A DNA stretch of 64,000 nt. It comes from Alphaproteobacteria bacterium (GTDB taxonomy: Bacteria; Pseudomonadota; Alphaproteobacteria; UBA828). This document shows positions 1-64,000 of the stretch, piece after piece (position 1 is the stretch's first letter; every line of letters starts with the position of its first letter). A model generated the notes under the pieces. That model was not told the DNA's origin, ran no database searches, and saw only the letters and a list, made by a program, of their open reading frames with translations. The stretch covers positions 3,936,001 to 4,000,000 of the forward strand of contig OZ243972.1 in NCBI GenBank assembly GCA_965214705.1. Direction: 5' to 3'. The translations under genes were made by a program, and so were the position numbers.

Positions 1-287
1 CGCCGGCGACTCCGGAGGCGCTCTCCTACATGAAGAGCCTGCTGCCGGAGGGCGCGCACTGGGCGGCCTTCGGTATCTCCCGCGACCAGCTTCCCATCGC
101 CGGCCTCTCGGTGCTGAGCGGCGGCCATGTCCGCACGGGGCTCGAAGACAATCTCTACCTTGGGCGGGGTACTCTCGCGCCCTCCAACGCGGCGCTGGTG
201 GAGCAGGCGGTGGCGCTAGTCCGCATGCTGGGGGCGGAGCCGGCGACGCCGGCGGAGGCCCGCGAGATACTCGGCACGCGCAACTGA
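1..287 (+). CDS. 3-keto-5-aminohexanoate cleavage (BKACE) family protein, 5'-partial
   Basis: C-terminal GGHVRTGLEDNLYL...ATPAEAREILG motif; runs off window start. Confidence 0.85.
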   Translation, partial: PATPEALSYMKSLLPEGAHWAAFGISRDQLPIAGLSVLSGGHVRTGLEDNLYLGRGTLAPSNAALVEQAVALVRMLGAEPATPAEAREILGTRN

Positions 288-380
288 GCCGGCCGGGGCA
301 GGCCACGGAACGCAGCAGGTGCGCGGCTCCTGGCGCCGGGGTAGAAACCGCTCCCGAACCGCGACGACGAGCGACAGACC

Positions 381-1436
381 ATGATCCCGCTGATCGATAT
401 CGAACCCTTCCTCCACGGTTCTCAGGGGGACAAGGCGCACACGGCGAGAGCGCTTGACGACGCCTGCCGCGCGTTCGGCTGGCTGGTGGTTGCGGGCCAC
501 GGGGTACCGAAATCGCTGATCGACGAGATGCACGGTGTCTCGCGCGGCTTCTTCGCGCGGCCCCACTGGGAAAAGATGAAGCACAAGATGCCGGCCGACC
601 GTTATCGCGGCTACACGCCGCCTGGGACGGAGAGCCTAGCCTACAGCCTGGACGAGGAGCGCCCGCCGGACCTCAAGGAGGCCTACAGCATGGGGCCGGT
701 GGATGCGGCCTACGACGAGTATCACTACGGCCCGGCCGGCGCGCGCTATTTCGCCCCCAACATCTGGCCGGACCGGCCTGCGGACATGGCGCGGGTGTGG
801 GAGGCCTATTACCGCGAGATGACGCGTCTCTCCGCCGATATCATGCGAATCTTCGCCGTGGCGCTCGACATGCCCGAGGGCTTCTTTCAGGCCAAGATCG
901 ACGAGCACATCACCAACTTCAGCGCCATCTACTATCCGTCGCAGCCGGATGCGCCGCTGCCGGAGCAGCTTCGCGGCGGCGCCCATACCGATTACGGCAG
1001 CCTCACTCTGGTGCATTGCGACACCGCCGTGGGTGGGCTGCAGATTCAGACCGAGTCAGGGGCTTGGGAGGACGTGCCGTGGTTTCCCGACAGCTTCTCG
1101 GTCAATCTCGGCGACCTGATGGCCGAGTGGACCAACGACCGCTGGCGCTCGACCATGCACCGCATCGCGAATCCGCCCCGCGACAAGGCGCACCTCGACC
1201 GGCTGTCGCTGATCTTCTTCCATCAGCCCAACTACGACGCAGAGATCGAGTGCCTGCCGAGCTGCGTGAGCGCCGACAATCCGGCGCGCTACGGGCGTAC
1301 GACCTCGGGCGATCACATCACGATGAAGCTAACCAAGCAGCGCGCGCCGGGGCTGGAAGCGGTGGCGGCTGGCGAGTCGGACGGGCGCCCGAAGGCGTGG
1401 CTCTACCCGCCGAAGACCGAGGGACGCGCGGGCTGA
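381..1436 (+). CDS. Isopenicillin N synthase-like 2OG-Fe(II) oxygenase
   Basis: IPLIDI N-terminus, HTDYGSLT (HxD), STMHRI, R-x-S motif. Confidence 0.9.
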   Translation: MIPLIDIEPFLHGSQGDKAHTARALDDACRAFGWLVVAGHGVPKSLIDEMHGVSRGFFARPHWEKMKHKMPADRYRGYTPPGTESLAYSLDEERPPDLKEAYSMGPVDAAYDEYHYGPAGARYFAPNIWPDRPADMARVWEAYYREMTRLSADIMRIFAVALDMPEGFFQAKIDEHITNFSAIYYPSQPDAPLPEQLRGGAHTDYGSLTLVHCDTAVGGLQIQTESGAWEDVPWFPDSFSVNLGDLMAEWTNDRWRSTMHRIANPPRDKAHLDRLSLIFFHQPNYDAEIECLPSCVSADNPARYGRTTSGDHITMKLTKQRAPGLEAVAAGESDGRPKAWLYPPKTEGRAG

Positions 1437-1512
1437 GAGACGCGGCGCATCCTTCACCCAAACGTGATTGGCCTTGCGATTTCGTCAGGCGCCCGCGTGC
1501 TACCATCGCGCC

Positions 1513-2268
1513 ATGATTGTGAAAAAGAAGCTTGGCGCTCTTCTCCTCGTCGCGGCGCTCGTGGCCGTTCCGGCTGCGGTGCGCGCGGACGACCCCAAGG
1601 TGGTTCTGGAGTTGTTCACGTCCCAGGGCTGCTCATCGTGCCCCTCGGCCGATGCCTATCTCGGGGAGCTGGCGGCGACGCGGGACGATGTGGTCGCGCT
1701 CTCGTTCCACGTCGACTACTGGGACTACATCGGCTGGGAGGATCGCTTCGCGACCGAGGAGACAACGGATCGGCAGCGGGACTATGCCCGTGCGCTCGGC
1801 ATCGCCTACGTCTATACGCCCCAGCTCGTAATTGACGGCGCCCGCCACGCGGTAGGGTCCAACAAGCGGGCCGTGAGCGAAGCCATCGCCACGTCGAAGG
1901 CCGTGAAAGCGAGGCGGGTCCCCGTGGCGCTCACGTCGAGCGGCACCGGCCAACTATCCGTCGAGATCGGCCACTCCGACGGCTACTACGGAGAGGCCAC
2001 GGTCTGGCTCGTCTCCGTCGATCGAGAGCACAGGACCGCGGTCGACGCCGGCGAGAACCGGGGACGCACGCTGACCAACTATCACGTGGTGCGCGATTTT
2101 CGCTCTATCGGGCGCTGGACCGGCGGCGCCATGACCCTCAAGTTCGGGCCGGACGAGCTATCGCGCATGGCCGATGGCATGGGCGACGGCTGTGCCGTCC
2201 TCGTGCAGGAGAATCGCGGTAAGGGCCGCATCATGGGCGCGGACATCGTCTGGATGGACGAGAGTTGA
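1513..2268 (+). CDS. DUF1223 thioredoxin-like secreted protein
   Basis: Signal peptide, ELFTSQGCSSCP, HVDYWDYIGW, YTPQ, GENRG motifs. Confidence 0.9.
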   Translation: MIVKKKLGALLLVAALVAVPAAVRADDPKVVLELFTSQGCSSCPSADAYLGELAATRDDVVALSFHVDYWDYIGWEDRFATEETTDRQRDYARALGIAYVYTPQLVIDGARHAVGSNKRAVSEAIATSKAVKARRVPVALTSSGTGQLSVEIGHSDGYYGEATVWLVSVDREHRTAVDAGENRGRTLTNYHVVRDFRSIGRWTGGAMTLKFGPDELSRMADGMGDGCAVLVQENRGKGRIMGADIVWMDES

Positions 2269-2307
2269 AGGGTAGGCCCCGGCCGTGGCGGGCGCGGGGC
2301 CGGACGA

Positions 2308-4248
2308 TTACTCCGCGAGGGCCCGCGACACCAGACCCGAAAGGCGCTTGGTGAAGGCCGAGGGGTCGGGCACCGGCTCGCCTTCGAGGATGAGCGCCTG
2401 ATCCATCAGCAGGTGCGCGGCGTCCTCGAGCGCCTCGCTTGCGCCTTTCTGGCCGACCATCCGCGCCAGTGCCCGGGTCAGATCGTGTGACGGGTTGATC
2501 TCCAGCACCCGCTTCTGCTCCGGCAGCTCGTGCTTGTGCTGGCGCAGCAGCCGTTCCAGGTGCATGTCGAGGTCACCCTCGTCGGCGACGAGGCAGACCG
2601 GGCTGTCAGTCAGGCGCTCAGAGGTGCGCACGTCCTTGACGGCATCCGCCAGCGTCAGCTTCACCAAGGCGATCAGCTTATCCATCTCGCCCGGCGGCGT
2701 GGCGTCGGTCTCATCCGGCTTGGCCTCCTCGCTCACCGCGAACTTGTCCAGGTCTGCCGCGCCCTGCGTGACCGAGCGGAACGGCTTCTCCTTGTAGGCG
2801 CCGATTACCGGAAGCCAGAACTGATCGACCGGGTCGACCATGAGCAGCACGTCGATGCCGCGGGCGCGAAAACCCTCGATCTGGGGACTGCGGCGCAGCG
2901 CGTCGGCATCCTCCCCGCTCATGTAGTAGATGGCTTCCTGCTGCTCAGGCATGGCGTCCACGTAGTCGTCGAGCGAGAGCCAGCGCTCACCGCCGCCCGT
3001 GGAGCGGAAGCGGACGAGGGGAAGCAGCCGGTCCTTCTGCTCTGCGTCTTCGTACAACCCCTCCTTCAGCACCGCGCCGAAGTTGTCCCAGAACGACGCG
3101 TATTCCTCCGGGGTCTTCTTGGCGCGCTTCTCCAGCTCGGAGAAGACGCGCTTGACCAGTCCGGTCCTGATCTTCGCCAGGATCGGATCGTTCTGGAGGG
3201 TCTCGCGGCTGACGTTGAGCGCGAGATCGGCGGAATCCACCACACCCCGCATGAAGCGGAGGTAGGGCGGGATCAGCCCCTCGCATTCGTCGGTGATGAA
3301 GACCCGCCTGACGTAGAGCCGCACCCGGTGCCGGCGGATCGGGTCGAACAGATCGAAGGGCGTGGTGTCCGGCACGAAGAGCAGCGCCGTGTACTCGATG
3401 CGCCCTTCGGCGTGGAGGTGGATGGTGTGCCAAGGGTCGCCCGGCATGTGGGCGATGTGGTGATAGAACTCGCGGTACTGATCCTCGTCGATGTCGCTCT
3501 TGGGCCGGCTCCAGAGCGCCGAGCCCTCGTTGACCATTTCCTTCTGGCCGCTCTCGTTCTCGAGCCAGATCGGCAGGCCGACGTGGTCGGAGTAGGCCTT
3601 GACGATGGTGCGGATGCGGAGCGGCTCCAGGAATTCCCGCGCGTCCTTGCGCAGGTGAAGCTCGATCCGGGTGCCGCGGGCGGCGTCGACCTCCGGCGCG
3701 ATGGAAAACGATCCGGTCCCGTCCGAGCGCCAGCGCCAGCCCTCGGCCTCGTCTGCCCTGCGGGTCACGACGTCGACGCGCTTCGCCACCATGAAGGACG
3801 AGTAGAAGCCGACGCCGAACTGGCCGATGAGCCCGGCTGCCAGGCCGTCTTGTTCCTCCTTCCCGCTTTGCTCGTCCTGTCCGTCCTTCCCGTCATCGTC
3901 CCGCGAGTCGGCCATCTGTTTGACGAAGGCCTCTGTGCCGGAGCGCGCAATGGTGCCGAGGTTGTCGATCAACTCCTGGCGATTCATGCCGATGCCGTTG
4001 TCGGTTACGACCAGCACGCTGCTCTTGCTGTCCGGCGTAATGGTCACCGCAAGCGCGGCGTCGTCGCCCAGCAGGTCGGGTTGTGTGATCGCGGCGTAGC
4101 GCAGCTTGTCGCAGGCGTCGGACGCGTTCGAGACCAACTCCCGCAGGAAGATTTCTTTGTCCCGATAGAGCGAGTTGGCCATGAGGCCAAGCAGCTTGCT
4201 GACCTCGGCCTGGAACGCGTGGCGTTCCCCGCTGGTGTTCGCCATCAT
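2308..4248 (-). CDS. htpG: Molecular chaperone HtpG (Hsp90)
   Basis: EIFLRELVSNASDA, NLGTIARSGT, IGQFGVGFYS, LNVSRE motifs. Confidence 0.97.
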   Translation of the reverse strand: MMANTSGERHAFQAEVSKLLGLMANSLYRDKEIFLRELVSNASDACDKLRYAAITQPDLLGDDAALAVTITPDSKSSVLVVTDNGIGMNRQELIDNLGTIARSGTEAFVKQMADSRDDDGKDGQDEQSGKEEQDGLAAGLIGQFGVGFYSSFMVAKRVDVVTRRADEAEGWRWRSDGTGSFSIAPEVDAARGTRIELHLRKDAREFLEPLRIRTIVKAYSDHVGLPIWLENESGQKEMVNEGSALWSRPKSDIDEDQYREFYHHIAHMPGDPWHTIHLHAEGRIEYTALLFVPDTTPFDLFDPIRRHRVRLYVRRVFITDECEGLIPPYLRFMRGVVDSADLALNVSRETLQNDPILAKIRTGLVKRVFSELEKRAKKTPEEYASFWDNFGAVLKEGLYEDAEQKDRLLPLVRFRSTGGGERWLSLDDYVDAMPEQQEAIYYMSGEDADALRRSPQIEGFRARGIDVLLMVDPVDQFWLPVIGAYKEKPFRSVTQGAADLDKFAVSEEAKPDETDATPPGEMDKLIALVKLTLADAVKDVRTSERLTDSPVCLVADEGDLDMHLERLLRQHKHELPEQKRVLEINPSHDLTRALARMVGQKGASEALEDAAHLLMDQALILEGEPVPDPSAFTKRLSGLVSRALAE

Positions 4249-4361
4249 CCCCTCCGATGCGCCCGTCCGCCGTCAATTCGGAGCGCTATATGTGACGAAC
4301 CTGCGGGTGGTTCAAGCCCGTGCTCGCTCATTCGAGCGACGAGGGCAGGCGCAGCGAAGGC

Positions 4362-4829
4362 CTATTCCAGCTCGTCGAGCTGTTCGCCTGCGAGAAATCG
4401 TTCCATGACGATGCCGTCGGACTGTTCATACCGGCCGTCACCTAGCGGCGTGACGTACTTGCAGAATTCCTTGGGGCCAAGCGGAATGCTTGGATAATTC
4501 GTGCAGAATTGGCCAACGTCATCGAAGAAATACGTTCCGTCATAGTTGAAAGTCCCGAATGGCGTCTTCGCCTTCAATTTCGCTGTTCCATCGGAAGCGA
4601 AATACTCCGCCGCGTCGATATTTCTTTTGGCTTCAACGCTGATGACGGTATTCCCTACGATAAGTTCCTGGATTTCGGCGACGGTCATCGTACCGGCCGG
4701 AGCGGCCGCATCTTGAACTGCAGCGTCTTGAGTCGTCGCAGCCATCTCATACGGTTGGCACGCTGCAACAGCGAGTCCAAGAGCCGCAACCGCCAAGCCA
4801 CCGGCTCCAATCTTCCAAAGACGAGTCAT
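4362..4829 (-). CDS. Hypothetical lipoprotein
   Basis: GGAGG RBS before ATG; hydrophobic leader ending in lipobox-like VAAC; lower GC than neighbours. Confidence 0.65.
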   Translation of the reverse strand: MTRLWKIGAGGLAVAALGLAVAACQPYEMAATTQDAAVQDAAAPAGTMTVAEIQELIVGNTVISVEAKRNIDAAEYFASDGTAKLKAKTPFGTFNYDGTYFFDDVGQFCTNYPSIPLGPKEFCKYVTPLGDGRYEQSDGIVMERFLAGEQLDELE

Positions 4830-4981
4830 TCGATAACCTCCCAATGAGCGAGACGTATTTTCCACGCACGATCATTCTAGCCATCTGTGGGACGTGGCAT
4901 ACCCGCGATTACGAAGTGAGGAACGCCATGGCGCCTGCTCATGGGGTTGCCAAATCGGGCTGGACCGCCAAACTTTCTGTC

Positions 4982-7519
4982 ATGATTCGGCACGACGCCG
5001 AAAACGCCTCCGTCACCGCGCTGCTCGGCCCGACCAACACGGGCAAGACCCATCTGGCGGTCGAGCGCATGCTGGCCCATCGCACCGGGATGATGGGCTT
5101 CCCGCTCCGCCTCCTCGCCCGCGAAGTCTATGATCGGGTGGTCGAGGAGAAGGGGGAGCAAGCCGTCGCCCTGGTGACGGGCGAAGAGCGGCGAATCCCG
5201 GAGGAGCCCCGCTACTTCGTCTGCACCGTCGAGTCGATGCCCCTGGACAGGGAGGTCGAGTTCGTCGGCGTGGACGAGGTCCAACTGGCCGGCGATCGCG
5301 AGCGCGGCCACGTCTTCACCGACCGACTCCTGCGCGCGCGGGGAACGGCAGAGACCATGTTCCTCGGTGCGGACACGATGCGCCCGCTGATCCGCACACT
5401 CGTCCCCGAAGCGCGGTTCACGAGCCGCCCCCGGCTCTCCACGCTTGCGCACGAGGGGCACTGCAAGCTCGCGCGGCTTGCGCCACGCAACGCGGTGATC
5501 GCGTTCTCGACCGAATCGGTCTACGCCCTTGCCGAGCGCATGCGGGGGCTACGAGGCGGATGCGCCGTGGTGCTGGGCGCGCTGAGCCCGCGCACGCGCA
5601 ATGCGCAGGTGGGTCTCTATCAGGCGGGCGAGGTGGACAGTCTGGTGGCGACCGATGCCATCGGCATGGGGCTCAACCTGGACCTGGATCACGTCGCATT
5701 CTCGGCTTATCAGAAGTTCGACGGCCGCACGACGCGGATGCTCACGTCAGCCGAGATCGCGCAGATCGCCGGCCGCGCCGGCCGCCACCTCAGGGACGGC
5801 AGCTTCGGTACGACCGGGGGTGTCGAACCCTTCGAGCCCTCCCTCGTTCAGGCGGTCGAAAATCACCGGTTCCCGCCGGTGCACCGGGCCTATTGGCGCA
5901 ACGCCGCGCTCTCCTTCGACTCACTGCCCGAACTGGCGGAATCGCTGGCTGAGCCGCCGCCGCTGCCCGGTCTCCGCCGCACCCACGATGCGGACGACCA
6001 TCGCACGTTGCTCGTGTTGGCCCGCGATCCGGCAATCGCGAAGACGCTGACCGGTGCGGACCGCGTCGCGCTCCTCTGGGAGGTCTGCCAGATTCCCGAT
6101 TTCCGCAAGACCATGGCGGAGGATCACGTCGGCCTCGTGCGGCGGATTTACCTCTCCCTGGTCGAAAGCGGGCGCCTGCCGCCGGATTGGGTCGGCCGTT
6201 CGATCGAGCGGCTGGCGCCCACCGAGGGAGACATTGACACGCTGACCGCCCGGATCAGCCATGTGCGGACCTGGACCTACGTGTCCCACCGCCCCGATTG
6301 GGTGGACGACGCACGCGGATGGCAGGAGCGCACGCGCTCGCTCGAGGACTCGCTCTCCGATGCTCTCCATGCGCAGCTGACCCAGCTCTTCGTCAATCGG
6401 AGAGCGCGAATAGCCCGTATCGGCAGGCGCGCGGACGAGGCGCTCTTCGCGCTGGTCGGCGAGGACGGCGCGGTGACGGTGGAAGGCGAGCGGGCCGGCG
6501 CGTTCGACGGCTTCCGTTTTCGACCGGACACGGAGGCCGAGCGCAGCCGAGAGATTCTCGCGGCCGCCAACCGCGTGGTCGAGCGCGAGGTGGCGCGGCG
6601 GGTCGCGGCCGCGGTGTCTGACGGCGACGGTGCGTTCACGCTCGGGCTTGAGGCGGGGCGGGAAGACGCGCCCCGCTGGGGCGAGATCGCCTGGCAAGGT
6701 GCATCAATTGCGCGTCTCGGGCAGGGCGACACGCCGCTCCGACCGCAGATTGCGCTGATCGGCGAGGATCATCTGAGCGCGGCGCAGCGGGAGCGCGTGC
6801 GCAGGCGCCTTCAGTCGTGGCTCGATCGGCGCATCGCGCACGACGCAAGGCCCCTGGTATCGCTGCGTGAGGCGGCGCTGGACGGCTCGGCCCGCGGCAT
6901 CGCCTTTGCACTGAGCGAAGCGCTCGGCTGCGTGCCCCGGCGCTCGCTTAGCCCCCAGATCGCCGCGCTGGACGCTGCGGGGCGGCGCGCCCTCGGCGCG
7001 GCTGGTGTCCGGCTCGGCGCGCTCACCGTGTTCTTGCCCGCCATGTTGAAGCCGGCGCGCTCGCGCTGCGCAGGCCTTCTCTGGTGGGCCTGGAGCGGCG
7101 CCGGCACGCCGCCGCCCGCGCCGGGCTCCGCGGTCTCGATGGACCGCGACCCGGCCGTCCCCGACGCGTGCTACGCGGCGCTCGGCCTGGTGCCCCTGGG
7201 CTCCCAGGTGCTCCGTGCGGATATCGCGGAGCGCCTCGCCGCGCGGCTGCGCAAGGCGGCGCGCAAGGAGCCCTTCGCCGTCGACCCCGGTTTGCTCAAG
7301 CTGGCCGCCTGCAAGCGGGCCAAGTTCGACGACATTCTCGTGGCCCTCGGCTACGCCATGGTGGGGCTCGGCACCGATGGTCTGCCGCGCTATGGGCGGA
7401 GCGGCACGCGACCACACCGGCCGACGGAGAAGGCGCGCCGCAGGGGGAGGGGGGTGGACCCCGATTCTCCTTTTGCGAAGCTCAGCGAGCTTGCCATCGG
7501 AGGCGCGCGCCCGTCGTGA
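4982..7519 (+). CDS. SUV3/MgpS-like SF2 helicase
   Basis: GPTNTGKT Walker A, DEVQ, ATDAIGMGLN, QIAGRAGR; C-terminal DPDSPFAKL. Confidence 0.92.
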   Translation: MIRHDAENASVTALLGPTNTGKTHLAVERMLAHRTGMMGFPLRLLAREVYDRVVEEKGEQAVALVTGEERRIPEEPRYFVCTVESMPLDREVEFVGVDEVQLAGDRERGHVFTDRLLRARGTAETMFLGADTMRPLIRTLVPEARFTSRPRLSTLAHEGHCKLARLAPRNAVIAFSTESVYALAERMRGLRGGCAVVLGALSPRTRNAQVGLYQAGEVDSLVATDAIGMGLNLDLDHVAFSAYQKFDGRTTRMLTSAEIAQIAGRAGRHLRDGSFGTTGGVEPFEPSLVQAVENHRFPPVHRAYWRNAALSFDSLPELAESLAEPPPLPGLRRTHDADDHRTLLVLARDPAIAKTLTGADRVALLWEVCQIPDFRKTMAEDHVGLVRRIYLSLVESGRLPPDWVGRSIERLAPTEGDIDTLTARISHVRTWTYVSHRPDWVDDARGWQERTRSLEDSLSDALHAQLTQLFVNRRARIARIGRRADEALFALVGEDGAVTVEGERAGAFDGFRFRPDTEAERSREILAAANRVVEREVARRVAAAVSDGDGAFTLGLEAGREDAPRWGEIAWQGASIARLGQGDTPLRPQIALIGEDHLSAAQRERVRRRLQSWLDRRIAHDARPLVSLREAALDGSARGIAFALSEALGCVPRRSLSPQIAALDAAGRRALGAAGVRLGALTVFLPAMLKPARSRCAGLLWWAWSGAGTPPPAPGSAVSMDRDPAVPDACYAALGLVPLGSQVLRADIAERLAARLRKAARKEPFAVDPGLLKLAACKRAKFDDILVALGYAMVGLGTDGLPRYGRSGTRPHRPTEKARRRGRGVDPDSPFAKLSELAIGGARPS

Positions 7520-7800
7520 CGCGCGACGCCCGCGCCCTCGCCGCGAGCCGGCTGGACAAGTGGCTCTGGTACGCGCGGTTCTTCAAGACCCGGGGGCTTG
7601 CGCAGAAGGCCTGCGAAACCGGGCGCATCCGCGTTAACGGCCGCCGCACCACCAAGGCGCATCGGACTGTCGGTCCCGGCGACGTGCTCACCTTCGTGCA
7701 AGGCAGAATGGTGAAAATCGTTCGCATCTTGGCAGTGGCGGAAAGGCGCGGGCCTGCGCCCGAAGCGCGGAAACTTTACGAGGAAATCGAGCAGGAGTAG
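7516..7800 (+). CDS. hslR: S4-domain RNA-binding protein (Hsp15)
   Basis: RLDKWLWYARFFKTR...RRGPAPEARKLY; GTGA overlap with helicase stop. Confidence 0.9.
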   Translation: MTRDARALAASRLDKWLWYARFFKTRGLAQKACETGRIRVNGRRTTKAHRTVGPGDVLTFVQGRMVKIVRILAVAERRGPAPEARKLYEEIEQE

Positions 7801-7872
7801 GACAGATCTGATATGGCGGGGGCGTCCGGGCACCCCTTGAGTCGGTCGCCGCCGTTATGATACGCAGCGCCC

Positions 7873-8352
7873 GTGATTGACAGGATCAAGATCCTCCTGA
7901 GCGGTGCGGGCGCCACCGGCGACGAGCCGGTGGCTGCCGAAGCGTCGAAGCTCGCGGCGGCGGCGCTGCTGGTCGAGGCGGCGTGTATGGACGGACACTT
8001 CGACGGCGACGAGCGCGACGCGATTTGTGCAGCCTTGGGCGCGCATTTCGGGCTTAACGATGCCGAGGCCGGCACTCTGATCGAGGAGGCCGAAGCCGCC
8101 CACCACAAAGCGACCGATCTCCACCGCTTCACGCGGGCCATAAACGATCGCTACGACCACGCGGATCGTCTCGCGGTGATGGAGATGCTGTGGGAGGTGG
8201 TTTATGCTGATGGTCGGCTTCACGCATATGAAGCCAATCTGATTCGCCGCATCGGCGGCTTGCTTCACATCACGGACCGGGAACGAGGGGAAGCGCGCAA
8301 ACGTGTCCTCGCCCGAGTCGGACAGGGAGCGGAGCGAGCGGCCGCCACGTAA
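7873..8352 (+). CDS. TerB family protein
   Basis: AAALLVEAACMDG, LWEVVYADG, E..LIRRIGGLL. Confidence 0.85.
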   Translation: MIDRIKILLSGAGATGDEPVAAEASKLAAAALLVEAACMDGHFDGDERDAICAALGAHFGLNDAEAGTLIEEAEAAHHKATDLHRFTRAINDRYDHADRLAVMEMLWEVVYADGRLHAYEANLIRRIGGLLHITDRERGEARKRVLARVGQGAERAAAT

Positions 8353-8400
8353 GCAGCCGGCTGCGGCGCACGCACAAGCGAAGCACGGAGCACAAAGCGA

Positions 8401-8745
8401 ATGACGTATCTGGTGACCGAGTCCTGCATTCGGTGCAAGTACATGGACTGCATCGAGGTGTGCCCGGTGGATTGCTTCTATGAAGGTGAGAACATGTTGG
8501 TGATCCACCCGGACGAGTGCATCGACTGCGGCGTGTGCGAGCCGGAGTGTCCGGTCGAGGCCATTATTCCCGATACCGCAGGCGACGACGATGAGGGGAA
8601 GTGGCTGGAGATCAACACAAAGTTTGCCGAGATTTGGCCCAACATCACGCGCAAAGGCGAGCCGCCGGGGGACGCGGACGACTACAAGGACGAATCGGGC
8701 AAGTTCGAGAAGTATTTTTCGGACAAGCCGGGCGAAGGGGATTAA
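8401..8745 (+). CDS. fdxA: Ferredoxin FdxA
   Basis: [18 protein letters not shown] and [12 protein letters not shown] clusters. Confidence 0.96.
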
Positions 8746-8915
8746 GCGCGCAGGCCAAGCCCTGGAAATTGCACCGCGACTCTGGTATTGTGCAATGCAA
8801 TGCGGCGGGGCGATCGGCGCCCGGTCGACCGCGGCGGAGCACTGACCGAACGCCGCTGGCGTAAGGCCGCTTGAGGGCGGCCTTAATCTCAATCGGACAG
8901 GGAATTCGAGACACA

Positions 8916-9824
8916 GTGAGCAGCAAGGCGCCGTCGAAATCGAAGACTTCCGCTAAAGAACAGACCACCGCCAAGGCCCGCAAACGGTCTTACTCCTCCC
9001 CGAGTACAGCAGCGCGATCGAAGGCATCGGCGCGCGCTCGGACAGCGGCCAAGAAGACCACTGGCGCGGCGTCTGGCGCGCGGCGCCCCGCGGCGCGGCC
9101 GGAGGCGAAGCAGCCAGAGGCACAGGAGGGGGACACGGTGAAGCCGGCAGGTGCGGCCGGGCGCGCGAAGAGCGCCAAGGCCGCCAAGACTGCAAAGAAC
9201 GGCAAGGACACCAAAGTCGCCAAGGAGACCAAGGCCAAGGGTGGGACCAGGGCCAAGCGGGCCAACAAGGCAGTCCCCGCGGCTAAGGCAGGTACGGCCG
9301 CCGAAGCACGGCGCAAGAAGAAGGTCCTGACCGAGGTCAACGGATTTGCGGTGGGCGATCACGTGGTCTATCCGGCCCACGGCGTCGGTCGGATCACCGG
9401 CATCGACGAACGGGCGGTGGCCGACCAGACCCTGCAGATGTTCGTCGTGGCCTTCGAGAAGGACAAGATGACCCTCATGGTCCCGACCGACAAGGTGGAG
9501 TCGGCCGGCATGCGCCGGCTGAGCTCGAAAGAGACCATGGATGCGGCGATCACCACCTTGCGGGGGCGGGCACGCCAGCGTCGCGTGATGTGGAGCCGGC
9601 GCGCCCAGGAGTACGAGGCGAAGCTGAACTCCGGCGATCCGGTTTCGATCGCGGAGGTCGTGCGGGACCTGCACCGCAACGTTGGCCAGCCGGACCAGAG
9701 CTATAGCGAGCGCCAGATGTACGAGGCGGCGCTGGATCGCCTGGCGCGGGAGTTCGCAGCGGTCGACAATACCGATACCGAGCAAGCCGCGAACAAGCTC
9801 GAGGACGTCCTACGCGCGGCGTAG
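8916..9824 (+). CDS. carD: CarD/CdnL transcription regulator with long Lys/Ala-rich N-terminal extension (start uncertain)
   Basis: FAVGDHVVYPAHGVG, MWSRRAQEYEAKLNSG, EVVRDL. Confidence 0.9.
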   Translation: MSSKAPSKSKTSAKEQTTAKARKRSYSSPSTAARSKASARARTAAKKTTGAASGARRPAARPEAKQPEAQEGDTVKPAGAAGRAKSAKAAKTAKNGKDTKVAKETKAKGGTRAKRANKAVPAAKAGTAAEARRKKKVLTEVNGFAVGDHVVYPAHGVGRITGIDERAVADQTLQMFVVAFEKDKMTLMVPTDKVESAGMRRLSSKETMDAAITTLRGRARQRRVMWSRRAQEYEAKLNSGDPVSIAEVVRDLHRNVGQPDQSYSERQMYEAALDRLAREFAAVDNTDTEQAANKLEDVLRAA

Positions 9825-9845
9825 GAGCGGGCCTCCCCTCAACAA

Positions 9846-10652
9846 GTGGGCTGCGCCACCAACGAACGGTTCGTGACGATCCGCAGCGGCGGTCGAATTT
9901 GGGCCGTCGGCGCGATCCACGGCGAAGCGTCGAGGCTGGCCGAGCTGCACGGCGGCATCGAAGAGCGCTTCGAGCCTGGCGACCGCATCGTCTATCTCGG
10001 CAACTTCCTTGGTCACGGCCGTGAGGTTGCCGCCACCATCGACGAGATGGTGGCCTTCCGCAGCGCATTGCTCGCGGTGCCACACATGAACCTCTGCGAC
10101 GTGGCCTACCTGCGCGGCAGCCAGGAAGAAATGTGGCAAAAGCTGTTCCGCCTCCATCTTTCGGTCGAGCCGTCGGACGTGTTGGCCTGGATGATGAATC
10201 AGGGTGTGCAGCAGACACTCGCCGCCTATGGGTGGGGAGCCGCCCAGGCGCAGGAGCGGATCGGCAACGGCTCCCAAGAGATCGCGCGCTGGCTTGGCGA
10301 AGTGCGTGCGAGGATGGAGCTGTATCCGGGGCATCAGGAATTGCTCGCTAGCGTGCGGCAGGCGGCCGTCACCGACGATGGAGCGCTACTCTTCGTGAAT
10401 TCGGGGCTTGATCCATCGCGTCCGATCGATGCCCAGAGAGACGCCTTCTGGTGGGGTGCCGATCAGCTCGCCCAGCTCACGCCGCCCTACGCCGAATACA
10501 AGAAGATCATTCGGGGCTTCGACCCGTCGCAGGGTGGCGTCAGCCTCGACGGCTATGTGGCGACGGTGGATGGCGGCGCAGGATTCGGCGGCACCTTGAC
10601 CGCTGCCTGCTTCGATTCCAAGGGCGGGGCGGTGGACCGCATCGACGCATGA
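9846..10652 (+). CDS. Degenerate metallophosphoesterase/PPP-like protein
   Basis: GAIHG, YLGNFLGHG, LRGSQE, VDGGAGFGG.LTA resemble PPP motifs with substitutions. Confidence 0.75.
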   Translation: MGCATNERFVTIRSGGRIWAVGAIHGEASRLAELHGGIEERFEPGDRIVYLGNFLGHGREVAATIDEMVAFRSALLAVPHMNLCDVAYLRGSQEEMWQKLFRLHLSVEPSDVLAWMMNQGVQQTLAAYGWGAAQAQERIGNGSQEIARWLGEVRARMELYPGHQELLASVRQAAVTDDGALLFVNSGLDPSRPIDAQRDAFWWGADQLAQLTPPYAEYKKIIRGFDPSQGGVSLDGYVATVDGGAGFGGTLTAACFDSKGGAVDRIDA

Positions 10653-10687
10653 CTGCGGCCGCTAAGGCTGAAGAGTGAGGGCGCGCG

Positions 10688-11764
10688 ATGGCGTCTGAGG
10701 GGCAACCGGCCAACGACCTCCACAGTGGGATCAGCGAGCGCATGGGGACGGCCACCGTGTGGGCGCTGCCGGCGCAGTGGTACAGCGACCCGGAGATTTA
10801 TCAGGCCGAACGGCGAACCATCTTCTCGCGCCACTGGCTCTGGATCGGACGCGAGGCCGACGTGGCTGAGCCGGGCCAGTACATTACGGCCACGCCCGCC
10901 GAGTTTCCGGTCTTCGTGCGCCGCTCGGATAACGGCGCGCTCCACGGCTTCCACAACGTGTGCCGGCACCGGGCGTCGAAGCTGCTGACCGAGCCGAGCG
11001 GGCAGTGCCGCACCCTCGAATGCCCTTATCACGGCTGGCGTTATCGATCGGACGGCGCACTCGATCACGTGCCGCTGTTCGGCGAGGCGCCAGACTTTCC
11101 AAAGGACGAGCTGTCTCTCTTCCCCATTTCGGTCGATGTCTGGCGCGGCCAGGTCTTCGTATGCCTGGACCCGGAGGCGCCGCCGCTCATCGAGTGGCTC
11201 GGTCCGATCGAGGACGCGGTGGAACGAACCGCGCCGGCACGGGCCGAGTTCGGGCGGCGCCTGCAGTTTGTTGTCGACTGCAACTGGAAGACCTATGTCG
11301 ACAATTACCAGGAGGGCTATCACATCCCTCCGCTGCACCCCGGATTGCACCGCGACCTCGACTGGAAGCGCTACAGGGTCATCAACTTCGAGGGCGGCAG
11401 CCTTCACGAGGCTCCGACAAAGGGGAGCTCGAACCATCCCGGCGCTTTCGGTTGGCGTTTTCCCCATTTTGCGTTCAACTCGTACCCGGACGGGCTTTCC
11501 TTCATGCGGATGGAGCCGGTCGGCCCGCGCCAGACGCGCCTGGTCTACGACTATTGGCGGCCGGACTCGGTCAGCATGGAGGACTTCGAGGCGACGCTGG
11601 AATACGGCGTCCAGGTTTCGAAGGAGGACCAATGGATCACGCCGATCATTCAGGAGAACCTAGAGGCCGGCGTGTACGAGGCGGGTCCGCTCAGCCCACT
11701 GCACGAGAACGGCGTGTTCTACTTTCACGAGATGGTGCGGGAAGCCCTCGGCTCCGCAGCGTAA
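10688..11764 (+). CDS. Rieske oxygenase alpha subunit (choline monooxygenase/CntA-like)
   Basis: CRHR...CPYHGW Rieske motif; NWK..DNYQEGYHIPPLH mononuclear Fe site. Confidence 0.92.
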   Translation: MASEGQPANDLHSGISERMGTATVWALPAQWYSDPEIYQAERRTIFSRHWLWIGREADVAEPGQYITATPAEFPVFVRRSDNGALHGFHNVCRHRASKLLTEPSGQCRTLECPYHGWRYRSDGALDHVPLFGEAPDFPKDELSLFPISVDVWRGQVFVCLDPEAPPLIEWLGPIEDAVERTAPARAEFGRRLQFVVDCNWKTYVDNYQEGYHIPPLHPGLHRDLDWKRYRVINFEGGSLHEAPTKGSSNHPGAFGWRFPHFAFNSYPDGLSFMRMEPVGPRQTRLVYDYWRPDSVSMEDFEATLEYGVQVSKEDQWITPIIQENLEAGVYEAGPLSPLHENGVFYFHEMVREALGSAA

Positions 11765-12876
11765 GGCGGCAGGCGCGCTCCATTCGCGTCACCTGGGACG
11801 ACGGTACCGCCGGGACATTTCACCATCTCTGGTTGCGGGACAACTGTCGTTGTCCGCAATGCCGGCACCCGGACACCCTGGAACGAATCTTCGATCCGCT
11901 CTCCGTGCCGCCCGACCTTGAGGCCGAGTCGGTCTCGATTACCGACGCGGGCGGGCTGCGGGTCCAATGGAGGCCCGAGGGTCATGTCAGCGACTACGAC
12001 TCTGACTGGCTCAGGGAGCATCGCGGCGGCAGCGACGAAGGTTCGCAGCTAGCCCCGGTCCCCGTCACATGGGGCGCTGAGCTCTCAGGAGCCATGCCCG
12101 GCGCGGACTACGACGCGGTCACAAGCAGCGACGACGCGCTGCTGGACTGGCTCCGCCTCCTGCGCGACTACGGCGTGGCTGTCCTGCGCAACACCCCGCG
12201 CGAGCCGCTCAGCGTTCTCACCCTCGCGGGTTTCATCGGCCCCGCACGGGCGACCAATTTCGGCGAACATTTCGATGTGCTCTCGAAGCACGAGCCCAAC
12301 AGCAACGCCTATACGGCGCTCGGGCTGCTCTGCCACACCGATCTGCCCAATTGGGAACGCCCGCCCGACTACCAGTTGCTGCATTGCCTGGAGAACAGCG
12401 CCGAGGGCGGCGACTCGATCCTCGTGGACGGTTTTCGGGCTGCGGAAACGCTGCGCTCGCAGGAGCCTGCTGCCTTTCGGTTGCTCAGCGGAACGCCGAT
12501 CGATTTCCGTTTCCAGGACAGCGAGTCGGACATTCGCTTCCGGGCGCCGGCCATTGCTCTGGATGAGGCCGGCTCGGTCGCAGAAGTGCGGTTCAACTTC
12601 GCCGTGATGGGAGCCGTTCGGGCGCCGACGAACCGCATGGGAGCGCTCTGCCGCGCGCTGCGCACCTTCGGGACGGTGCTTCGCGACCCGGCGCTGGAGT
12701 GCCATTACAGGCTCAGCCCAGGCGAGCTTTTGATCTTCGATAACCGCCACGTGTTGCACGGGCGTGCAGCCTTCGATCCCTCGACCGGACGGCGGCACTT
12801 GCAGGGCTGCTACGTGGATCGCGACCAGTTGCTGAGCCGCATTCGCGTCCTTGAGCGCGCGGCGCCGCTGCAGTGA
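11632..12876 (+). CDS. Gamma-butyrobetaine dioxygenase-like (TauD family); start uncertain
   Basis: [11 protein letters not shown] Zn domain, [21 protein letters not shown]; nearest in-frame ATG lies inside the upstream gene. Confidence 0.85.
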
Positions 12877-12891
12877 GGGCAGGGCGTTGGG

Positions 12892-13857
12892 TCAGTTGAA
12901 CTCGCGCTCAAGGGCCTCGGCGAGTTCGAAGATGTCAACGCAGGCGCCGTGGTGGGCGACGTTGAAGATCGGCGCCTCCGGGTCGGTGTTGACCGCGATG
13001 ATGGTGTCCACGTGCTTCATGCCGGCCAGGTGCTGGACCGCGCCGGAGATACCCAAAGCCAGATAGAGTGAGCAGTTGCCCGCGATCGTGCCGGACTGGC
13101 CGACCTGGTGGGCCTTGGGCAGCCAGCCGGAATCGGCGACCGGGCGCGAGCAGCCGAGGGTGGCGCCGAGCCGTTCCGCAAGCGCCGCGAACTGAGGCAG
13201 GTTCGTGTCTTCGCCGAGGGCGCGGCCGACCGAGAGGATGAACTCCGCCTTGCCGATATCCACGTCGGCGGGTGGGGCCGGCAGATAATCGATGTGGTGG
13301 CCGGCGCCGGGCACGGCGTCGAGCTCGACCGTGACCGGCACGATACTCGCGTTGCCTGCCGCTTCGGGCGCCTGGAAGGTCGCGCCGCGCAGCGTCAGCA
13401 CGATCACGGGCTTCTCGGGGAAGGCCAAGTCCATCGAGACCTTGCCGCCGTAACCGCTGCGGGTCGCGATGGGCTCGCCGCCGTCGAGCGCGAGTCCGAA
13501 GACATCGGACGCGAAGCCCGAGCCGAGCCGCGCGGCGACCGCCGGCCCGAAAGCCATGCCGGCGGCGGTGTGGCCGATCAGGACGAGCCGGACCTGCCGC
13601 GCCTCGGCGACGGCGCAAACCGCTTCCTCATAGAGCGCGGGATCGAAATGCGCGTCCGCCTGCGCGACGGTGACGATCTCGTCGACTCCCTCCAGGTTGG
13701 CGGCGGCGGCGAGGCTGTCCGTGTCCTGACCGACGACGAGGACGGCGAGCGGGCCGCCGAGGCCGTCCTTGATCTCGGCGGCAGCGCCGATCATCTCCAG
13801 CGTGACGTCGCGCAGGAGACCGTCGAAGTGCTCAGCGACGACGAGGATCCCGGCCAT
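12892..13857 (-). CDS. etfA: Electron transfer flavoprotein alpha subunit
   Basis: [41 protein letters not shown]. Confidence 0.95.
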
Positions 13858-14051
13858 CACACCTCTCCTCGCTTGTCCCGAATGATGTCCGCGATGGCCT
13901 TGGCGACGGCGGCCGCGTCGATCATCTCCAGCGTGACGTCGCGCAGGAGACCGTCGAAGTGCTCGGCGACGACGAGGATCCCGGCCATCACACCTCTCCC
14001 CGCTTGTCTCGAATGATATCCGCGATGGTCTTGGCGACGGCCGCCGCATCG
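13788..14051. repeat. Diverged 131-bp tandem duplication of the etfB/etfA junction, creating a 43-aa chimeric ORF (13857..13988, -)
   Basis: Two adjacent copies starting 13789 and 13920 with 7 mismatches. Confidence 0.93.
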
Positions 14052-17000
14052 CCCTCGATCATCGCCGCGCGCCCGGACTTTAGCGGCTCGTAGAGCCGGC
14101 GCACGACCGCGCCCGCCTGATCGAGACCGACGCCCGTGCCATCCACCACCGCGATCGGCTTCTTCCTGGCCTGCTTGATCATGCGCATGGTGGCGTAACG
14201 CGGCGTGCTGCCGCCGGTTTGTATTGTGAGTAGCGCCGGCGCCGGCAAAGAGAGCTGCTGGCGCATGCCGCCTTCCAGCTCGCGGGTGACGGTCATCGCG
14301 TCTGCGCCGTCCCACTCGATGCCGAGTACGACCGCCGCATGCGGCAGGTCCAGGATGCGGGCCAGCGCCGAGCCCGTGGCACCGTGGCCGAGATCGGCTG
14401 ACTGCGCGCCGGTGAGTACGATGTCCGGCGTCTCCTGCGCGGCGACGCCCGCCAGCACGCGGGCGAGGGTCACGGGGTCGGCGTCCCGCAGGCTCTCGTC
14501 CCACACCCGCACGCCCCGGTGCGCGCCCTTGGCGAGGGCGCGGCGCAGAGTCTCCTCGGCATCGTCCGGGCCGATGGTGACGGCAACCACCTCGCCCGCG
14601 TCGAGCTTCTCGGTCAGCAGCAGCGCTTCCTCCAGCGCCGCCTCGTCCCACTCGTTCAACTCGTACTCGAAGTGCTCGTCGGCGATCGTGCGGTTGGCTT
14701 CGTCGATCGCGAACTCGGGGTTCAGCTCGCCGACCCGCTTGACCGCGACCAGCACGCGGGGGCCGTCCTTCGCCGGCACCTCGTAGGGAGGCAGCGTCGC
14801 CGGGCTAACCGGCGCAGCCCGCCACGGGCCGGCGGCGGGCGCCGCCTCAGCCTGCTGCTCGGGCGTGGGCGCCGGCTGCGGCGCTGCGGCGGCTGCGGCA
14901 AGCGCGGGCGCCCGGTCGGCAAGCTCGCTCAGCACCCGCTCCGTCACGGTTTCGGCGAGACGCTCGGCCAGGCGGTCCGCCACGGTATCGGCGATACGGG
15001 TCGCGGCAGCCTCGGTGATACGATCGACCAGCGCCGGCACCTCCTTGAGGTCGATGCTCTTCAGGTCGATGGCCTCGGCCACCAGCTCCGCCAGGTCCTG
15101 GACGACGAAGTCGCTCTCGTGGCCGCTGGTCTTGCGGGCATCCTCGAACATGGTCAGGTCCTTGGGGCAGCAAACGACGAACGTGTCGAGATTACCGAGA
15201 GACGCCGCTTCGTGCATCCGGTTCTCGGCGGGCCGTTCCTTGCCGACGGGATCGGGGATCCAGATGCGTCCGCCGCCGGCGCCGCAGCAGAAGGAGTTGT
15301 CGCGGCAGCGCGGCATGTCGACCAGCTCGCAGCCGATCAGCTCCAGCACCCGGCGCGGCTCGTCGTAGTGGCCGTTGAACCGGCCGAGATGGCAGGGGTC
15401 GTGGAGCGTCACCCGCCTGCCGAGGGGCTTGACGACGGTGAGCCGCCCGCTCTCCAGTAGCTCGGCGAGGACGCTCGTGTAGTGGCGGATGGGCGCGACC
15501 TCGCCGAAGTCGGGATACTCGTTGCGGATGGTGTTGTAGCTGTGGGGGTCGGTGGTGACGATCGAGTCGAACTGCTTGGCCGCGCCCATCGCCGCCAGGT
15601 TGTGCTCTGCGAGGGATTCGAAGAGCCCTTCCTCGCCGACCCGGCGCACATCGTTGCCTGCGGTCCGCTCGCTCTCGTAGAGCAGGCCGAAGTCGAGGCC
15701 GGCAGCACGGAAAAGCCGCGCGACGGTACGCGAGACGTCCTGGTTGCGCGGGTCGTAGGAGGCGTAGTCGCCGACGAACCAGAGGTTTTCGGCGGGCTCG
15801 GCCCGGACATCCTTGACCGGGAACTCCAGGGCGGAGGTCCAGCCACCACGGCTGCGCGGACTCTCGCCAAAGCTGTTGCCGCGGTTGGCGATCATGTCGA
15901 GGGTATCGCGGAGCTGCTGCTCCATGGCGCCGTCCTCGACCAGCTGACGCCGCATCTGCACGATCATCGGCGGGTGCTCGATGCCGACCGGGCAGATCTC
16001 CATGCAGGCGCCACAGGAGCGGCAGGACCAGAGCGTCTCCGCCTCGATCACGTCGCCGATCAGCGCCGCGCCGTTCGCCCCCGGCCTGAAGGCGCTCTGC
16101 GCGGCATGGGCGCGCAGGTCGAGGACCAGATCGCGCGGGCTGAGCGGTGCGCCGCTGGCGGTGGCCGGGCAGGCCTCGTGGCAGCGTCCGCACTTGGTGC
16201 AGGCGTCGAGGTTGAGCAGGTCCTTCCACGAGAACTGGGCGATGCTGCCGAAGCCGACTTCCGGCTCGGCGTCGTCTGCGACGGCCCCGCGAGCGGGCGC
16301 GGGCTTGGGCAGGCGGCGCAGGGCGAGGGCATCGCGGGTCGAGAGCGAGCCGAGCACGGCGAGGATGTGCTTGGCCTTGGTCCAGGGAATGCCCGCAATG
16401 AAGGCCAGGGCTGCGATGCCGTGAATCCACCAATTGGCCCGGCGCACGGCCGCGGCAGCGGCTTCGTCCATGCCGAGCCCCAGGAAGATCTGGGCGAGCA
16501 CCCAGCCGACCGGCGACCACGGCCCCCAGGGAGGCTGGTCCATGGCGAGGCGCACGGCCTCCTGCAGGAAGCCGGTCACCCCGATCAGCAGCAGCGCCCA
16601 CAGGAACAGCGTGTCGTCCCACTCCCAGGCGCGGGCGCGCGGGCGTGTCTCCGTTTCGCCGCGATACTCCCGCCGGTAGGCGAGTTTTGGGGGCCGGACC
16701 TGCCAGCGGCGCCACATCATGTAGACGACGCCCACGATCAGCCCGAGGCCGGCGAGATCAGCGATCAGGCTGAAGGCGAGGTAGAAGTCGCCGTGCCAGA
16801 AGGTGAAGCCGAAGAAGGGCTCCGAAATGTCGTACTCGACCGTGATGATGCTGGTGGCGGCCAGCAGCAGGAGAAAGCCGTAGAGGATCGGCGTGTGGGC
16901 ATGGCCGGCGGCCCGGTCGCGCCGGTGCACGGTCCGCTGAGAGAAGACGTCGAACACCATGCGCCAGAAGCCGCGCCACGGGTGGACGGGGACCGGGCTG

Positions 17001-17134
17001 CGCCGTGCGCGAGCGTAGCGGTAGACGTGCCAAACGACGCCGGCGAAGGCGACTGCCATCGCCGCGCCCGCCACCACGAAGAAGAGGGTGTGGCCGAGGG
17101 AGCTTATCTCCCAGAAGAGTTCGCGAGTTTCCAA
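13988..17134 (-). CDS. Membrane FadF/HdrD-like FeS oxidoreductase fused to ETF beta subunit
   Basis: N-terminal TM helices, CTKCGRC..CP and CRSCGAC..CP, HDPC/CCG domains, C-terminal EtfB (ELNEWDEAALEEA, GAQSAD, VTRELEGG, PRY). Confidence 0.9.
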   Translation of the reverse strand: METRELFWEISSLGHTLFFVVAGAAMAVAFAGVVWHVYRYARARRSPVPVHPWRGFWRMVFDVFSQRTVHRRDRAAGHAHTPILYGFLLLLAATSIITVEYDISEPFFGFTFWHGDFYLAFSLIADLAGLGLIVGVVYMMWRRWQVRPPKLAYRREYRGETETRPRARAWEWDDTLFLWALLLIGVTGFLQEAVRLAMDQPPWGPWSPVGWVLAQIFLGLGMDEAAAAAVRRANWWIHGIAALAFIAGIPWTKAKHILAVLGSLSTRDALALRRLPKPAPARGAVADDAEPEVGFGSIAQFSWKDLLNLDACTKCGRCHEACPATASGAPLSPRDLVLDLRAHAAQSAFRPGANGAALIGDVIEAETLWSCRSCGACMEICPVGIEHPPMIVQMRRQLVEDGAMEQQLRDTLDMIANRGNSFGESPRSRGGWTSALEFPVKDVRAEPAENLWFVGDYASYDPRNQDVSRTVARLFRAAGLDFGLLYESERTAGNDVRRVGEEGLFESLAEHNLAAMGAAKQFDSIVTTDPHSYNTIRNEYPDFGEVAPIRHYTSVLAELLESGRLTVVKPLGRRVTLHDPCHLGRFNGHYDEPRRVLELIGCELVDMPRCRDNSFCCGAGGGRIWIPDPVGKERPAENRMHEAASLGNLDTFVVCCPKDLTMFEDARKTSGHESDFVVQDLAELVAEAIDLKSIDLKEVPALVDRITEAAATRIADTVADRLAERLAETVTERVLSELADRAPALAAAAAAPQPAPTPEQQAEAAPAAGPWRAAPVSPATLPPYEVPAKDGPRVLVAVKRVGELNPEFAIDEANRTIADEHFEYELNEWDEAALEEALLLTEKLDAGEVVAVTIGPDDAEETLRRALAKGAHRGVRVWDESLRDADPVTLARVLAGVAAQETPDIVLTGAQSADLGHGATGSALARILDLPHAAVVLGIEWDGADAMTVTRELEGGMRQQLSLPAPALLTIQTGGSTPRYATMRMIKQARKKPIAVVDGTGVGLDQAGAVVRRLYEPLKSGRAAMIEGDAAAVAKTIADIIRDKRGEV

Positions 17135-17165
17135 CCGCTCACCCGGCCTTCATAAGGCCTGACCG

Positions 17166-17873
<708 letters not shown>

Positions 17874-18626
17874 TCAGGCGGTTCCCAGATAGGCTTCGAT
17901 CACCGCCGGATCGGACCGGATTTCGTCCGGCGTGCCTTCCGCCAGAAGCTCGCCGAAGCTCAGCACCGTGATCTGGTCGCAAAGCCCCATGACCGCCTGC
18001 ATGTCATGCTCGACCAGGAGGATGGTCACGCCTTGGCTACGCACGCGCTCGACCAGCACCATCATCTGCCGCGTCTCTTCGGGGTTCATGCCGGTGAAGG
18101 GTTCGTCGAGCAATATCAGCTTGGGCTCGGCCGCCAGCGCCACCGCGATGCCCAGAGCCCGTTGGTTGCCGTGCGGCAGGTTGACCGTCTCGTCGTCGCG
18201 ACGGTCGCCCAGGCCCATGAACTCAAGAATTTCTATGGCGCGTGCCTCCGACTCCCGTTCGGCATGACGACTGGTGCCCAGCAACGCGCTGAACGGGCCC
18301 ACCTTCGATTGCATGTGGCAGCCGATCAGCACATTCTCCAGGACGGTGAGTTCCTGGAACAGAGTGGTCGCCTGAAAGGTGCGGACCACGCCCCGCGCCG
18401 CGATCCGGCTCGGGCGCAGCCCAGATATCTTGCGGCCGCCGAACGCGATGTCGCCGGCGGTCGGCTTGTAGTAGCCGCTGATGACGTTGAAGGTCGTGGT
18501 CTTGCCGGCGCCGTTGGGGCCGATCAGCCCGTGAATCGCGCCCTCGTCCACGGTGAAGGTGAGGTTGTTCACGGCGGCCAGGCCGCCGAAATGCCGGGAC
18601 AGTTCGCGAACTTCGAGCAGGCTCAT
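17874..18626 (-). CDS. livG: Branched-chain amino acid ABC ATPase
   Basis: GPNGAGKTT, RTFQ, LLVEHDM, VIEAYLG. Confidence 0.92.
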   Translation of the reverse strand: MSLLEVRELSRHFGGLAAVNNLTFTVDEGAIHGLIGPNGAGKTTTFNVISGYYKPTAGDIAFGGRKISGLRPSRIAARGVVRTFQATTLFQELTVLENVLIGCHMQSKVGPFSALLGTSRHAERESEARAIEILEFMGLGDRRDDETVNLPHGNQRALGIAVALAAEPKLILLDEPFTGMNPEETRQMMVLVERVRSQGVTILLVEHDMQAVMGLCDQITVLSFGELLAEGTPDEIRSDPAVIEAYLGTA

Positions 18627-18720
18627 GGGCGTTGCGGCGGTTCAGACTCACAATCGTGACATGCGGCAGCCTAAACCCGCACCACGCGCTGCGCCATAAG
18701 AGATCGTGTGTGGGGGCGGC

Positions 18721-19920
18721 TTAGCCCCCGGCCGCAGCAAGGGCCTGCTCCAGGTCGGCGCGCAGGTCTTCCTCCGCCTCCAGCCCAACCGAGAGGCGCA
18801 CCAGACCGTCGCCGATCCCGAGCGTTGCCCGCGCGTCCGCGCCGATCTTCTGATGCGTGGTGCTGGCGGGATGGGTGGCGAGGCTCTTGGCATCGCCCAG
18901 GTTGTTGGAAATGTCGATCAGCTCCAGCGCATCGAGAAGGCGAAAGGCGGCGTCCCACCCACCCGCGAGCTCGAAGGCGATCACGCTGCCGCCCCGGCTC
19001 ATCTGCCGCGCCGCGAGCGCGTGCTGGGGATGGCTCGCGAGACCCGGATAGTGCACGGCCGCCACGGCCGGGTGGCCTTCGAGAAACGCCGCGAGCCGCT
19101 CCGCCGTCTCACACATGCGAGCCGTGCGCAGCTCCAGGGTCTCCAGGCCCTTCAGCATGACCCAGGCGTTGAAGGGGCTCATGACCGGCCCCGTGGTGCG
19201 CATGAAGGGCACGAGATCGTCGGCGAAGAACGTCTCGTCGCCTAGGATGGCGCCGCCCAGGCAGCGGCCCTGGCCGTCAATGTGCTTGGTCGTGGAATAG
19301 ACGACGATGTCGGCGCCGAGGGCGAAGGGGCGCTGCACGGTCGGAATGCCGAGCACGTTGTCCACGACGACGCGGGCGCCGACGCCGTGCGCGAGTGCCG
19401 AGACCGCAGCGATGTCGACGACCGGCATGGTCGGGTTGCCGGGGCTTTCGAGGAAGATGCAGCGGGTCTCCGGCCTGAGCGCGCGCTCCCACGCGCCGAG
19501 GTCGGTGCCGTCCACGAGATCGGTCTCGATGCCGTAGCGCGGCAACAGCTGGTCGATCACCACGTAGCAGGCGCCGAACATGACGCGGGAGGCAACAACG
19601 TGGTCGCCGGCGCGCAGCTGGCTCATCAGGGCCGCGAAGACTGCCGCCATGCCGGTGGCGGTCGCCTGGCAGGCTTCGGCGCCCTCGACCAGCGCGAGAC
19701 GATCCTCGAACATGGTGACGGTGGGGTTGCCGAAGCGGCCGTAGACGTACCCGGCCTCTTCGTCCGCCGTGCGCGCATTGCCCTGTGCGGCGGACTCGTA
19801 GACGAAGCCCGAGGTCAGGTAGAGTGCCTCGTTCGTTTCGCCATGTTGCGAGCGCTCGATCCCGCCCCGCACCAGTTGTGTGGCCTGTGACCAGGCTCGC
19901 TCGCGTGTCCTCCGCCCCAT
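18721..19920 (-). CDS. metZ: O-succinylhomoserine sulfhydrylase
   Basis: YGRFGNPT, YSTTKHIDGQGR PLP lysine, ISNNLGDAKS. Confidence 0.93.
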   Translation of the reverse strand: MGRRTRERAWSQATQLVRGGIERSQHGETNEALYLTSGFVYESAAQGNARTADEEAGYVYGRFGNPTVTMFEDRLALVEGAEACQATATGMAAVFAALMSQLRAGDHVVASRVMFGACYVVIDQLLPRYGIETDLVDGTDLGAWERALRPETRCIFLESPGNPTMPVVDIAAVSALAHGVGARVVVDNVLGIPTVQRPFALGADIVVYSTTKHIDGQGRCLGGAILGDETFFADDLVPFMRTTGPVMSPFNAWVMLKGLETLELRTARMCETAERLAAFLEGHPAVAAVHYPGLASHPQHALAARQMSRGGSVIAFELAGGWDAAFRLLDALELIDISNNLGDAKSLATHPASTTHQKIGADARATLGIGDGLVRLSVGLEAEEDLRADLEQALAAAGG

Positions 19921-19924
19921 ATGC

Positions 19925-19951
19925 AAAAACCCCGGCCGCGCTGGCCGGGGT
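19925..19951 (-). terminator. GC hairpin + U5 in metZ leader (terminator-like expression platform)
   Basis: CCCCGGCC-AGCGC-GGCCGGGG-TTTTT on the minus strand just before the ATG. Confidence 0.6.
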
Positions 19952-19962
19952 CCCTCCCTTCG

Positions 19963-20020
19963 ACCTTTTAGCGCGCTTGTTTAGCGTGGCCGCAAGCCGG
20001 TCGCTCAAATCGCCACGTGA
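19963..20020 (-). promoter_or_regulatory. SAM-II (SAM-alpha) riboswitch
   Basis: CGTGGCGATTTGA...CCGGCTTGCGGCCACGCTAAACAAG..GCTAAA matches the SAM-II consensus, upstream of metZ. Confidence 0.88.
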
Positions 20021-20178
20021 ATGAACTAGAAACCACGACAGGGCCCCGAGTCAAGGACTTGACCAAAACGCTTGCCTCCAGCGCCAGGCGCTGATGCGAA
20101 GAATTGGCCGTGCCCGGAGCCGGGCGCTATAGTGCGCGCGGCCCCGCGGCAGCGATACGCCGCGTCGTGCGGGCCGGT

Positions 20179-20255
<77 letters not shown>

Positions 20256-20384
20256 TTTTCCTGCCAACCCAAGGCCAGAGTCCGCGCTGTGGTGGCGGGG
20301 CAGGGGGACGGACGGCCATGCACGGTGCGATGACTTGGCAGGAGGAACGTGCGCGATGAGCACTCGGCAAGAAGTGGCCGACCG

Positions 20385-21230
20385 ATGAGCGCACGCAGCT
20401 ACTTCACGCCGGTGGCGGGCCTTCCGCCGCAGCAGACGCTGTTGACCGATCGCGCCGTGATTACCGAGGCGTACACGGTCATTCCGCGCGGCGTGCTGCG
20501 CGACATCGTCACCAGCTACTTCCCGCACTGGCAGGGCGCTCGCGCGTGGGTGCTGTCGCGTCCGGTCGCGGGTTTCGCGACGACGTTTTCCCAGTCCATC
20601 GTCGAGCTCGAGCCAGGCGGCGGCAGCGAGCGGCCCGAGCCGGACGGCCACGTCGAATGCGTGCTGTTCGTCATGGCCGGTAAATTGCGGCTCACGCTCG
20701 ATAATGCAGATCACACGCTGTCACCCGGCGGCTATGCCTACGTCGCGGCGGGAACGCGCTGGACGGTCGCCAACGCTGGACCCGAGCCCGCCTGCTTCCA
20801 CTGGATCCGAAAGGCGTATCAGCTCCTGGACGGTATCGATGCGCCCGAGTGCTTCGTTACCTCCGACCACGATGTCGAGCCGGTGCCGATGCCGGACACA
20901 GACGGCGCCTGGGCGACCACGCGATTCGTAGACTCGGGCGACCTGCGCCACGACATGCACGTGAACATCGTGACCTTTCAGCCGGGAGGGTCCATTCCCT
21001 TCGCCGAGACCCACGTCATGGAGCACGGGCTCTACGTGCTCGAGGGCAAGGCCGTGTACCGGCTCAACCAGGATTGGGTGGAGGTCGAGGCCGGTGACTA
21101 CATGTGGCTGCGCGCCTTCTGTCCCCAGGCCTGCTACGCCGGCGGACCGGGGCTCTTCCGTTACCTGCTGTACAAGGATGTGAACCGCATTCCAACGCTC
21201 CCCGTCCCCGGAGCGCCCGCGCCCGCGTAG
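20385..21230 (+). CDS. allE: (S)-ureidoglycine aminohydrolase (bicupin)
   Basis: DMHVNIVTFQPGG.IPFAETHVMEHGLYVLEG, FCPQACYAGG, YLLYKDVNR. Confidence 0.9.
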   Translation: MSARSYFTPVAGLPPQQTLLTDRAVITEAYTVIPRGVLRDIVTSYFPHWQGARAWVLSRPVAGFATTFSQSIVELEPGGGSERPEPDGHVECVLFVMAGKLRLTLDNADHTLSPGGYAYVAAGTRWTVANAGPEPACFHWIRKAYQLLDGIDAPECFVTSDHDVEPVPMPDTDGAWATTRFVDSGDLRHDMHVNIVTFQPGGSIPFAETHVMEHGLYVLEGKAVYRLNQDWVEVEAGDYMWLRAFCPQACYAGGPGLFRYLLYKDVNRIPTLPVPGAPAPA

Positions 21231-21319
21231 GGCCAGGCGGTCCGTCGCCGACGGAATTCCCAGGCGGGGGTCGCCCGGAACCGACTGCCCCCTCGTCGTG
21301 GACGACGGACACCCTGCAC

Positions 21320-22114
21320 ATGCCCCTGGCGCAGATCGAAGGCGGCGACATCCACTACGAGGAAAGCGGCAGCGGCGCGGTGCTGGCGATGCTGCTGCCG
21401 CAGAGTACCGGGCCAATCGGCGTGGGTCCGTTTTGCGACAGATTGGAGGGACGCTTCCGGGTGGTCCGCTACGACCAGCGCGGCACCGGCCGCAGCGGAC
21501 CCGTGGCCGTGCCCGAGGGCATGACCATGGCGGGCCGCGCGGCGGAGCTTGCGCAGCTTTTCGACGCGCTGGAGATCGACAGAGCGCACCTGTTTTGCCA
21601 CTCCACCGGCTGCGGCATCGGCCTGTCGCTGGCCGCGGCCTGCCCGGACCGGGTTGCCGGGCTGGTGCTGGCAAATCCGTGGAGCCACGGCGATGCGCAT
21701 CTGACAGCGATGCAACGTCTGCGCGTGGCGGCCGCGCGGGCGCTCGACCCGTACTGCTACGCTTGGTTCAACGCCAGCCTGCTGTTTCCGCCCGACTACC
21801 GTCGCGCGCACGCAGAGGCATTCGAGAATTTAGCCCGGAACGCGGCGCCGCAGGATGCCGACCGGATCGAGGGCAGGCTGGAGGCGATCCTGGCTTTCGA
21901 CGCTCGACCGCTGGCACCGGGCCTGACTTGCCCCACCCTGGTCGTGACTGCGGCCGATGACCAGCTGATGCCGCCCTGGTTCGGCGCGGAACTCGCGGCG
22001 CTGTTCCCCGGTGCGGCCCATCGCGCGCTGGACGGCGGCGGCCACATGCTGCCGGAGACGCGCGGCGACGCGCTGGCCAGCACGGTTACGGAATTTTTCG
22101 ACAGGGTATCCTGA
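21320..22114 (+). CDS. Alpha/beta hydrolase (RutD-like)
   Basis: YDQRGTGRS, CHSTG nucleophile elbow, DDQL, GGH. Confidence 0.8.
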   Translation: MPLAQIEGGDIHYEESGSGAVLAMLLPQSTGPIGVGPFCDRLEGRFRVVRYDQRGTGRSGPVAVPEGMTMAGRAAELAQLFDALEIDRAHLFCHSTGCGIGLSLAAACPDRVAGLVLANPWSHGDAHLTAMQRLRVAAARALDPYCYAWFNASLLFPPDYRRAHAEAFENLARNAAPQDADRIEGRLEAILAFDARPLAPGLTCPTLVVTAADDQLMPPWFGAELAALFPGAAHRALDGGGHMLPETRGDALASTVTEFFDRVS

Positions 22115-22219
22115 ACCCTTCAGCCGCGTCCGTGCGGTGACGAGGCTTGTTCATGAACGCAGACCAAGAGGCTCGATTCTCTACGCCCGATGTCGCGTAT
22201 TCGAGATGGCGGGCGGTGG

Positions 22220-23167
22220 TCAGCGCCGGGCTTTGTCCCTGGCGAGGTGGCGGAACAGCTCCTCCTCGCGTTCCTTGAGCAACGCCGCGCCGTCGCGCGC
22301 GCTCCAGTCGTACAACCCCCGGCCTGAGGGCAGGCCGCGATGCCCCGCATCCACCAGCTGGGTCACCGCCGCAGCGGGCTGAGAGTTCGTATTCAGGTGC
22401 GGGATGAGGTACGCGCCGAACGCGTGCAGCGTATCGAGGCCGCCGACGTCGGCAGACTCGATGGGGCCGGTGATCGCGAGACGCCGCCCGATGGAGGCTT
22501 TCACCACCGTGTCGATCGCCTTGGCCGACGCCGCGCCCTCTGCCCAAAGCGCCCAGGCCTCGCGCAGGATCGCGTACTGAAGCCGGTTGCCGATGAAGCC
22601 CGGAACCTCCTTGTCGACGATCACCGGCTCCTTCCCGGCCGCCCGCAGCACGTCGCAGAGCCAGGGCGCCACGTCCGGATCGGTCTCCGGTCCGGCGCAG
22701 ACTTCGACCAGGGGAATGAGCTGCGGCGGGTACCAGAAGTGGGCGGCGACCACACGCCCGCGATGCGTGACGTTAGACACGAGCTCGCTCGCGGGCTGCC
22801 CGCTCCCAGAGGCGAAGACGGCGGGCGGCGCGCAGATCGTGTCGAGCCGCCCGTACACCTCGTCCTGGACCGCACGATCGGCTGGCACCGCCTCGAGGAC
22901 GAGCTGCGCCGCCGCCGCGTCCTCGAGATCGGTCGAGGTCCGGATGCGTCCCAGGGTGGCGCTCACGTCACCGGACGTGACGAGCCCGTGTGCTTCGAAG
23001 GCGGCGAGGCTCTTCGCAATCCTCTCCATCGCCGCGGCGAGGCTCCCCTCGCGCCGGCCGATCATGACGACCCGGTGGCCCACAGCCGCGAAAATCTGGG
23101 CCATGCCGTGGCCGACGAGGCCGTTGCCCACGACGGCGACGGTATCGAGCGTTGCAGGAACAGTCAT
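22220..23167 (-). CDS. 3-hydroxyacyl-CoA dehydrogenase family protein
   Basis: VGNGLVGHG Rossmann, HFWYPPQLIPLVEV, PGFIGNRLQ. Confidence 0.9.
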   Translation of the reverse strand: MTVPATLDTVAVVGNGLVGHGMAQIFAAVGHRVVMIGRREGSLAAAMERIAKSLAAFEAHGLVTSGDVSATLGRIRTSTDLEDAAAAQLVLEAVPADRAVQDEVYGRLDTICAPPAVFASGSGQPASELVSNVTHRGRVVAAHFWYPPQLIPLVEVCAGPETDPDVAPWLCDVLRAAGKEPVIVDKEVPGFIGNRLQYAILREAWALWAEGAASAKAIDTVVKASIGRRLAITGPIESADVGGLDTLHAFGAYLIPHLNTNSQPAAAVTQLVDAGHRGLPSGRGLYDWSARDGAALLKEREEELFRHLARDKARR

Positions 23168-23265
23168 CGACCTCTCCTTCCCATGCGGTTGCCGCCGCGC
23201 CGAGCCAATCCTCAAGCCGCAATGCTACCGCCAACACCGTCAGCATAAGCGAGGCTACTGTTCTT

Positions 23266-23511
23266 TCAGCGCCACACCGCGCGGACCACGCTCAAGTAGT
23301 TCTCGCCCAGGATACCCCGCACCTCCCGTTCGGCGTATCCGCGCTCCAGCAGGCCTTCGGTCACCTCGGGCAGTTGTTCGGGCTGGAAGAACGCGGTCAG
23401 CGGCTTCTCATAGTCTGCCCAGTATTTTTCCTTGTTTGCCTCGAAGACGCGGGTGAAGCCTTCGACGTCGTAGACGAGGTCAATCCCGAGCCCGACATGC
23501 TCGGGACCCAT
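23266..23511 (-). pseudogene. C-terminal remnant of membrane dipeptidase (M19)
   Basis: GPEHVGLGID...RGY...ILGENYL; N-terminus missing next to IS630. Confidence 0.75.
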
Positions 23512-24099
23512 CCAGTGGGCGGCGTCCGAGGGCGAGAGCGATACGGGTGTTGCTCGCTAGAGCATTTTTCGATCTTAGAGAATCTTTAGAATTTTCAATC
23601 GCTTGGAAATGTGATTCAAGACGCGGGCTGGTGAAGGAGGCCAGCCTGCATGACACGACCTCTTTCGAATGATCTGCGCCGCCGGGTGGTGACGGCGGTG
23701 GTCGATGGCGGCATGTCCCGCCGGGGCGCGGCGAGACGCTTCGGCATCGCGCCGTCGACGGCGATCAAGTGGGTCGATGCCTGGCGCCGCACGGGCAGCT
23801 ATCGGCCGAGGGCGCAGGGCGGCGACAGGCGCTCGCAGCGGATCGAGGCGCGGGCCGAGGTGGTCCTCGCACTGGTGGAAGAGACCCCGGACATGACGCT
23901 GGCGGAGATCACCACCCATCTGGAGGACGAGCACGGGCTGCGGGTCTCCCAGAGCACCGTATGGCGCTTCTTCCACCGCCGGGGCATCACCTTCAAAAAC
24001 AGACATGGCCGGCGTGTAGCGATCCACCCCGGATGATGAAAGTCCGGTGCCTCGGTCGAGGGAATGAACGCTGCCCCTGCGTGGCATAGCGGCATTAGA

Positions 24100-24290
24100 G
24101 TCACGGTCGGTGGAGGCGGCACAATGGCCGTCGTTTTAGTGGTGAGCACTGCTTCCCGATCAAAAACTGGCCCCGGCCGGTCGGCTCCGAGCCCCGGATT
24201 GTTCCCGGCCGCCGAGCCGTGGACGCGCGGCAAACCGCACCGCACCCGAGGCGGGTGTGTGTTCAGTCCGACCGGCCCGTCCGCCTCCGC
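24100..24290 (+). ncRNA. Putative bridge/seek RNA of IS110 (limits approximate)
   Basis: Structured non-coding left end with target-like ATCAAAAA and donor-like CGGCAAA/TGTT segments. Confidence 0.55.
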
Positions 24291-24314
24291 CTTCCCCAAG
24301 CGAGAGGTGAGATC

Positions 24315-25577
24315 ATGAGAACCGACACACTGCACGTCGTCCATGCTCGTGCCGCCGGCATTGACGTGCACAAGATGCAGATCACCACATCGATCCGCAT
24401 CTGTGCACCCGGCGGCGGCGAGCCGCAGATCGCGACGCGGACCTTCGAGGCTCTGCCCAGCGGCATCGACGAGATGGTGGCATGGATGCTCGCGCGCAAA
24501 GTCGATGCCGCAGTGATGGAGGGCACCGGCATCTACTGGGTGGCACCGTTCGAAGCGCTGGAGGCGGCCGGCATCTCCGTGGTGCTGGTCAACGCCCGGC
24601 AGGTCAAGCAGCTGAAGGGCCGCAAGACCGATGTGGCGGACAGCGTCTGGCTGGCGCGGGTCTGTCAGTTCGGTCTGGCAAGCCCCAGCCACGTGCCGCC
24701 CAAGGCGTTCCGGGAGATGCGCGCACTTACCCGCTACCGGCGCGCCCTCGTCGGTCAGCGCAGCCGGGTGCGCAATCGGGTGCAGAAGGTCCTGGACCGC
24801 AGCGGCGTGCGCGTCGGCGGTGTCCTCTCCGACGTCTTCGGCACGAACGGGAGACGGGTTCTCGACGGCTTGGCTGAGGGGCTCGGACCGGACGCCATCC
24901 TGGCCTCGCTCAGCCACCATGTGGCGCACAAGGTCGAGCGGCTCGGCGACGCCCTCAGCCTCTCCCTCAGCGCTGCGGACCGCCTGATCCTGTGCGATCT
25001 GCTTCGCGAGCACGATGCGCTGGAGGAGCGCATCCAGGGGTTCGACCGGGCCATCGACGATGGCTTCGTGCCCTGGGAGGACCGCATCCTGCTTCTCCAG
25101 ACCATCCCCGGGATCGACCGGGCCTCGGCCTGCGCCATCCTCGCCGAGATCGGCCCCGACCTCGACGCCTTCGGCTCCACTGATCGGCTTGCCGCATGGG
25201 CCGGTCTCTGTCCCGGCAACAGCCAAAGCGCCGGAAAGCGCCGTGCCGCCCGCACACGCATGGGCAGCAAGACCCTGCGCGCCGTGCTCGTCGAATGCGC
25301 TCATGGCGCGGCGCGAACCCATGGCTGCCAGTTCCGCGGCTACCACAAGGCTCTCATGATCCGACGCGGTTACAAGCGGGCCATCGTCGCCACCGCGCAC
25401 AAGATGCTGCGGGTCCTCTACGTCGTGTTGCGCGACGCCAAGCCTTACTACGATCCGGAAGCCGACTACGAAGCCCTCATGGTCAGGCGAAATGCCCCGC
25501 GCTGGATCCGCATGCTCCGCCGGCACGGCTTGCTCGAGCCCGGTCGTATCCCAACTGCCATGGCCGCGACCGCCTGA
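24315..25577 (+). CDS. IS110 DEDD recombinase
   Basis: GIDVHK, MEGTGIYW, KTDVADS, TIPGI, GLCP..SQSAGK; GAGGTG RBS. Confidence 0.95.
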   Translation: MRTDTLHVVHARAAGIDVHKMQITTSIRICAPGGGEPQIATRTFEALPSGIDEMVAWMLARKVDAAVMEGTGIYWVAPFEALEAAGISVVLVNARQVKQLKGRKTDVADSVWLARVCQFGLASPSHVPPKAFREMRALTRYRRALVGQRSRVRNRVQKVLDRSGVRVGGVLSDVFGTNGRRVLDGLAEGLGPDAILASLSHHVAHKVERLGDALSLSLSAADRLILCDLLREHDALEERIQGFDRAIDDGFVPWEDRILLLQTIPGIDRASACAILAEIGPDLDAFGSTDRLAAWAGLCPGNSQSAGKRRAARTRMGSKTLRAVLVECAHGAARTHGCQFRGYHKALMIRRGYKRAIVATAHKMLRVLYVVLRDAKPYYDPEADYEALMVRRNAPRWIRMLRRHGLLEPGRIPTAMAATA

Positions 25578-26352
25578 AGCATTACCTGGTCGGAGCACGG
25601 TCGGCACCGGGCCACAATCCAGGGCAGCCCGAAGTCCGACCGCGTCTCCAAGCACCGCGAGCGCGGCCTCACGCCGACAACGCGACGCCTCGTCGTAATT
25701 CCCCTACTCGTGCCCGTCCCGAAGAAACTTTCACGGCAAAACGGCGCACGCCAGCGAGCAGCAACGCGCTGACGTGCTCAGGCGCAGGCGCGCCTGGGTC
25801 GAAGCCCAGCCCGGGCTCGACCCTGAGAAGCTGGTCTTCGTGGATGAGACCGGTGCTTCCACCAAAATGGCGCGGCGCTCAGGCCGAGCTTTGCGCGGAC
25901 ACCGCTGCCGCGCTCCGGTGCCTCATGGCCATTGGAAGACCACGACCTTCGTCGGCGCGCTGAGGCTGAGCGGAATGACCGCGCCCATGGTGCTCGACGG
26001 CGCCATGCACGGCGTCGCCTTCCTCGCCTACGTAGACAAGGTGCTGGTGCCGACACTTAAACCCGGCGATATCGTGGTGATGGACAACCTTGCCTGCCAC
26101 CGCAGTGCCGCCGCCCGCGAGGCTATCCAAAGGGCCGGGGCCGAGCTCCGCTTCCTGCCGCCCTACAGCCCCGACTTCAACCCGATCGAGATGGCCTTCT
26201 CCAAGCTCAAGGCCTCCCTCAAGCGCCGCGCAGCCCGCACCCTTCCAGAACTCTGGGACGCCATCGGCGAAGCCACAGACAACTTCACACCCGCCGAGTG
26301 CCAAAACTACTTCGCTGCTGCAGGATATGACCACGTATGATCGGATAGTGCT

Positions 26353-27432
26353 CTAGTTGTGGTTGGCGTGAGCACCATTGTTGGGGGCGGGGGCAGGGGC
26401 CTCCGCGCTGGGAGGCCATGTGTCGCTGAGTCTATAGCCCTCCGGCCATGGATCGCGCGGGTCGAGGTGGAGTTAGGTCGTACCGGTCAGCCAGGCACGA
26501 CCCGAGATCGACGGCAGGATCGCCGGGCGTCCGTCCAAGGTGGTTTCCCCCTCGATGCGGCAGTCGAAGACGGAATCGATGATCGACACTCCGCGGAAGC
26601 GGTCGCCGAGCCCGAGTTCGCCCCGCGCGTGCAGCACCGCCATGCGTGCCGAGCAGCCGGTACCGGTCGGACTGCGGTCGATCTTGCCCGGCCGGATTAC
26701 CACCGCGTTGCGGCCCGTCGGAACGCCGTCGATGCTCTGAAGCGGCGCCGCGATCTGGCAGAACGAGATATGCCGCCAATCGGGGTTTTCGGGATGGACG
26801 AAGCCCAACTGCTCGTTGGCGGCACGGGTGATCCGAATCCCCGTCTCGACGATGTCCCGCGCTTCGTCAGGGCTGAGTGCGAAGCCGAGCGCCTCCGAAT
26901 CCACCAGCACGAAGCTGTCGCCGCCATAAGCGGTGTCCACAGTGAGCGTTCCGAGCCCTTCCACCTCGAGCGCGGCCCCAAGCCGCGCCGCGAAGGAAGC
27001 CACGTTGTGCACGCGGACGGAGTCGACCCGCCCCTCGTTGCAGGCGGCATGCACCCGGATGAGGCCGCCAGGTGCTTCCAGAGTCATCACCGTCTCGGGT
27101 TCGGTCATCGGCAAGATGCCTGTTTCCAGTAACACCGTGGCGACGCAGAGGCTATTCGATCCCGACATCGGCGGCGTGTCCTCGGGCTCCATGATGATGA
27201 AGCCCATGTCGGCGCGAGGATCCTTCGGCGGCACCAGCAGGTTGACATGTCGGAACACGCCGCCGCGTGGCTCGTTCAACACGAAGCGGCGGAGCGACTG
27301 GTCGCGGGCGATGAAGCGTGACTGCTCCCAGAGCGTGTCACCTGGCGGCGGGGCGACGCCGCCGATGATGACATCGCCCACCTCGCCTTCCGCATGGCAG
27401 CCGACGATTTGCACGAGGCGTTGCGATCGCAT
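26353..27432 (-). pseudogene. Proline racemase family protein with premature TAA near the C-terminus
   Basis: [24 protein letters not shown]; family-like tail [20 protein letters not shown] continues in frame after TAA at 26473-26475. Confidence 0.85.
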
Positions 27433-27566
27433 TGTTCACTCCACGATGAGGTCGATGCCGGCGCTGATCTCTGCGCCCGGATCCTCGGCGAAGGCCAGTA
27501 ATATAGCCCTTGCCCGATTGCTCGAGAGTGGTCGTCGCGCACGCGCTCTCGGAGGAGCGCCGGTGC

Positions 27567-28871
27567 TTATTCAATCCCCATGACCAGCCTGGGCAGTGCC
27601 AGCGAGAGGTCGGGAATGAATGTGACGATCAGCACCATGGGCAGGTGACCCAAACACAACAGCTTCATCGTTGGCACGACGTACTTGTCCAGCGAGAGCT
27701 TGCTGATCCCCGCCGCCATGTAAAGCATGGGCGCGCACGGCGGCGAGACGTTCCCGAGCCCGAGATTAGTGCCGACGATCGCCGCGAAGTGGATGGGATG
27801 GACGCCGATCTCCGTCGCCACCGGCAGCAGCACGATCGCCGCGAGCACGCTGCCTGACACGTCGACCACGATCATGCCGATCAACAGCAGGATCAGGTTG
27901 ATCATCAGGAGCACGAAAATGCGGTTTTCGGTCAGCGCGATCAGCGCGTCCGCCACGTCCTTCGGCACTTGTTCCAGAATCATCGCGCGGCTCATGACGA
28001 ACAGGAAGAACAGCACCGCGATGATCGATCCTGTGGTGACCGCTGCGCGCCCGATGGCCTTGGGGAAGTTCTGCAATGTGAGGCCCCGGTAGAACACGAA
28101 GCCCACGACCACCGTGTAGACGAAGGCGATCGCGGCGGCCTCGGTCGGTGTCGCGATACCGGAGTAGATGCTGCCGAGGATGAAGACCGGCAGCAGCAGC
28201 GCCCAGAAGGCCTTGGCGCCCGTGGTGCCCACGCGGCGCACCGCGACGCGGGCCGGAACCCGTTCCTCGACCGTGATGGTCTTCACCTTGCGCAGGAACA
28301 GGAAGTTCAAGCCGACATAGACGACTGTCAGCAAGACGCCGGGAATGATGGTTGAGAGAAAGGCAGCACCCACCGAGATTCCGCCAGTGACGGCAAAGAC
28401 GATCATGGGAATGGAGGGCGGGATCATGAGTGCCAAAACCGAGGAGCAGGCCACCAGCGCGGTCGCATGGCCGGGCGGATATCCCTCCCGCACCATGCGC
28501 GGAATCATGATCGACCCGATGGCGGCGATGGCCGCCGATGACGAGCCGGAGATCGCGCCGAACAGCGCACAAGTGACGATGGTCACGGCGCCGAGTCCAC
28601 CCTTCAGCCTGCCGACCAGCGCGTTCACGAAGTTGAGCAGGCGGTCGGACATCCCCCCTTCGGCCATGATGGTGCCGGCCATCACGAAGAGCGGCAGCGC
28701 GAGCAGGGCGAAGCTCGAGGTCGTCTGGTAGGCGAAGGGGATGAGGAAGGAGATGTCCGAGCCGGACGCGAGGCCGAACACCAGCGCGCCGATGCCGAAG
28801 GCGAACGCGATCGGCATCTCCGACAAGAGCAGTATGACGACGAGCGCGATAGAGCCGAGAAAGACGAGCAC
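27567..28871 (-). CDS. dctM: TRAP transporter large permease
   Basis: LLALPLF, FGAISGSS, IPPSIPMI, ATPTEAA. Confidence 0.93.
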   Translation of the reverse strand: MLVFLGSIALVVILLLSEMPIAFAFGIGALVFGLASGSDISFLIPFAYQTTSSFALLALPLFVMAGTIMAEGGMSDRLLNFVNALVGRLKGGLGAVTIVTCALFGAISGSSSAAIAAIGSIMIPRMVREGYPPGHATALVACSSVLALMIPPSIPMIVFAVTGGISVGAAFLSTIIPGVLLTVVYVGLNFLFLRKVKTITVEERVPARVAVRRVGTTGAKAFWALLLPVFILGSIYSGIATPTEAAAIAFVYTVVVGFVFYRGLTLQNFPKAIGRAAVTTGSIIAVLFFLFVMSRAMILEQVPKDVADALIALTENRIFVLLMINLILLLIGMIVVDVSGSVLAAIVLLPVATEIGVHPIHFAAIVGTNLGLGNVSPPCAPMLYMAAGISKLSLDKYVVPTMKLLCLGHLPMVLIVTFIPDLSLALPRLVMGIE

Positions 28872-28873
28872 GG

Positions 28874-29518
28874 TTATCTCCGCCTGGACGCGCGGAGACG
28901 GACTTGCAGATCCAGGAACTGGTGGACCGCCTGAAGCAGCATGTAGACCGTGGTCGCGACGAAGCCGACGATGAGCGAGGCCGACCACAACCCCTTGGGC
29001 CAGCGCATGTAGGAGCTCAGCCGGCCGGTCCCGATCTCGAAGAGCGCGTACTTGATCGCGAAGTAGCCGAAGATCGCGCAAGCGCCGACGCTGAGCACGG
29101 TCACGACCAAGCGGACGGCCTGCACGGCGGTCGGATTGCGCACGACCATGGTCAGGATGCCGCCGTGGATGTGCTCGCCGTCACGGGTGACGTAGGCGAT
29201 GCCGAGGAAATAGAACCAGGCGCCGAAGAGCAGCGACAGCTCCTCGATCCCCACGAACGGCGAGGCGAAGGCGTAGCGCAGCACGACCTGGGTGAACATC
29301 AGCCCGGCGAGGGCGAGGCCGAAGGCGATGATGAAGACGTAGAGGACGCGCTGGACGATGGCCTCGACGGAGAGCACCCAGCGCAGCTTCTCCGCCAATG
29401 CGCCCGTGGGCAGTGGGCTCAGGCGCTCGGGCGGTTCGGACCGGTCATGATCGGGATCGTTGTCATTTGACGAGGCACCCTCGGAAGGTCGGGAGCGATG
29501 GTCCGACTTCCGGCTCAT
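28874..29518 (-). CDS. dctQ: TRAP transporter small permease
   Basis: QVVLRY, EEL, 4 TM segments, position between dctP and dctM. Confidence 0.88.
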   Translation of the reverse strand: MSRKSDHRSRPSEGASSNDNDPDHDRSEPPERLSPLPTGALAEKLRWVLSVEAIVQRVLYVFIIAFGLALAGLMFTQVVLRYAFASPFVGIEELSLLFGAWFYFLGIAYVTRDGEHIHGGILTMVVRNPTAVQAVRLVVTVLSVGACAIFGYFAIKYALFEIGTGRLSSYMRWPKGLWSASLIVGFVATTVYMLLQAVHQFLDLQVRLRASRRR

Positions 29519-29543
29519 GTCGGCGGGTCCCCGATCAAGAAGC

Positions 29544-29569
29544 CGTCCGGGTGCCGAAGCACCCGGACG
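29544..29569 (-). promoter_or_regulatory. Perfect 11-bp stem with cUUCGg loop after dctP (mRNA stabiliser or attenuator)
   Basis: CGTCCGGGTGC-TTCG-GCACCCGGACG on the minus strand. Confidence 0.6.
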
Positions 29570-29596
29570 CAGTCACTGGAGAATTCTCAGGAATCA

Positions 29597-30625
29597 CTAC
29601 TCGACGCCGACGACCTGCCGGATCTTGTCCATGATCTCCTTGCCAACGACGGCCTCCATCGCCGGCCACTCGTTGTCGTAGACGATCTGCTTTGCGGCGC
29701 TCATCTGCTCGTCGCTCAGCTCGACCACGTTGATGCCGGCATCGCGCGCCTTCTGCAGGAACTCGTCGCTCTTGCTCTTGGCCTCCTTCCAGGACCAGCC
29801 GATGGTGTTGTCGGCGGCGGCCTGCAAGGCGGTGCGATCTTCCTCGGAAAGGCCGTCCCACCAGTCCTTGTTCACGAGCCAGAAGGCGACCTCGAAGTAG
29901 TCGTTGGTAAGGATGTTGGCCTCGAGCACGTCGCGCAGCGTGTAGGTCTCGACCGCGGTCGAGAACGAACGCGCATCCACGGTCCCGAGCTGCAGGGCCG
30001 TGTGCACCTCGGAGAGCGGAATGGGCACCGCAGCGAAACCGAAGCTGTTGAAGCGGTCGACCGCGATCGCAAGCCCCGGAACGCGGATCTTCATGCCGGC
30101 GGGGTCATCCGGGAAGTTCATCGGAAGCTCGCCGACGCCCTTGCGGATCACCACGGAGCCGAAATCTGTCGGGATGATTCCAAGAGCGTACAGGCCGAGG
30201 TCGGCCAGCATGTCGTTGTACACGCCCAGCATGCCGGCGCCGGGGCCGTAGAGCGCCTCCGCGTCCTCCCAGTTGGAGACGATGTAGCCCAGGTAGATCA
30301 GGTCCAGCCGCGAGTCGAATTCCGACGAAGCCCAGGTCAGCGTCATCGGCACGACGCCCTGCATGGCCTGCTCGAACAGCGACGTCCAGTCGCCGAGATC
30401 GCCGCCCGGGTGATACTCGATCTCGATCCCGCTCTGGTCTGCCAGGTCGGCGATATACCGTTCCGAGATGGCGTGGAACACGTGATCGACGTTCATCGCG
30501 TGCGCGAAGATGAAGCTCTCCGCCGCGGCGGCCTTCTGAGTCTCGGCCTGAAAAGCCATCGCGCCGAGCGCAATTCCTGCCGCGGTCAGGCCGGGCAAGA
30601 CTAATTTGCGAAGTGGGGTATTCAT
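29597..30625 (-). CDS. dctP: TRAP solute-binding protein
   Basis: Signal peptide, GMKIRVP, EVHTALQLGTVD. Confidence 0.92.
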   Translation of the reverse strand: MNTPLRKLVLPGLTAAGIALGAMAFQAETQKAAAAESFIFAHAMNVDHVFHAISERYIADLADQSGIEIEYHPGGDLGDWTSLFEQAMQGVVPMTLTWASSEFDSRLDLIYLGYIVSNWEDAEALYGPGAGMLGVYNDMLADLGLYALGIIPTDFGSVVIRKGVGELPMNFPDDPAGMKIRVPGLAIAVDRFNSFGFAAVPIPLSEVHTALQLGTVDARSFSTAVETYTLRDVLEANILTNDYFEVAFWLVNKDWWDGLSEEDRTALQAAADNTIGWSWKEAKSKSDEFLQKARDAGINVVELSDEQMSAAKQIVYDNEWPAMEAVVGKEIMDKIRQVVGVE

Positions 30626-30693
30626 CGTTCCATCTCCTCTTCGTTGCACTGGTTGTCGAAACAAATTCCAGGGGCACTCCCTTCAAATCGCCC

Positions 30694-31002
30694 CTAAACC
30701 TTCACGTAGACTTGGCCGTCTTCCGCCTTCACGGGATAGGTGTTGAGATCGACGAAGGGCGGCGGCGAGATCACCTCTCCCGTCCGGATATCGAAGCGGC
30801 CCTGGTGAAGCGGGCACTCGATGACGTGGCCGGTTAGAAGCCCCTCCTCGAGGTGCTCCTCCTCGTGCGTGCACATGCCATCGGTGCAGTAAAAGCCGTC
30901 CTCGGCCTTGTAGATCGCGTAGGTTCGGCCCGCGTGGTCCCAGCGGATGAGGTCCTCATCCTCGATGTCGTCGCAGGCGCAGGCGCGAACCCAGTCGGCC
31001 AT
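30694..31002 (-). CDS. Rieske ferredoxin (MocE-like)
   Basis: CTHE...ECPLHQGRFD. Confidence 0.92.
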   Translation of the reverse strand: MADWVRACACDDIEDEDLIRWDHAGRTYAIYKAEDGFYCTDGMCTHEEEHLEEGLLTGHVIECPLHQGRFDIRTGEVISPPPFVDLNTYPVKAEDGQVYVKV

Positions 31003-31012
31003 CGTTGCTCTC

Positions 31013-31855
31013 CTAGGTGTTGAAGACCGGGCGCGCATCCAGCGCCTCGAGAAGCCTTTGGTGCTCGTTCGGCAGCATCGAGACCGAGGTCGCGGCGTCG
31101 GGATAGGCGCCGGTTATGACTGCGTGCCGGTATTCGCTCAGGGCTCGCCGCCGTTCGACAGCGAGGTGCGCACGGATCGAATTGAGGTCGGCGAAGGCCT
31201 TGGCGTGACCCGGGGGACGGTCAGACTCCCCGCAGATGTCGACCAGGAACATGAAGATGACGTCGCCGGCGGACCCGGCGCCGATGGAATGCGTGACCAA
31301 CTTCGTCAGCGGATTGATCGCCGCGAGCGCCTCGGCCGCCACGCACTCGACCTCGGCGGCGTAGGCGCCGGCGTCCTCGAGGCGGCGGAAATCCTCTGCC
31401 AGCTCGACGGCTTCCTCCGCCGTCTTGCCGATGATCCGCAAGCCCCCGCGCCGGGTCGAGAGCCTCGGCACCAGGCCGAGATGGCCCTGAACGGCAAGCC
31501 CCTCCTTGGCCAGCATCTCGACCATGCGCAGGCTGCGCGGCGTGTAGACTGCGTCCGCGCCGATCTCCGCCGCCCTGACGGCAGCGCGCATGATGTCGTC
31601 GGGCGTCTGGTGTGCCGTCATCGGGAGATCGGCGATGATGAAGGTCTCGGGCGCGCCGGCTCGGACCGCGGGAAGGTCCGCGTCCGACGTGTTCAGCACG
31701 TCGATGCCGACCGCTTCGCAGGCCGCTGCTTCCTCCTCCGTCGCCGGGCAGGTCTGGCAAAGCCTGACAGTGCCCTTGAGCGCGATCAGATCGGCCACGG
31801 TGAAGTTGCGCCGAGCCGGCCTGCCGCCATAGGTGTAGATGCGCTTGCGCGTCAC
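31013..31855 (-). CDS. PanB-like (ketopantoate hydroxymethyltransferase family) protein
   Basis: IADLP, GHLGLVP, LEDAGA..EVECV, SIGAG; GTGA-coupled to upstream gene. Confidence 0.85.
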   Translation of the reverse strand: MTRKRIYTYGGRPARRNFTVADLIALKGTVRLCQTCPATEEEAAACEAVGIDVLNTSDADLPAVRAGAPETFIIADLPMTAHQTPDDIMRAAVRAAEIGADAVYTPRSLRMVEMLAKEGLAVQGHLGLVPRLSTRRGGLRIIGKTAEEAVELAEDFRRLEDAGAYAAEVECVAAEALAAINPLTKLVTHSIGAGSAGDVIFMFLVDICGESDRPPGHAKAFADLNSIRAHLAVERRRALSEYRHAVITGAYPDAATSVSMLPNEHQRLLEALDARPVFNT

Positions 31856-32898
31856 TGCATCGTCGCCTTCGAGATCGTCGTGCAGGCCCCGCCGGCGCTC
31901 ACCATGTGCGGGGCCTGGCGGATCCATGCGGCCTTGGTGCTGCGCCCGAGCGAACGCCAAATCACGACCCAGAGCAGATCGAGGTTGGTGGCCCAAAAAC
32001 CCGGATCAGGCTCCGGCGTTCGGTCGGCCACGGCCACGTGAAGCTTGGGGAGGGAGTAGAACGGCACCTGCGGGTAGAGGTGGTGTTCCACGTGGTTGTT
32101 CATGTTGAGATAGAGGAAGCGCCCCACCCAGTTCGTCCGGAACGTCCGCGTGCTGTCTACGATTGAGGGCGAGTTCTCCTGCATCTCGGCGTGCTGGATG
32201 ATGTTGAACATCAGCATGATCGGGCCGCCGATGAGCCGCGGCAGCACGTAGAACCAGAGCAGCGGCCAGCCGTAGCCGGAGGCGATCAGGGCGATGACGC
32301 CGAGGTAGATGAGGCAGAAGAGACGCGCGTTGCGGGTCATCTTCGGCAGTTCCGTCTCAGGCGACACCTCCCGCATGAGCGGCGTGTATCGCTTGGTCGC
32401 GAGCTGCCAGAGCACCCGGAACTGGAACCTGTGAATCGACAGCCCGCTGATGTCGTAGAGCCAGCCCTTGAAGGTGAGCGGCGTGTCGAAGGGCATCTGG
32501 CTGTCGAGACCCACGTACCAGGTGTACGTGTGGTGATTGGTGTGGGTGTAGCGCCGGTGCAGCGGCTCCTCGCCGTAGAGCAGCGACGTGAACCAGAAGA
32601 CGGTCTCGTTGAGCCAGCGCGTGCGAAAAGCGGTTCCGTGCGCCGTCTCGTGGCTGAGCGCGTAGGACGGCACCGACATGACGACGCCGAAGACGAAGAC
32701 CGCCGCCCACACGTACGCGCTACCCAAGGCGACCCAGAGCGCTGCGCCGGTCAGCGCCAGCGCCAGCACCCAGAAAGCCAGATAGGTGAGGCCCGGCCTG
32801 TCGCTGCGGCGGGCGAGCGACTTCAACTGCGCGCGGTCGATCCTGATGCCGGTGGAGGCGGCATTGGTGACGACGGCGATTTCGGTCAGCGCGTTCAT
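31852..32898 (-). CDS. Membrane di-iron desaturase/oxygenase (MocD-like)
   Basis: His boxes HETAH, HRRYTHTNHH, QH, NNHVEHH; RSDRPG N-terminal motif. Confidence 0.88.
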   Translation of the reverse strand: MNALTEIAVVTNAASTGIRIDRAQLKSLARRSDRPGLTYLAFWVLALALTGAALWVALGSAYVWAAVFVFGVVMSVPSYALSHETAHGTAFRTRWLNETVFWFTSLLYGEEPLHRRYTHTNHHTYTWYVGLDSQMPFDTPLTFKGWLYDISGLSIHRFQFRVLWQLATKRYTPLMREVSPETELPKMTRNARLFCLIYLGVIALIASGYGWPLLWFYVLPRLIGGPIMLMFNIIQHAEMQENSPSIVDSTRTFRTNWVGRFLYLNMNNHVEHHLYPQVPFYSLPKLHVAVADRTPEPDPGFWATNLDLLWVVIWRSLGRSTKAAWIRQAPHMVSAGGACTTISKATMQ

Positions 32899-33054
32899 GA
32901 CCTAGGGAACCTCTGATTTATCAGGGGTTCCCGTGGCACAGGGATGTGCCACCATTTTCGGTGGCTGTAAGTCACTGAAAATGTGAGCAAAGCGGAAAGC
33001 GCGCTTCCGCCTTGCGCGTCTGAGAAATGCAGGAGGCACTTATTCAGACCTTCC

Positions 33055-34710
33055 CTAGCGCGGCATCACCGCGCCTTCGGAGGCGGGCGCCACATGCTCG
33101 GCGTAGTGCTTCAAGTATCCGCGCGTGACGGGGATTGGCCTCGGCATGTGATTGCGCTGGCGCTGCACGAGCACGTCCGGGGTCACCTCCAGGTCGAGCC
33201 TGCGCCCCGGCAGGTCGATACTGATGAGATCGCCGTCTTCCACGAGCGCGATCGGCCCGCCGCGGGCGGCCTCCGGGGTGACGTAGCCGATGGCTGGGCC
33301 GTGCGTGGCGCCGGAGAAGCGCCCGTCGGTGACGAGCGCGCAGCTATTGCCGAGGCCGGCCCCCATCAGCGCGGAGGTGGCGCCCAGCATCTCGCGCATG
33401 CCGGGACCGCCCCGCGTGCCCTCGTTGCGGATCACGACGCAGGTGCCGGGCGAGATTTCATTGTGGCGGAGTGCGCCGATTGCGCCCTCTTCGTCCTCGA
33501 AGACGCGAGCCGGTAGCACGGCCTGCCACATGTCGCGGCTGACACCAGAGGCCTTCACGACCGCGCCGCCGGGCGCAAGGCTGCCCTTGAGGATGTAGAT
33601 CGACCCGTCAGCCTCGATGGGATTGCGTCTCCCTCGAATGCACTCAGGGTTTTGGATTTCCGCTTGGGCGATCAGCTCCCCGGTCGTCTTTCCGCTCACG
33701 GTGGACGTATCCGGGTGGATAAGAGCGCCCAGCGCCTTCATGACTGCGGGCGTGCCGCCCGCCTCGCCGAGCTCCGTCACGCCCCACGGGCCAGACGGCG
33801 CGAGCTTGACCAGGGTCGGCGTCTCGCGGCTGAGGCGGTCCCAGGTGTCGAAGCTCACCTCGACGCCGGCTTCCTTTGCCATCGCGATCATGTGGAGGAC
33901 CATGTTGGTGGAGCCGCCGACCGCCAGTCCGACACGCATGGCGTTTTCGAACGCGTCCCGCGTCAGAATCTTCGATGGACGCAGGCCTTCGCGCACCAGG
34001 TCCATGATCCGCATCCCGGTGTATTTCGCCGCGCGAAGCTGGTAGTTGCTTCCCGCTGGACAAATGCCCGAATGGGGTAGTGAGAGACCTAGCGCTTCCG
34101 TATAGATACCGGCGGTATTGCCGGACGTCGCTGTGTCGCAAGCGCCGGAAAATGGGAAGTGATTGTCTTCCAGGCCCTTTAATTCTTCTTTGGTAATCTT
34201 TCCGAGAAGGTGCTCGCCGACACCATCATAAACCGTCTCCAGAAATACTTTTTTGTTCTTGTAAGTGCCGGCTTTAGTGGGGCCGCCGTAAAGCACGATG
34301 GCAGGTATGTCGATGCGTGCAGTCGCCATGACCATTCCCGGCATAACCTTGTCGCCCGAGCCGATCAGCACCATGGCGTCAAAGCGATGGCCTTCGACCA
34401 TGAGCTCGATCATGTCGGCCACAAGGTCCCGGCTCGGCAGCACATAGCGCATGCCGACCGAGGCAAAGGTCTCGCTATCGGTAACGTGGAAGGTGTTGAA
34501 TTCGCACGGCGTTCCGCCTGCCATGCGAATTCCCGCCTTGACCGCCTCGCCGACTTGCCGGAGGTGAATGTTCTCTGGCGAAAACTCCTGATAAGTGTTG
34601 ACGACTGCGATCATGGGCTGCTCGAACTCCTCGTCGATCAGCCCTGCTCCCTTCGCCCAAGCACGCTGTAGTGAGCGCTCGATCCCGAGATATTGTTCGT
34701 CGCTACGCAC
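33055..34710 (-). CDS. IlvD/Edd family dehydratase
   Basis: [35 protein letters not shown]. Confidence 0.93.
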
Positions 34711-36267
34711 GGTTGCTTTCTCTTTGTGTCGCGGCCTGCAAGGCGATTGAACACTCAGCCTGCGCCTCGATTAATTTCTTGCCGATAAAACCTACCGCCC
34801 CACCTGAAGCGCACCTACATACAGTTGAGAAACGTTTTGGGCGCAGACGGCTGCATACAGTTGGGAATTTTTGTGGGTACAGAGAATGCGGATGCCGAGA
34901 CGCGCTTGATGGCACCGTCGTGCCTGCGCTACCCCTGCCTTGTTCGGCTGCCGCTCCACGGAGCACGGAGCTGACGACGATGTACGAGAACATGATCGTG
35001 ATTGACCGCGGGGCACCGGAGAGCCTGCAGAAGCAAATCCGGCGTCAGATCGCGATCGGCATCGTCAACCGGCAATACCCGCTGCACCGACCGCTCCCGT
35101 CCATACGCCAGCTGTCCGCAGACCTCGGCGTGAGCGTGACGACTGTGACCCTGGCCTACGAGGCGCTGAAGCAGGACGGGTTCGTCGAGGCCAGGAACCG
35201 CTCAGGGTATTACGTCAACCAGGACGTGCTCACCGAACCGGGGCACGCCCTCAAGCCCGATGTGCCGGCCGACCTCGCCGCGCCACTGGCGACGCTGGAC
35301 TACGGGGCATTCTTCAGGGACCGAAGCTTCAACCTTCAACGCGTCGTGAAGCCTTCGGATGTTCTGGTCAGATATCGCTATCCATTCGTCTGCGGTCTGA
35401 CTGACCCGTCGCTCTTCCCCATTACGAGCTGGCGCGAGTGCGTGCGCGATTCCGTCAATGTCATCGAGCTCGCCAATTGGGCGACCGACTACTCCGCAAT
35501 CGACGATGACATGTTGATCGAGCAGCTGATCCAACGCGTGCTCGCCAAGCGCGGTATCGTCGCTCATCCCGACGAGGTCCTGGTCACGGTTGGCGGCCAG
35601 CAGGCGCTCTACATCGCGATCAAGCTACTCCTGAAACCCGGTGAAATCATCGGCGTCGAGGATCCCGGTTATCCGGATGTCATCAACATGGCGGAAATTG
35701 AAGGAATCTCGGTAAGGCGACTTCCCATCGACCAAAAGGGACTCGTTCTCTCCAGCAATATTTCTGGCTGCAAATGCCTGTTCGTGACGCCGAGTCACCA
35801 GTTTCCGACAACTGTCACCATGCCCCTCGACCGTAAGGTGGAGTTGCTTGCTGTCACGAAGAGAAACGGCCAGTTCGTCATCGAGGACGATTACGAATCC
35901 GACATTAGCTTCAACAAGACTCCCCCGCGTGCTCTCAAGAGCCTCGATGCCTGGGGCAAGGTTAAGGGTTGGGCAGGCTCTCTCTCGAGAGCCTGCCCAA
36001 CCCTTTTGAACGAAGCCGCGGGCCACGAGAGGCGAAGTTGAGCTATGTGGAAAGTGCGCTGATGTCAGCGTCAGGCGGCATCCACCGGCAGCAGAGTTGC
36101 GCATAAAATCGACGCTCGCGCCGGTCTTTCGGCAGGCATGCGGGCGCACGCTGCGAGGACTGAGCGGGGTGTGAGCCGAGGGCTGTCAGCCCGGCTCAAG
36201 CGGAGACAGGTTCGGTCGTGCGTCGGCGCTTTGGCGCCGTTGCGCGGGGCCGAAGCGAGCGGCCGTC

Positions 36268-37509
36268 TCACGGTTTCCCCCTGTGGGTCGGCGGCAGCGC
36301 CGGCGGGCCGCGCGTCGAGCGGGGCTCATGGCGGCGGCGGATTTCGCGGACGAGGCGCATGACGCCGCCGCAGTGGGGGCAGGCCACGGGCGCGGTGCCG
36401 ATCTCGGGCTCTTCGTCGGGCTCGGCCCGAGCGCCGTCCACGCTTCCCTCGGGGGCGGCGCAGCCGAGGGCGCCGAGAGCCTGGCGTGCTCTCTCCAGCG
36501 TGCTGGCGCGGCAGCCGTTGGCGAGGATGCCGAAGTAGCGAATGCGGTGCATGCCGTCCGGCAGGACGTGCCTCAGGAAGCGGCGGATGAACTCGTCGGC
36601 GCTCACGGTGGCGATGCCGTAGCGCGGCTTTCTCTGCCCCGGCGCCTTGGGCTTTCGGTGGCGGAAGGAGACCGTCTCGCCGTCGAAGGAGACGATGCGG
36701 CTGTCGGAGATGGCGATCCTGTGCGTGTAGTGCGACAGGTACCGGAAGACCTGCTCAGGCCCGCGGAAGGGCCGCTTGGCGTAGACCACCCAGTCCCTGG
36801 CCCGGGCGGCGGCAAGCGTGGCGTGGAACTCGCCGGGATTGGCGAGGTGGGCGAGGGTGCCGTGGAACTCCAGGTCCCCCCGGCCGTGGGCGCGGGCGAG
36901 CTCCTCGAGGAAGAGGCGGCGGAACAGGCTGCCGAGGACCTTGACGGGGGCGAGGAAGGTGGTGCTCCCCGTCTTCCACTCGCCACTGTCTACGTCGAAG
37001 CCCGCGTTGGGCACGACCACGTGCAGGTGCGGGTGGAAGCGGAGCTTCTGATCCCAGGTATGGAGGACCGCGGTGCCGCCGATGCGCATGCCGCCGTGGC
37101 GGGGATCGGCGGCGATGGTGCGCAGGGTCTCGGCGACGGCCCGGAAGAGGATGTCGAACACCACCCTGCGGTTGCAGAAGGCAATGGCGGCAACCTCCTT
37201 GGGCAGGGTGAAGACCACATGGAAGTAGGGCACCGGCAGGATGTCCCCGGCGCGCTCCTCGCTCCAGAGGTTGGCGGCGAGACCCTGGCAGGTGGGGCAG
37301 TGGCGGTTGCGGCAGGAGTTGAAGAGCGGATGCTCGCGCCCGCAGCCCTCGCAGGCGTACATGTGGCCGCCGAGCACGGCGGTGCGGCACGCCTCGATGG
37401 CGCCCATGACCTTGAGCCGGGCGGCGTCGATGCGCCCTTTGTGGCGCTCACGGAAAGCGGCGCCGGCGCGGCGGAAGATCTCCGCCACGCCCGCGCGTTC
37501 GGCCTCCAC
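36268..37509 (-). CDS. IS91-family HUH (Y2) transposase
   Basis: Zn motif C..C..NSCRNRHCPTC, HVVFTLP, HPHLH, YLSHY. Confidence 0.95.
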   Translation of the reverse strand: MEAERAGVAEIFRRAGAAFRERHKGRIDAARLKVMGAIEACRTAVLGGHMYACEGCGREHPLFNSCRNRHCPTCQGLAANLWSEERAGDILPVPYFHVVFTLPKEVAAIAFCNRRVVFDILFRAVAETLRTIAADPRHGGMRIGGTAVLHTWDQKLRFHPHLHVVVPNAGFDVDSGEWKTGSTTFLAPVKVLGSLFRRLFLEELARAHGRGDLEFHGTLAHLANPGEFHATLAAARARDWVVYAKRPFRGPEQVFRYLSHYTHRIAISDSRIVSFDGETVSFRHRKPKAPGQRKPRYGIATVSADEFIRRFLRHVLPDGMHRIRYFGILANGCRASTLERARQALGALGCAAPEGSVDGARAEPDEEPEIGTAPVACPHCGGVMRLVREIRRRHEPRSTRGPPALPPTHRGKP

Positions 37510-37515
37510 GCGCCG

Positions 37516-38394
37516 TCAGTTGCGCAACGCTGCGAAGCCTGAGATCGGGTGGTCGAGGCCCTCGAACATCTTGCCGGTGACGCGGGCGTAGTGACGGGTC
37601 GTGTTCGCGCTTCGATGGCCGAGCATGTCCCGGATCACCTCGATATCGCCGCCGCGCTCGAGGAGATGGGTCGCCGCCGAATGGCGCAGGCAATGGAAGG
37701 TGTAGCTGCGGTCGAGCTCGGCAATGTCGCGCGCCCTCCTGAAGGCGGCCTGCAAGGTCTCCGTTGCGATGGGCCTGTCGAGCGAGACGCCGTAGAAGAG
37801 CCAGTTCGTCGGACGCGGCCAGATGTTCCTGTAGTAGACGCGCAAGTAGTGGATGACGATGTCCGGCAACGGTGCCATTCTCTCGGTGCCGCCTTTGCCG
37901 GAGGGGATGTGCAGCAGCTTCTTCTCCGACAGGATGTCGCCGACCTTGATGGCCAAGGTCTCGGAGATGCGGAGCCCGCCGCCATAGCCGGTGACAATGG
38001 CAGCACGGTGGCGGAGGTCGGGTGTCGCAAGGATGAGGTGCTCGACCTCCTGCTCCGACATGTAGCGCGGCAGCTTGCCGGGCTTCTTGCGGGAGCGCAG
38101 GCCGGCGACATGGTCAGGCCAGCCGAGTGTGTCGATGTAGAGGAAGTTCAGCGCGGCGAAGGAGACGTTGGTCGTGCCCGGACTGAGCCCCTTGTCGATC
38201 CGCCCCAGGTACCACTGGCGCACCTGCTCGGCGTCGAGCTCGTCCGGCGAGGCGTCGTAGTACCTGGCCAGGTTCTTGATCTCGCAGATGTAGGCCTTGG
38301 ACGTGCTCGCGGCCAGATTGGCGATGCGGAGCTGCTCCTCCATGCGCTGGCGAAGAGGGGTGACGGTGTTCGTGTCGCACGCGGTCCCGGTCAT
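37516..38394 (-). CDS. Tyrosine recombinase/integrase
   Basis: GLRISE, GKGG, HCLRHS, LGH, TRHY catalytic residues. Confidence 0.93.
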   Translation of the reverse strand: MTGTACDTNTVTPLRQRMEEQLRIANLAASTSKAYICEIKNLARYYDASPDELDAEQVRQWYLGRIDKGLSPGTTNVSFAALNFLYIDTLGWPDHVAGLRSRKKPGKLPRYMSEQEVEHLILATPDLRHRAAIVTGYGGGLRISETLAIKVGDILSEKKLLHIPSGKGGTERMAPLPDIVIHYLRVYYRNIWPRPTNWLFYGVSLDRPIATETLQAAFRRARDIAELDRSYTFHCLRHSAATHLLERGGDIEVIRDMLGHRSANTTRHYARVTGKMFEGLDHPISGFAALRN

Positions 38395-39201
38395 TATCGA
38401 TCTCCCTGGATCGCGACGGCGCGCCGCCGGACCGATCCGGCGACGGTCCGTCGCAGGGGTCGATGCTAACCACTGGTGATCGGGAGGCTGCTGGGGATCC
38501 GCCACCCGACGGGCGGAGCGCCACTGACGCAACCGGGAAGCGAACGCACAGAACAAACGGCACCCGCGACGCCTCGGAAATGAATGAACTCTACGCCGCT
38601 AACTCCGCGTAGCGGCTTCGTTCAATGTCATCTACACGGGAAGCCTCTCGAAATCCCTATTGCCCGGGCTGCGCATCGGCTACTTGGTTGCGGATCGAGA
38701 GTTCGTCAGAGAAGCGCGGGCGATGCGGCACCATATCCTGCGACACCCGCCGGTCAACAATCAGAGAAGCGTCGCGCTGTTCCTGCAACGAGGCTATTTC
38801 GACCGCTTCGTTGCCAAAATTACGGGCATCTACAAGGAGCGCTGCACCGTGATGCACGAAGCGTTGGAAAGGCACTTTCCGGGGGCGTCTACCAAGGCGG
38901 AATATGGAGGAGGCAGCATCTGGCTCAGGCTGCCGGATGGGGCGGATGCCGGCATTCTCCGCAAAATGGTAGACGCGGAAGGCGTGTTCTTTGAGACAGG
39001 TGGGTTCACGTTTTCCGACGAGAGAAACAACAGAAATCACATCCGTTTGGGGTATTCGGTGATCGAGAAATCGCTCATTGCGGAAGGCATCGACAAGATT
39101 GCCGAAGCGGTGCCCAACGCGCGGGATTCGAAATCCGGCACGAGTCAGTCAGCTGGACCGAGCCAGTTCGCTTTAACATCATCGCAATTGACCAGGAGGA
39201 A

Positions 39202-39984
39202 GTGATCATGAGGACTGTAAGCGCTGTCCCCCTTGCTCCATCGATCGCCGAGGAGTCGGACATCGGCCCAGTTCCGGCCGCTCGTCGCCAGGGCCGTGGT
39301 CCCGCCGTCTGGCTCGCCGGCGACCCTGACGACCTCAAGGAGTGGATGCCCCTCGGCATCGCTGGAATTGTCACGAACACGGTCGTGCACAATCAGTACG
39401 CGAAGGCCCACGGCGGCGCCGTCGACGTGATCAAGAAGTACCTCGACCTCACGGACAAGCCCATCGTCGTCGAGATCGACGGACATTCGCTCGACGAGCT
39501 TCTGGAGGTCGGCAAGACGTTCACCGATCTCTCCGACCAGATCGTCCTGAAAATCCCGTGCTCGGTGAACGCGCTGAAGGCCTTCGCCGCATTGCGGGAA
39601 GAGGGCGTGGAGACCTGCTGCACCACGGTCTTCTCCCTACCCCAGGCCGTCGCCGTGGCCCAGGCCGGAGTCGATCACATCCTCCCCTTCTGCGAGCCGG
39701 TCAAAGAAGCGGGCGGCGACCCGACGAAGCTGATTCGCGAATGCGCCCAGGTGTTCGGCGGCTGGGAGCAGCGCCCCTTCATCATGGCCGCCCTCGTCCG
39801 CACGGTGGAGACGGCTTACGCCGCCTTGCGCGACGGTGCCGACGAGCTCGTCACCATGTGGACGGTCTACCGCGACATGATGGACCACCCGATGACCGCG
39901 CAGTGGAACGAGGTCTTCATGGACGCCTGGCAAGACATGGATCGAAACGGCTTGCTGGAAGGCGTGCCCGTCCGGCGGGAATAG
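39202..39984 (+). CDS. Transaldolase/fructose-6-phosphate aldolase family protein (divergent)
   Basis: GIVTN, VLKIP Schiff-base lysine, TTVFSLPQA, HPMT. Confidence 0.8.
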   Translation: MIMRTVSAVPLAPSIAEESDIGPVPAARRQGRGPAVWLAGDPDDLKEWMPLGIAGIVTNTVVHNQYAKAHGGAVDVIKKYLDLTDKPIVVEIDGHSLDELLEVGKTFTDLSDQIVLKIPCSVNALKAFAALREEGVETCCTTVFSLPQAVAVAQAGVDHILPFCEPVKEAGGDPTKLIRECAQVFGGWEQRPFIMAALVRTVETAYAALRDGADELVTMWTVYRDMMDHPMTAQWNEVFMDAWQDMDRNGLLEGVPVRRE

Positions 39985-40189
39985 CCTACAGTTGTGGTTA
40001 GGCATCGAACTCTGCCCTCCCCCAGAGTCAAGCCTTCTTGATTGGCTACAGTACCGAACGGCGTCCGACTTCCGCGCTGAACAGCGAACATGGTCTTGCT
40101 GACACCCTTCAACTAACATCCAGACCGAGCCATCCCATGCAGGCCAGTCGCATCGGCGTGCGGCCCGACGAGGAACGAAAGGCCAGACC

Positions 40190-40636
40190 ATGAAGCAGAT
40201 CAGTTACGTCATCCAATTTCGCGGAACTGCCGGCCCCAAGGAGGGCGTGGAAGGTGTCTTGAGCGCCTCGACGACCGGGTCAGCGTCGAGGATTTCCACG
40301 GCCGTGGACGACAGCGCGGTCGACGCCACCATCGAGGCCATCGCGGGTAACAGCGTGAGCTTCGAATCGGACGTCTTCCCGAACGAGGACGGAAGCTTCA
40401 CGGAATCGGGTACGATCGACTTCGGCGGAGGCAACAGCTTCACCTTCAGCACGCGCGGAACGGGGGCCATGGGGCCGAGCGCGGATTCGAACCTGACGCA
40501 CGGCGGGATCTGCTGGCAGGTCGATTCCGGCACCGGCATCTTCGAAGGCGCGACCGGGATCATCACCTCCAATTTCACGGTAAGCGGCGGTGGCGATGTG
40601 GTCGACAACCAGTGGGGCGTGATCTTCTTGAAGTAG
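40190..40636 (+). CDS. Hypothetical protein (beta-rich)
   Basis: Clean GC3-rich ORF with AAAGG upstream; GTGIFEGATG motif. Confidence 0.75.
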   Translation: MKQISYVIQFRGTAGPKEGVEGVLSASTTGSASRISTAVDDSAVDATIEAIAGNSVSFESDVFPNEDGSFTESGTIDFGGGNSFTFSTRGTGAMGPSADSNLTHGGICWQVDSGTGIFEGATGIITSNFTVSGGGDVVDNQWGVIFLK

Positions 40637-40812
40637 TGTCGAACCCGCCGGCGAGCGACAGCCGAACGGATTGAGGCAGACTGGCCGCACTGGACCGAGG
40701 CGGTCGGACAGACGTTCCGAGGGTACAAGGGCGGTCCGCGATGGGCGAGGACCCAGCTCGCGGAAGCTGCCCCTCGACTACGGCCGGCCGAATAAACTGT
40801 CGCTGATTTAGT

Positions 40813-40857
40813 TGGCGCGCCCGGCAGGACTCGAACCTACGACCCCTTAATTAGGAA
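40813..40857 (-). other. 3' half of tRNA-Arg(CCT): att-site remnant
   Basis: TTCCTAA anticodon loop, GGTTCGAGTCC, GGGCGCGCCA end; 5' half absent; adjacent to integrase. Confidence 0.8.
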
Positions 40858-41022
40858 TAAGTCCCAAGAGTGTTGCAAGCAATTGCCGTCGTTTGCAGAG
40901 AGTCTATCAACCGTCTGTAAAACATCGCTTATTTCCACCCTAACGTTGTGCTTGCGTGCGCAGAGCAGAATTGCATTTGTATGCTGTCTGGGTGGTGACA
41001 CTACGGTGACACGAGCGGTGGC

Positions 41023-41662
41023 ATGAGCCTTACAGAGCGTGTCGTTCGAGACGCCAAACCGGACGGCAAGGCTAGGACGATCTGGGACAAGCAGGTGATG
41101 GGCCTGGGCCTCCAGATCACGCCGAAAGGCGTCAAGAATTACGTGATCCGCTATCGCGTGGGGGACCGGAAGAGACAGGCGATCCTCGCCCGCGCCGGCC
41201 AAATTTCATTGAAGGATGCTCGCGAGCGGGCCGGCACCGAGCTGGTCCGCATTCGCGCCGGCGAAGTCGACCCGTTGCAGCGGCGTCGCGTTGCACGCGT
41301 AGCGCCGACGATGGCCGAGTTCATCGACCAGTTCTTTGCAGTCGAAGTGCCGGCCCGGATCGCCCGCGGGCGCATGAAGCCGATCACGGCGGAGACATAT
41401 GGCTACCAGTCCCGCACGCACGTCCTCCCCGTGATCGGCACGCGCCGCGTCGCCGACGTGACGCGCGCTGACATAGAGCGGATGGTCGCACCGCTTCCCG
41501 GCCCGTCGCGCAACCGCGTCTTAGCTCTCGCGTCGAGGCTGTTCACGCTCGCCGAGACATGGGAACTGCGGGCGCCCGGCTCCAATCCGGCTCGCAAGAT
41601 CGAGCGCGCCCGCGAGGAAGCCCGCGACCGCGTGCTGTCTCCGTCCGAACTGTCAGCGCTAG
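41023..41662 (+). pseudogene. P4-like integrase, N-terminal part (arm-binding domain), truncated by IS1380
   Basis: WDKQVMGLGLQITPKGVKNY arm domain, NPA..RDRVLS; catalytic domain missing. Confidence 0.85.
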
Positions 41663-43309
41663 CCCGGATTTCTCACGAGTATGGTGTGCATCGGGGCTCT
41701 GCTCGTGAGAAAGTTCTTCTGCAACAAAGACTTCACCGGCTGCAGAGGAGTTCCCCGATGCCCGCAGAGTGTAGTCCTCCCGCGATGCAGTTTGCACGCC
41801 TGAACGGGCGTGATGTGGTGGCCGACTTCGGCGGCGGGGTGATGACCTCGGACGCGGGCGCCCTGCTGCTGGGCGCCACGGACCGGGCGATCGGACTGGT
41901 GGATTGCTTCGCCGCCTGCTTCTCGGACGGGCGCGCGGCCTCTCGTGTGGTGCACGACGTTGCCACCCTGGTGGGCCAGCGGGTGTTCGGGATCGCGCTG
42001 GGCTACGAGGACTTGATCGACCACGACGCGCTGCGCCACGACCCCGTGCTGGGGGTGGTGCTGGGGCGTCTGGAGGCCGGGCGTGCGGGCTGTGCGCCGC
42101 TTGCCGGCAAGTCGACGCTGAACCGGCTGGAGCACGCGCCTTCGGGCGCCCATCGCTATCGCCGGATCGGTCATGAGCCTGAGGCGATCGAGACGCTCTT
42201 CGTCGATCTCTTCCTCGACGCCCACGGGCAGGCCCCTGAGCGGTTGATCCTCGACCTCGACGCCACCGACGACCCGCTGCACGGCCATCAGGAAGGCCGC
42301 TTCTTCCACGGCTACTACGACTGCTACTGCTACCTGCCGCTCTACGTCTTCTGCGGCGATCACCTGCTGGCCGCCAAGCTGAGGCGGGCCGACATCGACG
42401 CCAGCGCCGGCGCGGCCGAAGAGGTGGCGCGCATCGTCGCGCGCATCCGCGCCCGCTGGCCGGCAGTGGAGATCGTGCTGCGCGCAGACTCAGGCTTCGC
42501 CCGCGAGGGACTGATGGCCTGGTGCGAGGCGAACGGGGTGGACTATGTCTTCGGGCTCGCCCGGAACCCGCGGCTCACGGACCGCCTGCAACCGGCCCTG
42601 GACCTGGCCGAAGCCCGCTCGCGGGAGAGCGGCCAGCCGGCGCGGCTGTTCACCGAGTTCCGCTACCGCACGTGCAAGACTTGGTCGCGCCCGCGCCGTG
42701 TCGTCGGCAAGGCGGAGTGGATGCCGGGCCGCGCCAACCCCCGCTTCGTCGTCACCTCGCTGAGCGCGGCCGCCATCGACCGGCGGGAACTCTACGAGAC
42801 CCTCTACTGCGCCCGCGGCGACATGGAGAACCGCATCAAGGAGTGCCAGCTCGACCTCTTCGCCGACCGCACCTCGGCTCAGACCATGCGCGCCAACCAG
42901 CTCCGTCTCTGGTTCGCCGCCATGGCCTACGTGCTGCTCGCAGCGCTCAGGCGCATCGCGCTCGCCGGAACTCGCCTTGCCCGCGCTACCTGCGGCTCGA
43001 TCCGCCTCAAGCTGCTGAAGATCGGCGCCCAGGTCCGCCTGAGTACCCGCCGCATCCGCATCGCCATGGCCTCAGGCGCACCCCACGCGCCCGAGTTCGC
43101 ACGCGCTCACGCCCGATTATGCACCTGAGCCGAGCCTCAGGCCCGCTGCCACCCTCCCGCCAACAACCAAAAACCCGCTCCAGCCTCAACCGCGCCCCCG
43201 GCGCCACCGCCACTCCTGCGTCATTACCCGGACCACACCGCAAGGCTACCAACCAAACCCACGACAAACGCCAAACAACCCAACAATGGACGCTCGTGAG
43301 AAATCCGGG
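41663..43309 (+). mobile_element. IS1380 family element
   Basis: 17-bp IR CCCGGATTTCTCACGAG, CTAG on both sides. Confidence 0.94.
41758..43128 (+). CDS. IS1380 transposase
   Basis: TSDAG, GYEDL.DH, LDLDATDD, RADSGF, YCARGDMENRIKE. Confidence 0.94.
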   Translation: MPAECSPPAMQFARLNGRDVVADFGGGVMTSDAGALLLGATDRAIGLVDCFAACFSDGRAASRVVHDVATLVGQRVFGIALGYEDLIDHDALRHDPVLGVVLGRLEAGRAGCAPLAGKSTLNRLEHAPSGAHRYRRIGHEPEAIETLFVDLFLDAHGQAPERLILDLDATDDPLHGHQEGRFFHGYYDCYCYLPLYVFCGDHLLAAKLRRADIDASAGAAEEVARIVARIRARWPAVEIVLRADSGFAREGLMAWCEANGVDYVFGLARNPRLTDRLQPALDLAEARSRESGQPARLFTEFRYRTCKTWSRPRRVVGKAEWMPGRANPRFVVTSLSAAAIDRRELYETLYCARGDMENRIKECQLDLFADRTSAQTMRANQLRLWFAAMAYVLLAALRRIALAGTRLARATCGSIRLKLLKIGAQVRLSTRRIRIAMASGAPHAPEFARAHARLCT

Positions 43310-43313
43310 CTAG

Positions 43314-44630
43314 CAGGCTGCTGAAGAACCCGCCATTTGCGGCTGCTTAGGTGGGTTGGGTCGGTTTGTTCGGGTTATTGGTGGTGCGGTTTGAGGTTCA
43401 CAGCCCGCTGGCGGCGGCGCTGGGAGTGTCTTGCACGGCAGGTGGGCATCAGGTCGCGGCCTCGGCCATGAGTTTGAGCAGCCGGACCAGGTTGTAGGCG
43501 GCGGCGGTCAGGGTGAACATCCAGCCCACCCGGTCGATCCCGCGATGGTGGGTCTTGGCCAGCCCACCGGTGGTCTTGATCCAGCCGAAGCCCTCCTCGA
43601 CGCGTTTGCGCAGCCGCTGGCTCACGGCGTAGCCGGGATGTGGCGGGTGGTGCGCCGGTCGATCCGGGTCTTTCGCCGCTTGCCGGTCTTGGTCGCGTGG
43701 TCGTCGACGGTGATGTGGGGAGTGACGGTGAGGCTGCGCAAGGCGCCCACGAAGTCGGCCACGTCGTAGGCCTCGTCGGCACCCAGCGTGGTCCGCCGCC
43801 CCTTTCTCCGACGCCCCACCATGGCCAGCGCCGCGTCGCGCTCGGCGGTGCCGCTGGCCTCGGTCAACGCGGCGTCGACGATGAGCGCGTTGCCGTTTTC
43901 CATCAAGAGATGGCCCCATGAAGCAGAGCCGGCTCGACTGGCCCTGGCCCTTGCGATAAAGCCGGGCATCGGCGTCGGTCGACGACGCATGCGTCGCATT
44001 GGAGCGGCGCTCGCCGCGGAAGTCGCGTTCGGCGTTGCGCCCGGCGCGCCATCGTCGCCTCCCTCCCTGGGGCAGAAGCTCTTCATCGACGCCCAGGCTT
44101 CGATCAGCGTGCCGTCGACCGAGAAGTGCTCCTCCGACAAGAGCCGGCGAACCCGCTCCCCTTGCAGCACCGCCTGAAGGAAGCGCGCCGCCACATCACC
44201 CACCACCAGGCGGTCGCGGTTCTTCGAGTACACCGTCGCGTCCCACACCCGCTCGTCCATCGACAGCCCGACGAACCAGCGGAACAGCAGGTTGTAGTCC
44301 AGCTGCTCCATCAGCTGGCGCTCCGAACGGATGGTGTAGAACGCCCGCAGCAGAAGCGCCCGCAACAGCTTCTCCGGCGCGATCGAGGGCGGGCCCGTCT
44401 TCGAATAGAGCCGCTCGAAGTCCGGCGACAGGACCAAAAGCGCCTCGTCCACCAGCGCCCGGATCGACCGCAAGGGATGATCCGGCGGAACCCGCGCCTC
44501 CAGATCTACATAGCTGAACAGACTGCCACTGTGCTCGCCCGTGCCCCGCATGACACGCTCCACCCGATTCGCTACCCAATCAGCGAATCACGCCAATCCC
44601 AGCAACGACAAGGAGTTTTTCAGCAGCCTG
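43314..44630 (-). mobile_element. IS5 family element
   Basis: IR CAGGCTGCTGAA, CTAG on both sides. Confidence 0.93.
43449..44551 (-). pseudogene. IS5 transposase with about three frameshifts
   Basis: SERQLMEQL, FSVDGTL, GAD.AYD, RKRVEEGFGW spread over different frames. Confidence 0.85.
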
Positions 44631-45794
44631 CTAGTGCAGGGTGCGCAACAGCTCGTGGAGGGCGGCCTTGCGCTCGAAGCCGGCGCCGGGCGCGTCGCCG
44701 AGGCGGACCCGGCCGTCCTCGACCGGGGTGTCGTCGGCGAAGCCGCCGAAGGGCTGGAACACGCCGGGATAGGATTCGCAGCCGCCGAGGGAGAGGCCGC
44801 CGGCGACGGAGAGCGCCAGCAGGTTGCCGCCGTGGGGCAGGAAGCGGCGCGGCGACCAGCCTTCCTCCGCCATCATGGCCACGATGTCGATGGTCTCGCC
44901 CACGCCATAGGCGAGCGCCGGGTCGAACTGGACGTAGTCGATCTCGGGCCGCATCCCGCCGAAGCGGAGCAGGTTGCGCGCGTCCTGCAGCGAGAGCAGG
45001 TTCTCGCCGGTCGCGATGGGGTCGGGGTAGGTCGCCACCACCGCCGCGTTGAGCGAGAAATCGAGGGGGTCGCCCGGCTCCTCGTACCAGGCGAGGCCGT
45101 AGGGAACGAGGGCGCCAGCGTAGCGGCGCGCGGTCCGCTCATCGAAGCGGCCGTTGGCATCCACCGCGAGCCGTGAGCCGTCGCCGCCGAGCAGCGCGAG
45201 CACCGCCTCGATCCGGTCGCGGTCCTCGTCGAGGGTGGCGCCGCCGATCTTCATCTTGACCTGGGTGTAGCCCTCGTCGAGATAGCGCCGCATCTCGGTG
45301 ACGAGGCCATCGGTCCCCTTGTCCGGATCGTAGTAGCCGCCGGCGGCGTAGACCGGGATGTGCCGCTCCGGCGACGGGTTGCCGGCGTCTTCGGCGATCA
45401 GCGCCCAGAGCGGCATGTCGCGGATCTTGGCGGCTGCGTCCCAGACCGCGATGTCGATTGCTGCCACCGCGACCGCGCGCTCGCCGTGGCCGCCGGGTTT
45501 TTCGTTCCGCATCATCAGGCGGCGGACGGCGCGGGGATCGAGCGTGGAGCCGTCGGCGCTCGCGTGTTCCTCCGGCGCTTCGAGCACGCGTGGCGCAAGC
45601 CGCTCACGGATCACGGCGCTCTGGGCATAGCGGCCGTTGGCGTTGAAGCCGAAGCCGACGACCGGCTTACCGTCGCGCACCACGTCGGTGACGACCGCAA
45701 CCGCGCTCACGGTCATCTTGCTGAAGTCGATGACGGCATTCCGCATCGGCGCGCCCATGGGCACGGCAATGTCCCGAATCTCGACGATCCTCAT
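44631..45794 (-). CDS. Mandelate racemase/enolase superfamily (D-tartrate dehydratase-like)
   Basis: KPGGHGER, KMKIGG, AVDANG, WYEEP, ATGEN, PHGG. Confidence 0.9.
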   Translation of the reverse strand: MRIVEIRDIAVPMGAPMRNAVIDFSKMTVSAVAVVTDVVRDGKPVVGFGFNANGRYAQSAVIRERLAPRVLEAPEEHASADGSTLDPRAVRRLMMRNEKPGGHGERAVAVAAIDIAVWDAAAKIRDMPLWALIAEDAGNPSPERHIPVYAAGGYYDPDKGTDGLVTEMRRYLDEGYTQVKMKIGGATLDEDRDRIEAVLALLGGDGSRLAVDANGRFDERTARRYAGALVPYGLAWYEEPGDPLDFSLNAAVVATYPDPIATGENLLSLQDARNLLRFGGMRPEIDYVQFDPALAYGVGETIDIVAMMAEEGWSPRRFLPHGGNLLALSVAGGLSLGGCESYPGVFQPFGGFADDTPVEDGRVRLGDAPGAGFERKAALHELLRTLH

Positions 45795-46780
45795 GGCGGT
45801 CCGCCGGGTGCCAGTGAGTCCGCTGTGCAGAGCGCGGCGATGCGGCGGCGTTCGGCTTGCGCTTCGGCAACCGAGACCTGGCGGAAGCGGTAGGTCTCGT
45901 TGGGGCGCGATTGGCCGAGCTTCCACCAGGCGCAGGTGGGCACCGTGTAGGGGTTGATGAAGCCGCCCAGCGTCAGCGTGTCCACCATCAGGATGATGGG
46001 CGTCTGGCCGCAGAGGTTGATGGCGCCGATGGGGTAGCCGTGGTCGATCACGTTGGAGGGATGCTCGCCGTTCTCCGGCGCCTTGTTGGTCGCCTTCTCG
46101 GTGAAGGTCCACTCCGGCCCTTCGAGCCGGAAGCCGACGCGGTTGCTCTTGGGCGAGAGCCTCCAGTCGCTCTCAAGGAAGCGCCGCTTGCCGGCTTCGT
46201 CGATCCAGTCGTCGTTGGGGCCGGCCACCACCTCGATCTCCCAGGCGCCGCCGGCGGGGGCAGGGGGGCGCGTGCCCTCCTTCAGCCTGCGGCCGGGCGC
46301 GGCGTTGTCAGGTGACCCGAGCGGGATGCTCTGCCCTTCCTTCAGAGCGGCTCCCTCGAGGCCGCCGCAGGCGCCGATGACGAAGGTCGCACGGGAGTCG
46401 AGGAAGAGAGGCACGTCGATGCCGCCAGTGAAGGCGATGTAGGTGCGGGCGCCGGTGACGGCGGATGCCAACGCGAGCGTCTGGCCGGCGCGCACGCCGA
46501 TGCTCTGCCAGAGCGGCACGGGCTCTCCGTCCAGGGTCGCCTTCATGTCGGCGCCGGTGAGCGCGATCACGGCGTCGCGCTCGAAACGGAGCGTCGGGCC
46601 GATGAAGGCGCATTCCAGCGCCGCCGCGCCCGGCGCGTTGCCGACCAGGACGTTGGCGAGGCGGAAGGACCAGTGGTCGATGGGGCCCGAGGGCGGAAAG
46701 CCCATGCCGAAGGCGCCCTTGCGGCCTGGATAGTCCTGCACCGTGGTCTCGAGCCCGCCCTTGATAACCGTGACCGCCAT
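45791..46780 (-). CDS. PxpC/urea-carboxylase carboxyltransferase A/B-domain protein (copy 2)
   Basis: TTVQDYPGR, PSGP.D, LANVLVGN, SNRVGFRL. Confidence 0.9.
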   Translation of the reverse strand: MAVTVIKGGLETTVQDYPGRKGAFGMGFPPSGPIDHWSFRLANVLVGNAPGAAALECAFIGPTLRFERDAVIALTGADMKATLDGEPVPLWQSIGVRAGQTLALASAVTGARTYIAFTGGIDVPLFLDSRATFVIGACGGLEGAALKEGQSIPLGSPDNAAPGRRLKEGTRPPAPAGGAWEIEVVAGPNDDWIDEAGKRRFLESDWRLSPKSNRVGFRLEGPEWTFTEKATNKAPENGEHPSNVIDHGYPIGAINLCGQTPIILMVDTLTLGGFINPYTVPTCAWWKLGQSRPNETYRFRQVSVAEAQAERRRIAALCTADSLAPGGPP

Positions 46781-46811
46781 GACATGTGCTCCCGCGCGCG
46801 TTCCGCGCGAC

Positions 46812-47681
46812 TCAGAACCGCTCGCTCGGGTCGAGGGAGGTGACCCAATCTTTGTAGGCCCGGACCGAGAAGCGCTGGTAGCCGGTGACGTTGAAGGCGT
46901 AGGTGCCCTCTGCCACGCGGCGCTCGATGTACTCGAACTCCTCCAGCTCGACGGGCACGAACTTCACCCGGTCGGCGGCGTCGAGCAGCACCACGCGGTC
47001 GCGGTAGGCGGGAAGACTGGCCTGCGTGTCCCAGAGCGGGACCGGGGTGCGGCCGATCAGGTTGTAGCCGCCGGGCCCCGGCGTCGTGTAGATCGAGGTG
47101 GAGAGGCCGCCGACGCCGATGGCGCCCAAGGTGGTCCAGGTGCGGGGCGGGTTGTACTTGGGCGAGGTGATGGCGCAGCGCGGGTCGAGCGCCACCATCA
47201 ACGGCAGGCCCGGCGTCGAGCAGACGGCGACCACCCAGTGCTCGGTGCCGGAATGGACGCGGGCAAGCTGCGCCGCATCCTCCAGCCCGTTGATGCGGGC
47301 CACGAACTCCGGGTCGCCGTCGCGGGGCGCGATGCGCTGGGCGTAGTCCTCGACGCAGGCCTTGGTCCAGGGGTCGCGGTACATCACCGGCAGGTAGGCG
47401 AGGCGGCTCTCAAGCTCCAGGTCTTCGACCGAGCCGAGGCCCTCGATCAGGCGGCGAAGCTCATGCGCGAGGTCGTCCGCGCCGATCAGGTCGGGGTCGT
47501 ACTCCACCACCACGGAGTTGTAGGAGGGGTTGGTGTCGATGACGCCCTTGGTGCGGTCCTCGCGCAACGCGGCGGTGAGGCCGAGGGCCATGAAGTTGAG
47601 GTCGATGCGCGCGTCGTCGCCGAACTGCACCAGCACGAAGGTATCGCCGCCGGGCAGGAAGCGCGGCTCGTCGTAGATCAC
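46812..47681 (-). CDS. PxpB/carboxyltransferase C/D-domain protein (copy 2)
   Basis: GGD, KYNPPRTWT, PGGYNLIGRTP. Confidence 0.88.
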   Translation of the reverse strand: MIYDEPRFLPGGDTFVLVQFGDDARIDLNFMALGLTAALREDRTKGVIDTNPSYNSVVVEYDPDLIGADDLAHELRRLIEGLGSVEDLELESRLAYLPVMYRDPWTKACVEDYAQRIAPRDGDPEFVARINGLEDAAQLARVHSGTEHWVVAVCSTPGLPLMVALDPRCAITSPKYNPPRTWTTLGAIGVGGLSTSIYTTPGPGGYNLIGRTPVPLWDTQASLPAYRDRVVLLDAADRVKFVPVELEEFEYIERRVAEGTYAFNVTGYQRFSVRAYKDWVTSLDPSERF

Positions 47682-48661
47682 CCGGCGTTCTCCAGGCTCG
47701 ACTCGGTGCAGAGCGCGTCGATGGCGCGGCGTGCGGCCTGCGCCTCGGTCACCGAGACGAGGTGGAAGCGATAGGTGTCGTTGGGCTTCGACTGGGCCAG
47801 CTTCCAGAACGCCGCCGACGGCACCGTGTAGGGGTTGATGAAGCCTCCGGCGGACGGACCGTCGTTCACCAGGATAATCGGTGTCTGGCCGCAGAGGTTC
47901 ACCGCGCCCACGGGATAGCCGTGGTCGAGGATGTTGGAAGGATGCTCGCCGTGCTCCGGTCCCTTATCGGTGGCGCGGGCGGCGAAGGTCCATTCCGGGC
48001 CGGAGAGGCGATAGCCGGTGCGGTTGCTGCGGGCCTGGAGGGTCCAGTCGCTCTCCAGGAACATGCGCTGGCCTGCTTCGTCGATCCAGTCGTCGTTGGG
48101 GCCGGCGACGACCTCGATCTGCCAGCTGTTCTCCTCCGGGATGGGCGGGCGGCAATCGTCCTTCACGTGCCGGCCGGAATGGCCGTTGTCGCCGCCTGCG
48201 CCGAGAGGCAAGTGCTGGCCGTCCTCGATGGCGTGACCCTCCATCCCGCCGACGCCGGCCATGTGAAAGGTGGAGCGCGAGCCCAGCACCGGCGCCGTCT
48301 CGATGCCGCCGGCGACAGCGAGGTAGGCGCGGGCGCCGATGCGCGCGAAGCCGGTCTCCAGCACCCCACCGGCGGGGACGGCGACGCTCTCCCACTGGGG
48401 TATCGGCGCGCCGTCGAGTTTGGGCGCCATGGTGGCGCCGGTGAGGGCGATCACGGTGTCGCTCGCGAAGCGGAGCGTCGGGCCGAGGAACTGGATCTCC
48501 AGCCCCGCCACGTCCGGCGCATTGCCGACCAGCAGGTTGGCGAGGCGGAAGGACCACATGTCGAAGGGGCCTGAGGGCGGGAAGCCCTGCTCCCAGAAGC
48601 CGTAGCGGCCGGGAAAGTCCTGCACGCTGGTCTCCAACCCGGCCTTGACCACCTCGATCAT
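47678..48661 (-). CDS. PxpC-like protein (copy 1)
   Basis: TSVQDFPGR, LANLLVGN, SNRTGYRL, DGPSAGGF. Confidence 0.9.
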   Translation of the reverse strand: MIEVVKAGLETSVQDFPGRYGFWEQGFPPSGPFDMWSFRLANLLVGNAPDVAGLEIQFLGPTLRFASDTVIALTGATMAPKLDGAPIPQWESVAVPAGGVLETGFARIGARAYLAVAGGIETAPVLGSRSTFHMAGVGGMEGHAIEDGQHLPLGAGGDNGHSGRHVKDDCRPPIPEENSWQIEVVAGPNDDWIDEAGQRMFLESDWTLQARSNRTGYRLSGPEWTFAARATDKGPEHGEHPSNILDHGYPVGAVNLCGQTPIILVNDGPSAGGFINPYTVPSAAFWKLAQSKPNDTYRFHLVSVTEAQAARRAIDALCTESSLENAG

Positions 48662-48753
48662 GGTTGCCCCCCAAGTTGCTCGGCTTGCAACATGGCTTGC
48701 GAACTGTGGAAAAAGCAGGGTGAGACTTTTCGATCACCGAGAGTACGGTCGAG

Positions 48754-48872
48754 CGCCCCCTCCTCACCCCGGCCCTCTCCTCCCCGTGGGGGAGGAGAGG
48801 GGGATTCGACGGAGCCGCCTGCATTCCCCCTCCGCCCTTGGGGGAAGGGGGACAGGGGGAGGTGGGGAGGGG
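48754..48872. repeat. Pair of REP-like GC palindromes
   Basis: CCTCACCCCGGCCCTCTCCTCCCC..GGGGAGGAGAGGG followed by a related inverted unit. Confidence 0.55.
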
Positions 48873-48881
48873 CGGGTCGCA

Positions 48882-49751
48882 TCAAAACCGCACGCTCATG
48901 TCGAGGGTTGCGAGCCAGGCGTGATAGGCCCGGATCGAGAACTTGGCGTAGGCCGCAACCTGGTGCTCGTACTCGCCGCTCTTCACCTGGGCCTCGACAT
49001 GGTCGTATTCCTCCCGGCCCACGGGCACGAAGCGCACCCGGTCGCCGGGCTTGAGCAGGGCGAGGCGGTCGCGGAAGGCGCGGAGCCGCTGCTCCAGGTC
49101 GACCACCGGCACCGGCGAGTGGCCGATGATCTGGTAGCCGCCCGGCGTGCGGGCCGGATAGAGGCAGGTGACCGAGCCGCCGTAGCCGAGCGTGCCTTTC
49201 GGAGTCCAGGTGCGTGGCGGGTTGTACTTCGGTGCCGTGAGGCGGCAGCGCGGGTCCAGCGCGATGAGCGAGGCGAGGCCCGGATAGAAGCCCAATGCCG
49301 CCACCCAATACTCGGTGCCCGAATGGATGCGGGCGAGCTGCGCGCGGCTCTCCAGCTTGTTGAGCCGCACCATGAGGTCGGGGTCGTACTCCTTCTCGAC
49401 GATGCGGGCGCAGTAGTCCTCCCAACAGGCGCGGGTGACGTGATCGAAGTAGAGCACGGGGAAGGTGTAGAGCGGGCTCGGCAACTCCACGTCCTCCAGC
49501 GAGCCGAGAGAGGCGAAGATACCGCCGATTTCGCGCACAACGTCGTCATAGCCGATCCGGTCCGGATCGTAGCTGATGACGATGGAGGCCATGTTGGGCA
49601 GCAGCTCGATGATGCCGTCGAAGTCGGCCTCGCGGACTCGCGCGGTCAGCGCGTGGACCAGGAAGTTGAGGTCGAAATTGAGTTCGTCCCCCAACTCCAT
49701 CTCGATGAAGCGGTCGCCGCCCGGCGTGAATCGCGGCTCGTCGTAGATCAT
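48882..49751 (-). CDS. PxpB-like protein (copy 1)
   Basis: GGDR, LGFYPG, KYNPPRTWTP, TPGGYQIIG. Confidence 0.88.
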   Translation of the reverse strand: MIYDEPRFTPGGDRFIEMELGDELNFDLNFLVHALTARVREADFDGIIELLPNMASIVISYDPDRIGYDDVVREIGGIFASLGSLEDVELPSPLYTFPVLYFDHVTRACWEDYCARIVEKEYDPDLMVRLNKLESRAQLARIHSGTEYWVAALGFYPGLASLIALDPRCRLTAPKYNPPRTWTPKGTLGYGGSVTCLYPARTPGGYQIIGHSPVPVVDLEQRLRAFRDRLALLKPGDRVRFVPVGREEYDHVEAQVKSGEYEHQVAAYAKFSIRAYHAWLATLDMSVRF

Positions 49752-49913
49752 CGTGCGCGCCGGCCTCCGCCGCGTGTTCCACCCGGCAGACGCGCCGGTG
49801 CGTTGGGTTCTAGCGCGATCGGCGGGGCGGAGCCAAGCGCGGCGCCTCTCCCGCCCGGATCGCCGGCTCTGCTATAACGGGCCTGGCACGCCGGAGCGGG
49901 CAGGGGGGACGCC

Positions 49914-52109
49914 ATGCCGACAATGGAACCGTTGATCTCCGAGACTCCGTGGCATCGCCTCGTCGCCGACGAGGACGACTGGCGGAGCGAGGACCCGCAG
50001 GTCCTGGCCTATCTGCTCGAGCAACTCTTGCTCATCCGCCGCTTCGAGGAGCGCATCCTCGAGCTCTTCAAGGCGGGCTGCGTGCACGGGCCGGCGCACG
50101 CGAGCATCGGCCAGGAGGGCGGCGCGGTCGGGGCCATGTCGACGTTGACCGACGTTGACAAGATCAACGCGACGCACCGGGCGCATCATCAGTTCCTCGC
50201 CAAGTTCCTGAACCACGCGGCGCCGTCGGACTACGACCCGCGCGAGGACGACTGGCCCGAGGGGATGCAGGAGGTCGTGCACCGCTCGATGGCCGAGATC
50301 ATGGGCCTCTCGCCCGGCTATTGCGGCGGGCGCGGCGGCTCGATGCACATGCGCTGGGACGAGGCCGGCGTGCTCGGCACCAACGCGATCGTCGGCGGCA
50401 ACCCGCCGCAAGCGGTGGGCTATGCGCTGGCGGAGAAGCTGAAGCGGAGCGGCAATCTGACCGTCACCTTCTTCGGCGACGGCGCGATGCAGAACGGCGC
50501 GGCTTACGAGTCGCTCAACATGGCCGCGCTCTACGACCTGCCCATCATCTTCTTCGTCGAGAACAACCTCTACGGCGTCTCCACCCATGTCTCCGAGACC
50601 ACGCGGGAGACGCGGCTCAGCGCGCGGGGGCAGGGGCTCGCGGTGCCCTCGGTCGAGGTCGACGGCATGGACGTGATGGCGGTGCGCAAGGCGATGCAGT
50701 GGGCGCGCGGCCAGATCGAAGCCGACACGGGGCCGGCGCTGGTCGAATCGCTGACCTACCGGTACTTCCACCAGCACGGGCCGATGAAGGGCAGCGCCTT
50801 CGGCTATCGCGACAAGGACGAGGAGGAGGCCTGGCACGCCCGCGACCCGGTGACGACCATGCCGAAGCGGCTGATCGAGGCCGGCGTCATGGACGAGGCC
50901 GGAATCGCGGCCCTGGAAGAGCGCGCCCGCACGGCCGTGGAGAGCGCCGCCAAGGCGCTGACCGAGACCGAGCCCGGCTCCAATCTCCTCCGCGTCGTGC
51001 CGGCGCTCTGGCCCGACACGGTGGAGATCGACATCGGCATCCGCGGCGACCTCTCGGAACTCGACGGCGTGCCGCGCATGGAGCCCGAGGACGTGGACCC
51101 CAACGCGGCGCAGGAGATGACCTACATCGAATCCATCGCCGCCGCGCAGTTCCACGCGATGGAGCGGGACGAGAGCGTGATCGTGCTGGGCGAGGACGTG
51201 CACCGGCTCAAGGGCGGCACGGTAGGCGCCACCAAGGGGATCGGCGAGGCGTACCCCGAGCGCCTGATCGGGACGCCCATCGCGGAGAATGGGTTCTGCG
51301 GCATGGGGCTGGGCGCGGCGGTCAACGGGCTGCGCCCCATCGTCGAGATCATGTACGCGGACTTCTGCCTGGTCGCGGCCGACCAGCTCTTCAACCAGGC
51401 CGCCAAGGTGCGCCACATGTTCGGCGGCGGCCACGACGCGCCGCTGATCCTGCGCGCCCGCGTGGCGGCAGGCGGGGGCTACGGCTCGCAGCATTCGATG
51501 GACCCGTCGGGCGTCTTCGCGCTCTGGCCCGGCTGGCGCATCATCGCGCCGACCACGCCGTTCGACTACGTGGGGCTCTTCAACAGCGCGGTGCGCTGCA
51601 ACGACCCGGTGGCGATTATCGAGTGCCAGGCGCTCTATCAGGGGAAGGGCCTGGTGCCGGAGGACCTCGACTACTGCATCCCCTTCGGCAAGGCGCGTAT
51701 CGTGCGCCCGGGCAGCGCGTGCACGGTGGTGACCTGCGCCAATATGGTGCCGGTGAGCGTCGCCGCCGCAGACGCTTCGGGCATCGACGCCGAGGTGATC
51801 GATCTGCGCACGCTCGATCCGCTCGGCATGGACTGGGAGACCATCGGGGCCAGCGTGCAGCGCACGAACCGGCTGCTCATCGTCGAGCAGACCGCGCGCG
51901 GGCCCTCGCTCGGCGCGCGCATCGCCCAGGAGGCGCAGGAGCGGCTGTTCGACTGGCTCGACCACGAGATCCTGCGGGTCTCCGGCTCGCAGGCGGCGCC
52001 GGTGGTCTCCAAGGTGCTGGAGACGGCAGCGCTCGCGCAGGAAGACGACGTGATCGCGGGCCTTCGCGCTGTGACCGAGGTGGCGCCACTGCCGGACGCG
52101 GCGGAGTAG
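49914..52109 (+). CDS. Fused E1 alpha/beta 2-oxoacid (acetoin/pyruvate-type) dehydrogenase
   Basis: GRGGSMH, GDGA..N TPP motif, GEDV, TPIAE, GSQHS, IDLRTL. Confidence 0.93.
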   Translation: MPTMEPLISETPWHRLVADEDDWRSEDPQVLAYLLEQLLLIRRFEERILELFKAGCVHGPAHASIGQEGGAVGAMSTLTDVDKINATHRAHHQFLAKFLNHAAPSDYDPREDDWPEGMQEVVHRSMAEIMGLSPGYCGGRGGSMHMRWDEAGVLGTNAIVGGNPPQAVGYALAEKLKRSGNLTVTFFGDGAMQNGAAYESLNMAALYDLPIIFFVENNLYGVSTHVSETTRETRLSARGQGLAVPSVEVDGMDVMAVRKAMQWARGQIEADTGPALVESLTYRYFHQHGPMKGSAFGYRDKDEEEAWHARDPVTTMPKRLIEAGVMDEAGIAALEERARTAVESAAKALTETEPGSNLLRVVPALWPDTVEIDIGIRGDLSELDGVPRMEPEDVDPNAAQEMTYIESIAAAQFHAMERDESVIVLGEDVHRLKGGTVGATKGIGEAYPERLIGTPIAENGFCGMGLGAAVNGLRPIVEIMYADFCLVAADQLFNQAAKVRHMFGGGHDAPLILRARVAAGGGYGSQHSMDPSGVFALWPGWRIIAPTTPFDYVGLFNSAVRCNDPVAIIECQALYQGKGLVPEDLDYCIPFGKARIVRPGSACTVVTCANMVPVSVAAADASGIDAEVIDLRTLDPLGMDWETIGASVQRTNRLLIVEQTARGPSLGARIAQEAQERLFDWLDHEILRVSGSQAAPVVSKVLETAALAQEDDVIAGLRAVTEVAPLPDAAE

Positions 52110-52143
52110 GCAGAGGACAGTAAGGCCACCCCACCCTGTCCCC

Positions 52144-53501
52144 CACATTCGCTAACTTGTTTGCGGTTCTTCGATGAAGCGTTCCGCGATTTGGGTCAGG
52201 CGCCGCCGGGACGGTTCGGAGAGGGATTTGGAGATCTGGTTCCATTGGTCGATCACCTCGGCGAGGGACAAATGGGGTTCGATGGCTCGCACGCCCTGGT
52301 TGAGCATGAACCCGAAGTCACGCCAGGCGCTGTGCGGCCGGCAGCGCCTCCAGGCTGTATCCCCAGGGGGAAACCGTGCTGGCATGACGGATCAGCTTTT
52401 CCACCAGCAGCGCCACCAGGAGTTTGCCGTAGAGCCACGCCTTGGCGCTCTCGTCGTCGTATTTGGGCAGATGCCCCAACTGCGCCAGAGACTTGAAGCG
52501 CTTGAAGACCAGTTCGACCTGCCAGCGGGTGCGATCCCACTCCAGGACCTGCGCCGCGCTGAAGGCCGCTTCGGGAAAGGTCGTGAACACGATGACGTAG
52601 CGCGCGAACTCCAGGGTTCGCGGCCGAACCTGCTTGCCCTTGCGCCCGGCCTCCTTGCGCAGCTTGCGCTGCGCCAGCCTGATGGCTTCCTGCGTCTTTC
52701 TGATCGCGCACACGCGCCCCGGCACCGCGATGCCGTCGCCGACCGCCAGCACGGGCCAGGATCGCACGCTGCCGACCCGCTTCAGCGTCGTGACGTGTGC
52801 AAGCAGGTCGAACGGCGCGCCGTCGCGCGTTCGAAGCGACAGCGCCCCGGTGTTCACGCGCACGGTGACATGACCCCCCGCAGACACCACGTGGTGGAGG
52901 CCCGCAGCAGTCGAGTACGCCCGGTCGGCGAGCACAAAGTCGCCCTCGCCGACCGGGAACTGCGAGAACGCCTCGCCCGTGCCCCGTCCCTCGCTCGCCG
53001 TGAGCTTGAAGAAGTCGCACGCCAGCGACGGAAGGCGCACGCTGTAGTGCAGGCGCCACAGCGCCCCGGTCCGGCCCGGCTCCTTCACCGTCGTCGCGTC
53101 GAAGGCCCTGACCTGGAACCCGCCAGCGGCCGACATCGCCATCCCCTGTTCGCGAAACAGCGCGACGCACAACGCGTGAAGCCAATCCCCCGACTTCCTC
53201 AGCCGCTTCAACAAGGCCACGTCGGACAGATCGGCCAGGTTCGCCTTCCTCGCACGCACCACGGTCTCGCGCAGCGAGTGTCCGCAGGCCAGATGCAGCA
53301 ACAGCGTGCGCAGCAGGGCATCGACCGACTTGTCCTTGCGCAGACCCTTCAAGGCCCCGGTCTCCCGTGCCAACTCCCGCCAGCCCTCGGGCAGAAACAA
53401 CGACACCACTTCCCACTCCTCGTCCATCCGCCAAGCCTCCCCGCAGCGCGCACCAACCCACAATACGGAGTGCCGACATGACAAACAAGTTAGCGCTTAT
53501 G
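52144..53501 (-). mobile_element. IS4 family element (no target duplication seen)
   Basis: IR core CGCTAACTTGTTTG at 52150 and inverted at 53482-53495. Confidence 0.85.
52318..53427 (-). CDS. IS4 transposase
   Basis: FDATT, LADRAY, RWQVELVFKRFKS (expected Y of the YREK motif reads D). Confidence 0.88.
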   Translation of the reverse strand: MDEEWEVVSLFLPEGWRELARETGALKGLRKDKSVDALLRTLLLHLACGHSLRETVVRARKANLADLSDVALLKRLRKSGDWLHALCVALFREQGMAMSAAGGFQVRAFDATTVKEPGRTGALWRLHYSVRLPSLACDFFKLTASEGRGTGEAFSQFPVGEGDFVLADRAYSTAAGLHHVVSAGGHVTVRVNTGALSLRTRDGAPFDLLAHVTTLKRVGSVRSWPVLAVGDGIAVPGRVCAIRKTQEAIRLAQRKLRKEAGRKGKQVRPRTLEFARYVIVFTTFPEAAFSAAQVLEWDRTRWQVELVFKRFKSLAQLGHLPKYDDESAKAWLYGKLLVALLVEKLIRHASTVSPWGYSLEALPAAQRLA

Positions 53502-53689
53502 GCGCAAGGCGGCGACCGGCGCTCGCAGCGGATCGAGGCGTGGGCCGAGGTGGTCCTCGCACTGGTGGACGAGACCCCGGACATGACGCTTTCGGAGATT
53601 GCCACCCATCTGGAGGACGAGCACGGGCTGCGGGTCTCCCAGAGCACCGTATGGCGCTTCTTCCACCGCCGGGGCATCACCATCAAAAA

Positions 53690-55428
53690 CAGACATGGCC
53701 GGCGTGTAGCGATCCACCCCGGATGATGAAAGTCCGGTGCCTCGGTCGAGGGAATGAACGCTGCCCCTGCGTGGCATAGCGGCATTAGAGTCACGGTCGG
53801 TGGAGGCGGCACAATGGCCGTCGTTTTAGTGGTGAGCACTGCTTCCCGATCAAAAACTGGCCCCGGCCGGTCGGCTCCGAGCCCCGGATTGTTCCCGGCC
53901 GCCGAGCCGTGGACGCGCGGCAAACCGCACCGCACCCGAGGCGGGTGTGTGTTCAGTCCGACCGGCCCGTCCGCCTCCGCCTTCCCCAAGCGAGAGGTGA
54001 GATCATGAGAACCGACACACTGCACGTCGTCCATGCTCGTGCCGCCGGCATTGACGTGCACAAGATGCAGATCACCACATCGATCCGCATCTGTGCACCC
54101 GGCGGCGGCGAGCCGCAGATCGCGACGCGGACCTTCGAGGCTCTGCCCAGCGGCATCGACGAGATGGTGGCATGGATGCTCGCGCGCAAAGTCGATGCCG
54201 CAGTGATGGAGGGCACCGGCATCTACTGGGTGGCACCGTTCGAAGCGCTGGAGGCGGCCGGCATCTCCGTGGTGCTGGTCAACGCCCGGCAGGTCAAGCA
54301 GCTGAAGGGCCGCAAGACCGATGTGGCGGACAGCGTCTGGCTGGCGCGGGTCTGTCAGTTCGGTCTGGCAAGCCCCAGCCACGTGCCGCCCAAGGCGTTC
54401 CGGGAGATGCGCGCACTTACCCGCTACCGGCGCGCCCTCGTCGGTCAGCGCAGCCGGGTGCGCAATCGGGTGCAGAAGGTCCTGGACCGCAGCGGCGTGC
54501 GCGTCGGCGGTGTCCTCTCCGACGTCTTCGGCACGAACGGGAGACGGGTTCTCGACGGCTTGGCTGAGGGGCTCGGACCGGACGCCATCCTGGCCTCGCT
54601 CAGCCACCATGTGGCGCACAAGGTCGAGCGGCTCGGCGACGCCCTCAGCCTCTCCCTCAGCGCTGCGGACCGCCTGATCCTGTGCGATCTGCTTCGCGAG
54701 CACGATGCGCTGGAGGAGCGCATCCAGGGGTTCGACCGGGCCATCGACGATGGCTTCGTGCCCTGGGAGGACCGCATCCTGCTTCTCCAGACCATCCCCG
54801 GGATCGACCGGGCCTCGGCCTGCGCCATCCTCGCCGAGATCGGCCCCGACCTCGACGCCTTCGGCTCCACTGATCGGCTTGCCGCATGGGCCGGTCTCTG
54901 TCCCGGCAACAGCCAAAGCGCCGGAAAGCGCCGTGCCGCCCGCACACGCATGGGCAGCAAGACCCTGCGCGCCGTGCTCGTCGAATGCGCTCATGGCGCG
55001 GCGCGAACCCATGGCTGCCAGTTCCGCGGCTACCACAAGGCTCTCATGATCCGACGCGGTTACAAGCGGGCCATCGTCGCCACCGCGCACAAGATGCTGC
55101 GGGTCCTCTACGTCGTGTTGCGCGACGCCAAGCCTTACTACGATCCGGAAGCCGACTACGAAGCCCTCATGGTCAGGCGAAATGCCCCGCGCTGGATCCG
55201 CATGCTCCGCCGGCACGGCTTGCTCGAGCCCGGTCGTATCCCAACTGCCATGGCCGCGACCGCCTGAAGCATTACCTGGTCGGAGCACGGTCGGCACCGG
55301 GCCACAATCCAGGGCAGCCCGAAGTCCGACCGCGTCTCCAAGCACCGCGAGCGCGGCCTCACGCCGACAACGCGACGCCTCGTCGTAATTCCCCTACTCG
55401 TGCCCGTCCCGAAGAAACTTTCACGGCA
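53690..55428 (+). mobile_element. IS110 element, second copy
   Basis: Apparently identical to 24000-25738 (offset 29690), same junctions. Confidence 0.92.
54005..55267 (+). CDS. IS110 DEDD recombinase (copy 2)
   Basis: Translation identical to copy 1. Confidence 0.95.
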   Translation: MRTDTLHVVHARAAGIDVHKMQITTSIRICAPGGGEPQIATRTFEALPSGIDEMVAWMLARKVDAAVMEGTGIYWVAPFEALEAAGISVVLVNARQVKQLKGRKTDVADSVWLARVCQFGLASPSHVPPKAFREMRALTRYRRALVGQRSRVRNRVQKVLDRSGVRVGGVLSDVFGTNGRRVLDGLAEGLGPDAILASLSHHVAHKVERLGDALSLSLSAADRLILCDLLREHDALEERIQGFDRAIDDGFVPWEDRILLLQTIPGIDRASACAILAEIGPDLDAFGSTDRLAAWAGLCPGNSQSAGKRRAARTRMGSKTLRAVLVECAHGAARTHGCQFRGYHKALMIRRGYKRAIVATAHKMLRVLYVVLRDAKPYYDPEADYEALMVRRNAPRWIRMLRRHGLLEPGRIPTAMAATA

Positions 55429-56076
55429 AAACGGCGCACGCCAGCGAGCAGCAACGCGCTGACGTGCTCAGGCGCAGGCGCGCCTGGGTCGAAGCCCAGC
55501 CCGGGCTCGACCCTGAGAAGCTGGTCTTCGTGGATGAGACCGGTGCTTCCACCAAAATGGCGCGGCGCTCAGGCCGAGCTTTGCGCGGACACCGCTGCCG
55601 CGCTCCGGTGCCTCATGGCCATTGGAAGACCACGACCTTCGTCGGCGCGCTGAGGCTGAGCGGAATGACCGCGCCCATGGTGCTCGACGGCGCCATGCAC
55701 GGCGCCGCCTTCCTCGCCTACGTAGACAAGGTGCTGGTGCCCATCCTCAAACCCGGCGACATCGTGGTGATGGACAACCTTCCCGCCCACCGAAGTGCCG
55801 CCGCCCGAGAGGCTATCCAAAGGGCCGGGGCCGAGCTCCGCTTCCTGCCGCCCTACAGCCCTGACTTCAACCCGATCGAGATGGCATTCTCCAAGCTCAA
55901 GGCCTACCTCAAGCGACGCGCCGCCCGCACCGTCCCGGAACTCTGGGACGCCATCGGCCAAGCCACAGACACCTTCACACCCGCCGAGTGCCAAAACTAC
56001 TTCGCTGCTACAGGATATGACCACGTATGATCGGATAGTGCTCTAAAAGGTGAGATATGCGCGTCGCTTAGCGCGC

Positions 56077-57789
56077 CTAACCTAAGTCTGTCGGCCTAAC
56101 AGAGTCTGCGGCAGGAAGCTCCAATCGGAAACTTGCGCCGACAATGGCGCCCGCACCGTCGCGCCGGTTGACGCAACTCAGCTGGCCGCCGTGGGCCTCG
56201 GCGATCTGGCGCGAGATGCTGAGCCCCAGGCCGGAGTGGGCACCGAACGGCTCTCCTTCGGGACGGTCGGTGTAGAAGCGCCGGAAGATTGCCTCCTCCA
56301 TGCCGGCCGGCACGCCGGGGCCGTCATCGTGGACGCTGACCATGACCACGGCGCCGTCCCGGCGGAGCCCGAGCGTGATCGTCCCGCCCAGCGGGCTGAA
56401 CGAGCGGGCGTTGCTGATGAGGTTCTGGAGCACCTGGGCGAGGCGGTCCTCGACGCCGAGCACCACGAACGGACCCTCGCCTTCGACTTCGACTCGTATG
56501 GCCGCGGGGGCCTCGCCCATCGAGGCGGCAGCGCTGTGCATCTCGGCGAGCGTTGCCAGCATGGCACCGACATTGACCGGCTCCAGCCGGGCACGGAACA
56601 GTTCGGTATCGATCTTGGAGGCGTCGGCAATCTGGCTGAGCAGCCGGTCCAGCCGCTTCACGTCCTCGCCGACAAGCGCCAGCAGCTTCGCGCGCTTCTT
56701 CTCGTCATCGACGCGCTGAGCGGTATCGACGGCCGTGAGCACGGAACTCAGAGGATTCTTCACCTCGTGCGCGACGTCGGCGACGAAGCGCTCGATCGCG
56801 TCCATGCGCACCCAGAGCGCCTCGGTCATGTCGCGTAGCGCGCCGGAGAGGCGCCCGATCTCGTCGTTCCGCGCCGTGAAGTCGGGAATTGCCACCTTGC
56901 GCCCCCCGCCGGCGCGCACTCGCTCGGCCGCTCGCGCAAGCCGGCGCACGGGCCGGGTGATCGTGCCTGCGAAGTAGAGGCTGAGGAGGATGGTGATCCC
57001 GAGCGCGATGCTGAACGCCTGGAGGATGGTGAATCGGGCGTTGCGCACGCTCTCCAGCACGTCGTTGGCATCCGCCACCAATAACAGGGCGCCCTGAATC
57101 CGGCGGAACGGCTGGATCGGCGCGGACACGACGGCGACCAGCCGGGCGTCTTGCGTTCTGTGCATGGCGCGCCCGGCGGTGCCCTGCAGCGCGCTCAGCA
57201 CCTTCGGGAAGTCGGCCGCCTGCGGGTTGAGCGGCTCGATGTAGAGCGGCACTGTCGTGCGCGGGGGCAGCCGCGCGGTGATCCAGTCGTAGGCCGCGTC
57301 CGCCGCCCGGCCGAGGACGCCACGGCCTTCCTCCGGGGGCGGCAACTCCGTCGTCTGCACCGGCGCCATCGGCAGCCGCCATGAATCGACGGCGAGGGTC
57401 CCATCGGCGTTGAAGAGCAGCGCGCGCGTATCGACCGGCAGGTTCAGGCGGTAGATCAGGGTCGCAGCGTCGGCCGGGCCGAGACCCGCTTCCGACGGGC
57501 TGGTGGTGTCCACCGCGCTTTCGCCGAGCGCAGCAGCCAACAGGGTGGCTTCGCGTGCAAGCGCGTCCAGCCTGTCGTCCATCAAATCGCGCTGCATTTG
57601 ATCGAGATAGAAGAAGCCCGCGACCAGCACCCCCAGAGCCATGACGTTGATGGCGAGGATTCGGGCCGTCAGCGGGAAGCCGATGCGCGGCCGCCGGCCT
57701 CGGCCGGCCTGCGCCCGGGGAGCAGTCGGCGCCGCCTTCAGATCGTCTTCGACCCGATCACGGCGTGGTGTATCGGTAGCCGACACCAT
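56077..57789 (-). CDS. chvG: Sensor histidine kinase ChvG
   Basis: [44 protein letters not shown]. Confidence 0.92.
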
Positions 57790-58447
57790 AGAGCGTCTCG
57801 ATCTGCGAGAAGGCCGGATCGATGGCCCTGAACTTGTTGCGGATGCGCTTGACGTGACTGTCGATGGTGCGGTCCTCGACGTAGATCTGGTCGCCGTAGG
57901 CGGCATCCATCAGCTGGTTCCTGCTTTTGACGTGGCCGGGTCGCTGGGCCAGCGCCTTCAGGAGCAGGAATTCGGTCACCGTGAGGGAGAGCGCCTTGCC
58001 CTGCCAGGTGCAGAGGTGACGGTCCTCGTCCAGCACCAGCGCGCCCCGCACCATGAGCGCGGTCCCGTCGGCACTCTGGGCCGGCTCGGCACGCCGCAGG
58101 ACCGCCCGGATCCGCTCAACCAGAAGGCGAATCGAGAAGGGCTTGGTGATGTAGTCGTCCGCGCCCTGGCTGAGCCCATAGAGCTGGTCGTCCTCGGCAT
58201 CCTTCGAGGTCAGGAACACCACGGGGAGCGTCGAATGCTCCCGCAGCTGGGCGAGCAGCTCCAGACCGTCCATCTGCGGCATCTTGATGTCGAGAATCGC
58301 GAGGTCGACCGGCCGGCTCAGCAAGTCCTGCAGCGCCTTCACCGAGTCGCTGTGGGGCCGGACCACGAAGCCCTCCGCCTCGAGCGCCATGGTGACCGAG
58401 GTGAGCAGGTGCTGGTCGTCGTCGACCAGCGCGATGGTCGCAGGCAC
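57758..58447 (-). CDS. chvI: Response regulator ChvI
   Basis: [38 protein letters not shown]. Confidence 0.95.
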
Positions 58448-58526
58448 CGTATCCCTCCTCCTCCTGCGGCCGCCCCAAGTATGGCTTCACTGTGGCGATT
58501 TTAGGGCGCCGGATCGGCAGGTCACG

Positions 58527-59909
58527 TCAGTAGCGGGCGATCGGTCGCCGGGCGACGGCGAGGAAGCGGCCCGAGAGGAGCATGCTCGCGCTGAGCGCGC
58601 CCGCCAGAATGCCCCACATCAGGCCGTCCACGCCAATCCCCACCACGAAAGCCAGCACGTAACCGATGGGCACCGTGATGAACCACCAGGAGATGAGCTG
58701 AAGTCCTGGCGGCACCCACACGTCGGCGACGCCGCGCAACGCGCCCATCAGCACCGCCTGCATGCCGTCGAACACCAGGATGATACCGCAAATGCCGATG
58801 AGCGACGCGGCAAGCGGCAGCACAAGGGGATCATCGGTGTAGAGCTTCGCGAGCGGCAGGCCGAGGCCGAGGAAGGGGCCGGCGAAGCCGGCCATGAGGC
58901 AGGCGATGAGCAGGACGCCGGCCCAGCCGGCGCGCACGATGTCGGTGGCGTTGCGCCGGCCGACCGCGTTGCCGACCCGAACCATGCTCGCGCCTGCGGT
59001 GCCGATGGCGACCATGAAGACGAGCCCGATCAGGTTGTAGCCGATCTGATAGGCGGCGAGCGACACCGTGCCGAGATGCCCGGCGAACATGACCAGCGCG
59101 GCGAACGCCGCGGTCTCGAGCCCCCGGGCGGCGCCGAGGGGATAGCCGAGGCGCCTGAGCCGCTTCGAGATCGCCCAGAAGTCGCCGGCGGGGCGGTGGA
59201 TGCCGAGCGCGCGGGCATCCGGCTGACGCAGCACGACGATGAGGAGCGCCGCGAACATGACCCAGCGCACCAGCGAGGTCGCGATGGCGGCGCCCTCCGC
59301 CCCCAGCTCCGGGCCGCCCAGGTTGCCGAAGATGAGGATCCAGTTGAGCAGCGCGTTGAGCAGCACCGCGCCGAACATGACCAGCATGCCGGGGATCGGC
59401 CGGCTCAGGCCTTCCAGGAAGTGCGTGCACACCACCCACATCATCAGGGGCGGCGAGCCCCAGGCGATCATGTCGAGCACGCGGCCGCCGCCGCTGACGA
59501 CTTCGGGCGACTGGCCGGTCGCGTCGAGGGTGTAGCGGCCGAGCAGGCAGATCAGGCCCATGGCGACGCCGAGGACCGCGCCGTGGACGAAGCTCACGCG
59601 CCAGTACGCGCCGCAGGCGGCGTGGTCGCGCGCGCCGTGCGCCTGGGAGACCACGATCACCGTGCCCTGCAGCAGGCCCACGCCGATCAGGATCATCACC
59701 ACCTGCGCGGCATTCGCCGCCGCGTAGTAGGCCAGCGATGCGGTGCCGTAGTGGCCCAGCATGGCGGAATCGATGGCGACCATGACCAGCAGGCCCGCGC
59801 GCGCGAGGATCACCGGGCCGGCGAACCGGGCGGTCCGAATTAGATGGCGCTCGAACGACATGGCCCGGCTGGCGGGCCGCTCGGGCGCGACGGCGACTCC
59901 CTTGGTCAT
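58527..59909 (-). CDS. MATE family efflux transporter
   Basis: D.AMLGH, LGAEGAAIAT, RVGNAVG, GALRG.AD. Confidence 0.92.
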   Translation of the reverse strand: MTKGVAVAPERPASRAMSFERHLIRTARFAGPVILARAGLLVMVAIDSAMLGHYGTASLAYYAAANAAQVVMILIGVGLLQGTVIVVSQAHGARDHAACGAYWRVSFVHGAVLGVAMGLICLLGRYTLDATGQSPEVVSGGGRVLDMIAWGSPPLMMWVVCTHFLEGLSRPIPGMLVMFGAVLLNALLNWILIFGNLGGPELGAEGAAIATSLVRWVMFAALLIVVLRQPDARALGIHRPAGDFWAISKRLRRLGYPLGAARGLETAAFAALVMFAGHLGTVSLAAYQIGYNLIGLVFMVAIGTAGASMVRVGNAVGRRNATDIVRAGWAGVLLIACLMAGFAGPFLGLGLPLAKLYTDDPLVLPLAASLIGICGIILVFDGMQAVLMGALRGVADVWVPPGLQLISWWFITVPIGYVLAFVVGIGVDGLMWGILAGALSASMLLSGRFLAVARRPIARY

Positions 59910-59973
59910 GGCGCCGGACCTTAGCCCGGAATTCTCACCAAGGTCATGGATTGCTGCCGCGGAGGCAGCCCGT

Positions 59974-61290
59974 TTACTGCCCGTCCGGCGTCTTGGCGTT
60001 TAGGCCGGGATAGATGGGGAAGGCTTGGCAAAGTGCGCGCACCTCGGTGCGCACGGCTTGTTCGACTGCCTCGTCGCGGGCGTCCGACGAAGCCATCGCG
60101 TGCAGCACGTCGGCGATCCAGTTTCCGATGCGGCGGAATTCACCTTCGCCGAAGCCCCGCGTGGTCCCGGCCGCCGAGCCGAAACGCAGGCCCGAGGTCA
60201 CGCGGGGCGGCTGCGTGTCGCCCGGCACCGCGTTCTTGTTGCAGGTGAGACCCGCGGCCTCCAGGCTGTCTGAGGCTGCAGCCCCGGTCAGCTCGAGCGG
60301 GCGCAGGTCGGCCACCAGCAGCGGCGTGTCCGTGCCACCCGCGACGATGGCGATGCCCCGCTCCATGAGTGTATCGGCGAGGGCGCGGGCGTTGGCCAGC
60401 ACTTGGGCTGCGTAAGCTTTGAACTCGGGCTTCAGTGCCTCGCCCAGGCAGACCGCCTTGGCCGCCACCGCGTTGAGGATCACGCTGCCCTGCACGCCGG
60501 GGAAGACGGCGCTGTCCAGCTTGCGCGCGAGCGCCGCGTCGTCGGTGAGGATGAGGCCGCCGCGTGCGCCGCGCAGGTTCTTGTAAGTGGTTGCCGTGGT
60601 GACGTGGGCATGGGGCAGGGGGCTCGGGTGTGCGCCGCCGGCGACCAGCCCGGCGAAGTGGGCCATATCGGCCAGTAGCACCGCACCGACCGAATCGGCG
60701 ATCGCGCGGAAGCCGGCGAAATCGATCGCACGCGGATAGGCCGAGCCGCCGCAGATGATGAGCTTGGGCTGGTGTTCCTGCGCCAGCCGCTCGACCTCGT
60801 CCATTTCGATGAAGCCAGACACATCGGTGCGATAGAGGATCGGATTGAACCACTTGCCGGTCAGGTTCACCGCTGCGCCGTGGCTAAGATGGCCGCCGGC
60901 ATCGAGGGCCATGCTCAATACCGTGTCGCCCGGCTGGAGCAACGCCAGAAAGACCGCCTGGTTGGCCTGGCTGCCGGAATGGGGCTGGACGTTGGCGAAG
61001 GCGCAGCCGAAGAGCCGCTTGGCCCGCTCGATGGCGAGGGACTCGATCTTGTCGGCGAACGCGGCGCCGCCGTAGTAGCGCGCGCCGGGCCGGCCTTCGA
61101 CGGTCTTGTTGACGATGACCGAGCCCAGGGCGTCGAGGCTCGCGCGGCTGACGAGGTTTTCCGACGCGATCAGCTCGATCCCGTCCTGCTGGCGGACGAG
61201 CTCGCCCGCGAGCGCCGCGTGGACCTCTGGGTCAACTGTTTGCAGGTGATCGAGGAAGTAACCCGGCTCGCGCGCCGGGGTGTCGTTCAT
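59974..61290 (-). CDS. Serine hydroxymethyltransferase-like PLP enzyme (atypical active site)
   Basis: [38 protein letters not shown]. Confidence 0.92.
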
Positions 61291-62075
61291 TGGGCGGCCG
61301 CCGGTTCGAAAAGACAGTCGTCGGCGAGCGGCACCACCGGCGTGAAGTCGGTATGGTGCTTGTACTCGGGCCGGGCAAACGCGGTCTGGGCGTTGGCAAC
61401 CGGGTTGAGGATGAGCGAGAAGATCGCGCGGTCCCACGGCGACATGTTGCCCGGCGAGCCGTGGACCATCAGGTCGCCGAAGATGAGGACCGTGCCGGGC
61501 GGGCCGAGCGCGGGCGTGATGCCGCCCACGGCAATGAGGTTCGTTACGGTTTCGCGGTCCACCACCCAGAGCGGATAGCTCGTGCTCGTCACGTCGTGGA
61601 AGGTGGGCAGCGGCTCGTGCCGGTGGGAGCCGGGGATGAAATAGAGCGGCCCGTTGTAGTGGCTCACCTCGTCCAGCAGGATGTGCAGGTTGAGCGCCCG
61701 TGGGGCCGGAACGCCGTCGTCCCGGTGATGGGTGGCGAAGTCGTAGTGCCACTGCCAGACGTCGCCCTCGTAGGCCGCCTTCACGTTGACCTTGACCTGC
61801 TGGATGTAGAGGTCGGGGCCGGCGATCTGTCGCGCCGGCTCGACCAGGCGGGGGTGGCGCACGAGGCGGTCGATGAGGTCGCTCCGCTGGTGCAGCCCCA
61901 TGATCGTGCGGGGCGCGGAGCCCGTCTTCTCCCCGATGTTGGCCTCGCTCTCCTCATCGTACAGAGGCGGCAGGGCGGCGCGGATCGCCGCCACCTCGGC
62001 CGCGGAGAAGAGGCCGGGGAGGATCAGCAGACCGTCCCGGCGGAAGACCTCAAGCTGTTCGTCATTGAGCTTCAA
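61287..62075 (-). CDS. PhyH-family 2OG-Fe(II) dioxygenase (ectoine/proline hydroxylase-like)
   Basis: KVNVKAA, WQWHYD, NGPL..IPGSH, VHGS.GN...R. Confidence 0.9.
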
Positions 62076-62179
62076 CGGGCCGGCCTCGCCGCCCGCTCAG
62101 AGGCCCAGGCGAGAAGGGAGCGGGGCTCTCCCGCCAGCGGCAGGGAGAAGCCCCCAACCCCGTTACGGATCGCGATAGC

Positions 62180-63478
62180 CTATTCGGCGGCGGCAGGCGT
62201 GACGGCCCGGCGGCGCTTGGCCAGCGCGATCTCGTTCGGCGCGCGGTGATAGGCGCCGTCCTTCATGATCATGAGCAGGTTGTCGGCGTCCTGCATGATG
62301 GAGACGTCCTTGGTCGGGTCGCCGTCCACCAGAAGCAGGTCGGCGAGGTAGCCTTCCTTGACCATGCCGACGTTGAGCCCCATCAACTCGCCGCCCCACT
62401 TGGTGGCGCCGATCAGCGCCTCGGCCGGCGAGTAGCCGAAGTGGTTGACGAAGTGCTCCATGTCGCGGGCATTGGCGCCGATCGGGTTCCAGGCGAAGCC
62501 GTAGTCGCCGCCCGGCATGGCCCGAATGCCGCGCTTCCGCACTTCCTGATAGGTGCGGATCGTGTGCTCCATCTTGTAGAACATGTTGTAGCTCTCGGCG
62601 ATCTCGCGGGTGATGCCCCACTCGCCGGCCTCGTGCGCGAACGTGTAGACGATGCCGAAGGCCGGGGCCATGAAGATGCTCTTCTTCTTGGCTTCCAGCA
62701 TGTCGAGGGTCTTATTGGTCGCGTAGTCGGCGTGGTAGATGATGTTGATGCCGTGCTTGAGCGCGAGGCGCACCGCCTTGTCCGCCCTGGCATGGGTGAT
62801 GATGTTGACGCCTGCTTCGCGCGCCACTTCGGCCGCCGCGGCGACCTCGGCATCGAAGTAGGTGATTTTCTCGGACTGCCCGGGCTGGCAGAATTCGTCG
62901 CCCGAGATGTTGATCTTCAGATTGTCCACGCCTTCGCGCACGCAGAGCCGGCAGGCCTTCCGCACTTCGTCCGGCCCGTCGGCGATGAAGCCCACTGACT
63001 CCTGGTGCATGTGCCACTTGCGTTCGTCGCCGAGCCCGCCTGACGACACGATCTCGGGCGAGGCCGCCTTGATGCGCGGCCCCGGATAGCGCCCGGCATT
63101 GATCACGTTGCGCAACACCGGCTCGATACGGATCTTGTTGTAGCCGACGCCGGCAGCCGAGAAGAGGCTCGTGAAGCCGTGGTCGATCATCGTCCGCGCA
63201 TTGTCGAGCGCGAGCACCATGTGCTCCTCCGGCGGGAGCGCCCCGATCTCCGGCAGGGTCGTACTGTCGATGTAGCAGACGTGGGCGTGGGGCTCGACAA
63301 GCCCCGGCATCAGGGTGGCGCCGGCGCCGTCCACCACGGTCGCGCCGTTGGCCCTGATCTTGCCCTTGCCGCGGGCGACCTTCTTGATGAGGTTGCCCTG
63401 CAGCTTCACCTCGCCCGCGAACGGGCGCTTGGCGTTGCCGTCGAAAATCATCACGTTCTTGAAGAGGGTCTCTGCCAT
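62180..63478 (-). CDS. Metal-dependent amidohydrolase
   Basis: LMPGLVEPHAH, K.NISG, THAR, YH, GGDYGF, ADLLLVDGDP. Confidence 0.92.
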   Translation of the reverse strand: MAETLFKNVMIFDGNAKRPFAGEVKLQGNLIKKVARGKGKIRANGATVVDGAGATLMPGLVEPHAHVCYIDSTTLPEIGALPPEEHMVLALDNARTMIDHGFTSLFSAAGVGYNKIRIEPVLRNVINAGRYPGPRIKAASPEIVSSGGLGDERKWHMHQESVGFIADGPDEVRKACRLCVREGVDNLKINISGDEFCQPGQSEKITYFDAEVAAAAEVAREAGVNIITHARADKAVRLALKHGINIIYHADYATNKTLDMLEAKKKSIFMAPAFGIVYTFAHEAGEWGITREIAESYNMFYKMEHTIRTYQEVRKRGIRAMPGGDYGFAWNPIGANARDMEHFVNHFGYSPAEALIGATKWGGELMGLNVGMVKEGYLADLLLVDGDPTKDVSIMQDADNLLMIMKDGAYHRAPNEIALAKRRRAVTPAAAE

Positions 63479-63754
63479 CGTCTCAGCCTCCGTCTCGGGC
63501 GCGCGCTCCCCTGGTTCCCTGTGCCGCACGCCTCAGTAATCGGTTCGGCGCCCCGCGTCGCGCGACGCACGCCGCTGCGCACAGATTAGGCGCCCATTTA
63601 GGCCCCCGCAATCGCTAACCGGCGCGTGTGATCGATTTCTGCGCGGTCTCTCGATGTCTCCCCGCGCGGTTCAAGCGCCTGAATGCGCGACGCAGGCCGT
63701 GACATTGGTGCGAAATCCGGGCTAAGACGCGCCCGCCAGTGCGGAGGACACCCC

Positions 63755-64000
63755 ATGAAGCTTTATTCCAGTCCGGCCACGCCCTTCGGCCGCAAGGCGG
63801 CGATCGTCGCGCGCGAGCACGGCATCGCGCTCGACATCGTGAATGTGAACCCCTTCGAGTCGGAGGAGTTGGAGCGGCTCAATCCGATCAAGCTCATCCC
63901 GGTGCTGGTGATGGACGACGGCACCGTGCTCTACGACAGCCACGCGATTTGTGCCTATTTCGACGGGATCGGGGAAGGACCATCGCTCTATCCCGACGAC
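63755..64000 (+). CDS. Glutathione S-transferase family protein, 3'-partial
   Basis: GGAGG RBS; MKLYSSPATPFGRK, NPIKLIPVL, LYDSHAICAYF. Confidence 0.88.
   Translation, partial: MKLYSSPATPFGRKAAIVAREHGIALDIVNVNPFESEELERLNPIKLIPVLVMDDGTVLYDSHAICAYFDGIGEGPSLYPDD

Follow-up and report, generated by a model that had tools for sequence, protein, structure and literature searches.

Introduction

IS621 and further elements belonging to the IS110 group encode a bridge recombinase that acts together with a bridge RNA (Durrant et al. 2024, PMC11208160; Hiraizumi et al. 2024, PMC11208158). In the loops of the IS621 RNA, as described in these papers, the left half-site is read by the 5' strand, which pairs with the bottom DNA strand, and the right half-site by the 3' strand, which pairs with the top strand. 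In the IS1111 group, corresponding RNAs are termed seekRNAs and have been reported for ISEc11, ISPa11 and ISKpn4 (Siddiquee et al. 2024, PMC11187229); in many IS1111 members the donor-binding bases are placed in a multiloop (Durrant et al., PMC11208160). Homing of IS110/IS1111 elements to mobile or repeated DNA is also on record: IS4321 and IS5075 in the terminal repeats of Tn21-family transposons, the IS1111-attC elements, and the REP-targeting ISPpu9 and ISPpu10 (cited in PMC11208160). RNA-guided IS110 recombination and IS110-family homing to other mobile DNA are therefore established principles.

Here we analyse an IS110-family element inserted in an IS630-family element, in a stretch of 64 000 nucleotides of alphaproteobacterial DNA (the window; positions count from its first letter, and features lie on the + strand unless stated otherwise). 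A literature search found no paper describing an IS110 element in IS630. The element is a member of a known system with a variant RNA architecture. Very probably it is intact and was probably active recently, with a left end that, judging from comparative sequence evidence, encodes a bridge (seek) RNA aimed at the A-tract of the IS630 transposase gene.

Boundaries and gene of the IS110 element

The element occupies positions 24000..25739, about 1740 bp with one copy of the AA core counted. Its boundaries were set by alignment of 13 left ends and 14 right ends; within the A-runs they remain uncertain by 1 nt. The left ends start with a conserved AA(A)C-NN-YCATG and the right ends finish with ..ACAGC-AA (..CACGGC-AA in the window), and AA is present at both junctions of the window element and of the 11 relatives having both ends. 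The left junction reads TTCAAAAA|CAGAC; its run of 5 A (23995..23999) holds the left copy of the core, and C24000 is the first non-A base. The right junction reads CACGGC-AAAA-CGGCG, where the 4 A at 25738-25741 include the right core copy. When the window sequence was read again, all coordinates given in the preliminary description proved correct.

Between a non-coding left end of 315 nt (24000..24314) and a non-coding right end of ~160 nt (25578..25741 with the right-junction A-run), a single gene (24315..25577) codes for a DEDD recombinase of 420 aa. This protein matches PF01548 (DEDD_Tnp_IS110, 86.8 bits, residues 14-162), PF02371 (Transposase_20, 70.9 bits, residues 260-344) and NCBIfam NF033542, 'IS110 family RNA-guided transposase' (268 bits against a cut-off of 140). 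By length it belongs with IS110 proper, whose long size class spans 395-455 aa, and it is longer than the proteins of 315-330 aa reported for the IS621/Piv branch and of 330-350 aa reported for IS1111 (PMC11187229). The DEDD and Tnp domains are shared with IS621, as is the layout in which a long left end, non-coding and placed upstream of the gene, would encode an RNA of ~180 nt. The IS1111 non-coding RNA region is instead reported downstream of the gene (PMC11187229), where the window element has only its ~160 nt. Among the longest 25 of 184 inverted pairs there are no terminal inverted repeats and none of the 7-17 bp subterminal inverted repeats of IS1111 elements.

The public protein collection contains the identical recombinase on 2 contigs, and its 90% cluster has 3 members. 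Plasmid searches were less informative for flank comparison: megablast with the whole composite returned 43 records that match the DDE part of IS630 only (72-93% identity), with the IS110 element in none of them and no empty site near enough for counting A residues, and tblastn with the recombinase returned 93 records, chiefly from Streptomyces and Rhodococcus, all below 40% identity and of no use for this purpose.

The IS630 host element and its A-tract

The preliminary description had placed the IS110 element in the A-run that joins orfA and orfB of an IS630 element, and both the junctions and the domain matches bear this out. IS630 copy 1 (23560..26353; ~1054 bp without the insert) is split by the IS110 element. 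It displays an HTH + DDE_3 transposase, TA flanks (23558-59 and 26354-55) and terminal inverted repeats (CTAGAGCA.. and ..TGCTCTAG), all of which assign it to the IS630 family. In the domain search, the open reading frame to the left of the insert carries an IS630-type HTH and the one to the right carries DDE_3. The HTH part, orfA, extends to the A-run (23650..23999), and its present reading frame continues into the IS110 element up to 24036, giving 128 aa; orfB, the DDE_3 part (25738..26340), reads K-TAHASEQ... from the A-run. The full-length homologue P0129 (316 aa; NF033545, 235.6 bits) spans both: its residues 1-117 map to 23650-24000 and its residues 117-316 to 25738-26337. The insertion parts the HTH from the DDE portion, so that the host transposase is disabled, as had been proposed.

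The tract had also been called a slippery site. In kind this is right, since IS630 relatives need recoding there: the family uses frameshifting, and a Roseiflexus IS630 has been reported to use transcriptional realignment (PMC5009743). Like those recoding tracts, the A-tract borders the DNA-binding and catalytic parts of the protein, and in the Mesorhizobium and Sphingomonas relatives it reads A7G, with orfB in the -1 frame. In the IS630 clade of the window, however, the length of the tract differs between copies (A6, A7, A8, A9 and ~A10-A11), and in-frame A7 alleles exist that encode a 316-aa transposase. The commonest form is A8, found by tail class in 48 of 135 OrfA homologues.

The 5 A of the left run and the 4 A of the right run together equal the A residues of the target plus those of the donor. 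The empty target would accordingly be A7 if the circle junction is AA, and A6 if it is AAA, the form given in the preliminary description. One relative, L012, reads AAG where the others have AAA, which favours the AAA junction, whereas full pairing of both guides favours AA. Since most IS630 relatives carry A8 and not A6 or A7, many IS630 copies may not be exact targets.

A predicted bridge RNA in the left end

Folding of the whole left end as a single sequence was uninformative (z = −1.2; 13 of 100 shuffles fold equally well), so that its structure becomes informative only by comparison. Likewise, an Rfam 15 scan of positions 23500-26400 at E ≤ 1 matched no bridge-RNA family; its sole hit, to ctRNA_pGA1, spans the right junction on the minus strand, stays below threshold (20.8 bits where the gathering score is 45) and was attributed to chance. 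The comparison set comprises the window element and 11 relatives with recombinases of 56-80% amino acid identity, drawn from 18 loci. L003 and L015-L018 (left end incomplete) and L001 (no right end) did not enter those counts for which the missing parts are required.

In this set a bridge-RNA core of ~180 nt is predicted at 24110..24290. Its outer stem (24110-24119 / 24281-24290) keeps 10 of 10 pairs, 4 of which are changed on both sides (RNAalifold, 12 elements), and its G-U pairs speak for the + strand. Within this stem lie two domains, corresponding to the separate target-reading and donor-reading modules of IS621. Domain 1 (24126..24172), the putative target-binding loop, is closed by GGCCG (24126-30) and UGGCC (24168-72). 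It carries, in order, the right-target guide on the 5' strand, a hairpin (24140-24158) and the left-target guide on the 3' strand. Pairing is retained in 118 of 120 cells, with compensatory changes in 2 of 10 pairs; 10 elements close the domain with GGAC/GUCC, the window element and L001 with GGCC/GGCC, a compensatory difference.

Domain 2 (24175..24277), the putative donor-binding multiloop, is closed by a helix of GGCCGGUCGG (24175-84) and CCGACCGGCC (24268-77), and is paired in 307 of 324 cells, with compensatory changes in 10 of 27 pairs. It holds a hairpin (UGUUCCCGG, 24200-08 / CCGUGGACG, 24217-25), then the left-donor guide, then an inner hairpin whose strands are CGCACCCG (24241-48) and CGGGTGTG (24252-59). 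L002 has an additional insert in the apical loop of the domain 2 hairpin.

For this donor domain the preliminary description fared less well. It had proposed that the donor loop is closed by GGAC (24221-24) and GTCC (24266-69), yet these are fully complementary in only 5 of 12 elements, and the helix that closes the domain is the other, covarying one given above. GUGGACG more probably pairs with UGUUCCCGG in the predicted hairpin than with GTCC. It had further proposed TGTT (24260-24263) as the guide for the right donor end, but the homologous position is GUC or GCC in 11 of 12 elements, independent of the sequence of the left end. No other right-donor guide was found either: neither the 3' strand of domain 2 nor the conserved UUGUUCC nor any other part of the RNA, with G-U pairs allowed, contains a position that follows the first bases of the left ends.

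Compared with IS621, the predicted RNA is similar in having the left-donor guide on the 5' side, beside a hairpin, but differs in several respects. Its target loop is reversed: the guide that pairs with the top strand (24129-37) is 5' of the one that pairs with the bottom strand (24159-66), in 12 of 12 aligned elements. The loop appears as a circular permutation of that in IS621, with its open and closed stems swapped. The donor guide keeps the IS621 position, but it is located in what the alignment predicts to be a three-way junction instead of a simple internal loop. Lastly, the window RNA has no recognisable right-donor guide or handshake bases, and the core is AA whereas that of IS621 is CT. 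The order of the target guides is that of the IS1111 seekRNAs, in which, as reported, the top-strand complement is 5' of the bottom-strand match (PMC11187229).

Guide segments follow their DNA partners

The right-target guide, CGUCGUUUU (CGTCGTTTT as read; 24129..24137), is complementary with one G-U pair to the top strand AAAACGGCG at 25738-25746; its first 2 nt overlap the closing stem of domain 1. The left-target guide, AUCAAAAA(C) (24159..24167), is identical to the top-strand left flank plus core. Its segment 24159-24166 (ATCAAAAA) matches over 8 nt in the second IS630 copy of the window (copy 2, described below) and over 7 nt in copy 1: the eighth base, A, agrees with copy 2 (ATC) and not with copy 1. 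The IS630 consensus codon at this place is probably TTC, since all 19 OrfA homologues fetched, as proteins, read Phe there. Both target matches, as originally noted, are real. When the 315-nt left end was subjected to 2000 dinucleotide shuffles, 5 of them gave a sense match to the left flank of 8 nt or more and 9 gave an antisense match (G-U allowed) to the right flank of 9 nt or more; 0 of 2000 gave both. The left-donor guide, CGGCAAA (24228..24234), has the same sequence as the right end of the element itself, CACGGCAA(A), again as had been claimed.

The preliminary description had suggested aligning the flanks of homologues and looking for covariation of guides and targets. For the left-target guide and its own left junction, 7-9 nt are matched in 12 of 15 site rows; of 200 non-cognate guide/junction pairs, 180 match over just 4-5 nt, which is the constant AAAC. 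When partners were permuted, the observed total was reached in 0 of 20 000 permutations for the left-target guide against the left flanks (12 elements), in 10 of 20 000 for the right-target guide against the right flanks (11 elements) and in 21 of 20 000 for the left-donor guide against the right ends. L004 is a clear case (UGUGAAAC / ACGUGUU against GTGTGAAA|CACGC), as are L012 (GUUUAUU against AATAAAC) and L011 (CGCUUU against AAAGCG). Variants of the left-donor guide also track the right ends: ACAGCAA is replaced by ACAACAA in L011 and by AUGGCAA in L013. Right-flank matches are poor in L014, a frameshifted copy, and in L013 (3 nt each); in L005 the match was poor until the true right junction was located behind a tandem duplication, and is then 4 nt only. 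This covariation of guide segments with flanks across relatives sustains the original proposal of an RNA-guided IS110 element with an AA core and guides set against the IS630 A-tract.

The same data bear on whether the RNA-like matches might be incidental, the tract being read by the recombinase protein itself or being no more than a hot spot that is AT-rich in GC-rich surroundings. All relatives have an AA(A) core region in common, and this constant part could be read by protein. Such an account of the whole specificity is nevertheless very improbable: on either side of the core, the bases that vary do so in step with the guide segments (0 and 10 of 20 000 permutations), these segments occupy opposite strands of an internal loop that is conserved, and both matches were never obtained jointly in the 2000 shuffles.

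Recurrence at the IS630 tract

The window contains a second IS630::IS110 composite (53501..56043; IS110 at 53690-55429, offset +29690), whose IS630 5' side is cut at 53501 by another insertion sequence. Both IS630 copies in the window (2 of 2) are thus occupied by IS110 at the identical site and in the identical orientation. Between the two IS110 copies identity is 100%, whereas the IS630 sequences around them differ at 9 of 182 nt on the left and 22 of 341 nt on the distal right. The block without mismatches extends over 23993-26014 and includes 273 bp of the right IS630 flank (25742-26014), for which ~15 differences are expected; this indicates gene conversion between the copies, which are consequently not clean independent insertions.

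It is possible, though we doubt it, that the second IS630 copy acquired its IS110 by homologous recombination or gene conversion and not by a second RNA-guided insertion, in which case recurrence in the window is silent on targeting. The mismatch-free block with its 273 bp of right IS630, between outer flanks that differ by ~5-6%, is what such an event would leave. On the other hand, the identity reaches just 7 nt past the junction on the left side (23992 is a mismatch), so that a tract transferring the whole element needs an endpoint within those 7 nt, and a tract starting inside an already identical IS110 and ending at 26014 fits equally well after two insertions. Targeting is in any case independently backed by the guide matches, by covariation in the family and by three chimeric OrfA proteins from elsewhere.

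These chimeras support the proposed targeting of the IS630 tract, as the same junction is found in IS630 copies on other contigs. A tail of the form FK/SK-NR[HLI]GRR.., which corresponds to an IS110 left end behind exactly five A's, is present in 4 of 135 IS630 OrfA homologues: the window's own P0124, and P0024, P0076 and P0094 from other contigs (of 104 810, 28 688 and 33 397 nt, respectively). The latter three, known from proteins alone, are 78-88% identical to the window OrfA, with the junction FK|NR.GRR; their FK-NR tails imply five A's followed by CAGA.

A composite moved as a single unit by the IS630 ends, with the IS110 element as a passenger that no longer moves by itself, is hardly credible as an explanation of the two loci. 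With its two terminal repeats and its TA flanks present, IS630 copy 1 is in principle mobilisable in trans. But the IS630 parts differ by 5-6% where the IS110 parts are identical, the opposite of what a recently copied composite should display; copy 2 is without its left IS630 end, and the recombinase gene of the IS110 element is intact, its product matching the domains over their full length.

Discussion

We propose that a bridge RNA would be made from the left end and that its domain 1, an internal loop carrying both target guides, would direct recombination at the AA core. The cognate target would be (A/T)TC-A6or7-CGGCG, the homopolymeric tract that separates the HTH-coding part of an IS630-family transposase gene from its DDE-coding part. 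Insertion would be orientation-specific, co-directional with the IS630 gene, which it splits. A circular intermediate and the strand-exchange chemistry would complete the cycle, and read-through from the IS630 promoter may supply expression of the bridge RNA and the recombinase.

As in IS4321/IS5075, the IS1111-attC elements and ISPpu9/ISPpu10, an insertion sequence lands sequence-specifically on a multicopy element. Set against those cases as cited, the landing pad of the window element differs in being a homopolymeric recoding tract inside the transposase coding sequence of another insertion sequence, and for this reason the host element is inactivated.

A broader reading can be offered tentatively. 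The relatives might form a hybrid RNA clade, in which a target loop that is circularly permuted and has its guides in IS1111 order is combined with a multiloop donor module and a recombinase of IS110 proper. Within this clade the window element would be a hyperparasite of IS630 that is specific for tract length. Exactly A7 fits this reading, because the 5 A of the left guide and the 4 A of the right guide overlap on the 2-nt core. If it is true, insertion would be preferentially into the in-frame A7 alleles that encode full-length transposase without recoding, the commoner A8 alleles would be spared, and the IS630 promoter would then be used for the IS110 element's own RNA and recombinase.

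Bridge-RNA targeting can here be read from genome sequence alone, as three guide segments track their DNA partners among recombinases that are 56-80% identical. The reversed guide order in an upstream-encoded RNA should help in understanding how IS110 relates to IS1111 in design, and in the engineering of alternative scaffolds. By homing, the IS110 element would gain many safe targets, as first suggested; one insertion sequence that homes into the coding sequence of another and inactivates it could limit IS630 activity and give IS110 many neutral landing sites.

An IS110 element in the A-tract of an IS630 transposase gene

The IS630-family element at 23560–26353 has the ends CTAGAGCA.../...TGCTCTAG with TA on both sides, and its transposase gene (HTH domains from 23650 onward, DDE_3 to 26340) is split between the two parts by a 1.74-kb IS110-family element (24000–25739). 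The latter carries a 420-aa recombinase ORF (24315–25577; PF01548 and PF02371) that scores 268 bits against NCBIfam NF033542, 'IS110 family RNA-guided transposase' (cut-off 140). The junctions reported in the preliminary description, TTCAAAAA|CAGAC and CACGGC-AAAA-CGGCG, both read as stated. A second composite lies exactly 29690 nt downstream; a search with a full-length IS630 homologue (P0129) brought up no third IS630 copy in the window, and both copies are occupied.

The copies show no mismatch over 23993–26014, that is, over the entire IS110 and 273 bp of IS630 on its right (25742–26014 versus 55432–55704). Outside this block the IS630 sequences differ by 5–6%, with 9 mismatches within 23811–23992 and 22 within 26015–26355. 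Since the IS110 is identical while the surrounding IS630 has diverged, it must be younger than the split of the two IS630 copies, and the entire composite cannot have been duplicated recently. Judging from the identical 273-bp flank, gene conversion has occurred between the composites, with one tract end at 26014/26015; because this flank is shared, the window alone gives no proof of two independent insertions.

Other repeated or mobile sequences were noted in the window. A 388-aa DDE_Tnp_1 (IS4/IS5-like) transposase gene (52318–53484, minus strand; PF01609, 45.5 bits) adjoins a breakpoint at ~53500, where IS630 copy 2 misses the first ~160 nt of orfA; this copy appears to have been truncated by this third insertion sequence, and three IS types are nested in the region. 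A 131-nt unit occurs in two tandem copies (13767–14028, 92% identity), and diverged direct repeats at 45825–46616, 47536–48500 and 49606–49757 (68–76% identity, spacing ~1.9–2.1 kb) suggest tandem paralogous genes. A sub-threshold Rfam match to ctRNA_pGA1 spans the IS110 right junction (25733–25805, minus strand; 20.8 bits versus a gathering score of 45, E = 0.53) and is probably due to chance.

The same junction recurs in other IS630 copies. Four of 135 close OrfA (HTH part) homologues run from ..IT(F/S)K directly into NR(H/L/I)GRR...: P0124, which is the window's own 128-aa ORF, and P0076, P0024 and P0094, from contigs of 28688, 104810 and 33397 nt, whose OrfA parts are 78–88% identical to the window's. 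The P0076 tail, NRLGRRVAIHPG, shares 11 of 12 residues with the translated left end of the window element; those of P0024 and P0094 diverge after GRR, as would be expected of diverged left ends. Copies in unrelated targets had been named as evidence against targeting of IS630; on this point the outcome is favourable, the three homologues showing the IS630 junction as far as proteins alone reveal it.

Guide segments covary with flanks and ends

The left end was proposed to encode an RNA with guides to its target. When this 315-nt segment was dinucleotide-shuffled 2000 times, sense matches of 8 nt or more that end at the A-run of the left flank appeared in 5 shuffles, antisense matches of 9 nt or more (counting G-U pairs) that start at the A-run on the right appeared in 9, and no shuffle had both.

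Scanning species-representative genomes with the recombinase yielded 18 loci (49–82% identity over the best matched segment), all from metagenome-assembled genomes of several phyla; none is a copy of the window's own sequence. The nearest plasmid-borne relatives, mostly from Streptomyces and Rhodococcus, are all below 40% identity. Relatives used in comparisons have 56–80% identity; the left end is complete in 11 loci (L001, L002, L004, L005, L006 and L009 to L014), and L007 and L008 are additional copies of the L006 element. Both ends can be aligned with the window's: the consensus left end starts AA(A)C-NN-YCATG, and the right end reads ..TTACACAGC-AA (..TTTCACGGC-AA in the window).

Homologues of the left-target guide AUCAAAAAC (24159–24166) keep a constant AAAC ending, while the bases upstream equal the left flank of the respective element: CCCUAAAC in L002, UGUGAAAC in L004, CCUAAAAC in L005, UCCAAAC in L009, CACAAAC in L010, CAGAAAC in L011 and (U)CUCAAAC in L006–L008 (8, 7 and 5 nt matched at the three sites). 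Right-anchored identity extends over 7–9 nt in 12/15 site rows, against only 4–5 nt in 180 of 200 pairings with non-cognate flanks. The U-rich homologues of the right-target guide CGUCGUUUU (24129–24137) are complementary to AA plus the own right flank (AACACG in L004, AAAGCG in L011, AATAAAC in L012, AAAAG in L010, AAAGG in L002 and AAATAA in L007), with poor matches in L005, L013 and L014 (3 nt in each of the last two). Homologues of the left-donor guide CGGCAAA (24228–24234) have the sequence with which the same element ends on the right (ACAGCAA; ACAACAA in L011, AUGGCAA in L013). When flanks or ends were reassigned among elements, the observed total was reached in 0, 10 and 21 of 20000 permutations for the left-target, right-target and left-donor guides, respectively.

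L003 (~2900–2960) contains the L004 element with a substituted left end upstream of the left-donor-guide DNA GCGCAGCAAAACGC; an ORF, presumably tyrosine recombinase-like, terminates ahead of the substituted sequence, and two GCAACATA repeats immediately precede the breakpoint. In L001, the closest relative (80% identity), homology ends after residue 352 (~4057–4400) and is followed by another ORF, which we take to be IS66-type accessory protein-like; no right end was found inside this locus. At the L012 left junction (locus ~100–120) the flank ..TACAGCAA resembles the own right end ..CACAGCAA, and the core is followed by G (A in other elements); L012 may adjoin a remnant of another copy. L005 carries a perfect 525-bp tandem duplication (3903–4952) that extends to the right end from GGGCAA|CAAC within the recombinase gene. 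It begins at a donor-half-site-like sequence (..AGCAA) and would be consistent with the donor half-match events described in two preprints (10.64898/2026.08.31.748434, 10.64898/2026.08.14.744561).

Architecture of the predicted left-end RNA

About 180 nt are enclosed by an outer stem (24110–24119/24281–24290) whose 10 pairs are all retained among relatives, 4 of them with both bases changed. The closing stem of domain 1, GGCCG/UGGCC (24126–24130/24168–24172), is GGAC/GUCC in ten relatives, the window and L001 showing a compensatory A-U to C-G change; in its internal loop, the right-target guide forms the 5' strand and the left-target guide the 3' strand around a hairpin (24140–24158). The closing helix of domain 2 varies in sequence while complementarity is kept: GGCCGGUCGG (24175–24184)/CCGACCGGCC (24268–24277) in the window, GGCCAACGG/CCGUUGGCC in L002 and GAGCAACGG/CCGUUGCUC in L012. 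Domain 2 also holds the invariant hairpin UGUUCCCGG/CCGUGGACG (24200–24208/24217–24225; an extra loop insert in L002), the left-donor guide and a hairpin with many compensatory changes (24241–24248/24252–24259). Paired cells number 118/120 in domain 1 and 307/324 in domain 2, with compensatory changes in 12 of 37 pairs, and the frequent G-U pairs fit transcription from the plus strand. Folded as a single sequence, the complete left end does no better than its shuffles (z = −1.2).

Two elements of the proposed donor loop did not hold up. Its GGAC...GTCC closure is fully complementary in just 5 of 12 elements, GGAC staying constant when its supposed partner changes, and 11 of the 12 aligned elements, all except the window's, have GUC or GCC where TGTT was read as right-donor guide. 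No right-donor guide or handshake bases were found, and no RNA segment in these 12 elements tracks the first left-end bases.

The A-tract as a target

Relatives on Mesorhizobium and Sphingomonas plasmids have TTC/CGC-A7-G at the orfA–orfB border, with orfB in the -1 frame, and for one plasmid relative the annotated CDS has 944 nt, a length not divisible by three. The IS630 family uses frameshifting, and a Roseiflexus IS630 transcriptional realignment, according to a review (PMC5009743). Tract lengths were deduced from the residues following ..ITF in the 135 OrfA homologues (P0001–P0120, P0124–P0138): A8 (FKK-NG/NR) in 48, A7 in frame in 11 (including the 316-aa P0129), A9 and A6 in 2 each, A10 in 1, variants in 24, and 47 outside the search pattern, many with KKN.. 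tails by inspection. From this spread, the HTH/DDE border reads as a length-variable homopolymer that usually needs recoding.

The left and right junction runs of the window total 9 A's, equal to target plus donor A's. Therefore, the target allele would be A7 if the circle junction was ..GGC-AA-CAGAC and A6 if it was ..GGC-AAA-CAGAC; it could not have been A8. An A7 target agrees with complete pairing of the two guides (5 + 4 − 2); for A6, the A-to-G change at the first left-end position of L012 would suit an AAA donor.

Comparison with known systems and proposed mechanism

In IS621 (PMC11208160, PMC11208158), each loop uses its 5' strand to pair with the bottom DNA strand and its 3' strand to pair with the top one. 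The donor guide of the window element is in the IS621 position, but its target loop is reversed, as if the loop of IS621 had been circularly permuted; the helix flanking the left guide on its core side would be an open connecting stem here, whereas it is a closed hairpin in IS621. According to Siddiquee et al. (PMC11187229), IS1111-type seekRNAs have the top-strand complement first and the IS110-type ISEc21 the opposite order, so that the window target loop has the IS1111-type order. In contrast to this, its long non-coding region is upstream and no subterminal repeats were found, and its 420-aa recombinase falls within the 395–455-aa class that the same paper gives for the IS110 subgroup. Donor binding in many IS1111 members is placed in a multiloop by Durrant et al. 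(PMC11208160). A 2026 preprint (10.64898/2026.10.21.760802) presents 86 covariance models for bridge RNAs of diverse kinds, many unlike IS621; they may already include the architecture seen here. A search of largely open-access literature, ISfinder aside, brought up no paper that describes an IS110 inside an IS630.

By analogy with IS621, the IS110 would be excised as a circle with the joint CACGGC-AA(A)-CAGAC and its recombinase bound by the left-end RNA. Domain 2 would hold the circle junction via CGGCAAA and domain 1 the IS630 tract via two guides overlapping on AA, and strand exchange at AA would produce both observed junctions. What remains of the IS630 is an HTH protein of 128 aa and a promoterless DDE part. 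Since the guides set orientation, the element would always be co-directional with the IS630 gene, so that read-through from the IS630 promoter could feed the RNA and recombinase of the integrated copy.
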